From NCBI GenBank assembly GCA_964560355.1, contig CAZLLI010000002.1:3622-67621 (forward strand): a DNA stretch of 64,000 nt. The letters run 5' to 3'. A model generated the notes under the pieces. That model saw only the letters and a program-made list of their open reading frames with translations. It was not told the DNA's origin and made no database searches. This stretch comes from an uncultured bacterium. GTDB taxonomy: Bacteria > Krumholzibacteriota > Krumholzibacteriia > WVZY01 > JAKEHA01. Shown piece by piece: positions 1-64,000 of the stretch. A program made the translations under genes and the position numbers. Position 1 is the stretch's first letter. Every line of letters begins with the position of its first letter.

Positions 1-622
1 TGACTTCGATCACCTTGCCCAAAATCGTGACGTCGTTCGGGTCGACGACGATGGGTTCGAAGCTCGGGTTCTCCGGTTGCAGCACGACGCGCCCGCGATC
101 CTTGCGCAGCGTCTTGACCGTCGCTTCGTCGCCGACCAAGGCGACCACGACGTCGCCGGCGTGGGCGGTCGGTTGCGCGCGCACGACCACGACGTCGCCG
201 GGGAGAATCCCGATGCCCGTCATGCTTTCGCCGCGCACGCGGAGCGCGAAGAGCTGCTCGCTGTCGGCGCGTCGCGTGCCGCGTTGTACCGGCACGACGC
301 CTTCGCGGTCTTCGATGGCGGCTTGCAGTCCGCCGGCTTGAATGTGACCCAAGAGGGGTGCGAAGACGGTCGGGCGTGCGAAGTCGACGCTCGACTCGGG
401 CAGGGAATAGCCGCGTGCGCGCCCTTTGTGCTCGCCGAGCTCTTTGTGCAAGCGTCCTTCGGCGACCAGCTGCTCGAGGTGCGCCTGGGCCGTTTGTACG
501 GCTTTGAATCCGAACCTCGCCTGCACTTCACGAACCGTCGGCGGTTTGCCATCGAGCAGCCGGTCGCGCATGAACTGGTAGATCGATTCCCGGGTTTCGC
601 CTGGAGGAGTCTTGGGAGACAT
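1..622 (-). CDS. lexA: LexA repressor (3' end truncated by window edge; start ATG at 622)
   Basis: Reverse-strand translation gives a winged-helix N-terminus and S24 peptidase core (GESM, VVVAL..G). The C-terminal residues ..DVTILGKVIEV run off position 1. The six-frame track misses it because the stop lies outside the window. Confidence 0.85.
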   Translation of the reverse strand, partial: MSPKTPPGETRESIYQFMRDRLLDGKPPTVREVQARFGFKAVQTAQAHLEQLVAEGRLHKELGEHKGRARGYSLPESSVDFARPTVFAPLLGHIQAGGLQAAIEDREGVVPVQRGTRRADSEQLFALRVRGESMTGIGILPGDVVVVRAQPTAHAGDVVVALVGDEATVKTLRKDRGRVVLQPENPSFEPIVVDPNDVTILGKVIEV

Positions 623-703
623 TTCGGTTCCTTTCCGCTCCGGGCGGGTTATCATCGGCGCGGTCCTATTGCCGCGCCGCCCGTCCGATCAACGAAAGAC
701 AGT

Positions 704-724
704 AAACAGACAATTGTCTTGTTT
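704..724. promoter_or_regulatory. Candidate LexA operator / SOS box (AAACAGACAATTGTCTTGTTT; perfect 12-bp core AGACAATTGTCT at 708-719)
   Basis: AT-rich dyad in an otherwise GC-rich spacer, about 85 bp upstream of the lexA start and about 70 bp upstream of the divergent gene at 794. Confidence 0.45.
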
Positions 725-793
725 GGCAAGAGCCTTTATTTTGGGGTCGTCGAGGCAGGCGAGCCCGAGGGGTTGGGGTAAAGCGGTGGTTCC

Positions 794-1102
794 GTGAAGG
801 CCGGATACGTCTACGTCTGGGAGTTCGTGGTTACGCGCGATCGGGCGCGTGACTTCGAACGGGCCTACGGCGTCGACGGCGATTGGGAGCGCTTGTTTCG
901 GCGCGCCGACGGTTATCTGCGCACCGAGCTGATTCGCGACCGCGGGCGGCCGGAGCGGTATCTCACCATCGACTACTGGGAGTCGAAGGCCGCCTTCGAC
1001 GCGTTTCGATCCCGCTTCGCGCCGGAGTTCGAAGCCCTCGACGCGGCGTGCGCCGCGCTCACGACCCGCGAAACCGAAATCGGCCAGTTCGAGCTCGCAT
1101 GA
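794..1102 (+). CDS. ABM/Dabb-type small stress-responsive or antibiotic-biosynthesis-monooxygenase-like protein (GTG start)
   Basis: 102-aa ORF divergent from lexA. The sequence (YVYVWEF..DYWESKAAFDAF) resembles ferredoxin-fold ABM proteins. Confidence 0.6.
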   Translation: MKAGYVYVWEFVVTRDRARDFERAYGVDGDWERLFRRADGYLRTELIRDRGRPERYLTIDYWESKAAFDAFRSRFAPEFEALDAACAALTTRETEIGQFELA

Positions 1103-1132
1103 TTACCGGCGACCCTGAAACGGAGGCATGAG

Positions 1133-1525
1133 GTGGCGAGCATTTATCAAATCACGCCCTTCCTGCACGTGCGCGACATCGAGCAGGGAATCGATTTCTT
1201 CACGCGCGTGCTGGGCTTCGAGCTGAAATTCCACTTCGACACCTACGCCTATTTCGAGAAGGGCGACGCCGCGCTGCGCATGCTCGAGGAGCCCACGCGA
1301 CCGCTGCCGGTTCCGGGCGACAAGGTGCGCATCACGGTCTACGTCGACGTCGACGACGTCGATTCGTTGTACGAATCGATCCTGCCGGGATTGCAAACGC
1401 TCCCCGCGGGCGACTTCTTGCCGCCCAAGGACACGCCGTACGACCAGCGCGAGGTCCACGTGCGCATGCCCGACGGGCAGTGGCTGTGCTTCGGCGCGCC
1501 CATCGTGAACAAGTGGCATGGCTAG
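1133..1525 (+). CDS. VOC (glyoxalase/bleomycin-resistance) family protein
   Basis: 130 aa with FHVRDIEQGIDFFTRVLGFE, a typical glyoxalase-fold N-terminus. Confidence 0.75.
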   Translation: MASIYQITPFLHVRDIEQGIDFFTRVLGFELKFHFDTYAYFEKGDAALRMLEEPTRPLPVPGDKVRITVYVDVDDVDSLYESILPGLQTLPAGDFLPPKDTPYDQREVHVRMPDGQWLCFGAPIVNKWHG

Positions 1526-2714
1526 CGCGCGCGCGATGACTGCAACCCGCGTCGCCTCGGTCGACCTCATTCGCGGCGCGGTCATGGTGCTGATGGCGAT
1601 CGACCACGTGCGCGTGTTCGCGGGCGTGCCCGCGGGAGGCCCCGACCCCGCGGTCTTCTTCACGCGCTGGATCACGCACTTCTGCGCGCCGGCCTTCATC
1701 TTCCTCGCCGGCACCAGCGCCTTCTTCTACGGACGCACGCACGCGGATCTGTCGCGCTTTCTGGTGACGCGCGGCGTGTGGCTGGTGGTCCTCGAGCTCA
1801 CGTTCATGCGTTTCGCGTGGACGTTCAATTTCGACTACGCGCACTACGAGATGGCGGGTGTAATCTGGGTCATCGGGTGGTGCATGATTCTCATGGCGGC
1901 GATCGCCAAGCTGCCGCTGCGTGCGATCGCGCTGTTCGGGGTCGTCGTAATCGCGGCGCACAATCTGCTCGACGCGCACGCGGGGGCGGTGTTCACGGCC
2001 GCGAACGGTTCGCTCGGGTGGCTGGTGAAGATTCTCTACGTGGGATTCTTCGCGGGTCCCATTTCGGCGGGGGAGAACGGGCCCAATCTCATCGTGCTGT
2101 ATTCGATCGTGCCGTGGGTCGGCGTGATGGCGGCGGGCTACGCGTTCGCTTCCGTGCTCGCGATGGAGCCCGCGCGCCGCGACCGCGTCTGCACCGCGAT
2201 CGGCGTCGGCGCGGTCGCGCTCTTTCTGGTGCTGCGCGGCTTCGACGTCTACGGCGATCCCCATCCGTGGCGCGCGCAGGTGCACGAGGGCGACCCGCCC
2301 ATGCCGGCGCCGCTCGCGTTCCTCAATACCACAAAGTATCCGGCGTCGCTGCTCTTTCTATTGATGACGCTGGGGCCGGCGATCGCGGCGATTCCGGTGC
2401 TCGAGCGCGCGCGCGGCGCGCTGGCGCGCGCGATCACCGTCTTCGGTCGCGTCCCGTTCTTTTTCTACGTGCTCCACATTCCGCTCATCCACGCGCTCGC
2501 GATCGGCGTCTCGCTCGCGCGCACCGGCGCCGTCGACCCGTGGCTGTTCGCGAATCACCCCATGGGCGCGCCGCCTGCGCCCGACGGTTATCGCTGGGGT
2601 CTCCCGCTGTTGTATGCGGTGTGGGCGGTCGCGGTCGTGCTATTGTTCGTCGCGTGCCGGTGGTTCGCGGGTGTGAAGGCGCGCCGTCGCGACCCTTGGC
2701 TTCGCTACCTCTAG
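1518..2714 (+). CDS. DUF1624 / heparan-alpha-glucosaminide N-acetyltransferase-like integral membrane protein
   Basis: 398 aa with multiple TM helices and a MAIDHVRVF motif. Overlaps the upstream gene by 8 nt. Confidence 0.7.
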   Translation: MASARAMTATRVASVDLIRGAVMVLMAIDHVRVFAGVPAGGPDPAVFFTRWITHFCAPAFIFLAGTSAFFYGRTHADLSRFLVTRGVWLVVLELTFMRFAWTFNFDYAHYEMAGVIWVIGWCMILMAAIAKLPLRAIALFGVVVIAAHNLLDAHAGAVFTAANGSLGWLVKILYVGFFAGPISAGENGPNLIVLYSIVPWVGVMAAGYAFASVLAMEPARRDRVCTAIGVGAVALFLVLRGFDVYGDPHPWRAQVHEGDPPMPAPLAFLNTTKYPASLLFLLMTLGPAIAAIPVLERARGALARAITVFGRVPFFFYVLHIPLIHALAIGVSLARTGAVDPWLFANHPMGAPPAPDGYRWGLPLLYAVWAVAVVLLFVACRWFAGVKARRRDPWLRYL

Positions 2715-2724
2715 CGGAGGAATC

Positions 2725-3129
2725 GTGGCCGGATATTCGGGAACCCCGCTCGCGCAGAAGCTCGGCATCAAGGAATCGCACAGCGTGCTGCTCGACGGCG
2801 CGCCCGCGCACGTTCGCGCGCTGCTCGAGCCGCTGCCGAAGTCCGTGCGCTTCGTCTCCAAGCCGTCGGCGTCGACCGACATCGTGCACGTGTTCGGCAC
2901 CAAGAAGTCGGCGCTCGCGCGCGCGCTCGCGAGCTATCGCAAGCGCCTCGGCCCCGACGCCACCGTGTGGGTGTCGTGGCCCAAGAAGGCGTCGAAAGTC
3001 CCGACCGACGTCACCGAGGACGTGATCCGCGCGGTGGCACTCCCGCTCGGATTCGTCGACGTCAAGGTGTGCGCGGTCGACGAAACGTGGTCGGGGTTGA
3101 AGCTCGTCGTGCGCAAGGCCCTCCGCTGA
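2725..3129 (+). CDS. DUF3052-like hypothetical protein
   Basis: 134-aa ORF with GC3-rich codon usage and a conserved-looking core (VWVSWPKK). Confidence 0.6.
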
Positions 3130-3141
3130 CGAAAGGAAGCC

Positions 3142-3546
3142 ATGGTTCTCTCGCTGCTCGCGGTCACGCTCCTCATCGCGGTGCTGGTGTCGTTCGGCGT
3201 CGCGCGCCTGTTTCGCGGTTCGCTGCGCACGATTCTCAACCGCATCCTGGCGCCGGAACTCGCAGGGGCATGGAACAAGTACATTACGTTCGCGATCTAC
3301 GTGGTGGGGATTTCGGGCGGCGTGCGCATTTGGGAGATCGAAAAGTACATCACGCCGCGCGGCCCCGACGAAGCCCCCATCGTGCTCAACTCCGACCGCT
3401 GGCTCCTGGAGTCGTACCGCACCGTGATCGCGACCTTGCAAAGCACGGCGTGGATGCTGCTGGTGGTGTTCGCGGTGACGCTGATCGCCGTTGTCATCGT
3501 GCGCGGGCAGGAGATGAAGCACGGGAAGCACGCGGGCGGGTCGTGA
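3142..3546 (+). CDS. Small membrane protein (2-3 TM), hypothetical
   Basis: 134 aa with hydrophobic N- and C-terminal helices. Stop overlaps the next start (ATGA). Confidence 0.55.
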
Positions 3547-4019
3547 TGCACGCGATCGTCCCCGCCGAGAGCGACGAACAATTCGCACGCGCGCGCGTGT
3601 TGTTCGAAGAGTACGCGGCCGCGCTCGGCGTCGACTTGTGCTTCCAAAATTTCGACCAAGAGCTCGCCGACCTGCGCGGCCAGTACGCGCGCCCCGACGG
3701 CTGCCTGCTCCTCGCGACCCACGACGGCGCGCTCGCGGGGTGCGTCGCGCTCCGGCGCTTCGAGGGCGACGTGTGCGAGATGAAGCGGCTCTACGTGCGT
3801 CCCGCCTTTCGCGGGCTGCGCCTCGGTCGCGTGCTGGCGGAGCGGATCATCGACGAGGCGCGACGCCTCGGTTACCGCCGCATGCGCCTCGACACGCTCC
3901 CGTCGATGCGCGAAGCGCAAGCTCTCTACCAATCGCTCGGCTTTCGCGTGACGGACGCGTATCGATTCAACCCCGTCGCGGGGACCGTCTACATGGAGAT
4001 GGAACTCGCGGCTCGCTAG
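3546..4019 (+). CDS. GNAT family N-acetyltransferase
   Basis: Acetyl-CoA binding motif [12 protein letters not shown] at 3546 overlaps the upstream TGA. Start is in frame with the longer ORF 2967-4019 in the track. Confidence 0.8.
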
Positions 4020-4477
4020 CCCGCCGCGCGCGCGTCGCGCGCGCCGCGCATCGACGCCACCGTGTACGCGATCGCGCACGCTCCGTGCCCGCCGATCACG
4101 AGCGCCATGAGGAAGATGTAACCCTCGACGTGCCCGCCCGCCCGGTCGTCTTGCACCATCGACCACGCGCTGTGGACGCTCGCGAAGAGCGCCGCCGCCG
4201 ACATCGCGAGCACGACGATGCGCAGCCATCCCACGCGCGGCTTGACGACGTAGAGCCACGACAGCGCGCTGTAGCTGAACAAGACGAGTGCCGCGACGCG
4301 CCAAAACACGATGCGGTCGGGGTCGTGCGCGGGCAGGATAGCGAAGGTCACGTAGACCAGCCACAGCCCGACGCACGCGGTCGCCATCGAGGCCAACGTG
4401 AGAAGGGCGCGGAACGGACCGGTGGAATGACGCTCCATGTAGCCATGCTGAGCCGCGCGCCGCAAGGCGTCAAGCAT
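4016..4477 (-). CDS. Hypothetical integral membrane protein
   Basis: 153 aa with 4 predicted TM segments. Convergent with the GNAT gene, with a 4-nt stop overlap. Confidence 0.5.
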
Positions 4478-4590
4478 GGATATGGTGCGTCGGATTGCTC
4501 CCCTGGTAGAATCCTAGCCGGCGATGGAACTTCGCAGTACCATCGCCCGTAGTTCCGCCAACCCCGCCTCGAGAACCTGAAGGAGATCCG

Positions 4591-6711
4591 ATGAAGACCG
4601 ACGTCATTCGTATGTTGTCGTGCCTCGGCCTCGCGCTCGTGGTCGTACCCACGATCGCCATGGCCCAGGACAATCCCTTCTACCAGACCTACGACACGCC
4701 CTTCGGCGTGCCCACCTTCGACAAGATCAAGCTCGAGCACTACATGCCCGCGTTCGATCGCGGGATCGCCGAGCAGAAGAAGGAAGTGGAGGCGATCCGC
4801 GACAACCCGGACGCGCCCACCTTCGCCAACACGGTCGAAGCGCTGGAGAACAGCGGGCCCCTGCTCACGCGCGTGAGCGACGTCTTCTTCAACTTGAACT
4901 CGGCCGAGACCAACGACGACATGCAGGCGATCGCGCGCGACGTCGCCCCCAAGCTCTCGGCGCTCAACGACGACATCTATCTCGATCCGAAATTGTACGC
5001 GCGCGTCAAGGCGGTCTACGATAAGCGCAGCAAGCTCAAGCTCACGCCCGAACAGATGCGGCTCTTGACCGAGCAGCACAAGGCGTTCGTGCGCGGCGGC
5101 GCCAACCTGAACGACGCCGACAAGAAGACGTTCCGCGAGATCAACGAGCGTCTCTCGGTGCTGGAGCTCAAATTCGGCGAGAACATCCTGGCCGAGGAGA
5201 ACAAGTACAAGCTCGTCCTCGACAACAAGTCGGACCTGGCGGGACTCCCGGACAACGTGGTCGAGGGCGCGGCCGAGGCCGCGACCAAGGCGGGGCTGGA
5301 AGGGAAGTGGGTCTTCACCCTCCATCGCCCCAGCATCGAACCGTTTCTCACCTATTCATCGCGCCGCGACCTGCGCGAAACCATCTACCGCGCGTACTGC
5401 GAGCGCGGCAATCACGGCGACGAGCTCGACAACAAGGAGACGCTGCGCGAGGAGGCGACGCTGCGCGCCAAGCGCGCCCAGCTCCTCGGCTACAAGAGCC
5501 ACGCCGCCTACGAGCTGGAAGACAACATGGCCAAGACGCCCGGCGCCGTGTTCGATCTGCTCGGGCAGTTGTGGACCCCGGCGCTCGCGCGCGCGTCGTC
5601 GGAGCGCGACGCCATGCAGAAGATGATCGACGCCGAGGGCGGCAACTTCAAGCTGGCGTCGTGGGATTGGTGGTACTACGCCGAGAAAGTAAAGAAGCAG
5701 CGCTACGAGTTCGACGATTCCGTGCTGCGCCCGTACTTCGTGCTCGACAACGTGCGCCAGGGCGCCTTCATGGTCGCCAATAAACTGTGGGGCATCACCT
5801 TCGAGGAGCGCTTCGACCTACCCAAGTACAACGACGAAGTGCGCACGTTCGAGGTGAAGGACAAGGACGGCACCCACCTCGCGGTCTATTACGCGGACTA
5901 CCACCCGCGCCCCGGCAAGCGCAACGGCGCGTGGATGAACGAATACCGCCGCCAGTCCAACGTGGGCGGCAAGATGGTGCGGCCCATCGTGGTGAACGTG
6001 TCGAACGTCTCGCGCGCGACCGCCGGCGAGCCCGCGCTCCTGTCGCTCGACGAAGTCGCGACCTTGTTCCACGAGTTCGGGCACGCGCTCCACGGCATGC
6101 TGTCGAACGTGACCTACGGCAGCCTTTCGGGCACCAACGTCGCGCGCGACTACGTCGAAATGCCGTCGCAGGTGTTCGAGAACTGGGCGACGCAGCCCGA
6201 AGTCTTGAAGATGTACGCGAAGCACTACCAGACCGGCGCCACCATCCCCGACGACTTGATCGCCAAGATGAACAACGCGAAGTTGTTCAACCAGGGCTTC
6301 GCCACCGTCGAGTACCTGGCGGCGTCGTACCTCGACATGGACTGGCACACGCAGGCGGGAGAAGCGCCCGCGGACGTGATCGGCTACGAGAAGGCGCGCA
6401 TGGATGCGCTCGGCTTGATTCCGGAGATCGTCCCGCGCTATCGCAGCACCTACTTCCGCCACATCTTCGCGGGCGGATACTCGGCCGGGTACTACAGCTA
6501 CATCTGGGCGGAAGTGGTCGACGCCGACGCCTTCCAGGCCTTCAAGGAGAAGGGGCTGTTCGACCAGGCGACCGCGGAGAAGTTCCGCAAGTACATCCTC
6601 GCGGCCGGGGGCACCGACGACCCCATGGTGCTCTACAAGAAGTTCCGCGGGCGCGCGCCGGAAATCCAGCCGTTGCTCGAGCGCCGCGGGCTGACGTCTA
6701 GCAAGTCGTAG
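4591..6711 (+). CDS. dcp: Peptidyl-dipeptidase Dcp (M3 family zinc metallopeptidase), secreted
   Basis: 706 aa with an HEFGH zinc motif and an N-terminal signal peptide. Length and layout match the M3 family. Confidence 0.9.
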   Translation: MKTDVIRMLSCLGLALVVVPTIAMAQDNPFYQTYDTPFGVPTFDKIKLEHYMPAFDRGIAEQKKEVEAIRDNPDAPTFANTVEALENSGPLLTRVSDVFFNLNSAETNDDMQAIARDVAPKLSALNDDIYLDPKLYARVKAVYDKRSKLKLTPEQMRLLTEQHKAFVRGGANLNDADKKTFREINERLSVLELKFGENILAEENKYKLVLDNKSDLAGLPDNVVEGAAEAATKAGLEGKWVFTLHRPSIEPFLTYSSRRDLRETIYRAYCERGNHGDELDNKETLREEATLRAKRAQLLGYKSHAAYELEDNMAKTPGAVFDLLGQLWTPALARASSERDAMQKMIDAEGGNFKLASWDWWYYAEKVKKQRYEFDDSVLRPYFVLDNVRQGAFMVANKLWGITFEERFDLPKYNDEVRTFEVKDKDGTHLAVYYADYHPRPGKRNGAWMNEYRRQSNVGGKMVRPIVVNVSNVSRATAGEPALLSLDEVATLFHEFGHALHGMLSNVTYGSLSGTNVARDYVEMPSQVFENWATQPEVLKMYAKHYQTGATIPDDLIAKMNNAKLFNQGFATVEYLAASYLDMDWHTQAGEAPADVIGYEKARMDALGLIPEIVPRYRSTYFRHIFAGGYSAGYYSYIWAEVVDADAFQAFKEKGLFDQATAEKFRKYILAAGGTDDPMVLYKKFRGRAPEIQPLLERRGLTSSKS

Positions 6712-6751
6712 TCTGCGCTCCCGGCGGTTCCGACGTCGTCGTTGTGGTATC

Positions 6752-7327
6752 GTGGGCGCGATGACCGACCACTCGTACTCCGGCGACGACGTCGCGAACT
6801 GCCGCGTCATCGAAGTCCACATCGAGGAGTTGAGCCAGCTCTTCGACTCGATGGACCCCTCGCCGTTCCACAAGAGAGACCTCGACCGCAACGCGGCGGC
6901 GTACGTCGTGAGCAGCGCGCAAGACCTGCCCGCGCGCATACGCGTCGCGCTGGTGCTGTACGTCGACACGCCCGCCGGCATCGCCGACGAAGGCCGCGCG
7001 GTCGGCGACGCCGTGCGCGAGTACTTCGCGCGCGAGGCGGCCTACGCGCGCCATCGCCTCAATCAGCTCCTGCGCCGCGGATGGGTCAGCCTCGCGATTG
7101 GGATCGCGTTCCTCGCGGTCGCGTTCACGGCGAGCGCGTTCGTCACCCGCATGGTGGCGGAGACGGTGGTGCCCTTGGTTCGCGAGAGTTTCCTCATCGG
7201 CGGTTGGGTCGCGATGTGGCGGCCGCTGGAGACGTTCCTCTACGACTGGTGGCCGATCGCGGGGGAGCGGCGTCTCTACGACCGCCTGCGCTCGATGCCG
7301 GTACGCATCGTCTACACGAAGCCGTGA
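6752..7327 (+). CDS. Hypothetical membrane protein
   Basis: 191 aa with two hydrophobic helices in the C-terminal half. No recognizable family. Confidence 0.5.
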   Translation: MGAMTDHSYSGDDVANCRVIEVHIEELSQLFDSMDPSPFHKRDLDRNAAAYVVSSAQDLPARIRVALVLYVDTPAGIADEGRAVGDAVREYFAREAAYARHRLNQLLRRGWVSLAIGIAFLAVAFTASAFVTRMVAETVVPLVRESFLIGGWVAMWRPLETFLYDWWPIAGERRLYDRLRSMPVRIVYTKP

Positions 7328-7458
7328 GCCGCCGGGGCTTTCCCGACGGCGCGACTTCGACTATGATCTGCGCCTTGGCCGACGGACGCAGGCGCCGCGC
7401 CGCGTTCCGATTCAACCTCAAATACATCGACGGGAATCCTTCCCGCTAAGGAGTCGAC

Positions 7459-10400
7459 ATGCGCCGTTCGATCGCCGTCCTTGCGTGCATCCTCTTCGTG
7501 GCGTCGCTTTCGGCGCACGCCGCGGAACCGGCCAAAAAGAAAGACGACAAGAAGTGGGACGTCGAAGCGCCGCTCGGCCCCACCAAGACGGTGGACTTCA
7601 CCACCGACGAGGGCACCTGGATGAACCTCGACGTGTCGCCCGACGGCAAGGAGATCGTGTTCGATCTTTTGGGCGACATTTACACCATCCCCATCACGGG
7701 CGGAAAGGCGACGCTGCTCCGCGGCGGCCCCGCCTTCGAGGTGCAGCCGCGCTTCTCGCCCGACGGCGCGCGCATCAGCTACACCTCCGACAAGGACGGC
7801 GCCGATAACATTTGGACCATGAAGCGCGACGGCAGCGACCCCAAGCAAGTCACCAAGGAAGATTTCCGCCTCGTCAACAACGCGGTGTGGACGCCCGACG
7901 GACAGTACCTGGTGGCGAAGAAACACTTCACGAGCACGCGCTCGCTCGGCGCGGGTGAGATGTGGCTCTACCACACCACCGGCGGCGAGGGCCTCCAGCT
8001 CACCAAGCGTCGCAACGACCAGCAGGACGTCGGTGAACCGTGCGTGTCGCGCGACGGCCGCTACGTCTACTTCAGCGAAGACATGAGCCCGGGGCCGTCG
8101 TTCCAGTACAACAAGGACCCCAACGGCGACATCTACGTGATCCGGCGCGTCGACCGCGAGACGGGCGAAGTGATCAACGCCATCACCGGCCCCGGCGGCG
8201 CCGTGCGCCCGCAGGTGTCGCCCGACGGCAAGAGCCTCGCGTACGTGCACCGCATTCGCGCCAAGACGGTCCTGTTCGTGCAGGACCTGGCGAGCGGCGA
8301 GCAGCGCCCGGTCTGGGACGGATTGAGCAAGGACCAAATGGAAACGTGGGCGACGTTCGGCGTGTATCCCAACTACCAGTGGATGCCGGACGGAAAGTCG
8401 ATCGTGGTGTGGGCGAAGGGGAAGATTTGGCGCGTCGACGTCGCGACGCGCGCGGCGACCAACATTCCTTTCGAAGTCCACGCGACGCACGTCGTCAACG
8501 ACGCACTCCGCTTCGCGCAGGATCCCGCGCCGGCGCATTTCGAAGCGAAGATGATTTGCCACGGCGTCACCTCGCCCGACGAAAAGTGGTTTGTGTTCAG
8601 CGCCGTGGGCCACATCTGGAAGAAACAACTCCCGAACGGCACGCCGGTCCGCGTCACCAAGGACGGTTGGTGGGAGTACTGGCCGTCCTTCAGCCCCGAC
8701 GGCAAGTGGCTCGTCTACACGACGTGGGACAACGACGCCGCCGGTTCCATTTATAAGGTGAAGCTCGACGGCGGCGGCAAGAAGAAGCTCACCACGCGCC
8801 CCGGCTTTTACCATTGCCCGTCGTTCTCGCCCGACGGCAAGCGCGTCGTGTTCCGGCGCGGGACCGGCAACGTGATCCTGGGCGTGTCGTACGGGACCGA
8901 GCCCGGGTTGTACTGGATGTCGGCCGACGGCGGCGACGCCACGTTGATTCGCGAAAGCGGCGACCTGCCGCGCTTCGCGAAGGACGGCGAGCGCGTCTAC
9001 TTCGTCGACGACGCCCCCGACAACAAGAGCGCGTTCAAGAGCGTGCGCGTCGACGGCGGCGACGAGCGCGTCATCTTCACCTCGAAGTACGCGACCCAAT
9101 TCGTGCCGAGCCCCGACGAAGAGTGGCTCGCGTTCACCGAGTTGTTCCAGGCCTACGTGGTCCCGTTCCCGAAGACGGGGCGCGAGATCGACTTGAGCGC
9201 CAAGGAGAAGATGTTTCCCATCAAGCAGGTCACGCGCGACGCGGGCAGCTTCCTGCACTGGTCGGCGGACAGCAAGAAGCTGCACTGGACCATCGGGCCC
9301 GAGTACTTCACGCGCGACCTCGCGCACAGCTTCAAGTTCGTGGCGGGCGCGGCCGACTCGATCGCGCCGCCCGATACCAGCGGGCTCGACATCGGCCTCC
9401 AGCTCGACTCCGACGTCCCCACCGGCGTCGTCGCGTTCACCAACGCGCGCATCCTGACCATGAAGGGCGACGAAGTCATCGAAAACGGCACCGTGGTAGT
9501 CGAAAAGAACCGCATCAAGGCGGTGGGCGAAGCGTCCGCGGTGGAGATTCCGCGCGGCGCGCACATCGTCGAGTGCGGCGGCAAGACCATCATGCCGGGG
9601 CTAATCGACGTGCACGCGCACATCGGTCTGCCGTCGATCACGCCCGCGCAAGCGTGGCCGTACTTGGTGAACCTCGCCTTCGGCGTCACCACCACGCACG
9701 ATCCGTCGAATCCGACCGAGATCGTGTTCACGAATTCGGAGATGGTGAAGGCGGGCGAATTGGTGGGTCCGCGCGTGTTCTCGACCGGCACCATCCTGTA
9801 CGGCGCCGACGGCGACTTCAAGGCGGTGATCAATTCGCTGGACGACGCGCGCTCGCACCTGCGCCGCATGAAGGCGGTGGGCGCGTTTTCGGTCAAGAGC
9901 TACAACCAGCCGCGCCGCAACCAGCGCCAGCAAGTGATCAAGGCCGCGCGCGAGCTGCAGATGATGGTGGTGCCGGAGGGCGGTTCGTTCTTCTTCCACA
10001 ACATGTCGATGATCCTGGACGGCCACACCGGCATCGAGCACACGATTCCCATCGCGCCCATCTATAAGGACGTGACCACGCTGTGGGGCGGCAGCAGGAC
10101 CGGTTCGACGCCGACTTTGATCGTGGGTTACGGCGGCCTGTGGGGCGAGGAGTACTGGTACCAGAAGACCAACGTGTGGGAGAACCAGCGCCTGCTCACC
10201 TTCACGCCGCGCGCGGTGATCGACGAGCGCTCGCGGCGCCGCACCATGTCGCCCGAGGACGAATTCAACCACATCGCGCTGGCGAAGAATTGCAAGCAGC
10301 TCCACGACGCCGGCGTCAGCGTCCAGCTCGGCGCCCACGGGCAGCTACAGGGACTCGGCGCGCACTGGGAGCTGTGGATGTTCACGCAAGGCGGCATGTC

Positions 10401-10728
10401 GAACATGGAAGCGCTCCACGCCGCGACGTCGAACGGCGCGTGGTACATCGGCATGGACAAGGACCTGGGGTCGCTGGAGCCGGGCAAGCTCGCGGACTTG
10501 ATCGTGCTCGACAAGAATCCGCTCGACGACATCCGCAACAGCGAGAGCATCGTGTACACGATGGCGAACGGCCACCTGTACGACGCGCACACCATGGACG
10601 AAGTCGGCAACCACCCGAAGAAGCGGCTGCCGTTCTACTGGGAGAAGCCGGGTGCCAGCGAAGCGTTCGTGTGGCAGAGCGAAGCCACCGGTTACATGCC
10701 GGGTGGCTGCGGCTGCTTCGCGCACTAG
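7459..10728 (+). CDS. TolB-like (PD40) beta-propeller fused to a metal-dependent amidohydrolase domain, secreted
   Basis: 1089 aa. Signal peptide and repeated FSPDGK PD40-like blades occupy the N-terminal 650 aa. The C-terminal amidohydrolase fold has IDVHAHIG and LDGHTGIEH motifs. Confidence 0.85.
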   Translation: MRRSIAVLACILFVASLSAHAAEPAKKKDDKKWDVEAPLGPTKTVDFTTDEGTWMNLDVSPDGKEIVFDLLGDIYTIPITGGKATLLRGGPAFEVQPRFSPDGARISYTSDKDGADNIWTMKRDGSDPKQVTKEDFRLVNNAVWTPDGQYLVAKKHFTSTRSLGAGEMWLYHTTGGEGLQLTKRRNDQQDVGEPCVSRDGRYVYFSEDMSPGPSFQYNKDPNGDIYVIRRVDRETGEVINAITGPGGAVRPQVSPDGKSLAYVHRIRAKTVLFVQDLASGEQRPVWDGLSKDQMETWATFGVYPNYQWMPDGKSIVVWAKGKIWRVDVATRAATNIPFEVHATHVVNDALRFAQDPAPAHFEAKMICHGVTSPDEKWFVFSAVGHIWKKQLPNGTPVRVTKDGWWEYWPSFSPDGKWLVYTTWDNDAAGSIYKVKLDGGGKKKLTTRPGFYHCPSFSPDGKRVVFRRGTGNVILGVSYGTEPGLYWMSADGGDATLIRESGDLPRFAKDGERVYFVDDAPDNKSAFKSVRVDGGDERVIFTSKYATQFVPSPDEEWLAFTELFQAYVVPFPKTGREIDLSAKEKMFPIKQVTRDAGSFLHWSADSKKLHWTIGPEYFTRDLAHSFKFVAGAADSIAPPDTSGLDIGLQLDSDVPTGVVAFTNARILTMKGDEVIENGTVVVEKNRIKAVGEASAVEIPRGAHIVECGGKTIMPGLIDVHAHIGLPSITPAQAWPYLVNLAFGVTTTHDPSNPTEIVFTNSEMVKAGELVGPRVFSTGTILYGADGDFKAVINSLDDARSHLRRMKAVGAFSVKSYNQPRRNQRQQVIKAARELQMMVVPEGGSFFFHNMSMILDGHTGIEHTIPIAPIYKDVTTLWGGSRTGSTPTLIVGYGGLWGEEYWYQKTNVWENQRLLTFTPRAVIDERSRRRTMSPEDEFNHIALAKNCKQLHDAGVSVQLGAHGQLQGLGAHWELWMFTQGGMSNMEALHAATSNGAWYIGMDKDLGSLEPGKLADLIVLDKNPLDDIRNSESIVYTMANGHLYDAHTMDEVGNHPKKRLPFYWEKPGASEAFVWQSEATGYMPGGCGCFAH

Positions 10729-10790
10729 TTCGTCGTTCAATCGTCGGTGGTGCGCGCCCCGCGGCGCGCGCTTGAATCGAGGAGGTCGCG

Positions 10791-11318
10791 ATGAGAAACG
10801 TTCCCAAGTGGCTCGTGGTGGCGGCGTGCGCGGCGCTGGTCGCGCCGGCGTGCACGAAGAAGACGGCGCAGGAAGTCGTCGTGCTCAAGCAATACCCGAT
10901 GACGGGCTCGCTCGACGTGCTGTCGCTGGATGTGGCGCAACTCGACGACGCGGTCTCGTCCGACGGCAACGGGGCGGTGCGCGTCCACGTCGACGAGCCG
11001 ACCACGATTCGCCTCTACGAGACCGGGGACCTCGACGTCGAGGACGCGCGCCTGGTGTACGAAGCCAAGCTTCGCACGGAAGGCGTGGAAGGCAAGGTCT
11101 ACCTGGAGATGTGGTGTTCGTTCGCCGGCAAGGGCGAGTTCTTCTCGCGCGCGCTGCAGTCGCCCGTCACGGGAACCACCGACTGGACGACGCAGCAGAC
11201 GCCGTTCTTCTTGAAGAAGGGCGAGAACCCGGACAACGTGAAGCTCAACATCGTGGTCGACGGGAAGGGGACGGTGTGGGTCGACGACGTCACGCTGACG
11301 CGCGGCCCGCTCGAGTGA
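10791..11318 (+). CDS. Secreted/lipoprotein hypothetical
   Basis: 175 aa with a signal peptide ending near Cys (APAC). No family assigned. Confidence 0.6.
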   Translation: MRNVPKWLVVAACAALVAPACTKKTAQEVVVLKQYPMTGSLDVLSLDVAQLDDAVSSDGNGAVRVHVDEPTTIRLYETGDLDVEDARLVYEAKLRTEGVEGKVYLEMWCSFAGKGEFFSRALQSPVTGTTDWTTQQTPFFLKKGENPDNVKLNIVVDGKGTVWVDDVTLTRGPLE

Positions 11319-11322
11319 ACGA

Positions 11323-11769
11323 CTAGCGGTCAGAGGGCGGTCGCGGCGTCCACTCGTCTTTGCCGAGCGACGCGTTGAGCTTGAAGTGCGTCGTGCTGTA
11401 GAGCGCGCCCGCGGCGGCGGCGGCGCCGGTCATGATCCAGGTGGTGTCTTCGTCGAACGCGCCCAGCGTGTTGCCGATGGCACCCACGAACATGGCCAGC
11501 GTACCCGCGGTGCCGGCGCCGAACAGCGCCGCTTCGAAGAACGAGGTGGGCGCGTAGTTGGGCGGCGTGAACGGATTGAGCGAGAGCGTGAGGTAGGCGG
11601 GCGCGCCGGCGTCGACGGTGCGCTTCGCGAAATAGTTGGATAAGAGTAGCCCCTGCGACAGGGGGGCAACGCCGTACGACGGACGCGCGACGCGCGTGCT
11701 GTCGGGGTCCGACGCGGCCGCCGCGGGCGCGGCGACCAGCAATGCCAAGAGGATGACGAGCGATCTCAT
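11323..11769 (-). CDS. Secreted hypothetical protein
   Basis: Signal peptide MRSLVILLALLVAAPAAAAS. The ATG at 11769 sits in frame within the longer ORF 11323-11931. Confidence 0.55.
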   Translation of the reverse strand: MRSLVILLALLVAAPAAAASDPDSTRVARPSYGVAPLSQGLLLSNYFAKRTVDAGAPAYLTLSLNPFTPPNYAPTSFFEAALFGAGTAGTLAMFVGAIGNTLGAFDEDTTWIMTGAAAAAGALYSTTHFKLNASLGKDEWTPRPPSDR

Positions 11770-11807
11770 GGGACTCCTCGGCGCGTGCCGAGAAGTATAA
11801 CACCGCG

Positions 11808-12626
11808 ATGACAGCGAACGAAAACGAATACGTGCTCGGCACCGACGACGCCGAGCTCCTGCGCCTCGGCCTGCAGCACCGCTTGTGGAGCGTACAAGCG
11901 TTTGCGTGCTGGGAGCGCGCGGGTGTGGCACCCGGGCGCACCGTGCTCGACGTGGGCGCGGGGCCGGGCTTCGCGACCCTCGACCTCGCGCAGTTGGTGA
12001 CGCGGTCGGGGCGCGTGATCGCGGTCGACGAATCCGAGCGCTTCCTGCGCCACCTGCAAGACCGCGCGCGCGTGCTCGGCATCGCGCACGTGGAGACGCG
12101 CACCGAGGACGTGCAAGCGCTCGCGCTGCCCGCGGGCAGCGTCGACGTCGCCTACGCGCGCTGGGTGCTGTGCTTCACGCCGCGCCCCGACGACGTGATC
12201 GCGGGGGTCGCGGCCGCGCTCAAGCCGGGCGGCGCGTTCGCGGTGCAGGATTACATCAACTGGGGCGCGCTTTCGCTCTCGCCCACGAGCGACGCGTTTC
12301 TGCGCGTGATGCCGTCGGTGGGGAAGAGCTGGCGTGACCACGGCGGCGACTGGCAGGTGGGCGCGCGCCTTCCCGCCATGATGGCGAAGCACGGTCTTCG
12401 CGTCGAAGCCATGCGGCCGCTCCAGCGCATCGCGCGCTCGAGCGATCCCTTGTGGCAGTGGCCCACCACCTTCTTCGCGAATTTCATCCCGCGCCTGGTC
12501 GAACAGGGCCTGGTGAGCGCCGCCGACTGGAACGAGATGGAACGCGACTGGCGTGAGCGCTCGCGCGACCCCAACGCGTTCTTCTGGACGCCCTCCATGG
12601 TCGAAATCGTCGCGCGCCGCGTCTAG
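11808..12626 (+). CDS. Class I SAM-dependent methyltransferase
   Basis: VLDVGAGPG motif I of the Rossmann methyltransferase fold. Confidence 0.8.
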   Translation: MTANENEYVLGTDDAELLRLGLQHRLWSVQAFACWERAGVAPGRTVLDVGAGPGFATLDLAQLVTRSGRVIAVDESERFLRHLQDRARVLGIAHVETRTEDVQALALPAGSVDVAYARWVLCFTPRPDDVIAGVAAALKPGGAFAVQDYINWGALSLSPTSDAFLRVMPSVGKSWRDHGGDWQVGARLPAMMAKHGLRVEAMRPLQRIARSSDPLWQWPTTFFANFIPRLVEQGLVSAADWNEMERDWRERSRDPNAFFWTPSMVEIVARRV

Positions 12627-12664
12627 AAGCCCCCCTCGAAAGCCCTTCGCCCCGCGCTCGGGGC

Positions 12665-13423
12665 ATGTCGTATAATGCGCCGATGGATCACCTCGCGACG
12701 TTCATCGTCGTCGGGTTCGTCGCCCAGATGATCGACGGGACTCTCGGCATGGCGTACGGCTTGAGCGCGACCACGTTCCTGTTGGCGGCGGGCATTCCGC
12801 CCGCGGTCGCGAGTGCGAGCGTGCACGCGGCGGAAGTGATCACCACCGGCGTGTCGGGGCTCTCGCACTGGAACTCGGGCAACGTGAACGGATACCTGGT
12901 GCGGCGGCTCGTGATTCCCGGCATGCTCGGTGCTGCCGTCGGCGCGTACATCCTGGCCTCGGTGCCGGGCGAGCGCATCAAGCCGTTTTCGGCCGCGTAC
13001 CTCGGCGTCATGGGACTGTTCATCGTGTGGAAGGGGCTGCGTCGCGTGATGGAGCACCGCGAAGTGCGCTCGCACCTGATTCCGCTCGGCGCCGCGGGCG
13101 GGTTTCTCGACGCCATCGGCGGCGGCGGCTGGGGCCCCATCGTTGTCTCGACGCTGGTCGCGCGCGGCAACCACCCGCGCTACTCGATCGGGTCGGTCAA
13201 CTTCGCCGAGTTCTTCGTGGCGGCGTCGGCGTCGGTGACGTTCATTCTCACCATCGGATTGTCGTTCTGGACCGCCATCGCGGGACTCGCGATCGGCGGC
13301 GCCGTCGCGGCACCGATCGCGGCCCAGCTCACCAAGCGCGTGCCGACGCGCGGACTCATGATCACGGTCGGCGTTCTCATTATTGCCTTGAGCGTACGAA
13401 CCCTCTACACGGTGTTGCGATGA
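12665..13423 (+). CDS. TauE/SafE (DUF81) family sulfite/anion exporter
   Basis: 252 aa with about 8 TM helices and a duplicated 4-TM architecture with Gly-rich loops. Confidence 0.75.
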   Translation: MSYNAPMDHLATFIVVGFVAQMIDGTLGMAYGLSATTFLLAAGIPPAVASASVHAAEVITTGVSGLSHWNSGNVNGYLVRRLVIPGMLGAAVGAYILASVPGERIKPFSAAYLGVMGLFIVWKGLRRVMEHREVRSHLIPLGAAGGFLDAIGGGGWGPIVVSTLVARGNHPRYSIGSVNFAEFFVAASASVTFILTIGLSFWTAIAGLAIGGAVAAPIAAQLTKRVPTRGLMITVGVLIIALSVRTLYTVLR

Positions 13424-13995
13424 AACCAAAGCGTCGAACCCCCGCCAGCCCCGCCTCCGAAGAAACCGTACTCCGCCTCACGCCCGCGAGCGAGCGCGAC
13501 GTCGACGCGTGGCGCGCGATGCGCGAGGACCTCTACGACGGCGTCGACGAGGCCTTCAACGAGTTCGAGATGGGACTCATCCTTGCGTCGAGCGACCGCG
13601 CGTGCCTGTTGGTGCGCGCGCCCAACGACGAAGCGGTGGGCTTCATCGAGGTGTCGCTGCGCAACGTCGTCGACGGCTGCCTGGGCGGCCCGGTCGGCTA
13701 CGTCGAAGGGATCTACCTGGTGCCGAGCTGGCGCGGGTTGGGTCTCGGCCCCGGCATGATCGAAGCCGTCGGCGAGTGGTTCCGCTCGCAGGGCTGCCGC
13801 GACATGGCCACCGACGCCGAGCTCGAGAACACCGACGCGCAGGAGTTCTGGAGCGACCTCGGCTTCGAGGAGACGTGGCGCATCGTGCAGTATCGAAAGT
13901 CGCTCGGCGAGCCGGAAGCGGACCAGAAGCGCAAGGCGAAGCGCAAGCCGTCGAAGGGGGCGCGCGCGGCGAAGAAGAAGTCGCGCCGGCGCTAG
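13420..13995 (+). CDS. AAC(6')-I-like GNAT aminoglycoside N-acetyltransferase homolog with Lys/Arg-rich C-terminal tail
   Basis: The core (VEGIYLVPSWRGLGLG..GC.DMATD..N..AQEFW..LGFEETWRIVQYRK) closely matches chromosomal AAC(6')-Iy/Iz enzymes. ATG overlaps the upstream TGA (ATGA). The 40-aa basic tail KRKAKRKPSKGARAAKKKSRRR is an addition. Confidence 0.75.
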   Translation: MKPKRRTPASPASEETVLRLTPASERDVDAWRAMREDLYDGVDEAFNEFEMGLILASSDRACLLVRAPNDEAVGFIEVSLRNVVDGCLGGPVGYVEGIYLVPSWRGLGLGPGMIEAVGEWFRSQGCRDMATDAELENTDAQEFWSDLGFEETWRIVQYRKSLGEPEADQKRKAKRKPSKGARAAKKKSRRR

Positions 13996-13999
13996 GGCC

Positions 14000-14584
14000 G
14001 TGGTCGAGACCGTCACCAGCATCTTTGCGGGCGTAGGGCTGGCCGCCGCGTGCGGCTTCCGCGTCTTCGTGCCGCTGCTCGTGTTGAGCATCGCGTCGAC
14101 CTTGGGAGCGATTCCGCTCGCGCACGACTTCGCGTGGATCGCGACCACGCCGGCGTTGATCGCGCTCGCCACCGCGACCGTGATGGAGATCGCCGCCTAC
14201 TACGTGCCGTGGCTCGACCACGCGCTCGACGTCATCGCGACGCCGGCCGCGATCCTGGCCGGCGTGATCGCGACCGCGGCGGTGCTGCCCGACGTGGGCC
14301 CGACGCTGCGCTGGGCGCTCGCGATCGTGGGCGGCGGCGGCGCGGCGGGCGCGGTGCAAGGCGCGACCGTTCTCCTGCGCCTCAAGTCGGGCGTCACGAC
14401 GGGCGGCGTCGCCAACCCGCTCGTGTCGACGGGGGAGACGGCGTCGTCGACGGTGACGTCGGTGCTCGCGGTCGTGGTCCCCATCCTCGCCTTCCTGCTC
14501 GTGCTCGCGACCGTGATTCTCTTGGTGGCACTCGCGCGCCGCGCGCTCGCGCCGCCGCGGCGCGAACCACCCCCGGCCGCGTAG
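14000..14584 (+). CDS. DUF4126-like membrane protein
   Basis: 194 aa with hydrophobic, Ala/Gly-rich TM helices. Confidence 0.55.
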   Translation: MVETVTSIFAGVGLAAACGFRVFVPLLVLSIASTLGAIPLAHDFAWIATTPALIALATATVMEIAAYYVPWLDHALDVIATPAAILAGVIATAAVLPDVGPTLRWALAIVGGGGAAGAVQGATVLLRLKSGVTTGGVANPLVSTGETASSTVTSVLAVVVPILAFLLVLATVILLVALARRALAPPRREPPPAA

Positions 14585-14635
14585 CGCGGGAAGCGCTGGA
14601 CGCCGCGCTCGGGTATTCGCTACCCTTCGGGACCG

Positions 14636-14944
14636 ATGAAACGGCTCCAGGTCTATTCCACCCCCGACATCACGGTGACCTTCGACCCGAACGTCTGCCG
14701 ACACTCCGGCGTGTGCCTGAGGACGCTCCCGAAGGTGTTCGACGTGCGCCGCGCCAAGTGGATCCACGCCGACGCCGCGGAGGCCGATCGCGTCGCCCAC
14801 GCGATCGAGAAATGCCCCTCGGGCGCGTTGCAGTATTACCGTAACGTCGACCGCGATCCTCAAGCAAGAGCACGACTTGACAGAGCGATGGCAGCCAACC
14901 AGGCGGCCCTCGCCGCTAGCGCCGACGAGACCGAGGAGTCGTGA
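14636..14944 (+). CDS. Divergent 4Fe-4S mono-cluster ferredoxin-like protein (DUF1271-like)
   Basis: 102 aa containing CRHSGVC and KCPSGAL cysteine motifs. Confidence 0.6.
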   Translation: MKRLQVYSTPDITVTFDPNVCRHSGVCLRTLPKVFDVRRAKWIHADAAEADRVAHAIEKCPSGALQYYRNVDRDPQARARLDRAMAANQAALAASADETEES

Positions 14945-14957
14945 CGCGACGCGCACC

Positions 14958-15827
14958 ATGAGTACCTTCCGACTCCCCGACGCCACCCACATCGGCTACG
15001 TGCACCTGCGCGTGCGCGACCTCGAGCGCACGCTCTCGTTCTACCTCGACGTGCTGGGCTTGAAGCTGGTGAGCGGCGGCATGAGCACGGCGACGCTCTC
15101 GGCCAACGGACGCGGGCCCGGGCTGCTCGTGCTGACCGAGAAGAAAGACGCGCCCGCGCGGCCCCCGCGCTCGCCGGGGCTGTACCACACCGCGTTCCGT
15201 GTTCCCAGCCGGCGTGCGCTCGCGCTCGCGATCGCGCACCTGCGCGACTCGGGCTGGCCGCTCGACGGATTCGCCGACCACGACGTGAGCGAAGCCGTGT
15301 ACCTCTCCGACCCCGAAGGCAACGGCATCGAAGTGTACGCGGACCGTCCGCGCGCGACCTGGCCGCTCCGCGACGGCCACGTCGAAATGGTGACGGTGCC
15401 GCTCGACCTGGACGACCTCATGCGCGAGCTCGCCGACTTCCCGGGCGCGTGGGAGGGCATCGACCCCGCGACCGACGTCGGCCACGTGCACCTGCGCGTG
15501 GGGGACCTCGAGCGCACGGAGGCGTTCTACGCGCACCTGCTCGGCTTCGACGTGACCCAGCGCACGCTCCCGCGCGCGCTCTTCATGTCCGCGGGCGGGT
15601 ATCACCACCACATCGGCGGCAACACCTGGCACAGCGAAGGGGGCCCGCGCCCACCCGCGGACGCGCACGGACTCATCTCCTACAGCGTGGTAGTGCCCGA
15701 CGCGACTGCGATCGCGTCGCTGGAAACGCGGCTGCGCGACGCGTCGGTGCCCGTGCGCACCGACAACGAGGGCGGCCTGCGCGCCGCCGACCCCGACGGC
15801 AACTTCATCGAAGTGGTGGCGGCGTAA
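14958..15827 (+). CDS. Two-domain VOC family protein (catechol 2,3-dioxygenase / glyoxalase-like)
   Basis: Duplicated HIGYVHLRV.DLERT and VGHVHLRVGDLERT modules. TAA overlaps the next ATG. Confidence 0.8.
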   Translation: MSTFRLPDATHIGYVHLRVRDLERTLSFYLDVLGLKLVSGGMSTATLSANGRGPGLLVLTEKKDAPARPPRSPGLYHTAFRVPSRRALALAIAHLRDSGWPLDGFADHDVSEAVYLSDPEGNGIEVYADRPRATWPLRDGHVEMVTVPLDLDDLMRELADFPGAWEGIDPATDVGHVHLRVGDLERTEAFYAHLLGFDVTQRTLPRALFMSAGGYHHHIGGNTWHSEGGPRPPADAHGLISYSVVVPDATAIASLETRLRDASVPVRTDNEGGLRAADPDGNFIEVVAA

Positions 15828-16744
15828 TGGCGGGGCGCACGCGCGACCTCGCGCTCCGGCACCGCGTCAAGCACGGCGCGAGCTTTCGCCTGGCCGACCA
15901 CGACCCGCGCGACACCGGCCGCGTGCCGTCGAAGGAGCGCGCGCAGAAACTGCTCGCGCGCGGCATCGAACGCCTGCGGCAGTCGCAAGAGCGGTTGTAC
16001 GCGCAAGACACGTGGTCGGTGCTGCTCATCTTCCAAGCCATGGACGCGGCCGGCAAGGACGGCGCCATTGAGCACGTGATGACGGGCGTCAACCCGCAAG
16101 GGTGCGAAGTCTACTCGTTCAAGGTGCCGTCCGACGAAGAGCTCGACCACGACTTCATGTGGCGCACGAGCAAGCGCCTGCCCGAACGCGGGCGCATCGG
16201 TATCTTCAACCGCTCGTACTACGAAGAAGTGCTGGTCGCGCGCGTCCACCCCGAGGTGCTCGCGCGCCAGCGCGTGCCGGCGCGCCTCATGACGAAGAAC
16301 GTCTGGAAGCAGCGCTTCGAAGACATCGCCGCCTTCGAGCGCTACCTCGCGCGCAACGGCGTCGTCGTGCTCAAGTTCTTCCTGCATGTTTCGCGCGAGG
16401 AGCAGCAGCGGCGTTTTCTCGCCCGCATCGACGACCCGTCGAAGCAGTGGAAGTTTTCCTCGGCCGACGTGCGCGAGCGCGGGCACTGGAACGACTACAT
16501 GCGCGCGTACGAAGACATGATTCGCCACACCGCGGCGGCGCACGCGCCGTGGTACGTGGTGCCGGCCGACAACAAGTGGTACACGCGCCTGGTGGTGGCG
16601 AGTGCGGTGGTCGAGGCGATGGACGAGCTCGACCTCGCGTTCCCACGCGTGGGCGCGGAAAAGAAGAAAGAACTCGCGGAAGCGAAGCGCCTCCTGGAGA
16701 AGGAGTCGCTGCGCCGACGCTCGAAGAAGGACGGACGACCGTGA
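15827..16744 (+). CDS. ppk2: Polyphosphate kinase 2 family (polyphosphate:nucleotide phosphotransferase)
   Basis: Walker-A-like FQAMDAAGKDG plus PPK2 signature regions. Single-domain size of about 305 aa. Confidence 0.85.
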   Translation: MAGRTRDLALRHRVKHGASFRLADHDPRDTGRVPSKERAQKLLARGIERLRQSQERLYAQDTWSVLLIFQAMDAAGKDGAIEHVMTGVNPQGCEVYSFKVPSDEELDHDFMWRTSKRLPERGRIGIFNRSYYEEVLVARVHPEVLARQRVPARLMTKNVWKQRFEDIAAFERYLARNGVVVLKFFLHVSREEQQRRFLARIDDPSKQWKFSSADVRERGHWNDYMRAYEDMIRHTAAAHAPWYVVPADNKWYTRLVVASAVVEAMDELDLAFPRVGAEKKKELAEAKRLLEKESLRRRSKKDGRP

Positions 16745-18864
16745 ACGCACCGAGACGACTTCCCCTCTCTCGCATCGCACTGACCGCGGCCGCCGTCGCG
16801 TGCGCGCTCGCGTCGCGCGCGCCCGCCACGACGCCGGCGCCGCCCGTCGCCGCCAAGCACGCGACCTTCACCGTCACCAACGGCGACACGCTCCGCGACA
16901 ACTACCGCTGGCTGCGCGAGAAGACGAGCCCCGACGTGCTGCACTACCTGGAAGCGGAGAATGCGTACTGCGACGCCATGATGGCTCCGACGCTCGCGTT
17001 CCAGGAAGCGCTTTACAAGGAGATGCTCGCGCGCATCCAGGAGACCGACACCGAGGTGCCGTACCGCCGCGGTGACTACTACTACTATTCGCGCACCGAG
17101 CAGGGGAAGCAGTACCCGTACCGCTGTCGCAAGCACGGGAGCCTCGACGCGCCCGAAGAGATCACACTCGACCTGAACGCGATGGCGGCCGGCCACGATT
17201 TCTTGAGCGTCGACGAATACGTCGTGAGCGACGACGGCAATTTGCTCGCGTTCAGCACCGACAGCACCGGCTATCGCCAGTACAACCTGCAGATCAAGGA
17301 CCTGCGCACCGGCAAGTTGCTCCCCGACCACGCCGAGCGCGTCACCGCCATCGCGTGGGCGGCCGACAACCAGACGCTGTTCTACGCGCAAGAGGATCCC
17401 GAGACCAAGCGCTGGTACCGCATCTATCGCCACGTGCTCGGCACCAATCGCCACGACCTCCTGTTCGAAGAGAAGGACGAGCAATTCGACACCTGGGTGT
17501 TTCGCACGCGCAGCGGCGCGTTCGTCGGAATCGGGAGTTCGAGCTCGACGACCAGCGAGATGTGGGTGATCCCCGCCGACAAGCCGACGCAGGCGCCCGC
17601 GTCGGTCGCGGGGCGGCGCGAGGGACACGAGTACTACCTCGATCACGCGGGGGACCACTTCTTGATCCGCACCAACGACAAGGGGCGCAACTTCCGCCTG
17701 GTGTCGGCGCCGGTGGCTGCGCCGGGCGAGAAGAACTGGAAAGAGGTCGTCGCGCACCGCGACGGTGTCATGCTGGAAGACGTCGACGCCTTCGCGAGCT
17801 ACACCGTACTGGCCGAGCGCGAGAAGGGCGTGCCGCAGATCGACGTCATCGACGCCGCCGGCAAGACGCACCGCGTTGAGTTTCCCGAGCCCGTGTACGT
17901 GGTGGAGCCCAGCGCCAACTACGTCTTCGACACGCCAACCTTGCGCTTCGTCTACGAGTCGCTGGTGACGCCCGAGTCCGTGTTCGACTACGACATGAAG
18001 ACGCACGAGCGCAAGCTCCTCAAGCAGACCCCGGTGCTGGGCGGCTTCGACGCCACCCAGTACCGCTCCGAGCGCGTCTACGCGACCGCGTCCGACGGCA
18101 CCCAGGTGCCCATTTCGCTCGTCTACAAAGGCAGCGAGCGCCCGCGCAACCGCCCTCTCCTGTTGCTCGGCTACGGCGCTTACGGCGTCTCCAGCGAGCC
18201 GTATTTCAATTCCAATCGTGTGAGCCTGCTCGACCGCGGCGTCGTGTACGGCATCGCGCACATACGGGGTGGCGGCGAGCTCGGCAAGCAGTGGCACGAC
18301 GGCGGCAAGCTCATGAACAAGAAGAACACCTTCACCGACTTCATCGCGTGCTGCGAATACTTGATCGCGCAGGGCTACACGTCGAAAGACCAGCTCGCCG
18401 TCACCGGGCGCAGCGCGGGCGGGTTGTTGATGGGTGCCGTCGTCACCATGCGCCCCGACCTGTTCAAGCTCGTATTCACCGCGGTGCCGTTCGTCGACGT
18501 CATGAACACCATGCTCGACCCCACGCTGCCGCTCACCACGCAGGAATACCTCGAGTGGGGCGACCCCAATGAGAAGGCCGCCTACGACTACATGAAGAGC
18601 TACTCGCCCTACGACCAGACCAAGCCCGCGTCGTACCCCATCATGCTCGTGCGCACGTCGCTCAACGACAGCCAGGTGATGTACTTCGAACCCGCCAAGT
18701 GGGTGGCGAAGCTGCGTGCGACCAAGACCGACAACCACCTCCTGGTGTTGAAGACGCGCATGGATCCCGGCGGCCACGGCGGCGCGTCGGGCCGCTACGA
18801 CCGCCTGCGCGACGTCGCCTTCGAGTACGCGTTCATGCTGTGGAACTTGGGGATCAAGCAATAA
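16741..18864 (+). CDS. ptrB: Oligopeptidase B / prolyl oligopeptidase family S9 serine peptidase, exported
   Basis: GRSAGG catalytic serine, N-terminal beta-propeller and signal peptide. GTG start overlaps the ppk2 stop (GTGA). Confidence 0.85.
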   Translation: MNAPRRLPLSRIALTAAAVACALASRAPATTPAPPVAAKHATFTVTNGDTLRDNYRWLREKTSPDVLHYLEAENAYCDAMMAPTLAFQEALYKEMLARIQETDTEVPYRRGDYYYYSRTEQGKQYPYRCRKHGSLDAPEEITLDLNAMAAGHDFLSVDEYVVSDDGNLLAFSTDSTGYRQYNLQIKDLRTGKLLPDHAERVTAIAWAADNQTLFYAQEDPETKRWYRIYRHVLGTNRHDLLFEEKDEQFDTWVFRTRSGAFVGIGSSSSTTSEMWVIPADKPTQAPASVAGRREGHEYYLDHAGDHFLIRTNDKGRNFRLVSAPVAAPGEKNWKEVVAHRDGVMLEDVDAFASYTVLAEREKGVPQIDVIDAAGKTHRVEFPEPVYVVEPSANYVFDTPTLRFVYESLVTPESVFDYDMKTHERKLLKQTPVLGGFDATQYRSERVYATASDGTQVPISLVYKGSERPRNRPLLLLGYGAYGVSSEPYFNSNRVSLLDRGVVYGIAHIRGGGELGKQWHDGGKLMNKKNTFTDFIACCEYLIAQGYTSKDQLAVTGRSAGGLLMGAVVTMRPDLFKLVFTAVPFVDVMNTMLDPTLPLTTQEYLEWGDPNEKAAYDYMKSYSPYDQTKPASYPIMLVRTSLNDSQVMYFEPAKWVAKLRATKTDNHLLVLKTRMDPGGHGGASGRYDRLRDVAFEYAFMLWNLGIKQ

Positions 18865-19658
18865 TGAGCACGACCCCCGCTCGCGTGCGCGACGTGCAGG
18901 CGTGGCTCGCGCTGTTGCACGACCTCGCGGATCGCGCCGACGAAATCGCGCTCGCGCACTTTCGCTCGACGCGCTTGCGCGTCGACGACAAGAGCGACGG
19001 CTCGCCGGTGAGCGAAGCCGACCGCGCCATCGAGTCGATGGCGCGTGACGTGGTTGCGTCGCGCGCACCCGAGCTGGGCGTGTTCGGGGAAGAGGAAGGC
19101 GAATCGGCGTCGCGGAGCGGAGCGCGCCTCATCATCGACCCCATCGACGGGACGCGCAACTTCGTGCGCGGGATTCCCGTCTTCGGTTCGCTGCTCGCGA
19201 TCGAAGAGGCGGGCGTGGTGGTGGCGGGGGTGGTGTCGGCGCCGGCGCTGGGGAGCCGCTGGCACGCCGCGCGCGGCGCGGGGGCGTTCGCGGGGACGCG
19301 TCGCCTGCAGGTGTCGGACATCGCGGAGCTGTCGCGCGCGCACGTGTTCCACGGCGACTTGAGCGGCCGCAGCGAAGGACGGGTGCCGTCGGGCCTGCCG
19401 AATTTGCTGCGCGCGGTCGAGCGCACGCGCGGCTTCGGAGATTTCTACCAGCACATGCTGGTCGCGGAGGGAGCGGGGGAGGTCGCGCTCGACTTCAAGA
19501 TGCAACCGTGGGACATCGCCGCGGTGAAGATCGTGGTCGACGAAGCGGGCGGGCGCGCGACCTCGCTCGCGGGCGAGGACACCATCTACGGCGGCAGCCT
19601 CGTCTCCAGCAACGGCCGGGTCCACGCGGCGGTGGCGACCTTCTTGTACGCCCCGTGA
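18864..19658 (+). CDS. Inositol monophosphatase family protein (HisN-like histidinol-phosphatase candidate)
   Basis: IDPIDGTRNF metal-binding motif and WDIAA motif. TAATG overlap with ptrB. Confidence 0.8.
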   Translation: MSTTPARVRDVQAWLALLHDLADRADEIALAHFRSTRLRVDDKSDGSPVSEADRAIESMARDVVASRAPELGVFGEEEGESASRSGARLIIDPIDGTRNFVRGIPVFGSLLAIEEAGVVVAGVVSAPALGSRWHAARGAGAFAGTRRLQVSDIAELSRAHVFHGDLSGRSEGRVPSGLPNLLRAVERTRGFGDFYQHMLVAEGAGEVALDFKMQPWDIAAVKIVVDEAGGRATSLAGEDTIYGGSLVSSNGRVHAAVATFLYAP

Positions 19659-19698
19659 TTGATCACCACCACCGCGCTTTCCCGATTTCTCAAACGCG

Positions 19699-20346
19699 CT
19701 AGCTGAACTTGGCAGGGAACTGCTTCGCGATGGCACCCGCCAGCGTGTCGGCGATGGTGTACATGTGCGCCTTCATCGCGTCCCACGTCTTGGCTTCAGC
19801 GTCGTACTGCTTGGCGCGCAACTGCTGAATCTGCGTCACGTGATGGCCGCCGTGCGCGGCGAGCAGCCCGAGGACCGCGTCGCGCGGGAGGTTGGGGTTG
19901 GCGCCGCTCAAGAAAGTGGCGATCTCGCCCGCGTTGTCGGTCAGCGCCTTGAGCGCTGCCTCTTGCTTGGCCGTATCGGTCCCGGCGTCGAGGTACTGTT
20001 TGACGGCGCCGTAATGTCCTGCGAGCAGCGTGAACAGCTGGTCGGAAGCCGCTTGCCCGTAGTAGGGCGCGATCGAACCCGCGATCTGCTTCGCGTTGGC
20101 GACCACTTCCTTCTCGGCCGCGGCGCGCGCGGCGGCGTTTCCCGCGAGCGTTGCGACCACCACGTTACGGACCCAGAAGACGTGGCCGAGCCACAGGTCG
20201 CGCAGCGCGGCGCCGGTCTGCGCCACTTTGAGCGAGTTGGGTTCGACGGGGGCGGCGTGCGCCGCGTGCTGGGCGCGGGCCGGGGGGGCGAAGGCCAGGA
20301 TGGCCGCGGCTAGCGCCACGGACGCGATGGCTCGTTTCGACTTCAT
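19699..20346 (-). CDS. Secreted all-helical hypothetical protein
   Basis: 215 aa with a signal peptide followed by Ala/Lys-rich helical repeats. Divergent from the regulator at 20429. Confidence 0.6.
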   Translation of the reverse strand: MKSKRAIASVALAAAILAFAPPARAQHAAHAAPVEPNSLKVAQTGAALRDLWLGHVFWVRNVVVATLAGNAAARAAAEKEVVANAKQIAGSIAPYYGQAASDQLFTLLAGHYGAVKQYLDAGTDTAKQEAALKALTDNAGEIATFLSGANPNLPRDAVLGLLAAHGGHHVTQIQQLRAKQYDAEAKTWDAMKAHMYTIADTLAGAIAKQFPAKFS

Positions 20347-20372
20347 GACGATCTCCTCTCAGTTGGGGAATA

Positions 20373-20401
20373 GGTTGTCCCAAGGGTATCCTTGGATAAC
20401 C
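20373..20401. promoter_or_regulatory. Imperfect inverted repeat GGTTGTCCCAAGG-GTAT-CCTTGGATAACC in divergent promoter region (candidate operator)
   Basis: 12/13-matching arms around a CCAAGG/CCTTGG core, followed by an AT-rich TTGTCA..TTTTAA stretch. It lies between divergent genes 19699-20346 and 20429-21088. Confidence 0.4.
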
Positions 20402-20428
20402 TACTTTGTCAAGTAAGTTATGTTTTAA

Positions 20429-21088
20429 GTGTGCAAGCGGCGCAGCCCGTGCTATCCTGTATCTGTGCTAACCATCCTCGGCAACCGGCGCCAGGACATC
20501 CTGAAGGCGCTCCTCAACGACAAGAACGGGGCCACCGTCGACGAGCTGTCGCGGCGCCTCGCGGTCACGCGCAACGCGGTGCGCCAGCACCTGGCCGCCC
20601 TCGCGAACGACGGCTTGGTGCGCGCGGGGGTAACGCGTCCGACCGGCGGGCGCCCCGAGCAGCTCTACGTCCTCACCGAAGCAGGCCGCGAGTTGTTTCC
20701 GCGCCAGTACTCGTGGTTCGCGCAGTTGGTGGTGGAGTCGATCAAAGGGGAGTCGGGGGCGGAAGGGTTGCGCCGGCGCCTGGCGTCGCTGGGGAGCGCG
20801 GTCGCCAAGCAACTGCGCGCGCGCGCGAGTGCGCTCAAGAGCCGGCGCGAGAAGGTCGCGCGCCTGGCCGGTCTAATGAGCGAATTGGGTTACCACGCGA
20901 GGGCCTCGTCGCCGTCGGTCATCGAGGCGGACAACTGCGTGTTCCATGACTTGGCGAAGAAGCACCCCGAGGTGTGTCAGTTCGACCTGGCGCTGCTCGC
21001 GACCTTCACGGATTCCAAGGTAGAGCACGCCGAGTGCATGGCGAAGGGCGGCAACGTGTGCCGCTTCAAGTTCAGCTCCAGGCGCTAG
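20429..21088 (+). CDS. Winged-helix (ArsR/MarR-like) transcriptional regulator with Cys-rich C-terminal domain
   Basis: N-terminal HTH (VDELSRRLAVTRNAVRQHLAALANDGLV). The C-terminal 70 aa carry C.FH..C and C..C motifs, a putative metal site. Start is GTG 20429 or a downstream GTG. Confidence 0.65.
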   Translation: MCKRRSPCYPVSVLTILGNRRQDILKALLNDKNGATVDELSRRLAVTRNAVRQHLAALANDGLVRAGVTRPTGGRPEQLYVLTEAGRELFPRQYSWFAQLVVESIKGESGAEGLRRRLASLGSAVAKQLRARASALKSRREKVARLAGLMSELGYHARASSPSVIEADNCVFHDLAKKHPEVCQFDLALLATFTDSKVEHAECMAKGGNVCRFKFSSRR

Positions 21089-21091
21089 CGC

Positions 21092-23836
21092 CTACCGCAC
21101 CACCGTCACGCGCCGCGTGAGCACCGACGACGCAGCGCGCATCCGCACGAAATAGACCCCCGAGCTCACGCGCTCGCCGCGGTCGCCGCGCAGGTCCCAC
21201 GCGGCGGTGTGCATGCCTTTGGCGCGGCGCTCGTCGAGCACGGTGCGCACGCGCGCGCCGCGCACGTCGAATACCTCGATGCGCACGGGGCCGTCGTTCT
21301 CGACGCGGAAGCCGAGGGTGGCCGCGCGCCCGGTCGGATTTTCTCCCGCGATCCACAACAACGCCGGCGCGCCGCGCTTCGCGGGAAGGACCGCGGTCGC
21401 GGTGGTGTCGGGTACCGACGTCGGGTCGCCGGGGTCGGAGCCGGCGTCGAGTTCGTCGCCGTCGCGATAGCCGTCGAGATCGCGGTCGACGCCGAGCCGG
21501 TCTTCGCAGCCCTCCAGCACACCCGTGAACGTGATCTCGGTGCCGGCGCCCGCCATGGAGAGGAGCTGGAGCTGCGAGAGGTCGGCTTCGCTCTCCTTGT
21601 CGGGGCGATACGATCCGCCGCCGATGTACACCCACCCGCGCGGCTGTCCGCCCGCGCGTCCCTTCGCCACCAGCCCGATGGTGTTGGCGTCGGCGAGCGA
21701 CTCGAGCGTGTTCACGCGCGCGATGCCCGCGGGCTCGTTGCTCCCGTCCATGGTCCACTGCGCGCCCACGCCGGGGTGGGTCGGGGTGGCGAAGGCGAGC
21801 ATGAACGCTTCCACGTCGTGCTGGTCCTGGTCGTTCGCGAACGTGAACAACGGAAATTCGAAGAAGTCGAACAGCGTGCCGAATTCGCCGTCGTGGGTGA
21901 AACCGAAACCGCGCACGCTGGTCGGGCCCGCCGCGTTGAATCCGGTCTTCTTGTAGAGATTGCGCAGCTGCGGAACCTTGCGCGCTTCGTCTTGCAAGAG
22001 CGCGCCGGCGGGAATGATGAAACCGTTCTCGCCGGTGGGGAGCGTGTGACAGAACACGCACTGCCCGCCGCCGAACAACCCGCCGCTCGAAAACAACGAC
22101 TGGCCGTGCGACGGGTCGGCGCCGTCGAGCGTCGCGGGCAGCGAGCCGTCGAGCTCGCGGAACGGATTCGACGGGTAGCGCATGCTGAACACGAACTGCG
22201 TGAACGTCGTCATGTCGCCGGGCGAAAGCGACGACGGCGCGCCCAAGAGTCCCATGAAGGCGACGTTGAAATCGGCCAGCGTCGCGCGGTCGCCGCGCCA
22301 GTGCAGCGGCTCGGTGCCCGAGAGGCTCTTCAGAGCTTGCGTCACCATCGGGCCCTTCATGGGGTGGAACGGAGGCAAGCCCGGCGTTTGTCCGGGGGGC
22401 ACCGGGATGGTGGATGCCGCGGACGGGTCGCCCAGATCCCACGCCAAGCCGTCCATGTCGCCGAACACGTGACAACTCCCGCACGCCAAGTCTCCGTGCG
22501 CCGACGAGATCTCGCCGTCGTACAGGAAATGTCGGCCGTCGCGCACGTAGGAAGGACTCGGGTCGAACCCGAGCGAAACTTCCTGCGACGAATCGTTCGA
22601 CAAGTCGACCACCGAGATCGAGCTCGAGAAGCGGTCGAGGACGTAGAGGCGGTTGCGCGTCTCGTCGAGCGCGAGGCCGCCGGGCCCGTCGCCCACCGCG
22701 ATGCGCCGCGTCACCGCGCCGCTCGCGTCGAGCACCGCGACCTTGCGCGACCCGAACGCCGCCACGTACACCGACTGGCCGTCGCCCGCGATGGCGACGT
22801 CGAGCGGGATGCACACCGACTGCGCGCGCTCGCCCGCGTTGCCGGCCGGCGTCCCGTAGTCGATGTGTGCGTTCAAGTGCGACGGCGTCGCGATGCCGCT
22901 ATTCGGGTCGACGATCGTGATCCGGTTCTGCAGGAACTTGCCGCGCACATTGGGCTCGAAGCGGATCTGGTTCGACGCGTCCTGGTTGGTCACGTACAGA
23001 TTGCCCGACGGATGCACGGCGATATTGAACAGGGTAGTGCCGACGCCGTGATAGTTCGCGACCACCGAAAGCGACGCCGCGCTCACGGCGACGACGTCGT
23101 TGTCGAGCAGCGTGAAGGGAAGAAACGCGTCCCAGTTGCGCCCGATTTCGTCGAGCCAGTTGGCGCCGTCGTGCTGGACGATGAGCGCCACGTTCGGCGC
23201 CGCCGGCAGCGCGGGATTCATGGGCGGCGTGGGCGCCGGCAGCCCGCCGTTCGCCTGCACGACGTCGGCGCCCACCAGCGTGGTCCGGTTCCCGCTGTCG
23301 AGCGCGCACACGTACACGGTCGTTTGGTCCGGCGACAGCGCGAGCGCGCGCGGCGAACCCATCGCGAGCGGAATGTCGACGGGGGGCGCTTCGAGGTCGA
23401 GCAAGTCGTAGACGCGCAGCTTGGCTTCGCGCGACACGCACACGAACGCGCGCCCGCCCGCGAACACGACGTCGGTGGGTTCGTCGCCGACCAACAGCGT
23501 GCGCACCACGTGGCCGCTCGACAGGTCGACGATGCTAATGTCGTCGGAGACATGATTGACGACCCACACTTCGCTCGCCGTGCGCGCGCGCACGGTAACG
23601 GGCTCGAGCCCGACCATGACCTCCGCCATCTTGTGCGGCGGGTCGACGGTCAGGTCGAACGCGACCAAGCGATGGTCGGCGGTGTGCGCGGCGTAGAGGA
23701 TGTTGCCGCCCGGCGCCAAATCGAGCGGGTGCACGGGGGCGCTTTCGAAGTGCGTGAGGTCGTCGGAAAAGGAGAGCGACGGCGATAGGACCGACAGCAA
23801 TACCACAAGCGACGAACGGAGCGCGGTACCGAGCAT
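21092..23836 (-). CDS. Secreted beta-propeller (YVTN-like) fused to diheme cytochrome c peroxidase/MauG-like domain, with C-terminal FlgD-Ig/T9SS-type sorting domain
   Basis: 914 aa with a signal peptide. Two CxxCH heme motifs (CGSCH, CVFCH) lie in the central region. The C-terminus (VFDVRGARVRTV..GVYFVRMRA) resembles a Por-secretion tail. Confidence 0.8.
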   Translation of the reverse strand: MLGTALRSSLVVLLSVLSPSLSFSDDLTHFESAPVHPLDLAPGGNILYAAHTADHRLVAFDLTVDPPHKMAEVMVGLEPVTVRARTASEVWVVNHVSDDISIVDLSSGHVVRTLLVGDEPTDVVFAGGRAFVCVSREAKLRVYDLLDLEAPPVDIPLAMGSPRALALSPDQTTVYVCALDSGNRTTLVGADVVQANGGLPAPTPPMNPALPAAPNVALIVQHDGANWLDEIGRNWDAFLPFTLLDNDVVAVSAASLSVVANYHGVGTTLFNIAVHPSGNLYVTNQDASNQIRFEPNVRGKFLQNRITIVDPNSGIATPSHLNAHIDYGTPAGNAGERAQSVCIPLDVAIAGDGQSVYVAAFGSRKVAVLDASGAVTRRIAVGDGPGGLALDETRNRLYVLDRFSSSISVVDLSNDSSQEVSLGFDPSPSYVRDGRHFLYDGEISSAHGDLACGSCHVFGDMDGLAWDLGDPSAASTIPVPPGQTPGLPPFHPMKGPMVTQALKSLSGTEPLHWRGDRATLADFNVAFMGLLGAPSSLSPGDMTTFTQFVFSMRYPSNPFRELDGSLPATLDGADPSHGQSLFSSGGLFGGGQCVFCHTLPTGENGFIIPAGALLQDEARKVPQLRNLYKKTGFNAAGPTSVRGFGFTHDGEFGTLFDFFEFPLFTFANDQDQHDVEAFMLAFATPTHPGVGAQWTMDGSNEPAGIARVNTLESLADANTIGLVAKGRAGGQPRGWVYIGGGSYRPDKESEADLSQLQLLSMAGAGTEITFTGVLEGCEDRLGVDRDLDGYRDGDELDAGSDPGDPTSVPDTTATAVLPAKRGAPALLWIAGENPTGRAATLGFRVENDGPVRIEVFDVRGARVRTVLDERRAKGMHTAAWDLRGDRGERVSSGVYFVRMRAASSVLTRRVTVVR

Positions 23837-23975
23837 CGGGTGTGTCTCCTAGACGAATCGGAGTGACGGAATCGCCAAGCGTGAGGGTTGATTTTAGCAT
23901 ACCGTCGCGCCTCACCACAACCGCGGAGTAACGACGCTTGCACGAAATATCGCGTCCGCGTTAGCCTCTCCAACC

Positions 23976-24293
23976 ATGCACTGGGTTTATTTGTTCTGCG
24001 CGGGCGTGATGGAGTGGGGTTGGCCCATCGGGCTCAAGTTCGCGTCGCAACCGCAGCACCGTCAGTGGGCCATTCCCATGGCGATCGTTTCTATTGTATT
24101 GAGCGGGTGGCTCTTGCTGCTTGCGCAGCGCGCGATTCCCATCGGCACCGCTTACGCGGTGTGGACCGGCATCGGCGCGGTGGGGACGTTCGTGCTGGGC
24201 ATCCTCTTGCTCGGCGAGCCCGCGCAGCTCGCGCGCTTCTTCTTCGTCGGACTGATTATCGTGGGGATCTTGGGACTGAAGTGGGTCAGCTAG
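23976..24293 (+). CDS. sugE: SMR family guanidinium/quaternary ammonium exporter (SugE/Gdx)
   Basis: 105 aa with 4 TM helices. GTAYAVWTGIGAVG matches E. coli SugE closely, and the conserved Glu sits in TM1 (MEWGWP). Confidence 0.9.
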   Translation: MHWVYLFCAGVMEWGWPIGLKFASQPQHRQWAIPMAIVSIVLSGWLLLLAQRAIPIGTAYAVWTGIGAVGTFVLGILLLGEPAQLARFFFVGLIIVGILGLKWVS

Positions 24294-26125
24294 GCCGCCG
24301 CCGGTCGCTTCGACGCAACCTTGCGCTCTTGGTCGTTCAGGATCTTCTTGCGCAGTCGAATCGATTTGGGTGTGACTTCCACCAATTCGTCGTCTTCGAT
24401 GAACTCGAGCGCGAACTCGAGCGTCATCTCGCGCGGGGGAGTGAGCTGGATGGCGTCGTCGGCGCCCGACGAGCGCATGTTGGTGAGCTTCTTCTCCTTG
24501 ATGGCGTTGACGACCAAGTCCGAGCCCTTGTTGTTGACGCCGATGATCATGCCTTCGTACACGGTGTCGCCGGGGTGGATCAGGATCTCGCCGCGTTCCT
24601 CCAGGCTCCATAGCGCGTACGCCACCGCGGTTCCGGGGTGGAGCGCGATCTGGACGCCGTTGTTGCGCTGCGGCATGTCGCCCTTGAACTCCTGGTACTC
24701 GTAGAAATTCTGATACATGACGCCGGTGCCGCGCGTCATGGTGAGAAACTCGCTGCGGAAGCCGATCAAGCCGCGCGTCGCGATCAAGAACTCCATGCGT
24801 ATGGTTCCAACGGCACTCGTCGACATGGACTTCATCTCGCCCTTGCGCTTACCCATGGCCTCGATGACGACACCCTCGAAGCCGGGGTCGACTTCGACCA
24901 CGACTTCCTCCACCGGCTCCATGACCTGCCCGTCGACTTCCTTCAAGATGACGCGCGGGCGCGAGACTTCCATCTCGTAGCCCTCGCGGCGCATGGTCTC
25001 GATCAAGATCGACAGGTGGAGCTCGCCGCGGCCCGACACCTTCAAACGCTCGCCACCGTCGGCGTCTTCCACGCGGATGCCGACGTTGATCATCGCTTCG
25101 TGCTCCAAGCGCTCCCTTATATGTCGCGAGGTCAAGAACCGCCCGCCGTCTTTGCCGGATAGCGGACTCGTGTTGTGCGAGAAGAACATCGAGATGGTCG
25201 GTTCGTCGACCTTGATCAGCGGCAGCGCCTCGGGCCGTTCGGGCGACGCGAGCGTGTCGCCGACGTGGACGTCTTCGATGCCCGCGATGGAGACGATGTC
25301 GCCGGCCAGCGCCGACTGGACTTCGGAGCGCTTGAGACCGGTGTAGCGCAAGATACGCGTGACTTTCGCCCGTTCGGTCGCGTGGTCGCGCTTGATGAGG
25401 ACGACGGGATCCCCGAGCTTGACCGACCCGTGGTAGATGCGCCCGCTCCCGATGCGTCCCATGTACGAGTCGTAGTCGAGCATGGTGACGAGCATCTGGA
25501 ACGGGTGGTCGACTTCGGCAACGGGCGGCAGCACGCGGTGCACGATGGTCTCGAGCAGGGCCTTCATGTCGGTGGCCGGCTCGTCGAGGTCCATGGTGGC
25601 CCAGCCGTTCTTGCCCGACGCGTACACGATGGGGAAGTCGAGCTGCTCGTCGGTCGCGTTGAGCTCGCAGAACAGATCAAAAGTCAAGTCGGCGACTTCG
25701 TGCGGACGCGCGTGCGGGCGGTCGATCTTATTGATGACGACGATGGGCTTCAAGTGCAGCTCGAGCGACTTCTTCAGCACGAACTTGGTCTGCGGCATGG
25801 GGCCGTCGAAGGCGTCCACGAGCAAGAGCACGCCGTCGACCATGCGCAGGATGCGCTCGACTTCGCTCCCGAAGTCCGCGTGCCCGGGCGTGTCGACGAT
25901 ATTGATGGTCAGATCCTTGTAGCGGATCGACGCGTTCTTGGAGAAGATGGTGATGCCGCGCTCCTTCTCCAACGGGTTGGAGTCGAGGATCGTCACCTCG
26001 CCCTCTTTGAAGGCGTGCGCGCCCGTCTGCTTCAACAGCGCGTCGACCAGGGTGGTTTTGCCGTGGTCGACGTGGGCGATGATCGCGATATTGCGGACGT
26101 CTTTGCGTCGTTTCTGGTTGGGCAT
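24290..26125 (-). CDS. typA: Translational GTPase TypA/BipA
   Basis: AHVDHGKTT and DTPGH G-motifs, about 611 aa. The track ORF extends to 28084, but the true start is ATG at 26125 ([16 protein letters not shown]). Confidence 0.92.
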
Positions 26126-26245
26126 ACGATGATTGCGCTTTTTCGCGCGGGCGACGTAATATAGGCCAAACCCGAACCGGCTGCAACGACCGAAATCGCG
26201 GCCGCGAGGCCGCGCAATCGCGGCCGAAAGGAAGTCCGGCCCTCC

Positions 26246-27862
26246 ATGCAAGCCCGACACGTCGTCTCGAAATGGATCGTGCGCGCCCTTTGGGTGTGGT
26301 GCGCGCTGGCCGCGTCCGCGTCGGCCGCCGCCGAGGTCGCCGAACCCGCGGTGGTTCGCTTCCAGAACCGCGAGATCGTGCTCTTGCGCGCGACGCTGGG
26401 ACCGCTCACGCCGCAAGAGCGCGCCGACGCCGCCATGGCGCGGCTCGCCCAGGTCCACGGCAGCGAGTACCGCAGCGACGTCAGCGTCGTCCCGTACGGC
26501 GACTCGCGCGCGCTCATCCTGGGCACTCGCATCGTTGTCGGCATCGCGCCGGGCGACGTCGACGCGAGCGCGGGCGAGACCGTCGACACCATCGCGGAGC
26601 AGGCCGCGGCGAACCTGCGCGAAGCGCTGGCGTCGTGGGGCGAGCAGCGCCGGCCCGAGGTGGTCGTGCGCGGCGTCACCCATGTGCTCATCGCGAGCGT
26701 GCTCGCGCTCGTGCTCCTCGTGGTCGTGAATTGGCTGCGGCGCCGCGTCATGAGCTTGCTGCCGTCGCGCGCCGAGCGCGCGCTCGAGCGGCGCCACGTC
26801 ACCCTGTTCGGGCAAGACGTGCGGGGCATCACCGTCAAAGGGGTTCACTTCCTGATCGGCCTCACCGCGGGCATCGCCGCGCTCGCCGTGGGTTACATGT
26901 GGCTCACGTACAGCCTGCGGCAGTTCCCGCTCACGGAACCGTGGGGCGACGGGCTGGCGGGATTCCTCATCGGCATCGCCACGACCATCGCGCTCGGGAT
27001 CCTGCGCGGCATTCCCGACATGGTGATGGTGGTGCTGGTGCTGGTGGTGACGAAACTGTTCGCGCGCGGCGTCGCGACGCTGTTCGACGCGGTCGAGCAG
27101 GGGCACGTCAAGGTGCGCGGCGTCCACCCCGACACCGCCGACGCGACCCGCCGCATCGTCACCGCATTGGTGTGGGTATTCGGCGTCGCCGTCGCGTATC
27201 CGTTCATCCCCGGTTCCAGCAGCGAGGCGTTCAAGGGCATCAGCGTGCTGGTCGGCCTCATGATCTCGCTGGGGTCGTCGGGCGTCATTAACCAGGCCAT
27301 GAGCGGCATGGTGGTGGTGTTTTCGCGCGCGCTCAAGGCGGGCGAGTACGTGTGCATCGCCGAGTTCGAGGGCACCGTGACCGAAGTGGGCGCGCTGTCG
27401 ACCAAGCTGCGCACGCCGCGCAACGAGGAGATCAACATTCCCAACGCGACGCTGGTGTCGAGCACGACCAAGAACTACTCGCGCCTCGCGCAAGAGCACG
27501 GGCTGGTGGTGTGGGCGACGGCCGGCATCGGTTACGACGCGCCGTGGCGCACCGTGCACAAGCTCTTGATCGGCGCCGCGCTCAAGACGCCGGGTCTGCG
27601 CCACGACCCGCCGCCGTTCGTGCGCCAGGGCGCGCTGTCCGCGTTTTGCGTCGACTACTATGTCAACGCCTTCATCGAGAACCCCGCGGATCGATTCAAG
27701 GTGTTGTCGGACTTGCACGCCAACGTGCAGGACGCGTTCAACGAAGCCGGCCTCCAGATCATGACGCCGGCCTTCGAGAGTCAGCCGTCGGAACCGGTTT
27801 TGGTGCCGAAGTCGAAGTGGAACCTGGGCGATGCGCCCACACCGCAGAGCAAGGCACCATAG
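26246..27862 (+). CDS. Mechanosensitive ion channel (MscS) family protein
   Basis: Signal peptide or first TM, then several TM helices followed by an MscS-like beta domain (GEYVCIAEFEGTVTEVGALSTKLRT). Confidence 0.75.
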   Translation: MQARHVVSKWIVRALWVWCALAASASAAAEVAEPAVVRFQNREIVLLRATLGPLTPQERADAAMARLAQVHGSEYRSDVSVVPYGDSRALILGTRIVVGIAPGDVDASAGETVDTIAEQAAANLREALASWGEQRRPEVVVRGVTHVLIASVLALVLLVVVNWLRRRVMSLLPSRAERALERRHVTLFGQDVRGITVKGVHFLIGLTAGIAALAVGYMWLTYSLRQFPLTEPWGDGLAGFLIGIATTIALGILRGIPDMVMVVLVLVVTKLFARGVATLFDAVEQGHVKVRGVHPDTADATRRIVTALVWVFGVAVAYPFIPGSSSEAFKGISVLVGLMISLGSSGVINQAMSGMVVVFSRALKAGEYVCIAEFEGTVTEVGALSTKLRTPRNEEINIPNATLVSSTTKNYSRLAQEHGLVVWATAGIGYDAPWRTVHKLLIGAALKTPGLRHDPPPFVRQGALSAFCVDYYVNAFIENPADRFKVLSDLHANVQDAFNEAGLQIMTPAFESQPSEPVLVPKSKWNLGDAPTPQSKAP

Positions 27863-27875
27863 AATGGAGGAGCGA

Positions 27876-28493
27876 ATGAAGAGGGCAAGCAAAGTCGTGG
27901 TCGGTATCGTCGCCGCGGCGGCGGTGGGGGCGTGCGGGAACACGCAGGTGCTCAATTCGTGGACCGATTCACAGATGACGCCCGCGCCGGCCAAGCGCAT
28001 CGTGGTGGTGGGGCTCTCCGGCGTCGAAACCACGCGCCGCTTGTTCGAAGACACCTTCAGCCAAGAGCTCAAGAACCGCGGCAACGACGCGGTGCCGGGT
28101 TACACGGTGCTCCCGAAAGGTCTCGAAGCGAATCCGGACTCGGCGCTCGCCGCCATTCGCAAGGCCGGCTTCGACGCGGCGCTGACCGCGCGCTCGATGG
28201 GCGTTCGCACCGAGGAAACGGAGACGGTGGGAACCGCGTACTACATTCCCGACTCCGGCTACTCGACCTGGGGCGGCTACTACGGCGCCGTCTACGGCGA
28301 TATCACCGCCAACACCTACACGCAGCGCTCGGAGAAAGCCATGGTCGAGACCAACCTCTACCAAACGGCGAACGCCAAGCTGGTGTGGAGCGCGCGCTCG
28401 GAAACGACGAGTACCGGCAAGCTCACCGAGGGCATGCGCGACTACGCGCGCACGGTGGTGGGCGAGCTCGGAAAGAGCGGCTTCATCAAGTGA
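27876..28493 (+). CDS. DUF4136-like lipoprotein
   Basis: GGAGG RBS 6 nt upstream of the ATG. Signal peptide with lipobox (AVGAC). Confidence 0.7.
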
Positions 28494-28509
28494 GGCGGGC
28501 GCGGCGCAC

Positions 28510-30120
28510 ATGATCGGTTACCTGGCGCGGAAGGTCCGACGCCACCGCGCACGGCGAACGTTTCGCGAGTACGGCTTCGACGTAAAGCGCTTCGCGCTCG
28601 CGCGCGACGGCGACGTCGAGTACGCGCAGTGGCAGCACCCCTTCGAGAAACCGAAGACGATCGTGCAGGACGACGTCGACGGGCTGCGGCGCTTCATCCG
28701 CGCGGGCGACACCGCCATCGACGTGGGCGCGCACACCGGCGACACCACGGTGCCGATGGCGCTCGCGTGCGGCCCCGACGGCGTCGTGGTGGCGTTCGAG
28801 CCCAACCCGCACGTGTTCAAGGTGCTCGAGGAAAACGCGCGCCTCAACCCCGACAAGACTCACATCGTCGCGCTCAATTTCGCGGCCACCGAAGACGACG
28901 GCGACTTCCAGTTCCACTACTGGGACGCGTCGTTCGGAAACGGCGGCTACCTCTCGCGCCTTCGCAACCAGCGCCACGGCCACCGCTATCCGCTGCGCGT
29001 GAAGGGGCGCAACCTCGAGCGCTACCTGCGCACGAACTTCGCCGACCGCCTCGCGCGCCTCACGTTCCTCAAGACCGACTGCGAGGGCTACGACAAGGAT
29101 GTGCTGCGCTCGTTGCGCGGGGTGTTGCGGGAGTTCCGCCCCGTCGTCGTGTGCGAAGTGCACAAGAAGCTCGACCACGCCGAGCGTCATGAGCTCTTCG
29201 ACGTGCTGAAGGACGCCGGCTACGTCCTCCACACGTACCAAGGCGGCGCGCACCCGGTGGGCGACGCCCTCGCGCGCGACGACCTCGCGAAGTTTCCGCG
29301 CCTCGACGTGATCGCGTTCCCCGAGGAGAGGGGAGCCGGCGAGACCCGCGGGGACGCGGGACGCCAACCGCTCCCGTCGACCGCGTCCACGCCGTTCGTC
29401 GAGCGGCGCGCGACGCCGATCGGCCGCGCGCAGCGCGTGCTCAAGGTCGCGGGGTGGATCTTCGTGGCGTGGATCGTGCTCACGGTCGGGCCCGTGATCG
29501 CGCTGCGGTGGGTCGACCCGCCGACCTCGGCCTTCATGGTGCAGCGCCGCATCGAGGGGCTCGTGCACCCGTCGCACCGCGTCGCCATCCAGTACCACTG
29601 GGTCGACATGGACCGCGTGTCGAAGAACACGCGCCTCGCCATGATCGCGGCCGAAGACCAGCGCTTCACCGAACACGACGGCTTCGACTTCGACGCGATC
29701 GAGAAGGCGCGCGAGCACAACCGCCGGCGCGGGCGCTTGCGCGGCGCGAGCACCATCTCGCAGCAGGTGGCGAAGAACTTGTTCCTGTGGCCCGGTCGCA
29801 GCTGGTTTCGCAAGGGCGTCGAGGCGGGTTATACCATCCTCATCGAAGCGTTGTGGCCCAAGAAGCGCGTGCTCGAGGTGTACCTCAACATCGCGGAGTT
29901 CGGCGACGGCGTCTACGGCGTCGACGCGGCGTCGCGGCGCTTCTTCCACAAGTCGCCCGCGCGCCTGGGCCGGCATGAGAGCGCGCTGCTCGCGGCCGTG
30001 CTGCCCAACCCGCGCCGCTTCAAGGTCGACAAGCCGTCGAAGTACGTCGAGCGGCGCGCGTGGTGGATCGAGCGCCAGATGATTCGACTGGGCCCGGCCG
30101 CGCTGGAGCCGCTGTCGTGA
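28510..30120 (+). CDS. Fusion protein: FkbM-family methyltransferase (N-terminal about 270 aa) + monofunctional peptidoglycan glycosyltransferase MtgA (GT51, C-terminal about 250 aa)
   Basis: FkbM motifs [18 protein letters not shown] helix follows, then the MtgA hallmarks [30 protein letters not shown] and NIAEFG. One uninterrupted ORF. Confidence 0.8.
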
Positions 30121-30548
30121 CCACGACGCGCGCACTCGCCTACGGTTGGGCGTCTCCCACCACGGCGGTCGGCTTGGTGCTGGTGGCGGCGGCGCTGGCG
30201 ACGGGCGCGCGCGCGTCCGTGGTCGACGGCGTGGTGGAGGCGCACGGCGGATTGCTCGACGCGATGCTGCGTCGCTTCGTGCCGTTGCGCGGCGGGGCCA
30301 GCGCGATGACGCTCGGGCACGTCGTGGTGGGGCGCGATCCGGGATCGCTCGATCGCACGCGCGCGCACGAGCGCGCGCACGTGCGCCAGGCGGAACGGTG
30401 GGGTCCGTTCTTCCTCCCCGCGTACGTGGCGTCGTCGCTCGCGGTCGCGCTGCGCGGCGGGCACTACTATCGCGACAATCGTTTCGAGCGCGAGGCGGTC
30501 GCGGTGGCGTCGCAGGGTGCTCGGGCACCGGAAGGAGTCCGCTCGTGA
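30117..30548 (+). CDS. Hypothetical protein with HExxH (HERAH) motif, putative mini metallo-hydrolase
   Basis: GTG start overlapping the upstream TGA. 143 aa with a hydrophobic N-terminus. In frame with track ORF 30060-30548. Confidence 0.5.
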
Positions 30549-30889
30549 AGGTCACGCTGGTCACCGTTCTCCTGCTCACCGCGTCGAACGTCTTCATGAC
30601 CTTCGCGTGGTACGGACACTTGAAGCACATGCACGCGAAGCCGTGGTTCGTAGCGGCGCTGGTGAGCTGGGGAATCGCGTTCTTCGAGTACATGATCCAG
30701 GTTCCGGCCAACCGCATCGGGTTCCGGGTGATGGATCTCGCGCAGCTCAAGATTCTGCAGGAAGTGGTGACGCTCTCCGTGTTCATCCCGTTCGCGGTGT
30801 TCTACATGCGGGAGCGCCCGCGCCTCGACTATTTGTGGGCGGCGATGTGCCTCTTGGGAGCCGTCTACTTCATGTTCCGGCGCCCCTAG
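30545..30889 (+). CDS. DMT-superfamily small membrane protein (DUF486-like)
   Basis: GTG start overlapping the upstream stop. 114 aa with 4 TM helices and a YGHLKH motif. Confidence 0.6.
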   Translation: MKVTLVTVLLLTASNVFMTFAWYGHLKHMHAKPWFVAALVSWGIAFFEYMIQVPANRIGFRVMDLAQLKILQEVVTLSVFIPFAVFYMRERPRLDYLWAAMCLLGAVYFMFRRP

Positions 30890-31035
30890 GGCCTCTCGAT
30901 TTTGCTTTGACCGCGGCGTCGAACTGGCCTACGATACGTGGGTTACAGGACCGATGGGGGACGGTCCGTGGGCCATCACGCACCCTTCTCGCGCGCCCGG
31001 CGCCTGGCCGGTCCGCCTCGCCGCAAGCGGCCACC

Positions 31036-33651
31036 ATGGTTCGGTTTCTCCCCAGCCTTCGTGTTGTGGCGTTGATCGCCTTCGTCGCGGCGACCGCGCC
31101 GGTCGCGCGCGCCGGCGTCGACCCCGACTCGCTGTACCTCGCGCGCCATCCCACCCTCTTCTTCGGCCCCGGCGACGTGCCCGCGCTGCGCGCGCGCGTC
31201 GAAGCCCCCGGCGCCCCCGCCGACGCCTTCGCCTTCATCCGCGACGCCGTCCACGACACCTATCCGGCGGTGCCGATCGATTCGCTGATCGACAACGACT
31301 TCGCGCAGGAGCCGATCATGAATCTCGGGCTGGTCGGTTTCTTGAGCGACCCCGTCGACGACGACGCGCTCGCGCTCGGGCGCGCGCTCACCCTCCACAT
31401 CGTGCGCACCTGGGACGTCGACACCGACGCCTTCGGGTCGTCGCTGCGCCTGCGCCAGATGGCGATCGGGTACGACCTCTACTTCGCGGGTGCGACACCG
31501 CTCGAGCGCGCCGAGGTGCGCGCCGAAGTCGCGAGCTACATTTCGTACATCGTTTCCAGCATGGCGTACGACATCTGGCTGCACCGCCCGTACGCGAGCA
31601 ACAAGAGCGCGATGATCGCCGCCGCGCTGGGCCTGGCCGCAATCTCGTTCCGCGACGAGATCGCCCCCACGCTGACCGCGGCCGCGTTCGCGCGCTGCAC
31701 GGCGCTCTACGACGTGTGGCGCTCAACCTACATCGCGGACGACGGGTGCTATCGCGAAGGCGCGCTGTACGGCGCGTGGAGCTTCCGCAACCTGATTTAC
31801 TACTTCCAGGCGCGCACGCGCTTCGACGGGACCTCGTTCTCCAACGACTGGGCGGTGCGCGAGTTCGAGCGTTGGTACGCGTACGAGCTCGACCCGCGCG
31901 GCGGCGCGCGCTTGAACAACATCCAGGACCTGACCGACTACTACCTGCCGCTCGCGCGCCACACCACGTACTTGGAGTGGGCGATGTCGGAGTGGGGAAG
32001 CGGACTCGCGCGCTATATCTGGGACCGCGCGTCGGGGCCGCTCGGCGTCGACCTAGGCGACGAGAACGACAAGGCGGCGACGGTGCTGTGGCATGAGGAC
32101 GTGCCGTCGATCAACCCGGGGACAATCCTCCCCGAGAGCGCGCTGTGGAAGGGACGCGGGCTGTATTACTACCGCTCGGGCTGGGCGGACGGAGCCTCGT
32201 CGGACGACATCTCGCTCAGCTTCTACTCGGGCGAATTTCGCGGCGGCCACGCCCAGGAGGACCAGAATCAATTCACGCTGACCGCCTTCGGCGAGAAGCT
32301 CGTGATCGACCACGGCGCCGGCGGCACGGCGCGCCAGAGCGAAGCGCACAACATCGTGCGCATCGACCTCGCGGGACAGTTCAACGCGGGCGCGTCGATC
32401 GGCACCGACGGCCGCATCGCGCAGTCGATGCTGACCGGCTTCGCGGACTATCTGTGCGGCGACGCCACCGCCGCGTACACCACGCACAGCCCCTACAACA
32501 ACCCCGGCGTGCCCTACCCGGCGACGGATTGGTCGTGGGGTTACGGCGGCGCGAATCCGGTCGAGCGCGCGCTGCGGCGCATGGTGGTCGTGCACGGCGC
32601 GGGCTTTCCGACCTATTTCATCGTGCAGGACGACATTCTCAAGGACGGTGCCGTGCACCGCTACGACTGGTGCGCGCACTTCCCGGATTCGTCGACCATC
32701 GATGCGTCGGCGCCCAAGGGCCCCATCGCGGTCGCCGTGGGCGGGGCGCGCCTCGATTTGCACACGCTGTTTCCGCCCAAGCCAGCGCTTGCGGGCGTGA
32801 TCCGGACCACGTTCGATAACCAGGCCGAGGATCCCGACTCGAGGCTTTTGATGCTGACGACCTTCGCGATCAATCCGAAGTTCGCGCTGCTGCTAATCCC
32901 GCGGCGCGCGGGCGACGCCGCTACGGTGGTGCAATCGTCGACCTTCCCGGCCGGCACCATGAGCGTGGTGCGCTCGCCGTCGGGCGCGCTCGACGTGGTG
33001 TGGGTGCGCGGCAATCACGTCGGGCCGGTGGCGCCGCCGCCCGCCGGCGACGACGGCGAGGGGTGCGGCCCGGTCTCGATCGACGCCGAGCTCGCGGTGG
33101 TGCGAATGGGGGCGGCGGGCGTCGAGCGCTATCTCGCGGTCGACGCGCGCTCCATCGCGTGCGCGTCCGGCGACGTCGTCACGATTCTCGACGGCACCGC
33201 GACCTTCGCCTTCGACGGTACGCGCGTCACCATCGACCGGCCCGACGCCGAGTTTCGCATCCTCGCCGACGGTGTGAGCGAAGTCGTGTGCGACGGCGCG
33301 GTGGTCCCGACCGGCCTCGACGGCCGCTACTTGGTGCGCGTCTCCGCCACCGCGGTGACGACACCCGCGCGCGGCGACGGGCTGGGGCTGCGCGCGTATC
33401 CGAATCCGTTCAACCCGTCGGTGCGCATCCGCTTCGCCACCGCGGCGCGCGCGCACGTCGATGCGCGCGTCTACGACGCCGCCGGTCGCTTCGTGGCGAC
33501 GCTCGCGTCGGGCGCGATGGCGGGCGGTGAACACTCGATGGAGTGGAACGGACGCGACCACCGCGGCCGTGAAGCGGCGAGCGGCGTGTATTTCCTGCGC
33601 GTGCGCGCGGGGTCGGCGAGCGAATCGTTGAAACTGGTGCTGGTGCGTTAA
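31036..33651 (+). CDS. Heparinase II/III-like (alginate lyase / polysaccharide lyase) protein with C-terminal T9SS-type sorting domain
   Basis: Signal peptide, alpha/alpha toroid N-terminal region and a heparinase II/III-like middle region. The C-terminus AYPNPFNPSVRIRF..VYDAAGRFV..GVYFLRVRAG is a canonical FlgD-Ig/Por-secretion tail. Confidence 0.8.
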   Translation: MVRFLPSLRVVALIAFVAATAPVARAGVDPDSLYLARHPTLFFGPGDVPALRARVEAPGAPADAFAFIRDAVHDTYPAVPIDSLIDNDFAQEPIMNLGLVGFLSDPVDDDALALGRALTLHIVRTWDVDTDAFGSSLRLRQMAIGYDLYFAGATPLERAEVRAEVASYISYIVSSMAYDIWLHRPYASNKSAMIAAALGLAAISFRDEIAPTLTAAAFARCTALYDVWRSTYIADDGCYREGALYGAWSFRNLIYYFQARTRFDGTSFSNDWAVREFERWYAYELDPRGGARLNNIQDLTDYYLPLARHTTYLEWAMSEWGSGLARYIWDRASGPLGVDLGDENDKAATVLWHEDVPSINPGTILPESALWKGRGLYYYRSGWADGASSDDISLSFYSGEFRGGHAQEDQNQFTLTAFGEKLVIDHGAGGTARQSEAHNIVRIDLAGQFNAGASIGTDGRIAQSMLTGFADYLCGDATAAYTTHSPYNNPGVPYPATDWSWGYGGANPVERALRRMVVVHGAGFPTYFIVQDDILKDGAVHRYDWCAHFPDSSTIDASAPKGPIAVAVGGARLDLHTLFPPKPALAGVIRTTFDNQAEDPDSRLLMLTTFAINPKFALLLIPRRAGDAATVVQSSTFPAGTMSVVRSPSGALDVVWVRGNHVGPVAPPPAGDDGEGCGPVSIDAELAVVRMGAAGVERYLAVDARSIACASGDVVTILDGTATFAFDGTRVTIDRPDAEFRILADGVSEVVCDGAVVPTGLDGRYLVRVSATAVTTPARGDGLGLRAYPNPFNPSVRIRFATAARAHVDARVYDAAGRFVATLASGAMAGGEHSMEWNGRDHRGREAASGVYFLRVRAGSASESLKLVLVR

Positions 33652-34898
33652 GCGGCGGCTGTGTTCGACGCGCCCGTGACGACGGGGGTCAAGCGCGCGA
33701 ACGCGGTGCGCAGCGAACGCTCGACCGCGTCCGCCGACTCTCCGCGCGCGAAGATGAATCCGGTGTAGAGAAATCCTTCCGGCAGCGGCTCCATCGACTG
33801 GCCCGGCCGCGCCGCCACGATCACTTCTTCGATCCCGGGCACGTCGCACGCCGCCGGCACGCCGCGCATCTCTTCGAAGCGCCCGCGGCGCGGAGACTGC
33901 ATCATCCACACGCCCGCCGCGCGCGCGTCGAGCGGCGGAACTTCTCCCAACATTCCCAATGCGTCGGCCAGGATGACGTCTTCCAGTGCGCGCCCGTCGG
34001 CGAAGCGAACCACGCGCGAGCACAAGCCGCCGATGGAGCGCGCGTGGACCTCGATCGGCATCACACGCTCGTCGTCGCCGCGTATCTCGACGTGGAAGGG
34101 GCCGTGGGTGAGTCCCACCGCGCGCACCGCGTCTTCGGTCAGGCGCACGATGCGGTCCACCGCGCGCGCGCCGAGGCGCGACGGCGTCACGTACATGGTC
34201 TCGGGGAAGTAGGGGCCTTCGAGCGGGTCGGGTTTGTCGAACACCGCGAATACGTGCGCACGTCCCTTCGCCATGATGCCTTCCACCGCGACTTCCCACC
34301 CCGGCACATACGATTCGACCAGGAGGTGGTCGGCGTTTTCATTCTCCGCCGGCGCGCTCGACGCCACCAGCGCCGCCACGCGCGCGAACGCATCGACGAA
34401 CTGGCGCGCGTCGTCGACGCGGATGACGCCGCGGCTCGCCGCCATCGCGAGCGGCTTCACCACCGCCGGGTACGCGATCGCGTGCGCCGCGTCGCGAAAC
34501 TCGTCGACCGCCACCAGCCGGTAGTCGGGCTGTGCGATGCCGGCCGCGCGCATGCATTCGCGCGCGCGAAACTTGTCGCGCGCCGCGCGCACCGCGCCCG
34601 CGGGATTGTGCGGGAGTCCTAGCGCTTCCGCGATCACCGCCGCCGCCAGCGTCGCCTGGTCGTCGACGGCCACCACGGCGTGGATCGGGTGCGCACGCGC
34701 GAGCGCGTACGCGCGCGCGGCGGCGTCGGCCGGGCGTGAGAAGTCGAAGGTGGGCAAGTCGACCGGGTGCAAGTGCGAGAGCGAGTTGGGAGCTTCCGAC
34801 GCGATGCTCAAGTCGACCGGCAAACGCTGCGCGGCGCGGATGAACGCCTCGGCGCGGTAGGTCGACGTGGGGACGAGCAGGAGCAGGCGGGGCTTCAT
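33648..34898 (-). CDS. ATP-grasp domain protein (carboxylate-amine/thiol ligase family)
   Basis: 416 aa with ATP-grasp core motifs (AYPAVVKP, LVESYVPGWEVAVEG). Last gene of a three-gene minus-strand operon. Confidence 0.75.
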   Translation of the reverse strand: MKPRLLLLVPTSTYRAEAFIRAAQRLPVDLSIASEAPNSLSHLHPVDLPTFDFSRPADAAARAYALARAHPIHAVVAVDDQATLAAAVIAEALGLPHNPAGAVRAARDKFRARECMRAAGIAQPDYRLVAVDEFRDAAHAIAYPAVVKPLAMAASRGVIRVDDARQFVDAFARVAALVASSAPAENENADHLLVESYVPGWEVAVEGIMAKGRAHVFAVFDKPDPLEGPYFPETMYVTPSRLGARAVDRIVRLTEDAVRAVGLTHGPFHVEIRGDDERVMPIEVHARSIGGLCSRVVRFADGRALEDVILADALGMLGEVPPLDARAAGVWMMQSPRRGRFEEMRGVPAACDVPGIEEVIVAARPGQSMEPLPEGFLYTGFIFARGESADAVERSLRTAFARLTPVVTGASNTAAA

Positions 34899-34908
34899 CG
34901 CGCGGCGT

Positions 34909-35541
34909 CTACTTCGACGACGGCGCGTAGTACGGGTTGCGGCCGGCGGCGTGGTCGGTGGTGTCCATGATCGCGCCGACCTCGGGGACTTCCTCGCGAA
35001 TGGTGCGCTCGACGCCGTACTTCAGCGTCACGCTGACCATCCCGCAACCCTGGCAGCCGCCGCCGAATTCGAGGAACACCGTGTTGTTGGTGACGTCGAG
35101 CAGGTGCACGACGCCGCCGTGGCTCGCGACCGCGGGATTGATGATGGTGTCGAGCACTTGCTGCACGCGGCGCTTCACTTCGGCCGGCGCGAGCAGGGTC
35201 TCGGTGACGGCGTCGGAGATCGCGGTTCCGGAAGCGATCGCGTCGCGAATCGCCGCCGCGACGCGCGGCACCTTCGCCTCCCAGTCGGCGTCGCCCAGGA
35301 GCGTCACGCGCACGGCGTCGTGCATCACCAACACGTCCGCCACGCCCTCGATCGCGAAGAGGCGGTCGACCAAGGGCGACCCCTGCGACTGCGACGCGTC
35401 GGCGAAATAGGCCGAGTGGTTCGCGTACACGGGCTCGCTCGCCGTGAAGGTGCACTGCTCGGGGTGCACCATCGACGGCGTCGCGGTGATGCGAACCGTG
35501 CGCCCTTGCGGGAGTTCGAAATTGAGGGTCAGTTCATCCAT
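34909..35541 (-). CDS. Nfu-type Fe-S cluster carrier (Nfu_N scaffold domain + NifU-like CxxC domain)
   Basis: 210 aa. The C-terminal domain carries GGGCQGCG, the canonical NifU/Nfu cluster-binding motif. Confidence 0.8.
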   Translation of the reverse strand: MDELTLNFELPQGRTVRITATPSMVHPEQCTFTASEPVYANHSAYFADASQSQGSPLVDRLFAIEGVADVLVMHDAVRVTLLGDADWEAKVPRVAAAIRDAIASGTAISDAVTETLLAPAEVKRRVQQVLDTIINPAVASHGGVVHLLDVTNNTVFLEFGGGCQGCGMVSVTLKYGVERTIREEVPEVGAIMDTTDHAAGRNPYYAPSSK

Positions 35542-35655
35542 AGTACCGCGATCATAGGCAACGCGCGCGCGTCACGCAAGCGCGCCGTCGCCGCCTTCGT
35601 CGTGGTGCCGGCTCCACGCGTGGAGAGAGCCCAACTGGCTCTCGGTGGGCTCCGC

Positions 35656-37068
35656 TCAGCAAAACCAATCCTCCGTGAGGCGCGGCGCCGCGCCGCGCCG
35701 GCGCGGGTGCGCGGTTCCGGTGCGCGCAGGATCGGCGGCGGCGCGCACGCGCGCGAAGGCGTCGAAGGCGTCGAGCCCGTCGGCGGAGGCGGCCGCGGCC
35801 GCGCGCGCCACCGAGCGCTGGAGCTCGTCCATCGACGGGTCGGGGTGCGTCCAGCGGTGCGAGAGCGTCTCCGCGTCGAAGGCACCCAGGTGCGGGCGCA
35901 TCTCGGCGGCGGAAAGGAGCAGGGATCCGTCCGGCACCAGCAATCGAATCGAGTACTGCACGGCGTCGACGTGGTCGGTCAACCCTTCGCCGTCCACGAT
36001 GTCGAAGAGCTCCGCGTAGCTCGCGCGCGTCTCCCACGGCGTGAACGGCACGAAGGTCGGGCGCAGCGCGAGCCCGCGCGCGCGGAAGCGCGCGGCCACG
36101 GCGAGCGCATCGGCGCGCGTGTGCCCCTTGCGCAATGCCGCGAGCACGTCGTCGTTGAACGACTCCGCCGCCGACACCACGAAGAGGTTGCCGAGCGCCT
36201 GCAGCTCGCCCACCACGTCGTCGTAGCGAAGCAGGTGCTCGATCTTGGCGGTGTAGTCGAAGGTGAGCCCCGCGAAGCGGCGCGACAGCTCGCGCGCGAC
36301 GCGCAGCGCGTGGGTGGGTCCGTTCAGAAAGTCCGCGTCGGCGAAGGTGACGTGGCGCGCGCCGCGCGCGAACAGGGTCGCGACGTCGTCCATCACGCGC
36401 TCGAGCGGGAGCGCGTAGAACGCACCGTGGTACGCGGGTGGGAGCGGGCAGTGGCGGCACGCGTGCTTGCACCCGCGCGTCGCCGCCACGTGGGCGACGT
36501 CGACGCGGGTTTCGCCGTGCACGAGCTTGGCGTAGCGCTCGCGGTGGAAAAGGGCGTCGCGCGCGGGCGTGAGGTCGAGCGCGCGCCCGGATGAGCGAAG
36601 CGCGTCGGACGCGCGCGACTCGGGAGCGACGTCGCGCGGGCGCGCCGACCCCGATGCGCGCGCGTCGGCCACGCGACGCACGAGCGCGAGCAAGGGTGCT
36701 TCGAACTCCGCGCCCAGCACGGAATCGGCGAGGCCGCCGCGCAGGCGCGCTTCGTTCAACCCGGCGTACAACCCGAAGAAGCACACGTGCGCGTCGGGGT
36801 TGACGCGGCGCACGATGGTCGCGACCTGCACACCCAGTCGCAGCGCGGTGTGCATGGGCGCCGAGATGGCGACGAGGTCGGCGCGCGCGAGGGCGTCGAC
36901 GTCGATAGGCGACACCGCGAGGTCGAGCAGGCGCGCGGAGAAGCCGGCGCGCGCGAGCACGCCCGCGGGGACGACGAGGCCGAGCGGCTCCTGCCCCATC
37001 TCGTAGCACGAGACCAGGAGGACGCGATCGCTTGGCGAAGGAGCGGGGTCGGTGGCGCGCGCCTGCAT
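35656..37068 (-). CDS. B12-binding domain radical SAM protein
   Basis: N-terminal cobalamin-binding Rossmann-like segment (VLLVSCYEMGQEP). CxxxCxxC radical SAM motif (GCKHACRHC). 470 aa. Confidence 0.8.
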   Translation of the reverse strand: MQARATDPAPSPSDRVLLVSCYEMGQEPLGLVVPAGVLARAGFSARLLDLAVSPIDVDALARADLVAISAPMHTALRLGVQVATIVRRVNPDAHVCFFGLYAGLNEARLRGGLADSVLGAEFEAPLLALVRRVADARASGSARPRDVAPESRASDALRSSGRALDLTPARDALFHRERYAKLVHGETRVDVAHVAATRGCKHACRHCPLPPAYHGAFYALPLERVMDDVATLFARGARHVTFADADFLNGPTHALRVARELSRRFAGLTFDYTAKIEHLLRYDDVVGELQALGNLFVVSAAESFNDDVLAALRKGHTRADALAVAARFRARGLALRPTFVPFTPWETRASYAELFDIVDGEGLTDHVDAVQYSIRLLVPDGSLLLSAAEMRPHLGAFDAETLSHRWTHPDPSMDELQRSVARAAAAASADGLDAFDAFARVRAAADPARTGTAHPRRRGAAPRLTEDWFC

Positions 37069-37160
37069 GCCGCGAGTATAAGGAAGGGGCGGTCACGACG
37101 CCACGGCGACGGCGCGGGCAATCGTGTATACTGCGCCCGGGCCGACACGCGGAGGTAACG

Positions 37161-39209
37161 ATGGCCAATCAGGATTCGCACCGCATGCGGCCGGCGAGAT
37201 GGAAGCCCGGGTTCTCGCTGGACCGGATCGAGTCACCCCACGACGCCACCCCGGGCGCTTCCGACGCCGACCGCGTCGTGCGCGGAAGGGCGCTCATCTT
37301 CTGGGACCCCAAGCGCCCCGGTCAAAAGCTCGACGCCATCGACACCGACCAGATCACGCCCGCCAAGGACTGCGTGTCGGAGAGCCTCGACGCCCTCGAC
37401 AAGAATTGGAAGGAAGGCGCGTTTCGCTTTCTGATGCCGGACTTTCGCGCGCGCGTCCACCGCGGCGAAACCTTCCTGGTGGCGGGCGACCGCTTCGCGA
37501 TCGGGTCGTCGCGCGAGATGAGTCCCGCGGGGCTGCGCGCCATCGCCGAGGAAGCGGGCCTCGAGATGGTGATCGTGTGCGGCCACAACGTCGGCGATAT
37601 CTTTCGCCGCAACTCGCTCAACCTCGGGTTGGAAGTGGTCCAAAACGCGGAGGCGGTCGCGGACGCGCAGGACGGCGACGAGTTCTCGTACCTTCCCGCC
37701 ACGCGCACGCTGACCAACGAGACGCGCAAGAAGACCTACCAACCCGTGCCACTCTCCGCCAAAGAAGACGAGATTCGGCGTTCGGGTGGAATCTTCGACA
37801 TCGGGCGGCGCGAGTTCCGCGAGTCGCTCGCGCGCACGCCGGAGGCCGCGTGGCCCGACGAAGCGACCGCGCGCGGGCTCACCACCACCGAGCAGATCGC
37901 GTGGGCGCACCGCGTCGACAAGGACGCGCGCGTCGAGCCCGGGCGCACGCTGCGCGTGTTCGCGGACCTCTTGCCCGCGTCCGACGGCACCGCGCCCTTT
38001 GCCATTCATACCTTCAATCAGATCGCGCGCGGCGCCATCTACCCGCGCCAGGCCGCCATCGCGAACGACCACTTCGTGTTCACGGGCGCCGACGCCGACG
38101 ACAAGCAGACGCGCATCGGGCGCGCGTTCGCGGAGCAGAACGAGCTCGGCAAGCCGTATTACGCCACTCCTGGCGACGGCATCTTCCATTTCTATTTTCC
38201 GGAGCAAGGTCTCATCTATCCGGGGCAGGTCGTGCCCGGCGCGGACTCGCACTCGCGCGCGTACGGCGCGTACGGTGCCGTCGGCATCGGGGTGGGCTCG
38301 ACTACGCTCGGCTTCGGGTGGGCGCTCGGCTACGTGTACTTCACGCCCGCGAAGGCGCGCCGCGTCGTGTTCACCGGAAAACTGCAGCCGTGGGTGACGG
38401 GCAAGGACGTCGTCTTGAAGCTCCTCGAGCGCTGGGGCGCGAAGCAATCGCAGGGCATGTCGGTCGAATTGGTCGACGCCAATCTCCAGCTGCCGATCGC
38501 GTACCGCAACACCATCGCGAACATGATGGCGGAAGCGGAGGCGCAAAACGGCATCTTCGCGGCCGACGACGTCACCGAAGCGTGGTACCGGTCGAAGGGG
38601 TTCGGCGCGCTGCCGTACCCGCGCCTCGCGCCGGGCGCCGACGCGCGCTACGAGATCGACGAGACCCTCGACCTATCGAGCGTGGTGCCGATGGTCGCGA
38701 AGCCGTTCAGCCCCGGTAACGCGTTCCCCGCCGACGAAGTGGCGCGCGAGCGCATCTCGTTCGACAAGGCGTTCATCGGTTCGTGTACCAACGGCAGCTA
38801 CGACGACCTTCTGCAGGCGGCGCTGGTGGTCAAGCGCGCGCGCGAAGCCGGCTTCACGCGGGCCACCAAGCCGTTCATCGTGTTTCCGGGGTCGGGCGGA
38901 GTGAAGACGCTCATCGAGCGTCCCGACGCGCGCCTGGGCGGCGAGTCGGTCGCCGACGTGCTGCGCTCCGTGGGCGCGCAGATTCGCCAGTCGTGGTGCG
39001 GGCCGTGCTTCGGGCAAGGACCCGACGCGCTCAAGAAGGGCGAGCGCGCGATCACGTCGTTCAATCGCAATTGGCAGAACCGCATGGGTGTGGGGGGCGA
39101 AGGCTATCTCGCGAGCCCGTCGGTGGTGGCGGCGTCGGTGCTGGCGGGATACATGGCGCCCCCGAGCGAGCTCGGCATCGTGTGGAACGCGGAAGCCTTC
39201 GCGCTCTAG
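37161..39209 (+). CDS. Aconitase-family Fe-S hydro-lyase with permuted domain order (swivel/LeuD-like domain N-terminal, catalytic LeuC-like domains C-terminal)
   Basis: GGAGG RBS. N-terminal FWDP..IDTDQI swivel signature. The C-terminal region carries ADSHS, IGSCTNGS and CGPCFG cluster-ligand motifs. Confidence 0.75.
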   Translation: MANQDSHRMRPARWKPGFSLDRIESPHDATPGASDADRVVRGRALIFWDPKRPGQKLDAIDTDQITPAKDCVSESLDALDKNWKEGAFRFLMPDFRARVHRGETFLVAGDRFAIGSSREMSPAGLRAIAEEAGLEMVIVCGHNVGDIFRRNSLNLGLEVVQNAEAVADAQDGDEFSYLPATRTLTNETRKKTYQPVPLSAKEDEIRRSGGIFDIGRREFRESLARTPEAAWPDEATARGLTTTEQIAWAHRVDKDARVEPGRTLRVFADLLPASDGTAPFAIHTFNQIARGAIYPRQAAIANDHFVFTGADADDKQTRIGRAFAEQNELGKPYYATPGDGIFHFYFPEQGLIYPGQVVPGADSHSRAYGAYGAVGIGVGSTTLGFGWALGYVYFTPAKARRVVFTGKLQPWVTGKDVVLKLLERWGAKQSQGMSVELVDANLQLPIAYRNTIANMMAEAEAQNGIFAADDVTEAWYRSKGFGALPYPRLAPGADARYEIDETLDLSSVVPMVAKPFSPGNAFPADEVARERISFDKAFIGSCTNGSYDDLLQAALVVKRAREAGFTRATKPFIVFPGSGGVKTLIERPDARLGGESVADVLRSVGAQIRQSWCGPCFGQGPDALKKGERAITSFNRNWQNRMGVGGEGYLASPSVVAASVLAGYMAPPSELGIVWNAEAFAL

Positions 39210-39835
39210 CGCGATAGTTGCGACGCGAGGTCGACGAGTGCTTTCGCGACCGCGTACACGGCGTCGCGCTCTTTCTCGTCGATCAAGTTGCCGGCGGCGT
39301 CGAACGCGGTGGCGGCTTTCGACAACGCCTTCTGCTGCGGGATGACGAGCATGCCGCAAATCGTCAAGGTCCAGCGCGCCTGAAATAGCCCCCGCATTCC
39401 GCCCAGCGCGCCGTTCGACGCCGACGTGAGCGCGACCGGCTTGTTGCGCGCCCACGCGAGCCCGTCTTTGGCGGACGGCGTGGGACGCGACGCCCAGTCG
39501 ATGGTGTTCTTGAACAGCGGCGTCATGCTCCCGTTGTACTCGGGGAGTGAAAACAAGATGCCGTCGTGCGCCGCGAACACGTCCTTGAGCGCGAGCGCGT
39601 TGGCGGGGAGTCCGTCCCACTTCTCGAGATCGGCGTCGTAGAGGGGTAGCGGATAGTCGCGCAGGTCGAGGCGCGTGACGCGCGCGCCCGCGGCTTCGAG
39701 CCCGTCGCCGGCGACGCGCACCAAGCGGCGGTTGAAGGATCCTTCGCGCAGGCTGCACGCGAAGGCGACGATGCGCGGTGATGGATTCACGAACGCAGTA
39801 TCCAGCACTCGCGCGGGTTCGTCAAATGGTCGCAC
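39206..39835 (-). CDS. NAD(P)H-dependent FMN reductase family protein
   Basis: Flavodoxin-like fold ([23 protein letters not shown]). Start may be an internal GTG near 39793. Confidence 0.75.
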
Positions 39836-39852
39836 CCAATGGAGGAGTCTTC

Positions 39853-40821
39853 GTGGAGTATCGGCGGTTAGGCAGATCGGGGCTCAAGATTTCCGCGCTC
39901 TCGCTCGGTGCATGGGTGACGTACGGGTCGCAGGTGGGCGAAGACGTCGCGTACGAATGTATGACCGAGGCCTACGAGGGCGGCGTCAACTTCTTCGACA
40001 ACGCGGAAGCGTACGCATCCGGCAAAGCGGAAGAGGTGATGGGCAACGTCATCCGGCGCGCGGGGTGGAAGCGCTCGGACCTCGTGATCTCGACCAAGCT
40101 GTTCTGGGGCGGGAAGGGTCCCAACGACAAGGGGCTCTCGCGCAAGCGCATCGTCGAAGGCACCGAGCGCTCGCTCGCGCGCCTCAAGCTCGACTACGTC
40201 GACCTCTTGTTCTGCCACCGCCCCGACCCCGAGACCCCGATCGAAGAAACCGTGCGCGCGATGAACCACGTCATCGCGCAGGGGAAGGCGCTCTATTGGG
40301 GCACGAGCGAGTGGAGCGCCGACGAGATCGCGGAGGCGGCCGCGATCGCGAAGCGCGAACACATCATTGGACCTGCGATGGAGCAGCCGCAGTACCACAT
40401 GTTCCACCGCGACCGCGTCGAGAAGGAGTACGCGCGCCTCTACGACGAGATCGGCCTCGGCACCACGATTTGGAGCCCGCTCGCGAGCGGGCTCTTGACG
40501 GGGAAGTACGACCACGGACCGATTCGGGGGACGCGCGCGGAGCTGCCCGGGATGGAGTGGCTGCGCGAAGAACTGGTGGGGGCGTCGGCGCGTCCCAAGA
40601 TCGAAAAGGTGAAGAAGCTCAAGCCCGTCGCCGACCGCCTCGGGTGCACGCGTGCGCAGCTCGCGCTCGCGTGGTGCCTCAAGAACCCGCGCGTGAGCTC
40701 CGTCATTACGGGGGCGACACGGCGCGAGCAGGTGAAGGAGAATCTGGGGGCGCTCTCGGTAGTGCCGAAGCTCACGTCCGACGTGATGCGCGACATCGAT
40801 CGCGTCTTGGCCGGCGGCTGA
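39853..40821 (+). CDS. Aldo/keto reductase (Kv-beta-like subfamily)
   Basis: GGAGGA RBS 7 nt upstream of a GTG start ([14 protein letters not shown]). AKR motifs [13 protein letters not shown] and ALYWGTSEW. Confidence 0.85.
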
Positions 40822-40840
40822 TTCCCGAAAAAACGGACAC

Positions 40841-40878
40841 AAAAAAAGATCCCGGGCGAAACCCGGGATCTTCTTAAG
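40841..40878. terminator. Rho-independent terminator (AAAAAAA-GATCCCGGG-cgaaa-CCCGGGATC-TTCTTAAG), potentially bidirectional
   Basis: Perfect 9-bp GC-rich stem flanked by an A-run upstream and a T-rich tract downstream, 20 nt after the AKR stop. Confidence 0.7.
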
Positions 40879-41044
40879 CGCTCAGGAACTGAACGCCATA
40901 GTGCAGGGACCGCTACGATATCACTTGCCCTCCGGGGGTTCAAGCCCCTTTTTGTCTTGCCCCGTTATCCCGTTGTGGTAAAATAGTTTCGCCGTTCAGT
41001 CGGCGGTCCTCGCGGGACTTTCGGACCCGCTCCGAAAGCGTTGT

Positions 41045-41073
41045 TTGACACTCCAAAAAGGGCCGTGTTAATT
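41045..41073 (+). promoter_or_regulatory. Putative sigma-70-like promoter (TTGACA-N17-TTAATT) for sucA
   Basis: A perfect -35 hexamer and an AT-rich -10-like element in a GC-rich region, about 100 nt upstream of the sucA start. Confidence 0.4.
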
Positions 41074-41176
41074 AACAGCGGCGCGCGAGTGCGCGCGCAC
41101 CTGGGGCCGCAACGCGGCGTCGTGCGACACGAGACAGTCGCGGACGCTCGCCGGCAAGAACTGTGAGTATCACTGC

Positions 41177-43672
<2,496 letters not shown>

Positions 43673-43797
43673 TTTCGCGGACGTCCCCGTTCCTCCCGGC
43701 AAAGTTTTCCTCCTCGCCCCGCGTGCGGCGGGGGGGCATTTGTGTACTCTTCTTGCTCACTTGATTGCACTTACTCCGCTCGGAGACGCGGGGAAAC

Positions 43798-45489
43798 ATG
43801 CGATTCAAGCTGCACAAGAAGATTCAACAGAGCTTTTCGGCCAAGATCACGCTCTTGGTGGCGGCCAGCGTCATCGCGACGTCGTTCGTGGTGGGCTTGG
43901 CGACCACGCACAGCACGGGGAAGTTCCTCACCGAACGACTCAAAGAGCAATTTCCGTCGACGCTCACCACGACCACCACGCGCTTGCGCCTGTGGCACGA
44001 CCGCCAGCTGGCGGAGCTGTCGCGACTCGCGCAGGCGGGCGCGATGCGCGACAACGTCGAACGCTACGCGCACGCGGGCGGCTCGGCGTCGGCTGCCGCC
44101 GACGCGCGCGAAGAGATCGCGCACTACCTGCGCATCGTCCGGCAGAACTACCAGGGCTACGACGAGCTCCTGGTGCTCGACTCCAACGGGCGCACGGTGG
44201 CTGCGGCGGGGGGTGCCGCGACGACGGCGGGCGCCGCGGCCGCGGAGGCGTGGCTCGAGCTCGGCGAAACCGGCTTCGAGCAGGGCGCGTCGCGCGCGAT
44301 CGCCGGCGATCGCAGCGCGCACCAGTGGCTGTTCGTCGCCACGCGCGACAGCACCATCGCGCCGTCGAAACAAACCTGGCTGGCCGCGCGCGTCGACTTG
44401 TCGCAGTGCGGGCACCTGCTCGACGAAGTCAAGCTGGGCCCGGGCGCCGACCTCTACCTGCTGGACGTGCAGGGGCGCTTCCTCACCCAGCCGCGCCTCG
44501 CGGTGGGGCCGCGCGTGGGCGGCGAAGCGATGAAGGTGCCGACGCGCCAAAACGGTCCTTTGGTCGTGGAACGACTGCGCACCTACGACGGGCGCGTCGT
44601 GTTCCACGCCAAGGTGCACCTCGACCCGCTCGGGTGGTGGCTCGTGTACGAGGAAGACTACGAAGCCGCCATGTCGCCCGTGATCGAGGCCCAGCGGCGC
44701 ATTTGGGTGGCGGTCGTCGCCGTGGGTGCGATCGCGATTCTCGCCGCGCTCAAAATTACGCAGTCGCTCTTGAAGCCGATCAAGGAGATCCAAGTCGGCG
44801 CCAAGCGCATCAACGAGGGCATGGTCGGCGTCAAGATTCCCAAGCGCTTCGACGACGAAGTCGGCACCATGATCGACACCTTCAACGAGATGGCGTCGCG
44901 CATCACGCTGTGGCAGGCCGAGCTCCACTACAAGAACAAGATGCTCAACTCGCAGAACGACCGCCTGCAAGACATGAACGAGCGCTTGGAGAAGTTGTCG
45001 GTGACCGACGGCTTGACCGGCCTATTCAACCACCGTCATTTCTGGAACCTGATGAACACCGAGCTGACCCACGTGAACTTGCACCGCGGCAACCTGGCGC
45101 TCACCATCCTCGACCTCGACGACTTCAAGCGCGTCAACGACAAGTTCGGTCACGCGGTGGGCGACCTGCTCCTGCAAACCGTGGCGACCGTGCTCAAGGA
45201 CACCGTGCGCGACACCGACATCGTCGCGCGCTACGGCGGCGAGGAGTTCGCAATTCTGTTGCCCGACACCGACGAGAGCGGCGTACAACAAGTCGCGGAG
45301 AAGATTCGCGCCGCGGTCGAAGCGATTCGCTTCAACGTCCCCGAGACCGACATCACCCTCAAGGTCACCGTCAGTGTGGGCGTGTCGGTGTTCCGCGGCA
45401 ACCGCCGCGAGTTCTTCAACGCGGCCGACCGCGCGCTCTATAAGTCGAAGGCGGCCGGCAAGAACTGCGTGCACTACGCGCTCGCGTAG
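43798..45489 (+). CDS. Membrane-anchored sensor diguanylate cyclase (periplasmic Cache-like domain, HAMP, GGDEF)
   Basis: TM1, about 270-aa periplasmic region, TM2, HAMP and a RYGGEEF GGDEF active site. In frame with track ORF 43765-45489. Confidence 0.85.
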   Translation: MRFKLHKKIQQSFSAKITLLVAASVIATSFVVGLATTHSTGKFLTERLKEQFPSTLTTTTTRLRLWHDRQLAELSRLAQAGAMRDNVERYAHAGGSASAAADAREEIAHYLRIVRQNYQGYDELLVLDSNGRTVAAAGGAATTAGAAAAEAWLELGETGFEQGASRAIAGDRSAHQWLFVATRDSTIAPSKQTWLAARVDLSQCGHLLDEVKLGPGADLYLLDVQGRFLTQPRLAVGPRVGGEAMKVPTRQNGPLVVERLRTYDGRVVFHAKVHLDPLGWWLVYEEDYEAAMSPVIEAQRRIWVAVVAVGAIAILAALKITQSLLKPIKEIQVGAKRINEGMVGVKIPKRFDDEVGTMIDTFNEMASRITLWQAELHYKNKMLNSQNDRLQDMNERLEKLSVTDGLTGLFNHRHFWNLMNTELTHVNLHRGNLALTILDLDDFKRVNDKFGHAVGDLLLQTVATVLKDTVRDTDIVARYGGEEFAILLPDTDESGVQQVAEKIRAAVEAIRFNVPETDITLKVTVSVGVSVFRGNRREFFNAADRALYKSKAAGKNCVHYALA

Positions 45490-45544
45490 CGACCCTCATT
45501 CAATTCATTCCATCGGGAAAAGAACAGCGATCGGAAGCGAAGGG

Positions 45545-46261
45545 CTAGCGCACCAGGGAGGCGTGGATCCATCCCTCGACGCCGTTCGGCGTGCGCACGT
45601 GGTACCAGTCGTCCGCCGTTCCCCAGCACAGCAGCACCGCGCCGACCGAGAGGCGGTCGACGACCGAGTAGCCCTGGCCGGGGCCTTCGCGCACGTTGGC
45701 GACGTCGACGGAAACGGTGCGCGTGATGAGCGCGCTCTCCATGCTCGCGCGGCGCTCCGAGCTGTTCATGGTATGGTTCGCGCGCTCCGCGAAGAACTGC
45801 GCGGCGGCGAAGTTCTGTTTGCGGATCAACCGTTCCGACGACTCGATGAGGTCCTGCACGTAGTGCGAGGTCGAATCGGAAAGGACGTTGGGGTGCTCGC
45901 GTTCGAGCTTGTCGTAGCGAATGCGCGCCTCGGCCGCCGCCGCCACCGCCGCCGCCTTGCCCTGGTCGGAGGCGAGACGCTCCTCGTAGATCGCAAATTG
46001 CTGCTCGACGCGCTTCAAGTCGGCGTGTGCGTCCGCGAGCTCCTGTTCGAGGAGCTGGTTGGCCTGCACGAGGCGGTCGCGTTCGACGCGCAAACGCGCG
46101 ATCTCGGCCGACGGGGTCACCTTGCCGTTCTTACCGCGGCTTTGCGCCCCCTCGACGTCACCCGAACCCCCGTGCGAGGCCGCGCTGCTGCAGCCCGAGG
46201 CCGCGAGGAGCGCGCCGAGGCACAGCGCGGAATAGCGAGTCTTGTGAAAAACGGACGACAT
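45545..46261 (-). CDS. Lipoprotein with coiled-coil region and C-terminal SH3b domain
   Basis: Lipobox LAASGC and a heptad-rich central region. C-terminal SH3-like segment GYSVVDRLSVGAVLLCWGTADDWYHVRTPNGVEGWIHASLV. Confidence 0.7.
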   Translation of the reverse strand: MSSVFHKTRYSALCLGALLAASGCSSAASHGGSGDVEGAQSRGKNGKVTPSAEIARLRVERDRLVQANQLLEQELADAHADLKRVEQQFAIYEERLASDQGKAAAVAAAAEARIRYDKLEREHPNVLSDSTSHYVQDLIESSERLIRKQNFAAAQFFAERANHTMNSSERRASMESALITRTVSVDVANVREGPGQGYSVVDRLSVGAVLLCWGTADDWYHVRTPNGVEGWIHASLVR

Positions 46262-46306
46262 GCACCCGGACGTGGCAATTGGCGTGCCACCCCGGCCGTT
46301 CCTAGG

Positions 46307-46906
46307 TTAGCGGGAGCGGTAGTGTCGGACGAGGGCGGTGGAGGAACGATAGATCGACAGGGCGGCCACGATCTTGAACGCGGCGCCCGGGAGGAAAGGA
46401 AGCAGGCCGACCGTGATCGCGTTGCCGAGGTCGTGCGTGTAGAAGAGAGCCAAGTGCGCGACGCCGAGCGCGAGAATCACCATATTACCAACCATGAACG
46501 CCAGCGCTTGCCACAATAGCCGCTCGGAGCGTCGCAGGAGCGAACCGATGATCCACGGCGCGATCAAGAACGCGATCAGGTAGCCGCCGGTCGGACCGCC
46601 GAGGATGGCCCAACCGCTCGCGCCGCCCGCGAACAGGGGAACGCCGGCTGCGCCCGCACCCACGTAGATCCACTGGCTCAACGAACCCCACCCGCGACCG
46701 ATCGACGCCCCCGCCAGCATCACGAACAGCGTCTGCATCGTGATCGGCACGGGTTCAATGGGAATGACGATATTCGCACCCACCGCGGTGAGACCCGCGA
46801 ACACGAGCGCGCCCGCCACACCCAGCGCGACGCGCGTCGCGCGCGACGGCGCCACCGCGAGGGCGGGTGCGTCGGCCGTGAGCGTCATGTCGGTTCTCGG
46901 TGTCAT
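46307..46906 (-). CDS. bioY: Biotin transporter BioY
   Basis: About 5-6 TM helices. Gly-rich BioY signature region (GGPTGGYLIAF). Confidence 0.8.
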   Translation of the reverse strand: MTPRTDMTLTADAPALAVAPSRATRVALGVAGALVFAGLTAVGANIVIPIEPVPITMQTLFVMLAGASIGRGWGSLSQWIYVGAGAAGVPLFAGGASGWAILGGPTGGYLIAFLIAPWIIGSLLRRSERLLWQALAFMVGNMVILALGVAHLALFYTHDLGNAITVGLLPFLPGAAFKIVAALSIYRSSTALVRHYRSR

Positions 46907-46973
46907 GGGTTTCGTCGAACGCGGACGGTCGCCGCGCTCGAGGCGTCATGTTCGGGCGCGCGAGGCGTTTCTG

Positions 46974-48098
46974 TCAAGCGCTTTCACCGCCGTCGAGGCG
47001 CGCGTCGGGTTCCAGCGCGAGCAGGCGGTCGACGCGGTCGCACACGGCGTCCGCGGTTTCCGCGACCACGCGCGCGAACCAACTGGGGTGTTCGCCGGCG
47101 ACGAAGGGCGAACCCCAGCGCGCGCCCGCGTCGGCGTCGCTCGCCAACTCCGCCACCACGTGGACCGTCTTCCATCCGTGCGCGCGCGCGGCGCGAATGT
47201 CGCTGTGCGCGTTGTCGCCGACGTAGAGCACGCGCTCGCCGCGCACGCCGATGCGCGCTTCGATTTCATCCACGTGCGCCCCTTCGAGGACCGCGGCGTC
47301 GTGGGCGAGCGCACGGCGATGGTCAGTCGCGCGGTCGAAGAAGCGCGGCTTCGCCGACGACATCGACACCACCGTGAAGAGCGATCGCCACGCGGGTCCC
47401 ACCACGAGGTCGAGCACGTGGGTCGCGTAGTCGAACTCCGAATTGGTGACGACGAAGAGCGTCTTGCCGGCGCGCCGCCAGTGCGCGAGGCGCGCGGCGA
47501 CGCCGTCGACGGGGGCGACGAAGCGCGCGAGGTCGCGCACCAGGCGCCCTTTCAGCTCGCCCTGCGTGTGCGAGCGGTCGAGCATCTGGCGCGCGTCGAG
47601 ACAGGCGCGCGCGGGGTCGAACGCGCGCGCGCCTCTGCCCGTCGCGTGCGCGCGCGTGAGCGCTTCGAACAACCACATGGTCGGCACGTCGAAGGGCGAC
47701 GACAGCGGGTGCACCTGCGCCCTCGCGTCGGGGAGCGGCTCGCCCGGCGCGATCCCATCGACCCACGCGCCCGCGCGACGCGCGACGCGCACGCGCCGCT
47801 CAGCGTCCAGCTTGACCACGTGCGCGCTCGCAAGGTCGAGCGCGAGCGCGCGCGCAGCCTCGAAATCGCCGCGCTGCGGATCGACGACGACGTCGCCGGG
47901 CTGGTACCCGCGCTCCGTAACCAAGAACTCCTGCGCTTCCGCCATGGCGAGGGCGTTGACGGCCGGGTCGTCGTAGATGGCGAGCGTGTGGTCGAGGTCG
48001 AAACCGACCGCGTCGACAGCCCCGAGATCGAGCGAGCGATTCGCCGTGAGACGGGCGCGAGGTCGTGGCATGGCGATGGGGTCGAAGGGTGGCTTCAT
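46974..48098 (-). CDS. HAD-superfamily 5'-nucleotidase-like protein
   Basis: HAD motif I (GFDLDHTLAIYD) and motif IV (YVGDNAHSDI). ATG at 48098 is in frame within track ORF 46974-48194. Confidence 0.75.
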   Translation of the reverse strand: MKPPFDPIAMPRPRARLTANRSLDLGAVDAVGFDLDHTLAIYDDPAVNALAMAEAQEFLVTERGYQPGDVVVDPQRGDFEAARALALDLASAHVVKLDAERRVRVARRAGAWVDGIAPGEPLPDARAQVHPLSSPFDVPTMWLFEALTRAHATGRGARAFDPARACLDARQMLDRSHTQGELKGRLVRDLARFVAPVDGVAARLAHWRRAGKTLFVVTNSEFDYATHVLDLVVGPAWRSLFTVVSMSSAKPRFFDRATDHRRALAHDAAVLEGAHVDEIEARIGVRGERVLYVGDNAHSDIRAARAHGWKTVHVVAELASDADAGARWGSPFVAGEHPSWFARVVAETADAVCDRVDRLLALEPDARLDGGESA

Positions 48099-48346
48099 GG
48101 TGAACCGGGGGAGGCTAACAGCCCGGCTGGCGTCGGTCAACGCATCGACTGAGGGCCGTCGGTACGCCAAATCGTCGTGTGAAACAATGCACATGAGTCC
48201 TTGGGAAAACGGCCTTGCGTTTTCGTGGATATCGGGATACGTATGGGAATAGCGAGGAAAAAGAGGGTGTGTGGGGAAACGCTAAGGGCTAAATCGGCAC
48301 TGGTTGGCGCCGCGGAAGCGGTGCGTCTGTAGTTCAAGGAGTTCGC

Positions 48347-48772
48347 ATGAACCCGAAGTTCTTCACCGTCGAGGAAGCGAACGCCCTCATTGGCTTCCTG
48401 GAAAATTCACTCGAGAGGATCCGACGCAACCGCCAGCGCTATTTGTGGCTGCTGGAGGAGATCGCGATCCTCAAGTTGATCGTGGAATGCGGCGCCGACG
48501 AGGCCAACCGCGACACGGTCGACCTGGAAGAGAAGACCCACGAGCTCAAGGCCGTGGAAGCGGAGATCGACAAGGCGCGCGCTTCGGTTCGCGACGCCGG
48601 TTGCATCTTGAAGGACGAAGAGAAGGGCCTGGTCGACTTCTTCTCGATCCAGAGCAACACGGTGGTCTACCTGTCGTGGAAGCGCGGCGAAGATTCGGTC
48701 AAGTTCTGGCGTTCGATTCGGGACGCCGATAGCAACGTGCGCCGGCCCTTGGAAGGGTCGCCGTCAACGTAG
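48347..48772 (+). CDS. DUF2203-like hypothetical protein
   Basis: AAGGAG RBS 6 nt upstream. 141 aa, helical and acidic. Confidence 0.6.
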   Translation: MNPKFFTVEEANALIGFLENSLERIRRNRQRYLWLLEEIAILKLIVECGADEANRDTVDLEEKTHELKAVEAEIDKARASVRDAGCILKDEEKGLVDFFSIQSNTVVYLSWKRGEDSVKFWRSIRDADSNVRRPLEGSPST

Positions 48773-48836
48773 TTACGCCCAGCAGAGTAGTCACGGTCGA
48801 CGACGCCGCCGGAGAGACTCCGGCGGCGTTTTCGTT

Positions 48837-50525
48837 TTATAGCGCGGTGTAGTTGGGGCCTTGCCCGCCTTCGGGCGGCGTCCATCGAATGTTGTCGAGC
48901 GGGCACTTGATGTCGCAGGTCTGGCAGTGCACGCAGTTGGCGAAGTTGACCTGGAGCCGCAGCGCGCCGCCGTCGCTCGTCACCATCTCGTACACGTTGG
49001 CCGGGCAGAAGCGGTTGCACGGGTAGCGATACGTCGCGACGCACGTCTGGTAACACTTCTGGGTGTCGAGGACGAGCAAGTGCGAGGGCTGGTCTTCGCC
49101 GTGCATGGTACCGGAGAGATACACGTCCTGCAGCTTGTCGAGGAATTCGCGGCCGTCGTACTTGCGCGGCGGCGGAAGATCGATGTCGACGCCGTAGTAC
49201 TCGGCGACGCTCTTGAAGGTGTAGCGGTCTTCTTTCTCGTGCGCGGGTCCGAGCACGTCGGCGCCGCCCGTCGCTTGCTGCAAGCCCACGTGCACGAGCG
49301 CGCGCGGGAGCCCGAGCGACATCGCGCGGTGGAAGTTGCGCGTCTTGTAGAGCTGCTTGCCGACGTAGCTGTCGTACACGGCCCGCTCGTAGGGGGCGAG
49401 CGTCGGGGACGAATAGTCGTCGGCGATGAGGGACTGGAAGGCGGTCTCCGCCGCCAGCATGCCCGACTTCATCGCGAGGTGGATGCCCTTCAAGCGCGCC
49501 ATGTCGACGAGCGAAGCCGCTTCTCCGATCAGCAGCGCGCCGTCGGTGTAGAGCTTCGGGATCGAGTGGTAGCCGCCCGCGGCTATCACCTTTGCGCCGT
49601 AGTACACACTCTTGCCGCCCGCGAGGAGCTTGCGAATGGTCGGGTGTTCCTTGAATTGCTGCAGCTGCTCGTGCGGATTGATGAACGGGTCGCGGTAGTC
49701 GAGCGGCGTCACCAACCCGACCGCGAGCATGTTGTCGGCCATGGTGTAGATGAAGGTCCCCCCGACGGAATCGGCGCGGAACGGATACCCCATGGTGTGG
49801 ACGACGCGTCCAACGTCGGTGCGTCCGGCCGGGACTTCGAACACTTCCTTGACCCCGGTCTCGAACACTTGCAGCGATTTCCCTGCGAGGAGCCGGTGGC
49901 GCGCGATGAGCTGCTTCGACAAGTAGCCGCGCGGGCCGTCGCCGAAGATAGTGAGCTTGGCGCGCAGGTCGATGCCGAGCTCGAAGTTCGGCTTGCGCTG
50001 CCCGTGCTTGTCGATCCCCTTGTCGCCGGTGCGAATCCCGACCACGGCGCCGTTTTCTTCCAATATCTCGACGCCGGCGAAACCCGCGAACACGTTGACG
50101 CCGGCGGCTTCGACCAAACCGCCGAGCCAGCGGTTGAAGCGCGCGAGCGACACGATGGGCAGCCCGTGGTTGCGAAGCGGCGGCGGTGTAACGGGGAAGC
50201 GCAGCGCGCGCTGCTTGGTGAGGAAATACACGTCCTCGGCCTCGACGCGCTTCTCGATCGGGCAGCCCTTGGCTTCGTAGTCGGGGATGAGTTCGCGGAG
50301 CGCGATCGGGTCCAGCACCGCGCCCGAAAGCGAGTGCGCGCCCACTTCGCTGCCTTTTTCGACCACGGCGATCATGGGGGAGAGCGCCGCGCCCTGACCG
50401 GTCTCGGCGACGCGCGCGTTGTGGGCCTCGACGAGCTGCTGGAGGCGCAGCGCGCCCGCCAGCGACGCCGCGCCGGCTCCGACGAAGAGGACGTCGACTT
50501 CCAGGACTTCGCGATTCTCGCTCAT
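48837..50525 (-). CDS. Electron-transfer flavoprotein:ubiquinone oxidoreductase (ETF-QO / FixC-like)
   Basis: FAD dinucleotide-binding motif (VLFVGAGAASLAGA). C-terminal 4Fe-4S ferredoxin motif CVHCQTCDIKCP. 562 aa. Confidence 0.88.
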   Translation of the reverse strand: MSENREVLEVDVLFVGAGAASLAGALRLQQLVEAHNARVAETGQGAALSPMIAVVEKGSEVGAHSLSGAVLDPIALRELIPDYEAKGCPIEKRVEAEDVYFLTKQRALRFPVTPPPLRNHGLPIVSLARFNRWLGGLVEAAGVNVFAGFAGVEILEENGAVVGIRTGDKGIDKHGQRKPNFELGIDLRAKLTIFGDGPRGYLSKQLIARHRLLAGKSLQVFETGVKEVFEVPAGRTDVGRVVHTMGYPFRADSVGGTFIYTMADNMLAVGLVTPLDYRDPFINPHEQLQQFKEHPTIRKLLAGGKSVYYGAKVIAAGGYHSIPKLYTDGALLIGEAASLVDMARLKGIHLAMKSGMLAAETAFQSLIADDYSSPTLAPYERAVYDSYVGKQLYKTRNFHRAMSLGLPRALVHVGLQQATGGADVLGPAHEKEDRYTFKSVAEYYGVDIDLPPPRKYDGREFLDKLQDVYLSGTMHGEDQPSHLLVLDTQKCYQTCVATYRYPCNRFCPANVYEMVTSDGGALRLQVNFANCVHCQTCDIKCPLDNIRWTPPEGGQGPNYTAL

Positions 50526-50684
50526 GGGACTCCCGTCGTTTGAAAGACCACGGCATGATAACCAGTCGGCGCGGAGTCGTCAAAAGCGACCGCGTCGACG
50601 CCCGTCGAAGCCCTTGACATTCCGCGCCGTTCGGGTAGATTAGGCCGACCGCGCGGCGCGCCCGCGCCCACTCGAAACGCAACC

Positions 50685-51218
50685 ATGGCCACACGCGTCG
50701 TCACTCCGGCCCTCGATCAGCCCCGCTCCTGGTGGGAGAGAACCTACCTGGGCGAGGTCGTGCGCGGTTTGGGGATCACGATGGCGCACATGATCAAGAA
50801 CCTCGCCGACCTGCGCCGCAACCGCGTCGGCATGACGTATCAGTGGCCCGAAGAACCCAAGCCGCTCCCGCCGACCTTCCGCGGCGAGCACCGCCTGATG
50901 CACCGCCCCGACGGGACGCCGCGCTGCGTCGCGTGCAACTGCTGCGCGACCGCGTGCCCGGCCAACTGCATCGAGATCACCGGCGCCGACACCGGCCACG
51001 ACGGCGTCGAGAAGTATCCGATCCGCTTCGACATCGACATCCTCCAGTGTGTGTACTGCGGGATGTGCGTGGAGGCCTGCCCGTGCGACGCGATTCGCAT
51101 GGACACGGGGAAGATCACGGAAGCCTACTTCGAGGGGCCGGTCAAGATTCTCGACATCGACTACTTGATGAAGAATCACCCCAACGACAAGAGCCCCATC
51201 AGCGAAGCCATCTACTAG
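50685..51218 (+). CDS. NuoI-like 2x[4Fe-4S] ferredoxin (NADH-quinone oxidoreductase subunit I family), stand-alone
   Basis: CVACNCCATACP and CVYCGMCVEACP motifs with a NuoI-type N-terminal extension. No other nuo genes are adjacent. Confidence 0.75.
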   Translation: MATRVVTPALDQPRSWWERTYLGEVVRGLGITMAHMIKNLADLRRNRVGMTYQWPEEPKPLPPTFRGEHRLMHRPDGTPRCVACNCCATACPANCIEITGADTGHDGVEKYPIRFDIDILQCVYCGMCVEACPCDAIRMDTGKITEAYFEGPVKILDIDYLMKNHPNDKSPISEAIY

Positions 51219-52630
51219 TCGGTCGACGGCAGCAGCTTTCCCGGATTCAAGATTCCCATCGGGTCGAACGCGCGCTTGATCGCGCGCATGAGTTCGATTT
51301 CTTCGGCCGAGTATGCGATCGGCATGTAGTCCTTCTGCACGTAACCGATGCCGTGCTCGCCGGAGATGAGTCCGCCCAGCTTCACGGTGAGCTCGAAGAT
51401 CTCGCGGATGGCGGGGTCGAGCGCGTGCGCCCACCGTTCCTCCGGCATGTCCATCTTGAGAATGTTGACGTGGAGGTTGCCGTCGCCGGCGTGTCCGTAG
51501 CACACGGTGCGCAGGCCGTGGCGCGCCGCGATCTCCTTCACACCCGCCACCAGCGCGACCAGCTGGTTGCGCGGCACCACCGTGTCTTCTTCCTTGTAGA
51601 CCGACTCCGACTTGACTGCGGCGCCGAACGCGCGCCTCATCGACCATAGCTCGCCCATCTTGGCCTCGGTATCGGCGACCAACACATCGGTGGCGCCGTG
51701 CGCGAGCAGGATCTCCGCGGCGCGCTCGGCGTCGCGCAGAATGACGGACTCGTCGTTGCCGTCGAGCTCGATCAAGAGGTGCGCCGCCGCCCGCGCGTTG
51801 GGGAACGATCTTCCCAAGTGGCGCTCGGTGATCTCGACGGCGTCGCGCTCCATGAACTCGAGCACCGACGGCACCACGCCCGCGTGCATGATGGCGGGTA
51901 CGGCGCGCGCGGGTGCTTCGAGCGAATCGAACGGTGCCAAGAGCATGGTGCGGTGGCGCGGGAGCGGCAGCAGTCGAAAATAGATCTTGGTGATGATCGC
52001 GAGCGTCCCTTCGGACCCCACGATGAGCTGGGTCAGATTGTAGCCGGTGACGTTCTTCAAGAGTTTGCCGCCGTGATGCACGACGGTGCCGTCGGGCAGG
52101 ACGGCTTCGACGCCGGTGACGAAGTCCTTGGTGACGCCGTACTTCACGGCGCGCGGACCGCCCGAGCACTCGGCGAGGTTGCCGCCCAAGAAGCAACTCC
52201 CGCGGCTCGCGGGGTCGACGGGGTAGAACAAGCCCACGGCTTCGACCGCTTCCTGAAACACCTGCGTGATGACGCCGGGCTCGACCACGGCCATCAGGTT
52301 CTCGCGGTCGATCTCGAGAATGCGATTGAGATTCTTGGTGGAGAGGACGATGCCGCCGTGCACCGGGAGCGCGCCGCCCGAGAGTCCGGTGCCGGCGCCG
52401 CGCGGCGTGACCGGCACGCGGTGCTCGGTGGCGAGACGCATCACGCGCGACACACCGTCGGTCGTACGCGGGACCGCCACCACCTCGGGGCGGAACACGA
52501 GGTCTTCGGTTTCGTCGGAGGCGTGCACCACCAGCGCGTCGTCGTCGACGTGCACGCAGTCCGCGCCGACGGCGTCGCGCAGTCGCGCGATCAACTCCGG
52601 AGTGACGCGATTGAACGCCGCGCTCGCCAT
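51215..52630 (-). CDS. FAD-binding oxidoreductase, GlcD / D-lactate dehydrogenase family
   Basis: FAD_binding_4 motifs (PRGAGTGLSGGALP). 471 aa, with a C-terminal FAD-oxidase domain. Confidence 0.85.
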   Translation of the reverse strand: MASAAFNRVTPELIARLRDAVGADCVHVDDDALVVHASDETEDLVFRPEVVAVPRTTDGVSRVMRLATEHRVPVTPRGAGTGLSGGALPVHGGIVLSTKNLNRILEIDRENLMAVVEPGVITQVFQEAVEAVGLFYPVDPASRGSCFLGGNLAECSGGPRAVKYGVTKDFVTGVEAVLPDGTVVHHGGKLLKNVTGYNLTQLIVGSEGTLAIITKIYFRLLPLPRHRTMLLAPFDSLEAPARAVPAIMHAGVVPSVLEFMERDAVEITERHLGRSFPNARAAAHLLIELDGNDESVILRDAERAAEILLAHGATDVLVADTEAKMGELWSMRRAFGAAVKSESVYKEEDTVVPRNQLVALVAGVKEIAARHGLRTVCYGHAGDGNLHVNILKMDMPEERWAHALDPAIREIFELTVKLGGLISGEHGIGYVQKDYMPIAYSAEEIELMRAIKRAFDPMGILNPGKLLPSTD

Positions 52631-52707
52631 GCGGGAATACTAAGGGCGCGCCCGCCGGACCGGCAAGCGCGCCCTTTCGGAACGACGACGCGTCGGAACG
52701 CCGACGC

Positions 52708-53955
52708 CTATCGATACAAGATGCGGATGACTTCGTTGTGGGTGTCGGAAATCCACAGATTGCCGCCGGAGTCGAGCGCGACCCCGCGCGGCGCGGCCAG
52801 GTGCACGTCGCGCGCCGCGGCGCCTTGCTCGCCCTCGAGCGCGCACGCCGTGATGGCGGTGGCGTCGAACGGGCGCGCTTTTCCGACGACGGTGCTGATG
52901 GTGCCGTCGAGCGCGACCTTGCGAATCACGTGGTTGCCGCTGTCGGCGATGAACAAATTGCCGTCGACGTCGGTGGCGACGTCGCGCGGCTGGTTCAGCT
53001 GGGCCTCTCCGCCGGGGCCGTCGTCGCCGGAGAATCCCGCGCCGAGGACGGGATTGCCCGCCACCGTGGTAATGATGCCGCCCGGGTACGATACCTTGCG
53101 CACCGCGTTGTTGAGCGTGTCGGCGATGTAGAGATTGCCGTCTGCGTCGAAGCAAATCTTGCCGCTCGGGTCCGCCGTCTGCGTGCGCTCGAGGTTGATC
53201 ATGGCGGCGGTGGCCGGTCCGTTGTCGCCGGAGAAGCCCGCCTGATAATTCCAACCGCCCGTCCCGTTCGACACCGGTGCGGTGCCCGCGACGATGACGA
53301 CGTTGCCCGAGCCGTCGACTTTGCGCACCAGCATGTTGGCCTGGTCGGCGATGTAGAGCTCGCCGGTGACGGGATGAAACACGGTGGCGACGGGGAGATC
53401 GAGCACGGTCGAGAGCCGCGGCAGTCCGTCGCCGTTGAAGTTGCGCGCACCGGTGCCGGCGTAACGCGCCACCCACCCGGTCGCCAGGTCCATTTCCATC
53501 ACGATCGAGTTGTGCCACGCGCTCAAGTAGAGCTTGGTGCCGTCGGGGCTGAAGCACACGTGCGTAGGATGATTGAGATCGGCTTCGAGCGCGGGGCCGT
53601 CGGACGGGTTGCCGAAGTAGCGCCCGATCATCTTCACGAATTTGCCGGTGCCGTCGAGCTGCAACACGCGATGGTTGTTCCAATCGAGCACGATGGGATT
53701 GCCGTCGGGGTCGAAGCACACGTCGGTGGGCCAGTACAACTTGGTGTCGCCGGGCAGCTGTCCCATCTGGCCCGCGCCGGGCTTGCCGGTGCCGCCCCAC
53801 GCGTAGACGCGACCGCGCTCGGGGCTGTCGATCGAGAATCCGCCCGGATTCGATTCGTCGCACACCGCGGGAGCGGTGGCGTCGTCGGAGCAGCCCACGA
53901 ATACGCCGCCCAGCACGAGCAGAGCAAGGAAGGTGAGTCGAATGGCTCGGTACAT
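52708..53955 (-). CDS. NHL-repeat beta-propeller lipoprotein (paralog 1)
   Basis: Lipobox VFVGC. Repeated NHL-like blades (LNHPTHVCFSPDG, GNLYIAD, GNLFIADSGNHVIRKV). Confidence 0.8.
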   Translation of the reverse strand: MYRAIRLTFLALLVLGGVFVGCSDDATAPAVCDESNPGGFSIDSPERGRVYAWGGTGKPGAGQMGQLPGDTKLYWPTDVCFDPDGNPIVLDWNNHRVLQLDGTGKFVKMIGRYFGNPSDGPALEADLNHPTHVCFSPDGTKLYLSAWHNSIVMEMDLATGWVARYAGTGARNFNGDGLPRLSTVLDLPVATVFHPVTGELYIADQANMLVRKVDGSGNVVIVAGTAPVSNGTGGWNYQAGFSGDNGPATAAMINLERTQTADPSGKICFDADGNLYIADTLNNAVRKVSYPGGIITTVAGNPVLGAGFSGDDGPGGEAQLNQPRDVATDVDGNLFIADSGNHVIRKVALDGTISTVVGKARPFDATAITACALEGEQGAAARDVHLAAPRGVALDSGGNLWISDTHNEVIRILYR

Positions 53956-53966
53956 GGGTGCGTCTC

Positions 53967-55211
53967 CTACTGCATCTTCACGCGACGAATGCGGTGATTG
54001 AAGGTGTCGGCGATGTACAAGTCACCCGCGGCGTCGAAGCCGATGCCGCGCGGGGTCGCGAGCTGGGCCGACGTGGCCGGACCGCCGTCGCCGCCGAAGC
54101 CCATGGTTCCGTCGCCCGCCACCGTGACGATCGTGTTGGCGCCGAAGTCGACCGCGCGCACGACGTTGTTGCCGGAGTCGGCGATGTACAGGCGACCGTC
54201 GGGTCCTAGCTCGAGATCGGCGGGCAAATTTAGAGACGCGTCGAGCGGATCGCCGTCGTCGCCCGCGTACGCGGCGGCGCCATTGCCGGCCACCGTCGTA
54301 ATCACATTGGCGACGAAGTCGACCTTTCTAACCCGGTGATTCCCCATGTCGGAGAAATAGAGAATACCTTGCGAGTCCACAACGATGCCGCCACCCGGGT
54401 CGGGACCGGCGCCGGTCGGCTGCTTCATCTTGGCCAGCTTGGGGTCGCCGTTGTCGCCTTCGAAGCCGCCGGGATCGAGCGGAGTCGGCGTCGGACACAC
54501 GATGGTGCCGACCACTGTCGAGATATTGCCGGTCGGATCGATCTTACGCACGACCTGGTTGCGCTGATCGACGATGTAAAGCGACCCATCCGGGCCCTCG
54601 GCGAAACGAACCGGCTGGTTCAGCTTCGCGGACAGCGCACTGCCGCCGTCGCCGGTGCAATTCGGATCGCGGCCGGTCGTGATGAATATGTCTCGCGTCG
54701 CCGGATCCCACTCGCGGATCTTGTGGCTGTGCCAGCACATGACCGCCAGCTTTCCGTTGCTCTTCTCGATCACGTCGGTGGGATGATTCAGGAAACACTG
54801 CGTGCCCGGCCCCCCGGGAGAAGTTTGATCGGATTTGTCGAGAAGGCCGTCACCGATTCCGTCGGCGCCGACCACTGTCTCCAAGCGGCCCTTGTCGGTG
54901 ATGCGACGAATGCGGTGGTTGTTGAAGTCGACGATGTAGGTGCCGATGTTGGCGGTGAACTCGATGTCGATGGGCCAGTAGAACGACGATTGCAGGAGCG
55001 CGTTGCAGTCGCCGTCGTAGGCGGCGTCGCCGTTGCCGGCCCAGGTACGAATCGTCCCCACCGGTCCGGTTTCGACCGGGAGCGGGACCGCGTCGCGTTC
55101 CGAACACGCGACGTTGGGATTCGGCGCGACGGATTCGTCGTTCGAACACGCGATGGAGAGGGAGAAGGCTGCGACGAGGAAAAAGAGGACCGCGCCACGA
55201 ATCGTGTACAT
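53967..55211 (-). CDS. NHL-repeat beta-propeller lipoprotein (paralog 2)
   Basis: Start ATG 55211 (MYTIRGAV..) with lipobox SIAC. Same blade motifs as paralog 1 (NHRIRRI, GNHRVRKV, NNVVRAV, FNHRIRRV). Confidence 0.8.
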   Translation of the reverse strand: MYTIRGAVLFFLVAAFSLSIACSNDESVAPNPNVACSERDAVPLPVETGPVGTIRTWAGNGDAAYDGDCNALLQSSFYWPIDIEFTANIGTYIVDFNNHRIRRITDKGRLETVVGADGIGDGLLDKSDQTSPGGPGTQCFLNHPTDVIEKSNGKLAVMCWHSHKIREWDPATRDIFITTGRDPNCTGDGGSALSAKLNQPVRFAEGPDGSLYIVDQRNQVVRKIDPTGNISTVVGTIVCPTPTPLDPGGFEGDNGDPKLAKMKQPTGAGPDPGGGIVVDSQGILYFSDMGNHRVRKVDFVANVITTVAGNGAAAYAGDDGDPLDASLNLPADLELGPDGRLYIADSGNNVVRAVDFGANTIVTVAGDGTMGFGGDGGPATSAQLATPRGIGFDAAGDLYIADTFNHRIRRVKMQ

Positions 55212-55330
55212 CGATGGCTCCTGGGAAGAAGGCTCCGCTACGCCCACGGCGGCGAACGGGACGACGAGAACCTTGCCCTAGATTTTATCAGAGGCCGCGA
55301 ACGAGCGTCAATTGCGGCCTAGGCGCCTGA

Positions 55331-55732
55331 CTACGGATTCACGGTGATGGTGCCCTTCATTCCCATCGAAAAATGCGGCCGGCAAAAATACGGATACGAG
55401 CCGGGCGTGTTGAACGTGAACGTGAACGAGCCGGACGACTTCGGACCCTCGTCGAACAACCGTGTTTCCGGTAAGTTCGGATCCGTCCCGTGCGTTACCG
55501 AATGTGTCCCGCCGTTCCACACCCACGTCACGCTTTCACCCACATTGATGGTCGCGTTGGCGGGAGAAAAACTCGTGCCAGAGATGCTGATGGTTCCGTT
55601 GAAGGGTCCGCCGCCGCCGTCGCCGGGGCCGGAGCTGTCGTCGCCGCACGACGCGACGGCGAAGGCCAGCGAAGCGATGAGCAATGCGGGTGTGAGGAAA
55701 CGAGGGGTGCGGGACCGAAGCGGGTGGATCAT
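55331..55732 (-). CDS. Cupredoxin (plastocyanin/pseudoazurin-like blue copper protein), lipoprotein
   Basis: Type-1 Cu ligands arranged as H..C.PH....M (SVTHG..YPYFCRPHFSMGM). Lipobox AVASC. 133 aa from the in-frame ATG at 55732. Confidence 0.8.
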   Translation of the reverse strand: MIHPLRSRTPRFLTPALLIASLAFAVASCGDDSSGPGDGGGGPFNGTISISGTSFSPANATINVGESVTWVWNGGTHSVTHGTDPNLPETRLFDEGPKSSGSFTFTFNTPGSYPYFCRPHFSMGMKGTITVNP

Positions 55733-55957
55733 GGTGGTACCTCGATCGTGTGAGCTGTGATTAGCGGGGCGGTTGCTTGGAAATATATCCCGGACGGTCG
55801 ATTGCTGCAACGGCCGTCCTCGAAAGGACTGGCCCCGGCCTCGCAAGAGCCTGTATACTGCGCGCTCGTGCACGCCCGCGCTCCGCGGGCGCCGTTCTTG
55901 ATCCCCAGCCGGCCGCCTTGGGATCGGTCCCACTTGGACATGCAAGGGAGGCAGTGA

Positions 55958-56893
<936 letters not shown>

Positions 56894-56930
56894 TCGCGGG
56901 CGCCGAACCACCCCTGGTAAGGAGCCGCAG

Positions 56931-57698
56931 ATGAAACGCTCGATGCTGGTCGCCCTGGTCTCGTCGTTGCTCGTGGCGTGCGGTGCCAGCCGCGCCGTCA
57001 CCACCGGGTACGACTGGCAGGAGTTCTCGCGAACGATGGGGAGGTTCTACCTCACGGCCGAGCTCGGCACGCCCGGTTCGGCCAACTATCAGTTCTTCTA
57101 TGCGGACAGGTCGGGGCACGTGCACGTGTACGGGATGCAAGACGGCGTGCTCGAGCGCAAGTGGGAGGTCACCACGCTGGGGTCGCGCGCGACGTGCATG
57201 GAGGTCGCCGATTTGTACGGCGACGGCAAGCAGAAGCTCGTCATCGGCAGCGTCCAGGGGCGCCTTCTGATCTACGACGTCGCTACGTTTCAGCTCGAGT
57301 GGGAGAATTTGCAGGTTCGCTTCAACCGCGTCGAGCACGGCACCGTCGCCAACCTCGACAACGACCCTCAGCTCGAAGTGATCCTTCTCGCCGACGACAA
57401 CATGTTCGTATTCGACAGCTACAACCGCACCATCCAGTGGAACAGCACCACCAAGGTGCTGGGGAAGTACGTGGCGGTGGGCAACGTCGACGACGACCCC
57501 CAGCCCGAGATCGTGATCAACAACGGGCAGATCTTCGACGGACGCTTTTTCAATATTCAGTTCCAGACCGACCAGCCGTTCGGGGACAAGATCGCGCTCG
57601 TCGACATGACGGGCGACGGCTACGCCGACGTGATCGGCGAGTTTCCGGATCGCACCATTCGTCTCTACGATGTCTGGAACGGGCGCGAGATCTGGTAG
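56931..57698 (+). CDS. Lipoprotein with FG-GAP/VCBS-like repeats, hypothetical
   Basis: Lipobox LVAC. Repeated DxDGDG-like segments (DLYGDGKQ, DMTGDGYADV). Confidence 0.6.
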   Translation: MKRSMLVALVSSLLVACGASRAVTTGYDWQEFSRTMGRFYLTAELGTPGSANYQFFYADRSGHVHVYGMQDGVLERKWEVTTLGSRATCMEVADLYGDGKQKLVIGSVQGRLLIYDVATFQLEWENLQVRFNRVEHGTVANLDNDPQLEVILLADDNMFVFDSYNRTIQWNSTTKVLGKYVAVGNVDDDPQPEIVINNGQIFDGRFFNIQFQTDQPFGDKIALVDMTGDGYADVIGEFPDRTIRLYDVWNGREIW

Positions 57699-57700
57699 GG

Positions 57701-58465
57701 CTACTTACCCTTCTCGAAGTCGATCGTCACCAGCGTCCACAGCGTCGCCGGTTTGCCCGCGACCGTGCCGGGTGTGAACTTGATGCGGCGCGCGGTGTCG
57801 AGCGCCGCGCGCACGCAGTCGGCGGGGAGGCCCGTCGACGCGGGCTCGACTTGTTCGACGCGCCCGCGCTCGTCGACGCGGATGCGGACGTCGATGCGCA
57901 GCCCGACGCAGTGCGAGAGCTTGCGCGTGTCGGGCCACGTGATCTCGATCGGGCGTGGCGGAACGGTGCCGCCGCCCGGACCGCCGCCGCCGTCGCCGGT
58001 GCGCACCCCGACCCCGCCCGGTTCGCCCCCCGCGCCGCTCCCGTATCCCTCGCCGCTCCCTTCGCCACCGACCCCGCTTCCGCTCCCGGTGCCAGGCTCC
58101 GTCCCGACTCCGCCGCCGCCTTGGGCCGATTCAGCGCGCGACGTGTCGACGCTCGTGGGTTGGGAGGCCGGCGGCGTCGGTGTGGTCGCGACCGGGGTGG
58201 CGTGCGTCTCGACGGCGATCTCTTCGGCGGGAATGGTGGCGCCCGCGGGGACGGGGGCGTCGACGTCGATCTGCACTTCGAGCACCGAGCCCGGACCGAA
58301 GCCGGGCGAGCCCGCGTGACCGCCTTCGAGTCCGCCCGCGCTGCCGTCGCCCGTGGCCAGGTTGGCGCCCCACCACCACGCGAGCAGCGAGAGGTGGAGC
58401 GCGACCGACGCCGTCGCCGCCAGCGCCCAACGCCTGCGCGACGCGGTGCGTTCGCTGAGCGTCAT
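57701..58465 (-). CDS. TonB family energy transducer (TM anchor, Gly/Pro-rich linker, TonB C-terminal domain)
   Basis: N-terminal TM helix followed by a roughly 90-aa Gly/Pro-rich low-complexity linker. The C-terminal domain has a TonB_C-like fold (ITWPDTRK..RIDVRIRVDERGRV). Confidence 0.7.
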   Translation of the reverse strand: MTLSERTASRRRWALAATASVALHLSLLAWWWGANLATGDGSAGGLEGGHAGSPGFGPGSVLEVQIDVDAPVPAGATIPAEEIAVETHATPVATTPTPPASQPTSVDTSRAESAQGGGGVGTEPGTGSGSGVGGEGSGEGYGSGAGGEPGGVGVRTGDGGGGPGGGTVPPRPIEITWPDTRKLSHCVGLRIDVRIRVDERGRVEQVEPASTGLPADCVRAALDTARRIKFTPGTVAGKPATLWTLVTIDFEKGK

Positions 58466-58542
58466 GGCGCGACGCTCCGTCGCGGGCGCGTGGCGGGTGC
58501 CGCGGGCGTATGATATGGTGGACGCGAACCAGGAGTAGACGC

Positions 58543-59145
58543 ATGCACCGCCGTTTGACGCTTCCCAACGTGGTGACCGCGACGCGCATCGTGATGGCGC
58601 TGGTCGCGGCGTGGCTGGCGGCGCGCGCGCACGGCGCGCCCCTCGCGGTGGGCATCCTCATCGCGGCGGCACTGCTCGACGCGTTCGACGGATGGTACGC
58701 GCGCGCGTTCGGGCAAGTGTCGCGCGTCGGCGAGCACATGGATCCGCTCGCCGACAAGATCCTCATGGGCGTGGTGTTCGCGTGGATCGGCGACGACACG
58801 GCGTCGGCGATGGTGTGGTGGCTGGTGGCGGCGGTGGGTGCGCGCGAGGTCGCGATGACGGTGTTTCGGTCGTACAGCTTGCGTCGGCACGGCCGCTACA
58901 TCCCGGCCAGCCCGCTCGGTCGCACGAAGATGTTGGTGCAAAGCGTGCTGGGGCTGGGGATCCTCGGGGTGACGCACTGGGCCGGCGTCGCGGTTCCCGT
59001 GGCGGTCGTCGAAGTCGCGCTCTCGGTCATCATGATCCTCTCGTACGCGTCGGCCGCGGCCTACGTGATCGATTGGAGGCGCGCCGCGCCGTACCGGCGG
59101 GAATCCAACGAGGCCGAGGCTCCCCGTGTCGCGGCCAATTCCTGA
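58543..59145 (+). CDS. CDP-alcohol phosphatidyltransferase family protein (PgsA-like)
   Basis: Catalytic motif DAFDGWYAR..G...DPLADK, which is the D-G-x2-A-R...G-x3-D-x3-D signature. Start chosen as the ATG giving MHRRLTLPNVVT. Confidence 0.75.
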   Translation: MHRRLTLPNVVTATRIVMALVAAWLAARAHGAPLAVGILIAAALLDAFDGWYARAFGQVSRVGEHMDPLADKILMGVVFAWIGDDTASAMVWWLVAAVGAREVAMTVFRSYSLRRHGRYIPASPLGRTKMLVQSVLGLGILGVTHWAGVAVPVAVVEVALSVIMILSYASAAAYVIDWRRAAPYRRESNEAEAPRVAANS

Positions 59146-59263
59146 CCGGTGCGTCGGCCCCAAAGCAAAGGGGCCTGCCGCCGACCAGGAGCAGACCCAC
59201 TTTGCGCTACACAACACCATGGTTAGGCTGGTAGCACGTTCAAAGTAGGCGAGGTCGCCGCCA

Positions 59264-59722
59264 TTGTCAAGGCGACGCCCGGACGCTATCTTCTCCGCGG
59301 TGCGTTTACTCTCCTTGATCCAAAGCAATTGTGGACACGCGATCGTGTTCGTCGTGTGCACCGCGGTGGTGGCGGCACCGTGGCCGCGCGCGTCGCGCGC
59401 ACACGCGCCGGTCGCGTCGGCGGTGTCGGCCGCGCCGTCGGCACCCTCCGATTCGTCGCGCGCGCGTGACCAGCTTGCACCCTCGTCGAACCCGCACTTC
59501 TTGCGCGACGCCGTCGCCGGCGCGGGCTTCGCGGCGGCGCCCGAAGACACCACCGACGACGAGTTCTTGCCCGAAGAGCACGACACCAAGAAGCTCATCT
59601 GGGACATCACCGCGTGGGTGATCGGTGCCGCGCTGGTCGCGTTCTTCATCATCAAGGTGTTCATCGAGAAGGACCCCGACGAGTCGGACGGCGGCGGCAG
59701 CACCAAACCCGACCCCTTCTGA
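59264..59722 (+). CDS. Hypothetical protein with single TM and acidic C-terminal tail
   Basis: Strong GC3 bias across 150 codons fills an otherwise empty gap. No family assigned and the start is uncertain. Confidence 0.4.
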   Translation: MSRRRPDAIFSAVRLLSLIQSNCGHAIVFVVCTAVVAAPWPRASRAHAPVASAVSAAPSAPSDSSRARDQLAPSSNPHFLRDAVAGAGFAAAPEDTTDDEFLPEEHDTKKLIWDITAWVIGAALVAFFIIKVFIEKDPDESDGGGSTKPDPF

Positions 59723-59731
59723 TCGTCTCCC

Positions 59732-61786
59732 TCATCGCTTGCGGCCGGCCACCGCGCCCGACTCCTTCCAAAACGGCGCGTGCACCAGCGCGTGCTGGCC
59801 CGAGCGCCGGTCGCTGACCTCCACCACCAATTCGTAACGCCCTTCGTCGAGCGCGTCGACGTCGATCGCGATCGACTCGCGGTCGTCGTGCGATCTCCCT
59901 TCGCGGCGGAAGGTCTGCGAGATGGCGGCGTCTTCGTCGTCGCCGAAGCCGGCCCACTCGATCGCTCTTCGTCCCCAGTCGACCCACGCCGGGTCGTCCA
60001 CCGCGGGCGCGCGGAAGATCGCGTAGCGCAGGTCGTACGACGACGCGCGCGCGCCGCCCTGCGTCGTGAGTCTGAGGTTGTAGATCTCCACGTACGCGCG
60101 CAGGCGCTCGCCCTGCACGCACGCGCGCTCGACGTTGGGGCGCATGCGCCCACCGCCGCGCTCGATGGCGGGTTCGCCCGCGCGCGGCGCTTCCGCGCGG
60201 TACAAGAGCACGTCGCTGAGCGCGAGCTCGTCGCCCACGAAGCGGCGCGCGTCGGCGTCGCGGCGGCCGACCGCGCGCGCGAGGCGGTAGGGATCTTCGA
60301 ACGCAACCGCGAAGTGATACCGGTCGCACGGCACTTGCACGCGCCGCACCACTTCGAACGCGCGCCCTCGCGCCGAACGCGTCTCCACCAGATCACCCGC
60401 GCGCACGCTGTCGGCGAAATCGCCTTCGCGCAGCCACCGCTCGTCGAAATAGCTCGCGCGCAAGTGGAAGCGGCCGACCTTGGAGAGGTTGACCACCGAG
60501 CGCAGCGCGTCGGCGTCGATCGCCATCGCGAGGTAGACCGAGCTCGCCATCGATTCGTCCTTGAACGCGTACGCGTCGACCACGCCCGGTATGGGCGCGG
60601 CATCGGGCACGAGCGTCGTCGACGCGGGCGAGTGGCGCATGAAGTGGAGCGTGATGTCGGCGTCGTAGGGGATGCGCGGGTTGCCGTTCAGGAATTCGTC
60701 GACGAACACGAGCTGGTGGAAGAGTCCGTCGGTATTGAACGACCACGTCTCCACCTTGCCGCTGTTGAACACGTCGCCCATGGTGTAGTCGATGTCCATG
60801 GGCCGTCCGAAGCGCACGAAGGCTTCGCCGCGGTCGGTCTCCCACCCGCGCTTGCCGGTGGGTTCGTTGGAATAGAGGCAGTCGGCGAGGAACAACCGGT
60901 ACGCGTGCTCGAGCGCGCGCGGGTTGACCTGGGTGGTGGGGTCGGGGTCGGCGACGAGCCACAACCCGCGCTGAAAATCCTCCTGCACGTCGGCGGTGGC
61001 GTCGCGGTAGCGCGCGTCGTCGTTGGCGCCCAGCACGAAGGTCAGATTGTGGTACACGAGGGCGGTGGCGTCGTCCATGAGCGCGACGCCGGCCGCGTAG
61101 TCGCGCGCGCACGCGTCGTAGCGCCGGGCGTCGAAGGCGAGGGTGCCGCGCATCATGCGGAACTCGGGGCGCGCGGGGAAGCGCGCGACGTAGGCGTCGC
61201 ACTCGGCGCGAATGCTGTCGTTGAGCGCGTAGCCCGCGATGAGCGCGCGCAACGCGACCTCGGCGTTGGTGCTGTCGCACGCGAGCGCGGAGCGCAATTC
61301 GCGCCGCGCGTCGGCCAGGTCGTCGCGGTACTCGTTCATGCGCTTCCAATTCTGGTAGTGATAGAGGCCCAAGAGCGTGCGCGCGTCGCAGCGCGCGGGG
61401 TCGACCGCGAGCACGTCGCGCAAGAGGCGCAGCGCGTCGGGGTAGAAGGTCTGCGCGAAATAGGTCGACGCCAGCTCCATGGTGACGTCGACGTCGTTGG
61501 GGTGCTGCGCGCGGGCGTTCTCGAGCACGTCCTGCGAGAGGAGGCGGCTCTGGATGGTGTTGCGCTCGCGGTAGAGGCGCCCCAGCCGGCACGCGGCCGC
61601 GGCGTCGACGCCGTCGTGCGCGCCCTCGGATTCGAGCTGGGCGATGGCGACGTCCTGGTTGCGGGTGGAGGGGGCGGCGGTGGGCGCGGCGGGGACGGCG
61701 TCGTCGCGTCCGGTGCTCGCGCAGGCGAGCGCGCAGGCGAGCCCGAAGAGTGCGACCAAGCGCGAGGCGTGTCGGTTCGGTGCCAT
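59732..61786 (-). CDS. GWxTD domain-containing protein with N-terminal TPR-like region, secreted/lipoprotein
   Basis: Diagnostic GWETDRGEAFVRFGRP motif. Signal peptide with LACALACAS. ATG at 61786 is in frame within track ORF 59732-61879. Confidence 0.75.
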   Translation of the reverse strand: MAPNRHASRLVALFGLACALACASTGRDDAVPAAPTAAPSTRNQDVAIAQLESEGAHDGVDAAAACRLGRLYRERNTIQSRLLSQDVLENARAQHPNDVDVTMELASTYFAQTFYPDALRLLRDVLAVDPARCDARTLLGLYHYQNWKRMNEYRDDLADARRELRSALACDSTNAEVALRALIAGYALNDSIRAECDAYVARFPARPEFRMMRGTLAFDARRYDACARDYAAGVALMDDATALVYHNLTFVLGANDDARYRDATADVQEDFQRGLWLVADPDPTTQVNPRALEHAYRLFLADCLYSNEPTGKRGWETDRGEAFVRFGRPMDIDYTMGDVFNSGKVETWSFNTDGLFHQLVFVDEFLNGNPRIPYDADITLHFMRHSPASTTLVPDAAPIPGVVDAYAFKDESMASSVYLAMAIDADALRSVVNLSKVGRFHLRASYFDERWLREGDFADSVRAGDLVETRSARGRAFEVVRRVQVPCDRYHFAVAFEDPYRLARAVGRRDADARRFVGDELALSDVLLYRAEAPRAGEPAIERGGGRMRPNVERACVQGERLRAYVEIYNLRLTTQGGARASSYDLRYAIFRAPAVDDPAWVDWGRRAIEWAGFGDDEDAAISQTFRREGRSHDDRESIAIDVDALDEGRYELVVEVSDRRSGQHALVHAPFWKESGAVAGRKR

Positions 61787-61877
61787 GGGACTCTGTCGAC
61801 GAAAGCCGCGCGGCGGGGCGAACGGCCGTCGGTAATATAGCCCGCCCCGCGCGGCGCGGGAAGGAATGTGTGCGTGC

Positions 61878-61920
61878 AAAAAAAGCGGCGCGGTGACGAA
61901 TTGCTTCGCCGCCGCGCCGC
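61878..61920 (-). terminator. Rho-independent terminator for the minus-strand gene 61947-62321
   Basis: GCGGCGCGG...CCGCGCCGC 9-bp GC stem followed on the minus strand by a T7 run. Confidence 0.6.
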
Positions 61921-61946
61921 TGCGCGGGACCCCGGCCCCTAGATGA

Positions 61947-62321
61947 CTAGAGATTCACGGGCGAGCCGACGGCGTCATCCTTGCCGCGGAAGGAGACCGT
62001 CAGTCCGGCCCCCGGTTCCGAGGTTTGGATCTTGAACGCGAGCGAGTTTCCCGACTTCACCGGATTCTCGCCGGTGCGGAACATCACGCTCGAGCCGGAC
62101 GCGATGCCGACCCATCCCTTCGGCGCGCGGATGTCTTCCAAGCGCGCGCCCTTGATGGTGACGCCGTAGACCTCGTCGTCCTTCGACGCGACGGTAATCG
62201 CGACGGTGGTGACGCCGTCTTCCTCGCCCATCACGGCCTTGGCGGCGGTGGGACCTTCGGCCCACGCCGGCGCGGCGGCGAGTGCGAGCACGACCAAAAC
62301 GAACCAATGAGACCGTTTCAT
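61947..62321 (-). CDS. Small secreted hypothetical protein
   Basis: Signal peptide MKRSHWFVLVVLALAAAPAWA. 124 aa, beta-rich. Confidence 0.6.
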   Translation of the reverse strand: MKRSHWFVLVVLALAAAPAWAEGPTAAKAVMGEEDGVTTVAITVASKDDEVYGVTIKGARLEDIRAPKGWVGIASGSSVMFRTGENPVKSGNSLAFKIQTSEPGAGLTVSFRGKDDAVGSPVNL

Positions 62322-62621
62322 GATGGATCGACCTCCTATGGATGCGATTCCTTGAGCTGCGAACACGGTCGTTGATCGATCGCTAAACGGAATGCCCCTT
62401 GTCGCCCCGGGCGGTGCACCGTTTCCCGGGGAAGCCACGGACATCCCGTGATGGAATTGATGCCTCAATGCTACCACGAAACGGTTCCGCGTGTCGAGGT
62501 TTGTGGCGTCGTTACGCGAAGTTCTCGGGGCGGGCGGGGGACGGGGCATTCGCCTTGTACCCGCGCGGGGGCTCCCGCTATCATCGCGCCAGCCCTCGTT
62601 CCCTCAACCCGGAGGTCCTCG

Positions 62622-63368
62622 GTGTCTACAAAACAGTTTTCGGCGCCCGGCCGGCGGGCCCGGGCGGCGCTCGCGGCCGCCGTCGCGCTCGCGTGCCTCT
62701 TGCCCGCGGTAGCGCCGGGCGAAGTCGTGCGCCTCAAGGACGGCTCGACGCTCAAGGGCCGCCTTGTGAAGGTGGAGGGCGACACCCTGGTGGTGCGCTT
62801 GAGCGTCGGCGCCGCGGTCAAGGTGCACCGCAGCCAGGTGGAGTCGATCGTGTTTTCGGATTCGGCGGTCGCGATGGGCGCGCCCCTGGTGGCGACGGCG
62901 GTGCCCGCGACGGCGACCCCGGCGGGGACCGGCACCATCGAGGTCCGCTTCGAGGACCGCAAGGTGTCGAGCAAGATCACGATCGACAAGAAGAAGAACT
63001 GGGACGAGAAGATCCGGTCCAACGAGATCGTGATGGAGTTCGTGGTCGACGGAATGGTGGCGTACTCGAAGGTCGACACCACCATGGACAAGACCATCTA
63101 CCTGGGGCAGGAGAAGCAAATCAAGAACGACACCCAGCTGGCCGACTTCGACGTGAAGGTGAAGAGCGGCAAACACCGCTGCAAGCTGGTGGTGCGCAAC
63201 CGCGACCCGGACACCTTCCGCGACAGCTTCGACCCCGAGCCGCTCTCGCTGATCCTCGACTTCGACGAGTTCACGCTGGACCCGAACGGCACCATGCGCC
63301 TCGACGTGCGCATGGACAAGGGGCTCCTACGCCTGTCGAGCCCGAAGCTCTATCAGCCCAAGAAATGA
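62622..63368 (+). CDS. Secreted hypothetical protein
   Basis: GGAGG RBS 6 nt upstream of a GTG start. Signal peptide (AALAAAVALACLLPAVAPGE). Lys/Asp-rich beta-strand-like C-terminal half. Confidence 0.6.
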   Translation: MSTKQFSAPGRRARAALAAAVALACLLPAVAPGEVVRLKDGSTLKGRLVKVEGDTLVVRLSVGAAVKVHRSQVESIVFSDSAVAMGAPLVATAVPATATPAGTGTIEVRFEDRKVSSKITIDKKKNWDEKIRSNEIVMEFVVDGMVAYSKVDTTMDKTIYLGQEKQIKNDTQLADFDVKVKSGKHRCKLVVRNRDPDTFRDSFDPEPLSLILDFDEFTLDPNGTMRLDVRMDKGLLRLSSPKLYQPKK

Positions 63369-63374
63369 CGCGCG

Positions 63375-64000
63375 CTAGCGCGTCTCGTCGAGGCCGGTGC
63401 GGATGTTGGTTTTGAGCGCCGCGTCGTCGCCGACGTTGTCCATCGCCATCTCGAAGTAGGCGCGCGCACGCGACTTCTCGTTGCGCTCGAGGTAGACCAT
63501 TCCGAGTCGGTAGAGGACGGCGGCGTCCTTGGGTGCGTGCAAGAGTGCGGCCTGGAGCGCCTCTTCGGCTCCATCGAGGTCGCCGGTCGCTTCCAGCACC
63601 GTTCCCAACCCCAAATAAGCGGCGGCGTTGTTTTCGTCGAGCTGGATCGCGCGGCGGTAGAACGCGACCGACTCCGCGCGGCGCTCGCGCGCGAAGTACG
63701 CGTCGCCGAGCGAGGTGAGCACGCGCGGGTCGTCGGGCGCGCGCGCGTTCGCTTTCTCCAAGACGCGCTCGGCGGTCGAAAAATTGCCCGAACGCATCTG
63801 GCACCCGCCGATGCCGAGCATGGCTTCCACGTTGGTGGTGTCGGCTTGATACACCTTCTGGAACTCGGTGAGCGCCTCCGCGTCCATCTCGCGCACTTCG
63901 TACGCGCGCGCGAGCCCGAGACGGCCGTAGGCCGAGTGCGGCGAGATCTGCAGCCCGCGCAGGAAGTAGTGCGTCGCTTCGGTGGGCCGATTGGTGTCGA
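63375..64000 (-). CDS. TPR-repeat protein (5' end beyond window)
   Basis: Successive TPR-like helices (AYFEMA, AAYLGLG, AVLYRLG). The reading frame stays open to the window edge. Confidence 0.7.
   Translation of the reverse strand, partial: DTNRPTEATHYFLRGLQISPHSAYGRLGLARAYEVREMDAEALTEFQKVYQADTTNVEAMLGIGGCQMRSGNFSTAERVLEKANARAPDDPRVLTSLGDAYFARERRAESVAFYRRAIQLDENNAAAYLGLGTVLEATGDLDGAEEALQAALLHAPKDAAVLYRLGMVYLERNEKSRARAYFEMAMDNVGDDAALKTNIRTGLDETR

Follow-up and report, generated by a model that had tools for sequence, protein, structure and literature searches.

A predicted single-polypeptide aconitase-superfamily enzyme with the domain order 4-1-2-3 in uncultured soil bacteria

Introduction

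Domain rearrangement, and substrate specificity that depends on a short loop, are classically illustrated by the aconitase superfamily. Its members include the two-subunit isopropylmalate isomerases (IPMI; LeuC and LeuD) and homoaconitases (HACN; HacA and HacB), as well as single-chain enzymes such as AcnA, AcnB and AcnX, which differ in the position of the swivel domain (domain 4) relative to domains 1-3. AcnX type I has the organisation 4-1-2-3 (PMC10040528). In the small subunits, a five-residue substrate-recognition loop is a documented specificity determinant, while GSSRE constitutes a conserved substrate-binding motif (PMC7308503). The gene described here lies in a window of 64,000 nucleotides (the whole stretch of DNA that was analysed) and encodes a single-polypeptide enzyme of this superfamily, again with the order 4-1-2-3.

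The gene and its product

37161-39209, + strand: complete open reading frame, 682 aa plus stop; GGAGG upstream; identical database protein P0001

The ATG start at 37161 has GGAGG 5 nt upstream, the stop-to-stop frame spans 36909-39209, and GC3 is 0.86 against a window GC of 67%. The database protein P0001 (682 aa) is 100% identical to the product. Full-length fused versions are the rule among relatives: 117 of the best 119 other protein clusters are 666-687 aa long with 96-100% query coverage, the outliers in length being P0063 (749 aa) and P0080 (649 aa), and the fused gene is carried by 80 of 80 genome loci, as far as contig ends allow. A fusion artefact of two genes that are separated by a frameshift in relatives was considered and rejected, since the best 119 other clusters and the 80 loci all encode the same protein. 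The product is a genuine, intact protein of the aconitase superfamily, predicted to be an Fe-S dehydratase, with the swivel domain placed before the catalytic domains.

Domain architecture

The protein is divided as follows (alignment A1 comprises 31 sequences, and motifs were surveyed in 233 family members):

37161-37331, + strand: N-terminal extension, aa 1-57, with the conserved stretch HR-x-x-PAR-x-KPG; consensus and invariant columns of A1; low pLDDT
37332-37811, + strand: swivel domain, aa 58-217, homologous to LeuD-like small subunits (domain 4 of aconitase); TIGR02087, 3vba, 1v7l and Pfam Aconitase_C
37812-37880, + strand: linker from swivel domain to domain 1, aa 218-240; gap between HMM envelopes and AF2 secondary structure
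37881-39170, + strand: aconitase domains 1-3, aa 241-670, homologous to LeuC/HacA-like large subunits; Pfam Aconitase, NF001614 and PDB 4kp1, 4kp2 and 1aco

The NCBIfam model LEUD_arch (TIGR02087) covers aa 58-216 with profile positions 8-155 of 157 (E 7.8e-18), the small subunits 3vba (E 5e-10) and 1v7l (E 1e-9) match aa 58-222, and Pfam Aconitase_C lies on aa 96-157 at 22.4 bits, slightly below its cut-off of 22.8 bits. The remainder is covered by Pfam Aconitase (aa 255-663, E 3.8e-75), by NCBIfam large-subunit models (aa 241-670) and by the large subunit 4kp1 (aa 238-670, E 6e-43), and the archaeal-type LeuC/HacA subfamily model NF001614 scores 288 bits. The protein stays under every curated NCBIfam cut-off and receives no equivalog or subfamily assignment. 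Only 57 residues stand ahead of the swivel domain; this extension has no match in a Pfam scan and is not a HEAT domain, and neither Aconitase_B_N (the HEAT-like domain of AcnB) nor Aconitase_2_N (the AcnB-type swivel) is matched in Pfam at E <= 0.01. The AF2 model is of only moderate confidence (mean pLDDT 73), with values below 50 for aa 62-76 (the recognition loop) and for part of domain 1 (aa 271-350). In this model, the first linker residues extend a helix predicted at aa 210-224.

The coordinates agree with the original prediction of a swivel domain first, Fe-S catalytic domains last and no AcnB-type HEAT-like domain. The swivel signature IDTDQI, expected within the first 200 aa, is found at aa 60-65, in a region that both the HMM and the solved small subunits identify as a swivel domain; the Fe-S ligand motifs, expected towards the C-terminus, are found at aa 360-365 (GADSHS), aa 539-546 (IGSCTNGS) and aa 613-618 (CGPCFG). 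Furthermore, AcnB and the predicted fold are collinear, with 1l5j as the top Foldseek match (E 2e-26, TMq 0.58, 750 aligned columns).

Origin of the domain order

Both halves of the protein fall, by sequence, in the archaeal-type IPMI/homoaconitase clade, so that the gene represents an independent fusion of a small-subunit gene to a large-subunit gene. In a rough neighbour-joining tree, in which Kimura distances saturate for AcnA, the catalytic domain nests within the large subunits of the IPMI/HACN type and is well removed from AcnB; one long-branch fragment holds support for the core clade down to about 50%, and monophyly of all swivel-first proteins was recovered in 0 of 100 bootstraps. An AcnB orthologue that has lost its HEAT domain was rejected as an explanation, as the AcnB models remain far under their cut-offs (TIGR00117, 53 bits against 1287; NF006690, 88 against 782) and reach aa 489-669 only, and as the swivel domain aligns far better with E. 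coli LeuD (z = 10.6) than with the AcnB swivel region (z = 3.3). An hhalign comparison of the family profile with E. coli AcnB aligned aa 339-675 only and left the swivel domains unaligned. Membership of AcnX was likewise rejected, given that no AcnX Pfam match was obtained and that the protein has classical aconitase/LeuC/LeuD motifs.

The earlier description of an AcnB-like permutation thus stands for the order 4-1-2-3 and the missing HEAT domain but not for descent, both halves being of the archaeal type; that the arrangement resembles only AcnB was an overstatement, since AcnX type I and the LeuD-LeuC fusions P0216, P0221, P0238 and P0253 share it. These four fusions are scattered across the tree in unrelated branches. 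P0216 adjoins a LeuB-like dehydrogenase inside a PKS cluster, a context from which we infer an HphB/HphCD-like homologation module, and P0253 is located with a PrpB-like lyase. The large-first architecture is found in the relatives P0193 to P0264. Taken together, the present family and the other small-large fusions show that the 4-1-2-3 permutation arose repeatedly, and the order is therefore not peculiar to AcnB.

Catalytic and cluster-binding residues

Residues were mapped by HMMER alignments to 1aco (mitochondrial aconitase), 4kp1 and 4kp2, which place the following motifs:

37503-37517, + strand: GSSRE, aa 115-119, catalytic-base Ser and substrate-binding Ser/Arg; alignment to solved small subunits; GSSREMS in 230 of 233 members
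37968-37997, + strand: LLPASDGTAP, S274 at the position of aconitase Q72; alignments to 1aco, 4kp1 and 4kp2; 212 of 233 members
38238-38267, + strand: GADSHSRAYG, D362-S363-H364 equivalent to aconitase D165-S166-H167; 1aco alignment; 230 of 233 members, these residues invariant in A1
38775-38798, + strand: IGSCTNGS, with C542 as first cluster ligand (C358 in aconitase); HMMER alignment; invariant in A1
38997-39017, + strand: CGPCFGQ, with C613 and C616 as cluster ligands (C421 and C424 in aconitase); HMMER alignment; 232 of 233 members, cysteines invariant in A1
39063-39083, + strand: NRNWQNR, N635/R636/R641 equivalent to aconitase N446/R447/R452 (carboxylate-binding Arg); 1aco alignment; all three invariant in A1

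In addition, D303/H304, H343 and N454/E458 correspond to D100/H101, H147 and N258/E262 of mitochondrial aconitase, and each is invariant in A1. The Ser-Ser-Arg of GSSRE is the counterpart of mitochondrial S642/S643/R644. The signature set of the superfamily (three Cys ligands, Asp-His pairs, Asn/Glu pair, carboxylate-binding Arg and GSSRE) is complete, and from it we infer, by analogy, that the protein would bind a [4Fe-4S] cluster and catalyse a reaction of the aconitase type. The surroundings of the ligands resemble those of mitochondrial aconitase (IGSCTNGSYDD, CGPCFGQ, TSFNRN).

Since all domain 1-3 catalytic and carboxylate-binding residues are present in a mitochondrial-like context, the enzyme might be a true aconitate hydratase, i.e., a second or alternative aconitase of the TCA cycle and an analogue of AcnB assembled from LeuD/LeuC-type parts. 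The model NF005558, named "aconitate hydratase", does give 239 bits, but its cut-off is 612, and scores are likewise far too low for TIGR01342 (189 against 719), aconitase_mito (128 against 825) and the AcnA models (56-72 against 686-945). The replacement of aconitase Q72 by Ser also counts against this assignment, which we regard as unlikely; at the S274 position, His is found in the aligned LeuC and HacA of M. jannaschii.

The substrate-recognition loop

37341-37385, + strand: DTDQITPAKDCVSES, the Asp equivalent of mitochondrial aconitase D568 followed by the recognition loop; aligned with MJ1277 VDTDAILPARYLVYTK; DCVSESL in 233 of 233 members

DCVSESL is kept throughout the 233 family members. 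The position just ahead of it is occupied by A, K, R, S, Q, T or D, and the loop thus has no conserved basic residue. In the alignment, DCVS stands opposite YLVY of MJ1277, the hydrophobic residues of the LeuD type being absent, and E74 aligns with the Arg of SPAPDAWSR, the corresponding loop in AcnB. In sequence, an acidic residue is therefore aligned where aconitases and homoaconitase carry the Arg that binds the distal carboxylate. No conserved Arg/Lys is found inside the loop at the equivalent of R580, the loop being modelled with pLDDT < 50; K84 and R89 are invariant but lie 20-26 residues beyond D63. Because aa 62-76 are modelled at pLDDT < 50, D70, C71 and E74 can be placed at the active site only tentatively. 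The loop has no match among enzymes of known specificity.

Being polar and acidic, and devoid of both the aconitase/homoaconitase Arg and the LeuD hydrophobics, the loop suggests that the substrate is most likely neither citrate or homocitrate nor isopropylmalate; a derivative of malate whose arm is small, polar or positively charged appears the more likely preference. Nevertheless, the basic residues that are invariant further on in A1 (K84, R89, R96 and R98) might extend into the pocket and contact a carboxylate there, which counts against a non-carboxylate arm.

These features bear on each of the specific assignments. For aconitate hydratase, no conserved loop Arg/Lys is aligned where mitochondrial R580 and the AcnB Arg would stand, E74 being aligned there. 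The role of YLRT in the homoaconitase small subunit, its Arg serving the distal carboxylate, was reportedly described by Jeyakanthan and colleagues in 2010, in a paper that is among the references of PMC7308503. A homoaconitase of alpha-aminoadipate lysine biosynthesis, or an enzyme of another 2-oxoacid elongation with an acidic arm, would be expected to carry such an Arg, but the acidic loop has no equivalent of it; the hacA_fam model gives 243 bits against a cut-off of 386, and HacA_Meth (196 against 550) and the HacB models (33-57 against 229-230) also fall short. For a fused isopropylmalate/citramalate isomerase with LeuCD function in leucine/isoleucine biosynthesis, archaeal-type LeuC and LeuD are indeed the top matches among both HMMs and PDB entries, but the hydrophobic YLVY is replaced by DCVSE, and scores are low against the cut-offs of LEU2 (256 against 611), IPMI_arch (244 against 410), leud (57 against 246) and LEUD_arch (65 against 109).

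P0221 and two divergent relatives, P0123 and P0127, also keep the loop cysteine (C71). Aconitases have a precedent for moonlighting as regulators, and an invariant Cys in a flexible loop presumably near the active site, in a family for which no metabolic gene neighbourhood was found, could belong to a sensor or regulator: an Fe-S/thiol switch, possibly RNA-binding like IRP1/AcnA/AcnB, with Cys71 as a redox-sensitive residue or a fourth ligand. Such a role is pure speculation and barely plausible; the complete and invariant catalytic set favours catalysis, the protein has no RNA-binding or HEAT domain, and no Rfam element was found within the window.

Distribution and gene neighbourhood

The family spans Krumholzibacteria, Acidobacteriota, Eisenbacteria and Limnocylindria at 72-88% identity, with at least 566 genome loci and metagenomic clusters that number in thousands. 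Its hosts are uncultured soil bacteria, including Vicinamibacterales and other Acidobacteriota. Identity of this level across phyla indicates strong purifying selection. At NCBI, relatives bear no more specific name than "aconitase family protein" or "hypothetical protein", automatic pipelines label the family isopropylmalate dehydratase, and literature searches found no published description of it. The divergent relatives P0123 and P0127 are each known from one short contig with uninformative neighbours.

No gene neighbourhood is conserved across phyla. When 14 genes of the window were compared with the 80 loci by tblastn, synteny was limited to close relatives (L001-L009), and when flanking ORFs were clustered de novo, twice, even the most frequent neighbour was shared by no more than 12 of some 78 loci. 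The recurrent Pfam-annotated neighbours (M28 peptidase, ApaG, MacB/FtsX, LMF1) are lineage-specific and uninformative. A gene for 2-oxoglutarate dehydrogenase E1 lies 2 kb downstream in the window, and this, along with the housekeeping look of a stand-alone, extremely conserved gene, would suit an aconitate hydratase; the linkage, however, is lineage-specific synteny only. Furthermore, at one locus the contig that carries a family member also encodes the C-terminus of a canonical AcnA (L051:3-257), which argues against the family protein being the sole aconitase there.

In Limnocylindria, the family gene lies near leu/ilv genes and 0-2 kb from a divergent gene of the LeuA/homocitrate-synthase family, whose HMGL-like product (404-407 aa) scores 171 bits on homocitrate synthase (fungal/archaeal) and 164 on NifV; a LeuB-like Iso_dh gene is found 2 kb downstream in L061. 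The synthase appeared to be an operon partner in L061, L048 and L060, an arrangement that was rejected because longer contigs show genes in between and the synthase to be operonic with E1alpha/PBP genes. Among the matches listed in a search for synthase homologues, Limnocylindria at >= 80% identity dominated. The linkage is retained as a weak lead. Re-citrate synthases belong to the LeuA family, and the synthase and Iso_dh genes are compatible with an aconitate hydratase. The same synthase scores and the Iso_dh gene would fit a homoaconitase partnered with the synthase, but the linkage is limited to one class, with other genes in between, and the synthase forms its operon with E1alpha/PBP genes, not with the family gene; that assignment is highly improbable. 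LeuCD function, implied by JGI automatic annotation of relatives and by the nearby leu/ilv genes, is very unlikely: leuA/leuB linkage was not seen in the loci of other phyla, and canonical LeuC and LeuD are encoded on the same contigs as family members, a few kb off in L048 and L060 (59-60% and 45-46% identity to the E. coli proteins) and as separate Aconitase and Aconitase_C genes in L090 and L091, which argues that the fused protein is not the leucine enzyme.

Proposed function and significance

The explanation that we consider probable is a monomeric [4Fe-4S] hydro-lyase/isomerase, built from a LeuD-type domain fused before a LeuC/HacA-type one, that would act on a substituted malate with a non-carboxylate arm. 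By analogy with aconitase and isopropylmalate isomerase, C542, C613 and C616 would hold the cluster, leaving the fourth iron free for the hydroxyl and carboxylate of a 2-hydroxy-dicarboxylate (substituted malate). The Ser of GSSRE on the swivel domain would take a proton, while the leaving OH would be protonated by the pairs H304/D303, H343 and H364/D362. The two core carboxylates may be held by R636, R641 and R118, and the DCVSES loop on the swivel domain may read the variable side arm.

Certain observations count against this explanation: a stand-alone, highly conserved gene has the look of a central-metabolism aconitase, SYDD, CGPCFGQ and TSFNRN are shared with mitochondrial aconitase, and the LeuA-family neighbour in Limnocylindria would also suit a citrate, homocitrate or alkylmalate substrate. 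More tentatively, the hydro-lyase/isomerase reaction may be new to the superfamily, with a malate bearing a polar or cationic arm read by the acidic, thiol-containing DCVSES in the core metabolism of uncultured soil phyla; in a variant of this proposal, the loop Cys would gate or ligate the labile iron.

Sequence comparison identifies the family as a new, widespread and highly conserved branch, with an independent 4-1-2-3 origin inside the IPMI/homoaconitase clade. It is abundant in some of the commonest uncultured soil bacteria, and the label isopropylmalate dehydratase would distort reconstructions of leucine biosynthesis. Knowledge of the substrate could bring to light a step in the central or cofactor metabolism of these bacteria that has so far escaped notice.

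Comparison with known systems

AcnB of E. coli (1l5j) has the same order 4-1-2-3 in one chain, is the best whole-length structural match and shares the collinear motifs TD-x-(L/I)-(S/T)-PA-x-D-x-x-S and GSSR(E/K). Identity is only 18%, however; the present protein has no HEAT-like domain, its swivel is LeuD-type rather than Aconitase_2_N, the loop Arg is replaced by Glu, and its origin is separate.

The nearest sequence relatives of both halves are the M. jannaschii proteins MJ0499+MJ1277 and MJ1003+MJ1271 (4kp1, 3vba, 4kp2, 2pkp). These archaeal-type enzymes have the same catalytic residues, the three Cys ligands and the specificity loop on the small subunit or swivel domain, but consist of two subunits, whereas the present protein is a small-then-large fusion with a 57-aa extension and a linker. 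They also differ in the loop (YLVY or YLRT against DCVSE), in the His of HD-x-T (Ser274 here) and in CHQV (FHFY here).

AcnX type I (e.g., Agrobacterium tumefaciens; 7cnp, 7cnq) is likewise encoded by a single gene with the order 4-1-2-3, and Foldseek aligns 625-641 columns; identity to 7d2r, 7cnp and 7cnq is nevertheless only 11-12% (E 2e-6 to 4e-6). The fusions P0216, P0221, P0238 and P0253 (577-604 aa) are also small-then-large and belong to the same broad IPMI/HACN clade. They are 32-36% identical to the present protein and shorter, have no N-terminal extension and carry other loops; all four pass the PRK00402 cut-off and all except P0216 that of LEUD_arch, whereas the present protein passes neither. 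Lastly, the large-first "putative aconitases" (NF005558/PRK07229, TIGR01342; about 600-690 aa) resemble it in size and in uniting LeuC-like and LeuD-like parts in a single chain, but in the opposite order, 1-2-3-4, and the 239 bits scored against the 612-bit cut-off come from the catalytic part.

Gene integrity and domain order

The gene at 37161-39209 (+) is genuine: its third codon positions are GC-biased like those of real genes (GC3 0.86 in a window of 67% GC), GGAGG stands 5 nt 5' of the ATG, and a database protein of 682 aa (P0001) is 100% identical to the product. The motifs listed in the original prediction were found in place, namely IDTDQI (aa 60-65), GADSHS (360-365), IGSCTNGS (539-546) and CGPCFG (613-618). 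That prediction had also allowed for two genes separated by a frameshift in relatives; the relatives carry one fused ORF, with 117 of the other 119 top protein clusters measuring 666-687 aa at 96-100% coverage (the remaining two have 749 and 649 aa) and a single ORF, as in the target, encoded in 80/80 genome loci recovered. An assembly or frameshift artefact is ruled out by these near-uniform lengths and single-ORF loci. Domain mapping by HMMs likewise agrees with the predicted order, in which the swivel domain comes first and the Fe-S catalytic part last.

Domains of the target protein
aa 58-216: swivel domain (NCBIfam LEUD_arch, nearly all of the 157-position profile, E 7.8e-18)
aa 241-670: catalytic domains 1-3 (Pfam Aconitase, E 3.8e-75; M. 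jannaschii LeuC 4kp1, E 6e-43)

The swivel domain also matches the solved small subunits 3vba (E 5e-10) and 1v7l (E 1e-9), while Pfam Aconitase_C scores 22.4 bits on it, slightly under the 22.8-bit threshold. The HEAT-like domain of AcnB had been described as absent, and a search with Pfam HMMs, which found nothing similar to it in the target, bears this out. An AlphaFold2 model built from a 31-sequence family alignment was of moderate quality (mean pLDDT 73, pTM 0.72) and left the recognition loop and a stretch of domain 1 poorly defined.

Catalytic residues

HMMER alignment with mitochondrial aconitase mapped the whole catalytic set.

Target residues and their mitochondrial aconitase equivalents (HMMER alignment)
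D303/H304: D100/H101
H343: H147
D362/S363/H364: D165/S166/H167
N454/E458: N258/E262
C542, C613, C616: C358, C421, C424
N635/R636/R641: N446/R447/R452

The DTD motif and GSSRE, the latter holding aconitase's catalytic Ser642 and Arg644, both lie on the swivel domain. GSSRE is a conserved substrate-binding motif (PMC7308503). The catalytic set, DTD and GSSRE are invariant across the 31-sequence alignment, which argues that the target is equipped as an active [4Fe-4S] hydro-lyase and, judged from its sequence, would have all that such an enzyme needs.

Family size and the substrate-recognition loop

This is a large family under strong constraint. A genome scan confirmed at least 566 loci, of which the best 80 are 72-87% identical to the target; these 80 come from Krumholzibacteriia/Latescibacteria, Acidobacteriota (Vicinamibacterales, Thermoanaerobaculia and others), Eisenbacteria and Chloroflexota-Limnocylindria, almost all as MAGs. 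None of the curated NCBIfam models run on the target reaches its cut-off, and relatives are named "aconitase family protein" or "hypothetical protein" in databases, while the name given at JGI implies LeuCD function.

In IPMI small subunits, specificity is set by a five-residue region (PMC7308503). The corresponding target loop, DCVSE, was aligned with YLVY of the M. jannaschii IPMI small subunit, and DTDQITP-x-x-DCVSESL is invariant in 233 family members. The residue preceding the loop Asp varies among these 233 (A, K, R, S, Q, T, D) and thus a conserved basic residue is absent there. In a local alignment, E74 pairs with the Arg in the AcnB loop SPAPDAWSR, at a position that corresponds to mitochondrial aconitase R580 and HacB R26, binders of the distal carboxylate. 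The loop Cys is kept in divergent relatives (EFCVSG, VDCVSY) and in the small-large fusion P0221 (RYCTTT). Further, HMMER alignments place FHFY in domain 1 of the target where IHQI and CHQV stand in the aligned enzymes, with Ser274 at the position occupied by Gln72 in aconitase and by His in M. jannaschii LeuC and HacA.

Domain order, residues, loop, distribution and coexistence are direct observations; that a cluster is bound, what type of reaction is catalysed and to which class the substrate belongs are inferred. On the best-supported reading, the target would be a monomeric Fe-S hydro-lyase/isomerase with an aconitase- or IPMI-like action on a 2-hydroxy-dicarboxylate, its side-arm pocket probably being poorly suited to citrate, homocitrate or isopropylmalate. 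The main rival, a true aconitase isoenzyme, is less likely but keeps some probability, since the model of the loop is poor and the invariant basic residues K84 and R89 follow shortly after it. The point of interest is an uncharacterised, abundant family with a novel invariant specificity loop.

Coexistence with canonical enzymes

Canonical LeuC and LeuD (59-60% and 45-46% identity to the E. coli proteins) are encoded a few kb from the family member in two loci (L048, L060), and separate large- and small-subunit genes share its contig in two others (L090, L091). This rules the family out as the leucine isomerase of those genomes. Similarly, the C-terminal 85 residues of a canonical AcnA are encoded 7.7 kb upstream of the family member in another locus (L051, 3-257), so the family cannot be the only aconitase in that genome.

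In Limnocylindria, a divergent 404-407-aa protein of the LeuA/homocitrate-synthase family is encoded 0-2 kb upstream of the target homologue, every NCBIfam score on it being far under cut-off. Other genes can separate the two, and the synthase forms an operon with the genes upstream of it; as a weak lead, it points only to an "alkylmalate-type substrate". The synthase (404-420 aa across the loci listed below) belongs to a conserved unit with a PDH-E1alpha-like and a Peripla_BP_6 gene, in which no E1beta gene was seen. This unit adjoins the target homologue and canonical leu/ilv genes, and is preceded by a thiamine pyrophosphokinase gene in L048 and L091.

Limnocylindria unit by locus
L061: 4528-7993
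L048: 3971-7980
L090: 7826-11215
L091: 7191-11263

Gene neighbourhood in the window

Features flanking the target gene
33651-34898, minus: ATP-grasp L-amino-acid-ligase-like gene
34912-35541, minus: NifU/Nfu-like gene
35659-37068, minus: B12-binding radical SAM gene
41177-43669, plus: 2-oxoglutarate dehydrogenase E1 (831 aa), 2 kb downstream of the target

The first three genes (33651-37068) are transcribed divergently from the target and are syntenic only in Krumholzibacteria/Latescibacteria relatives (L001-L007); beyond that lineage nothing supports their link to the aconitase-family gene. This trio could form a module for modifying small molecules or peptides. On the 3' side, an FMN reductase, an aldo-keto reductase and the 2-oxoglutarate dehydrogenase E1 follow. 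Synteny on this side, too, is limited to close relatives, so the E1 gene does not speak for a TCA role. When flanking ORFs from ~78 loci were clustered in two independent ways, no neighbour recurred in more than 12 of them.

Elsewhere in the window, 28510-30117 (+) encodes a 536-aa protein of unusual architecture, with an FkbM-type methyltransferase (aa 71-239) and a GT51 peptidoglycan transglycosylase (aa 361-524) and without a transpeptidase domain. Two proteins of more than 900 aa, at 30517-33648 (+) and 21095-23848 (-), end in FlgD_ig, the former also carrying Por_Secre_tail. These C-terminal sorting domains (type IX secretion cargo) fit an FCB-group (Krumholzibacteriota-like) origin of the window.

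Origin of the permutation and comparison with known aconitases

The domain order had been thought to resemble AcnB only. An exhaustive representative search with domain mapping recovered other small-large fusions of 577-604 aa (P0216, P0221, P0238, P0253), along with many large-small fusions. The small-large fusions pass the PRK00402 cut-off and all except P0216 pass LEUD_arch. AcnX type I is also organised 4-1-2-3 (PMC10040528). Swivel-first proteins are scattered in a rough NJ tree, with monophyly of all in 0/100 bootstraps; the permutation is therefore recurrent, not unique.

The settings of these fusions differ. P0216 (577 aa; L086, 6935-9734) lies directly downstream of a LeuB-like dehydrogenase, behind a PKS of >2600 aa, in what looks like an HphB/HphCD-type amino-acid homologation module of a natural-product cluster. 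P0253 (604 aa; L089, 8001-12038) overlaps the start of a downstream PrpB/methylisocitrate-lyase-like gene, which is followed by an isochorismatase-family hydrolase and an alpha/beta hydrolase; this unit could be a catabolic module of the maleate or dimethylmaleate type that pairs a hydratase with a lyase. P0238 lies in tandem with a paralogue, both being swivel-first LeuD-LeuC fusions (589 and 594 aa; L088, 5988-9785).

As regards ancestry, AcnB equivalog models score 53-88 bits on the target, and on its C-terminal part only, whereas the archaeal-type LeuC/HacA subfamily model reaches 288 bits. The family profile, compared with the E. coli AcnB sequence, aligned over aa 339-675 only, and the swivel domain gives z = 10.6 with E. 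coli LeuD and z = 3.3 with the AcnB swivel region. The rough NJ tree, built on catalytic domains, places the family (the target, the 74% representative P0121 and the divergent full-length P0123 and P0127, at 46% and 43%) among large subunits of the IPMI/HACN type and leaves AcnB and AcnA outside. The reading as a HEAT-less AcnB was dropped on these scores, z-scores and tree. By sequence comparison, the target is an independent LeuD-LeuC fusion, and the original evolutionary interpretation needs correcting.

The AcnB-likeness thus holds for topology (4-1-2-3) and not for ancestry. Foldseek against the PDB gave E. coli AcnB 1l5j as the top match (E 2e-26, 750 aligned columns, TMq 0.58); no other solved classical aconitase shares the target's domain order. 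M. jannaschii LeuC and HacA structures and mitochondrial aconitase came next, matching the catalytic part only, whereas AcnX type I structures aligned over ~630 columns at an identity of just 11-12%.
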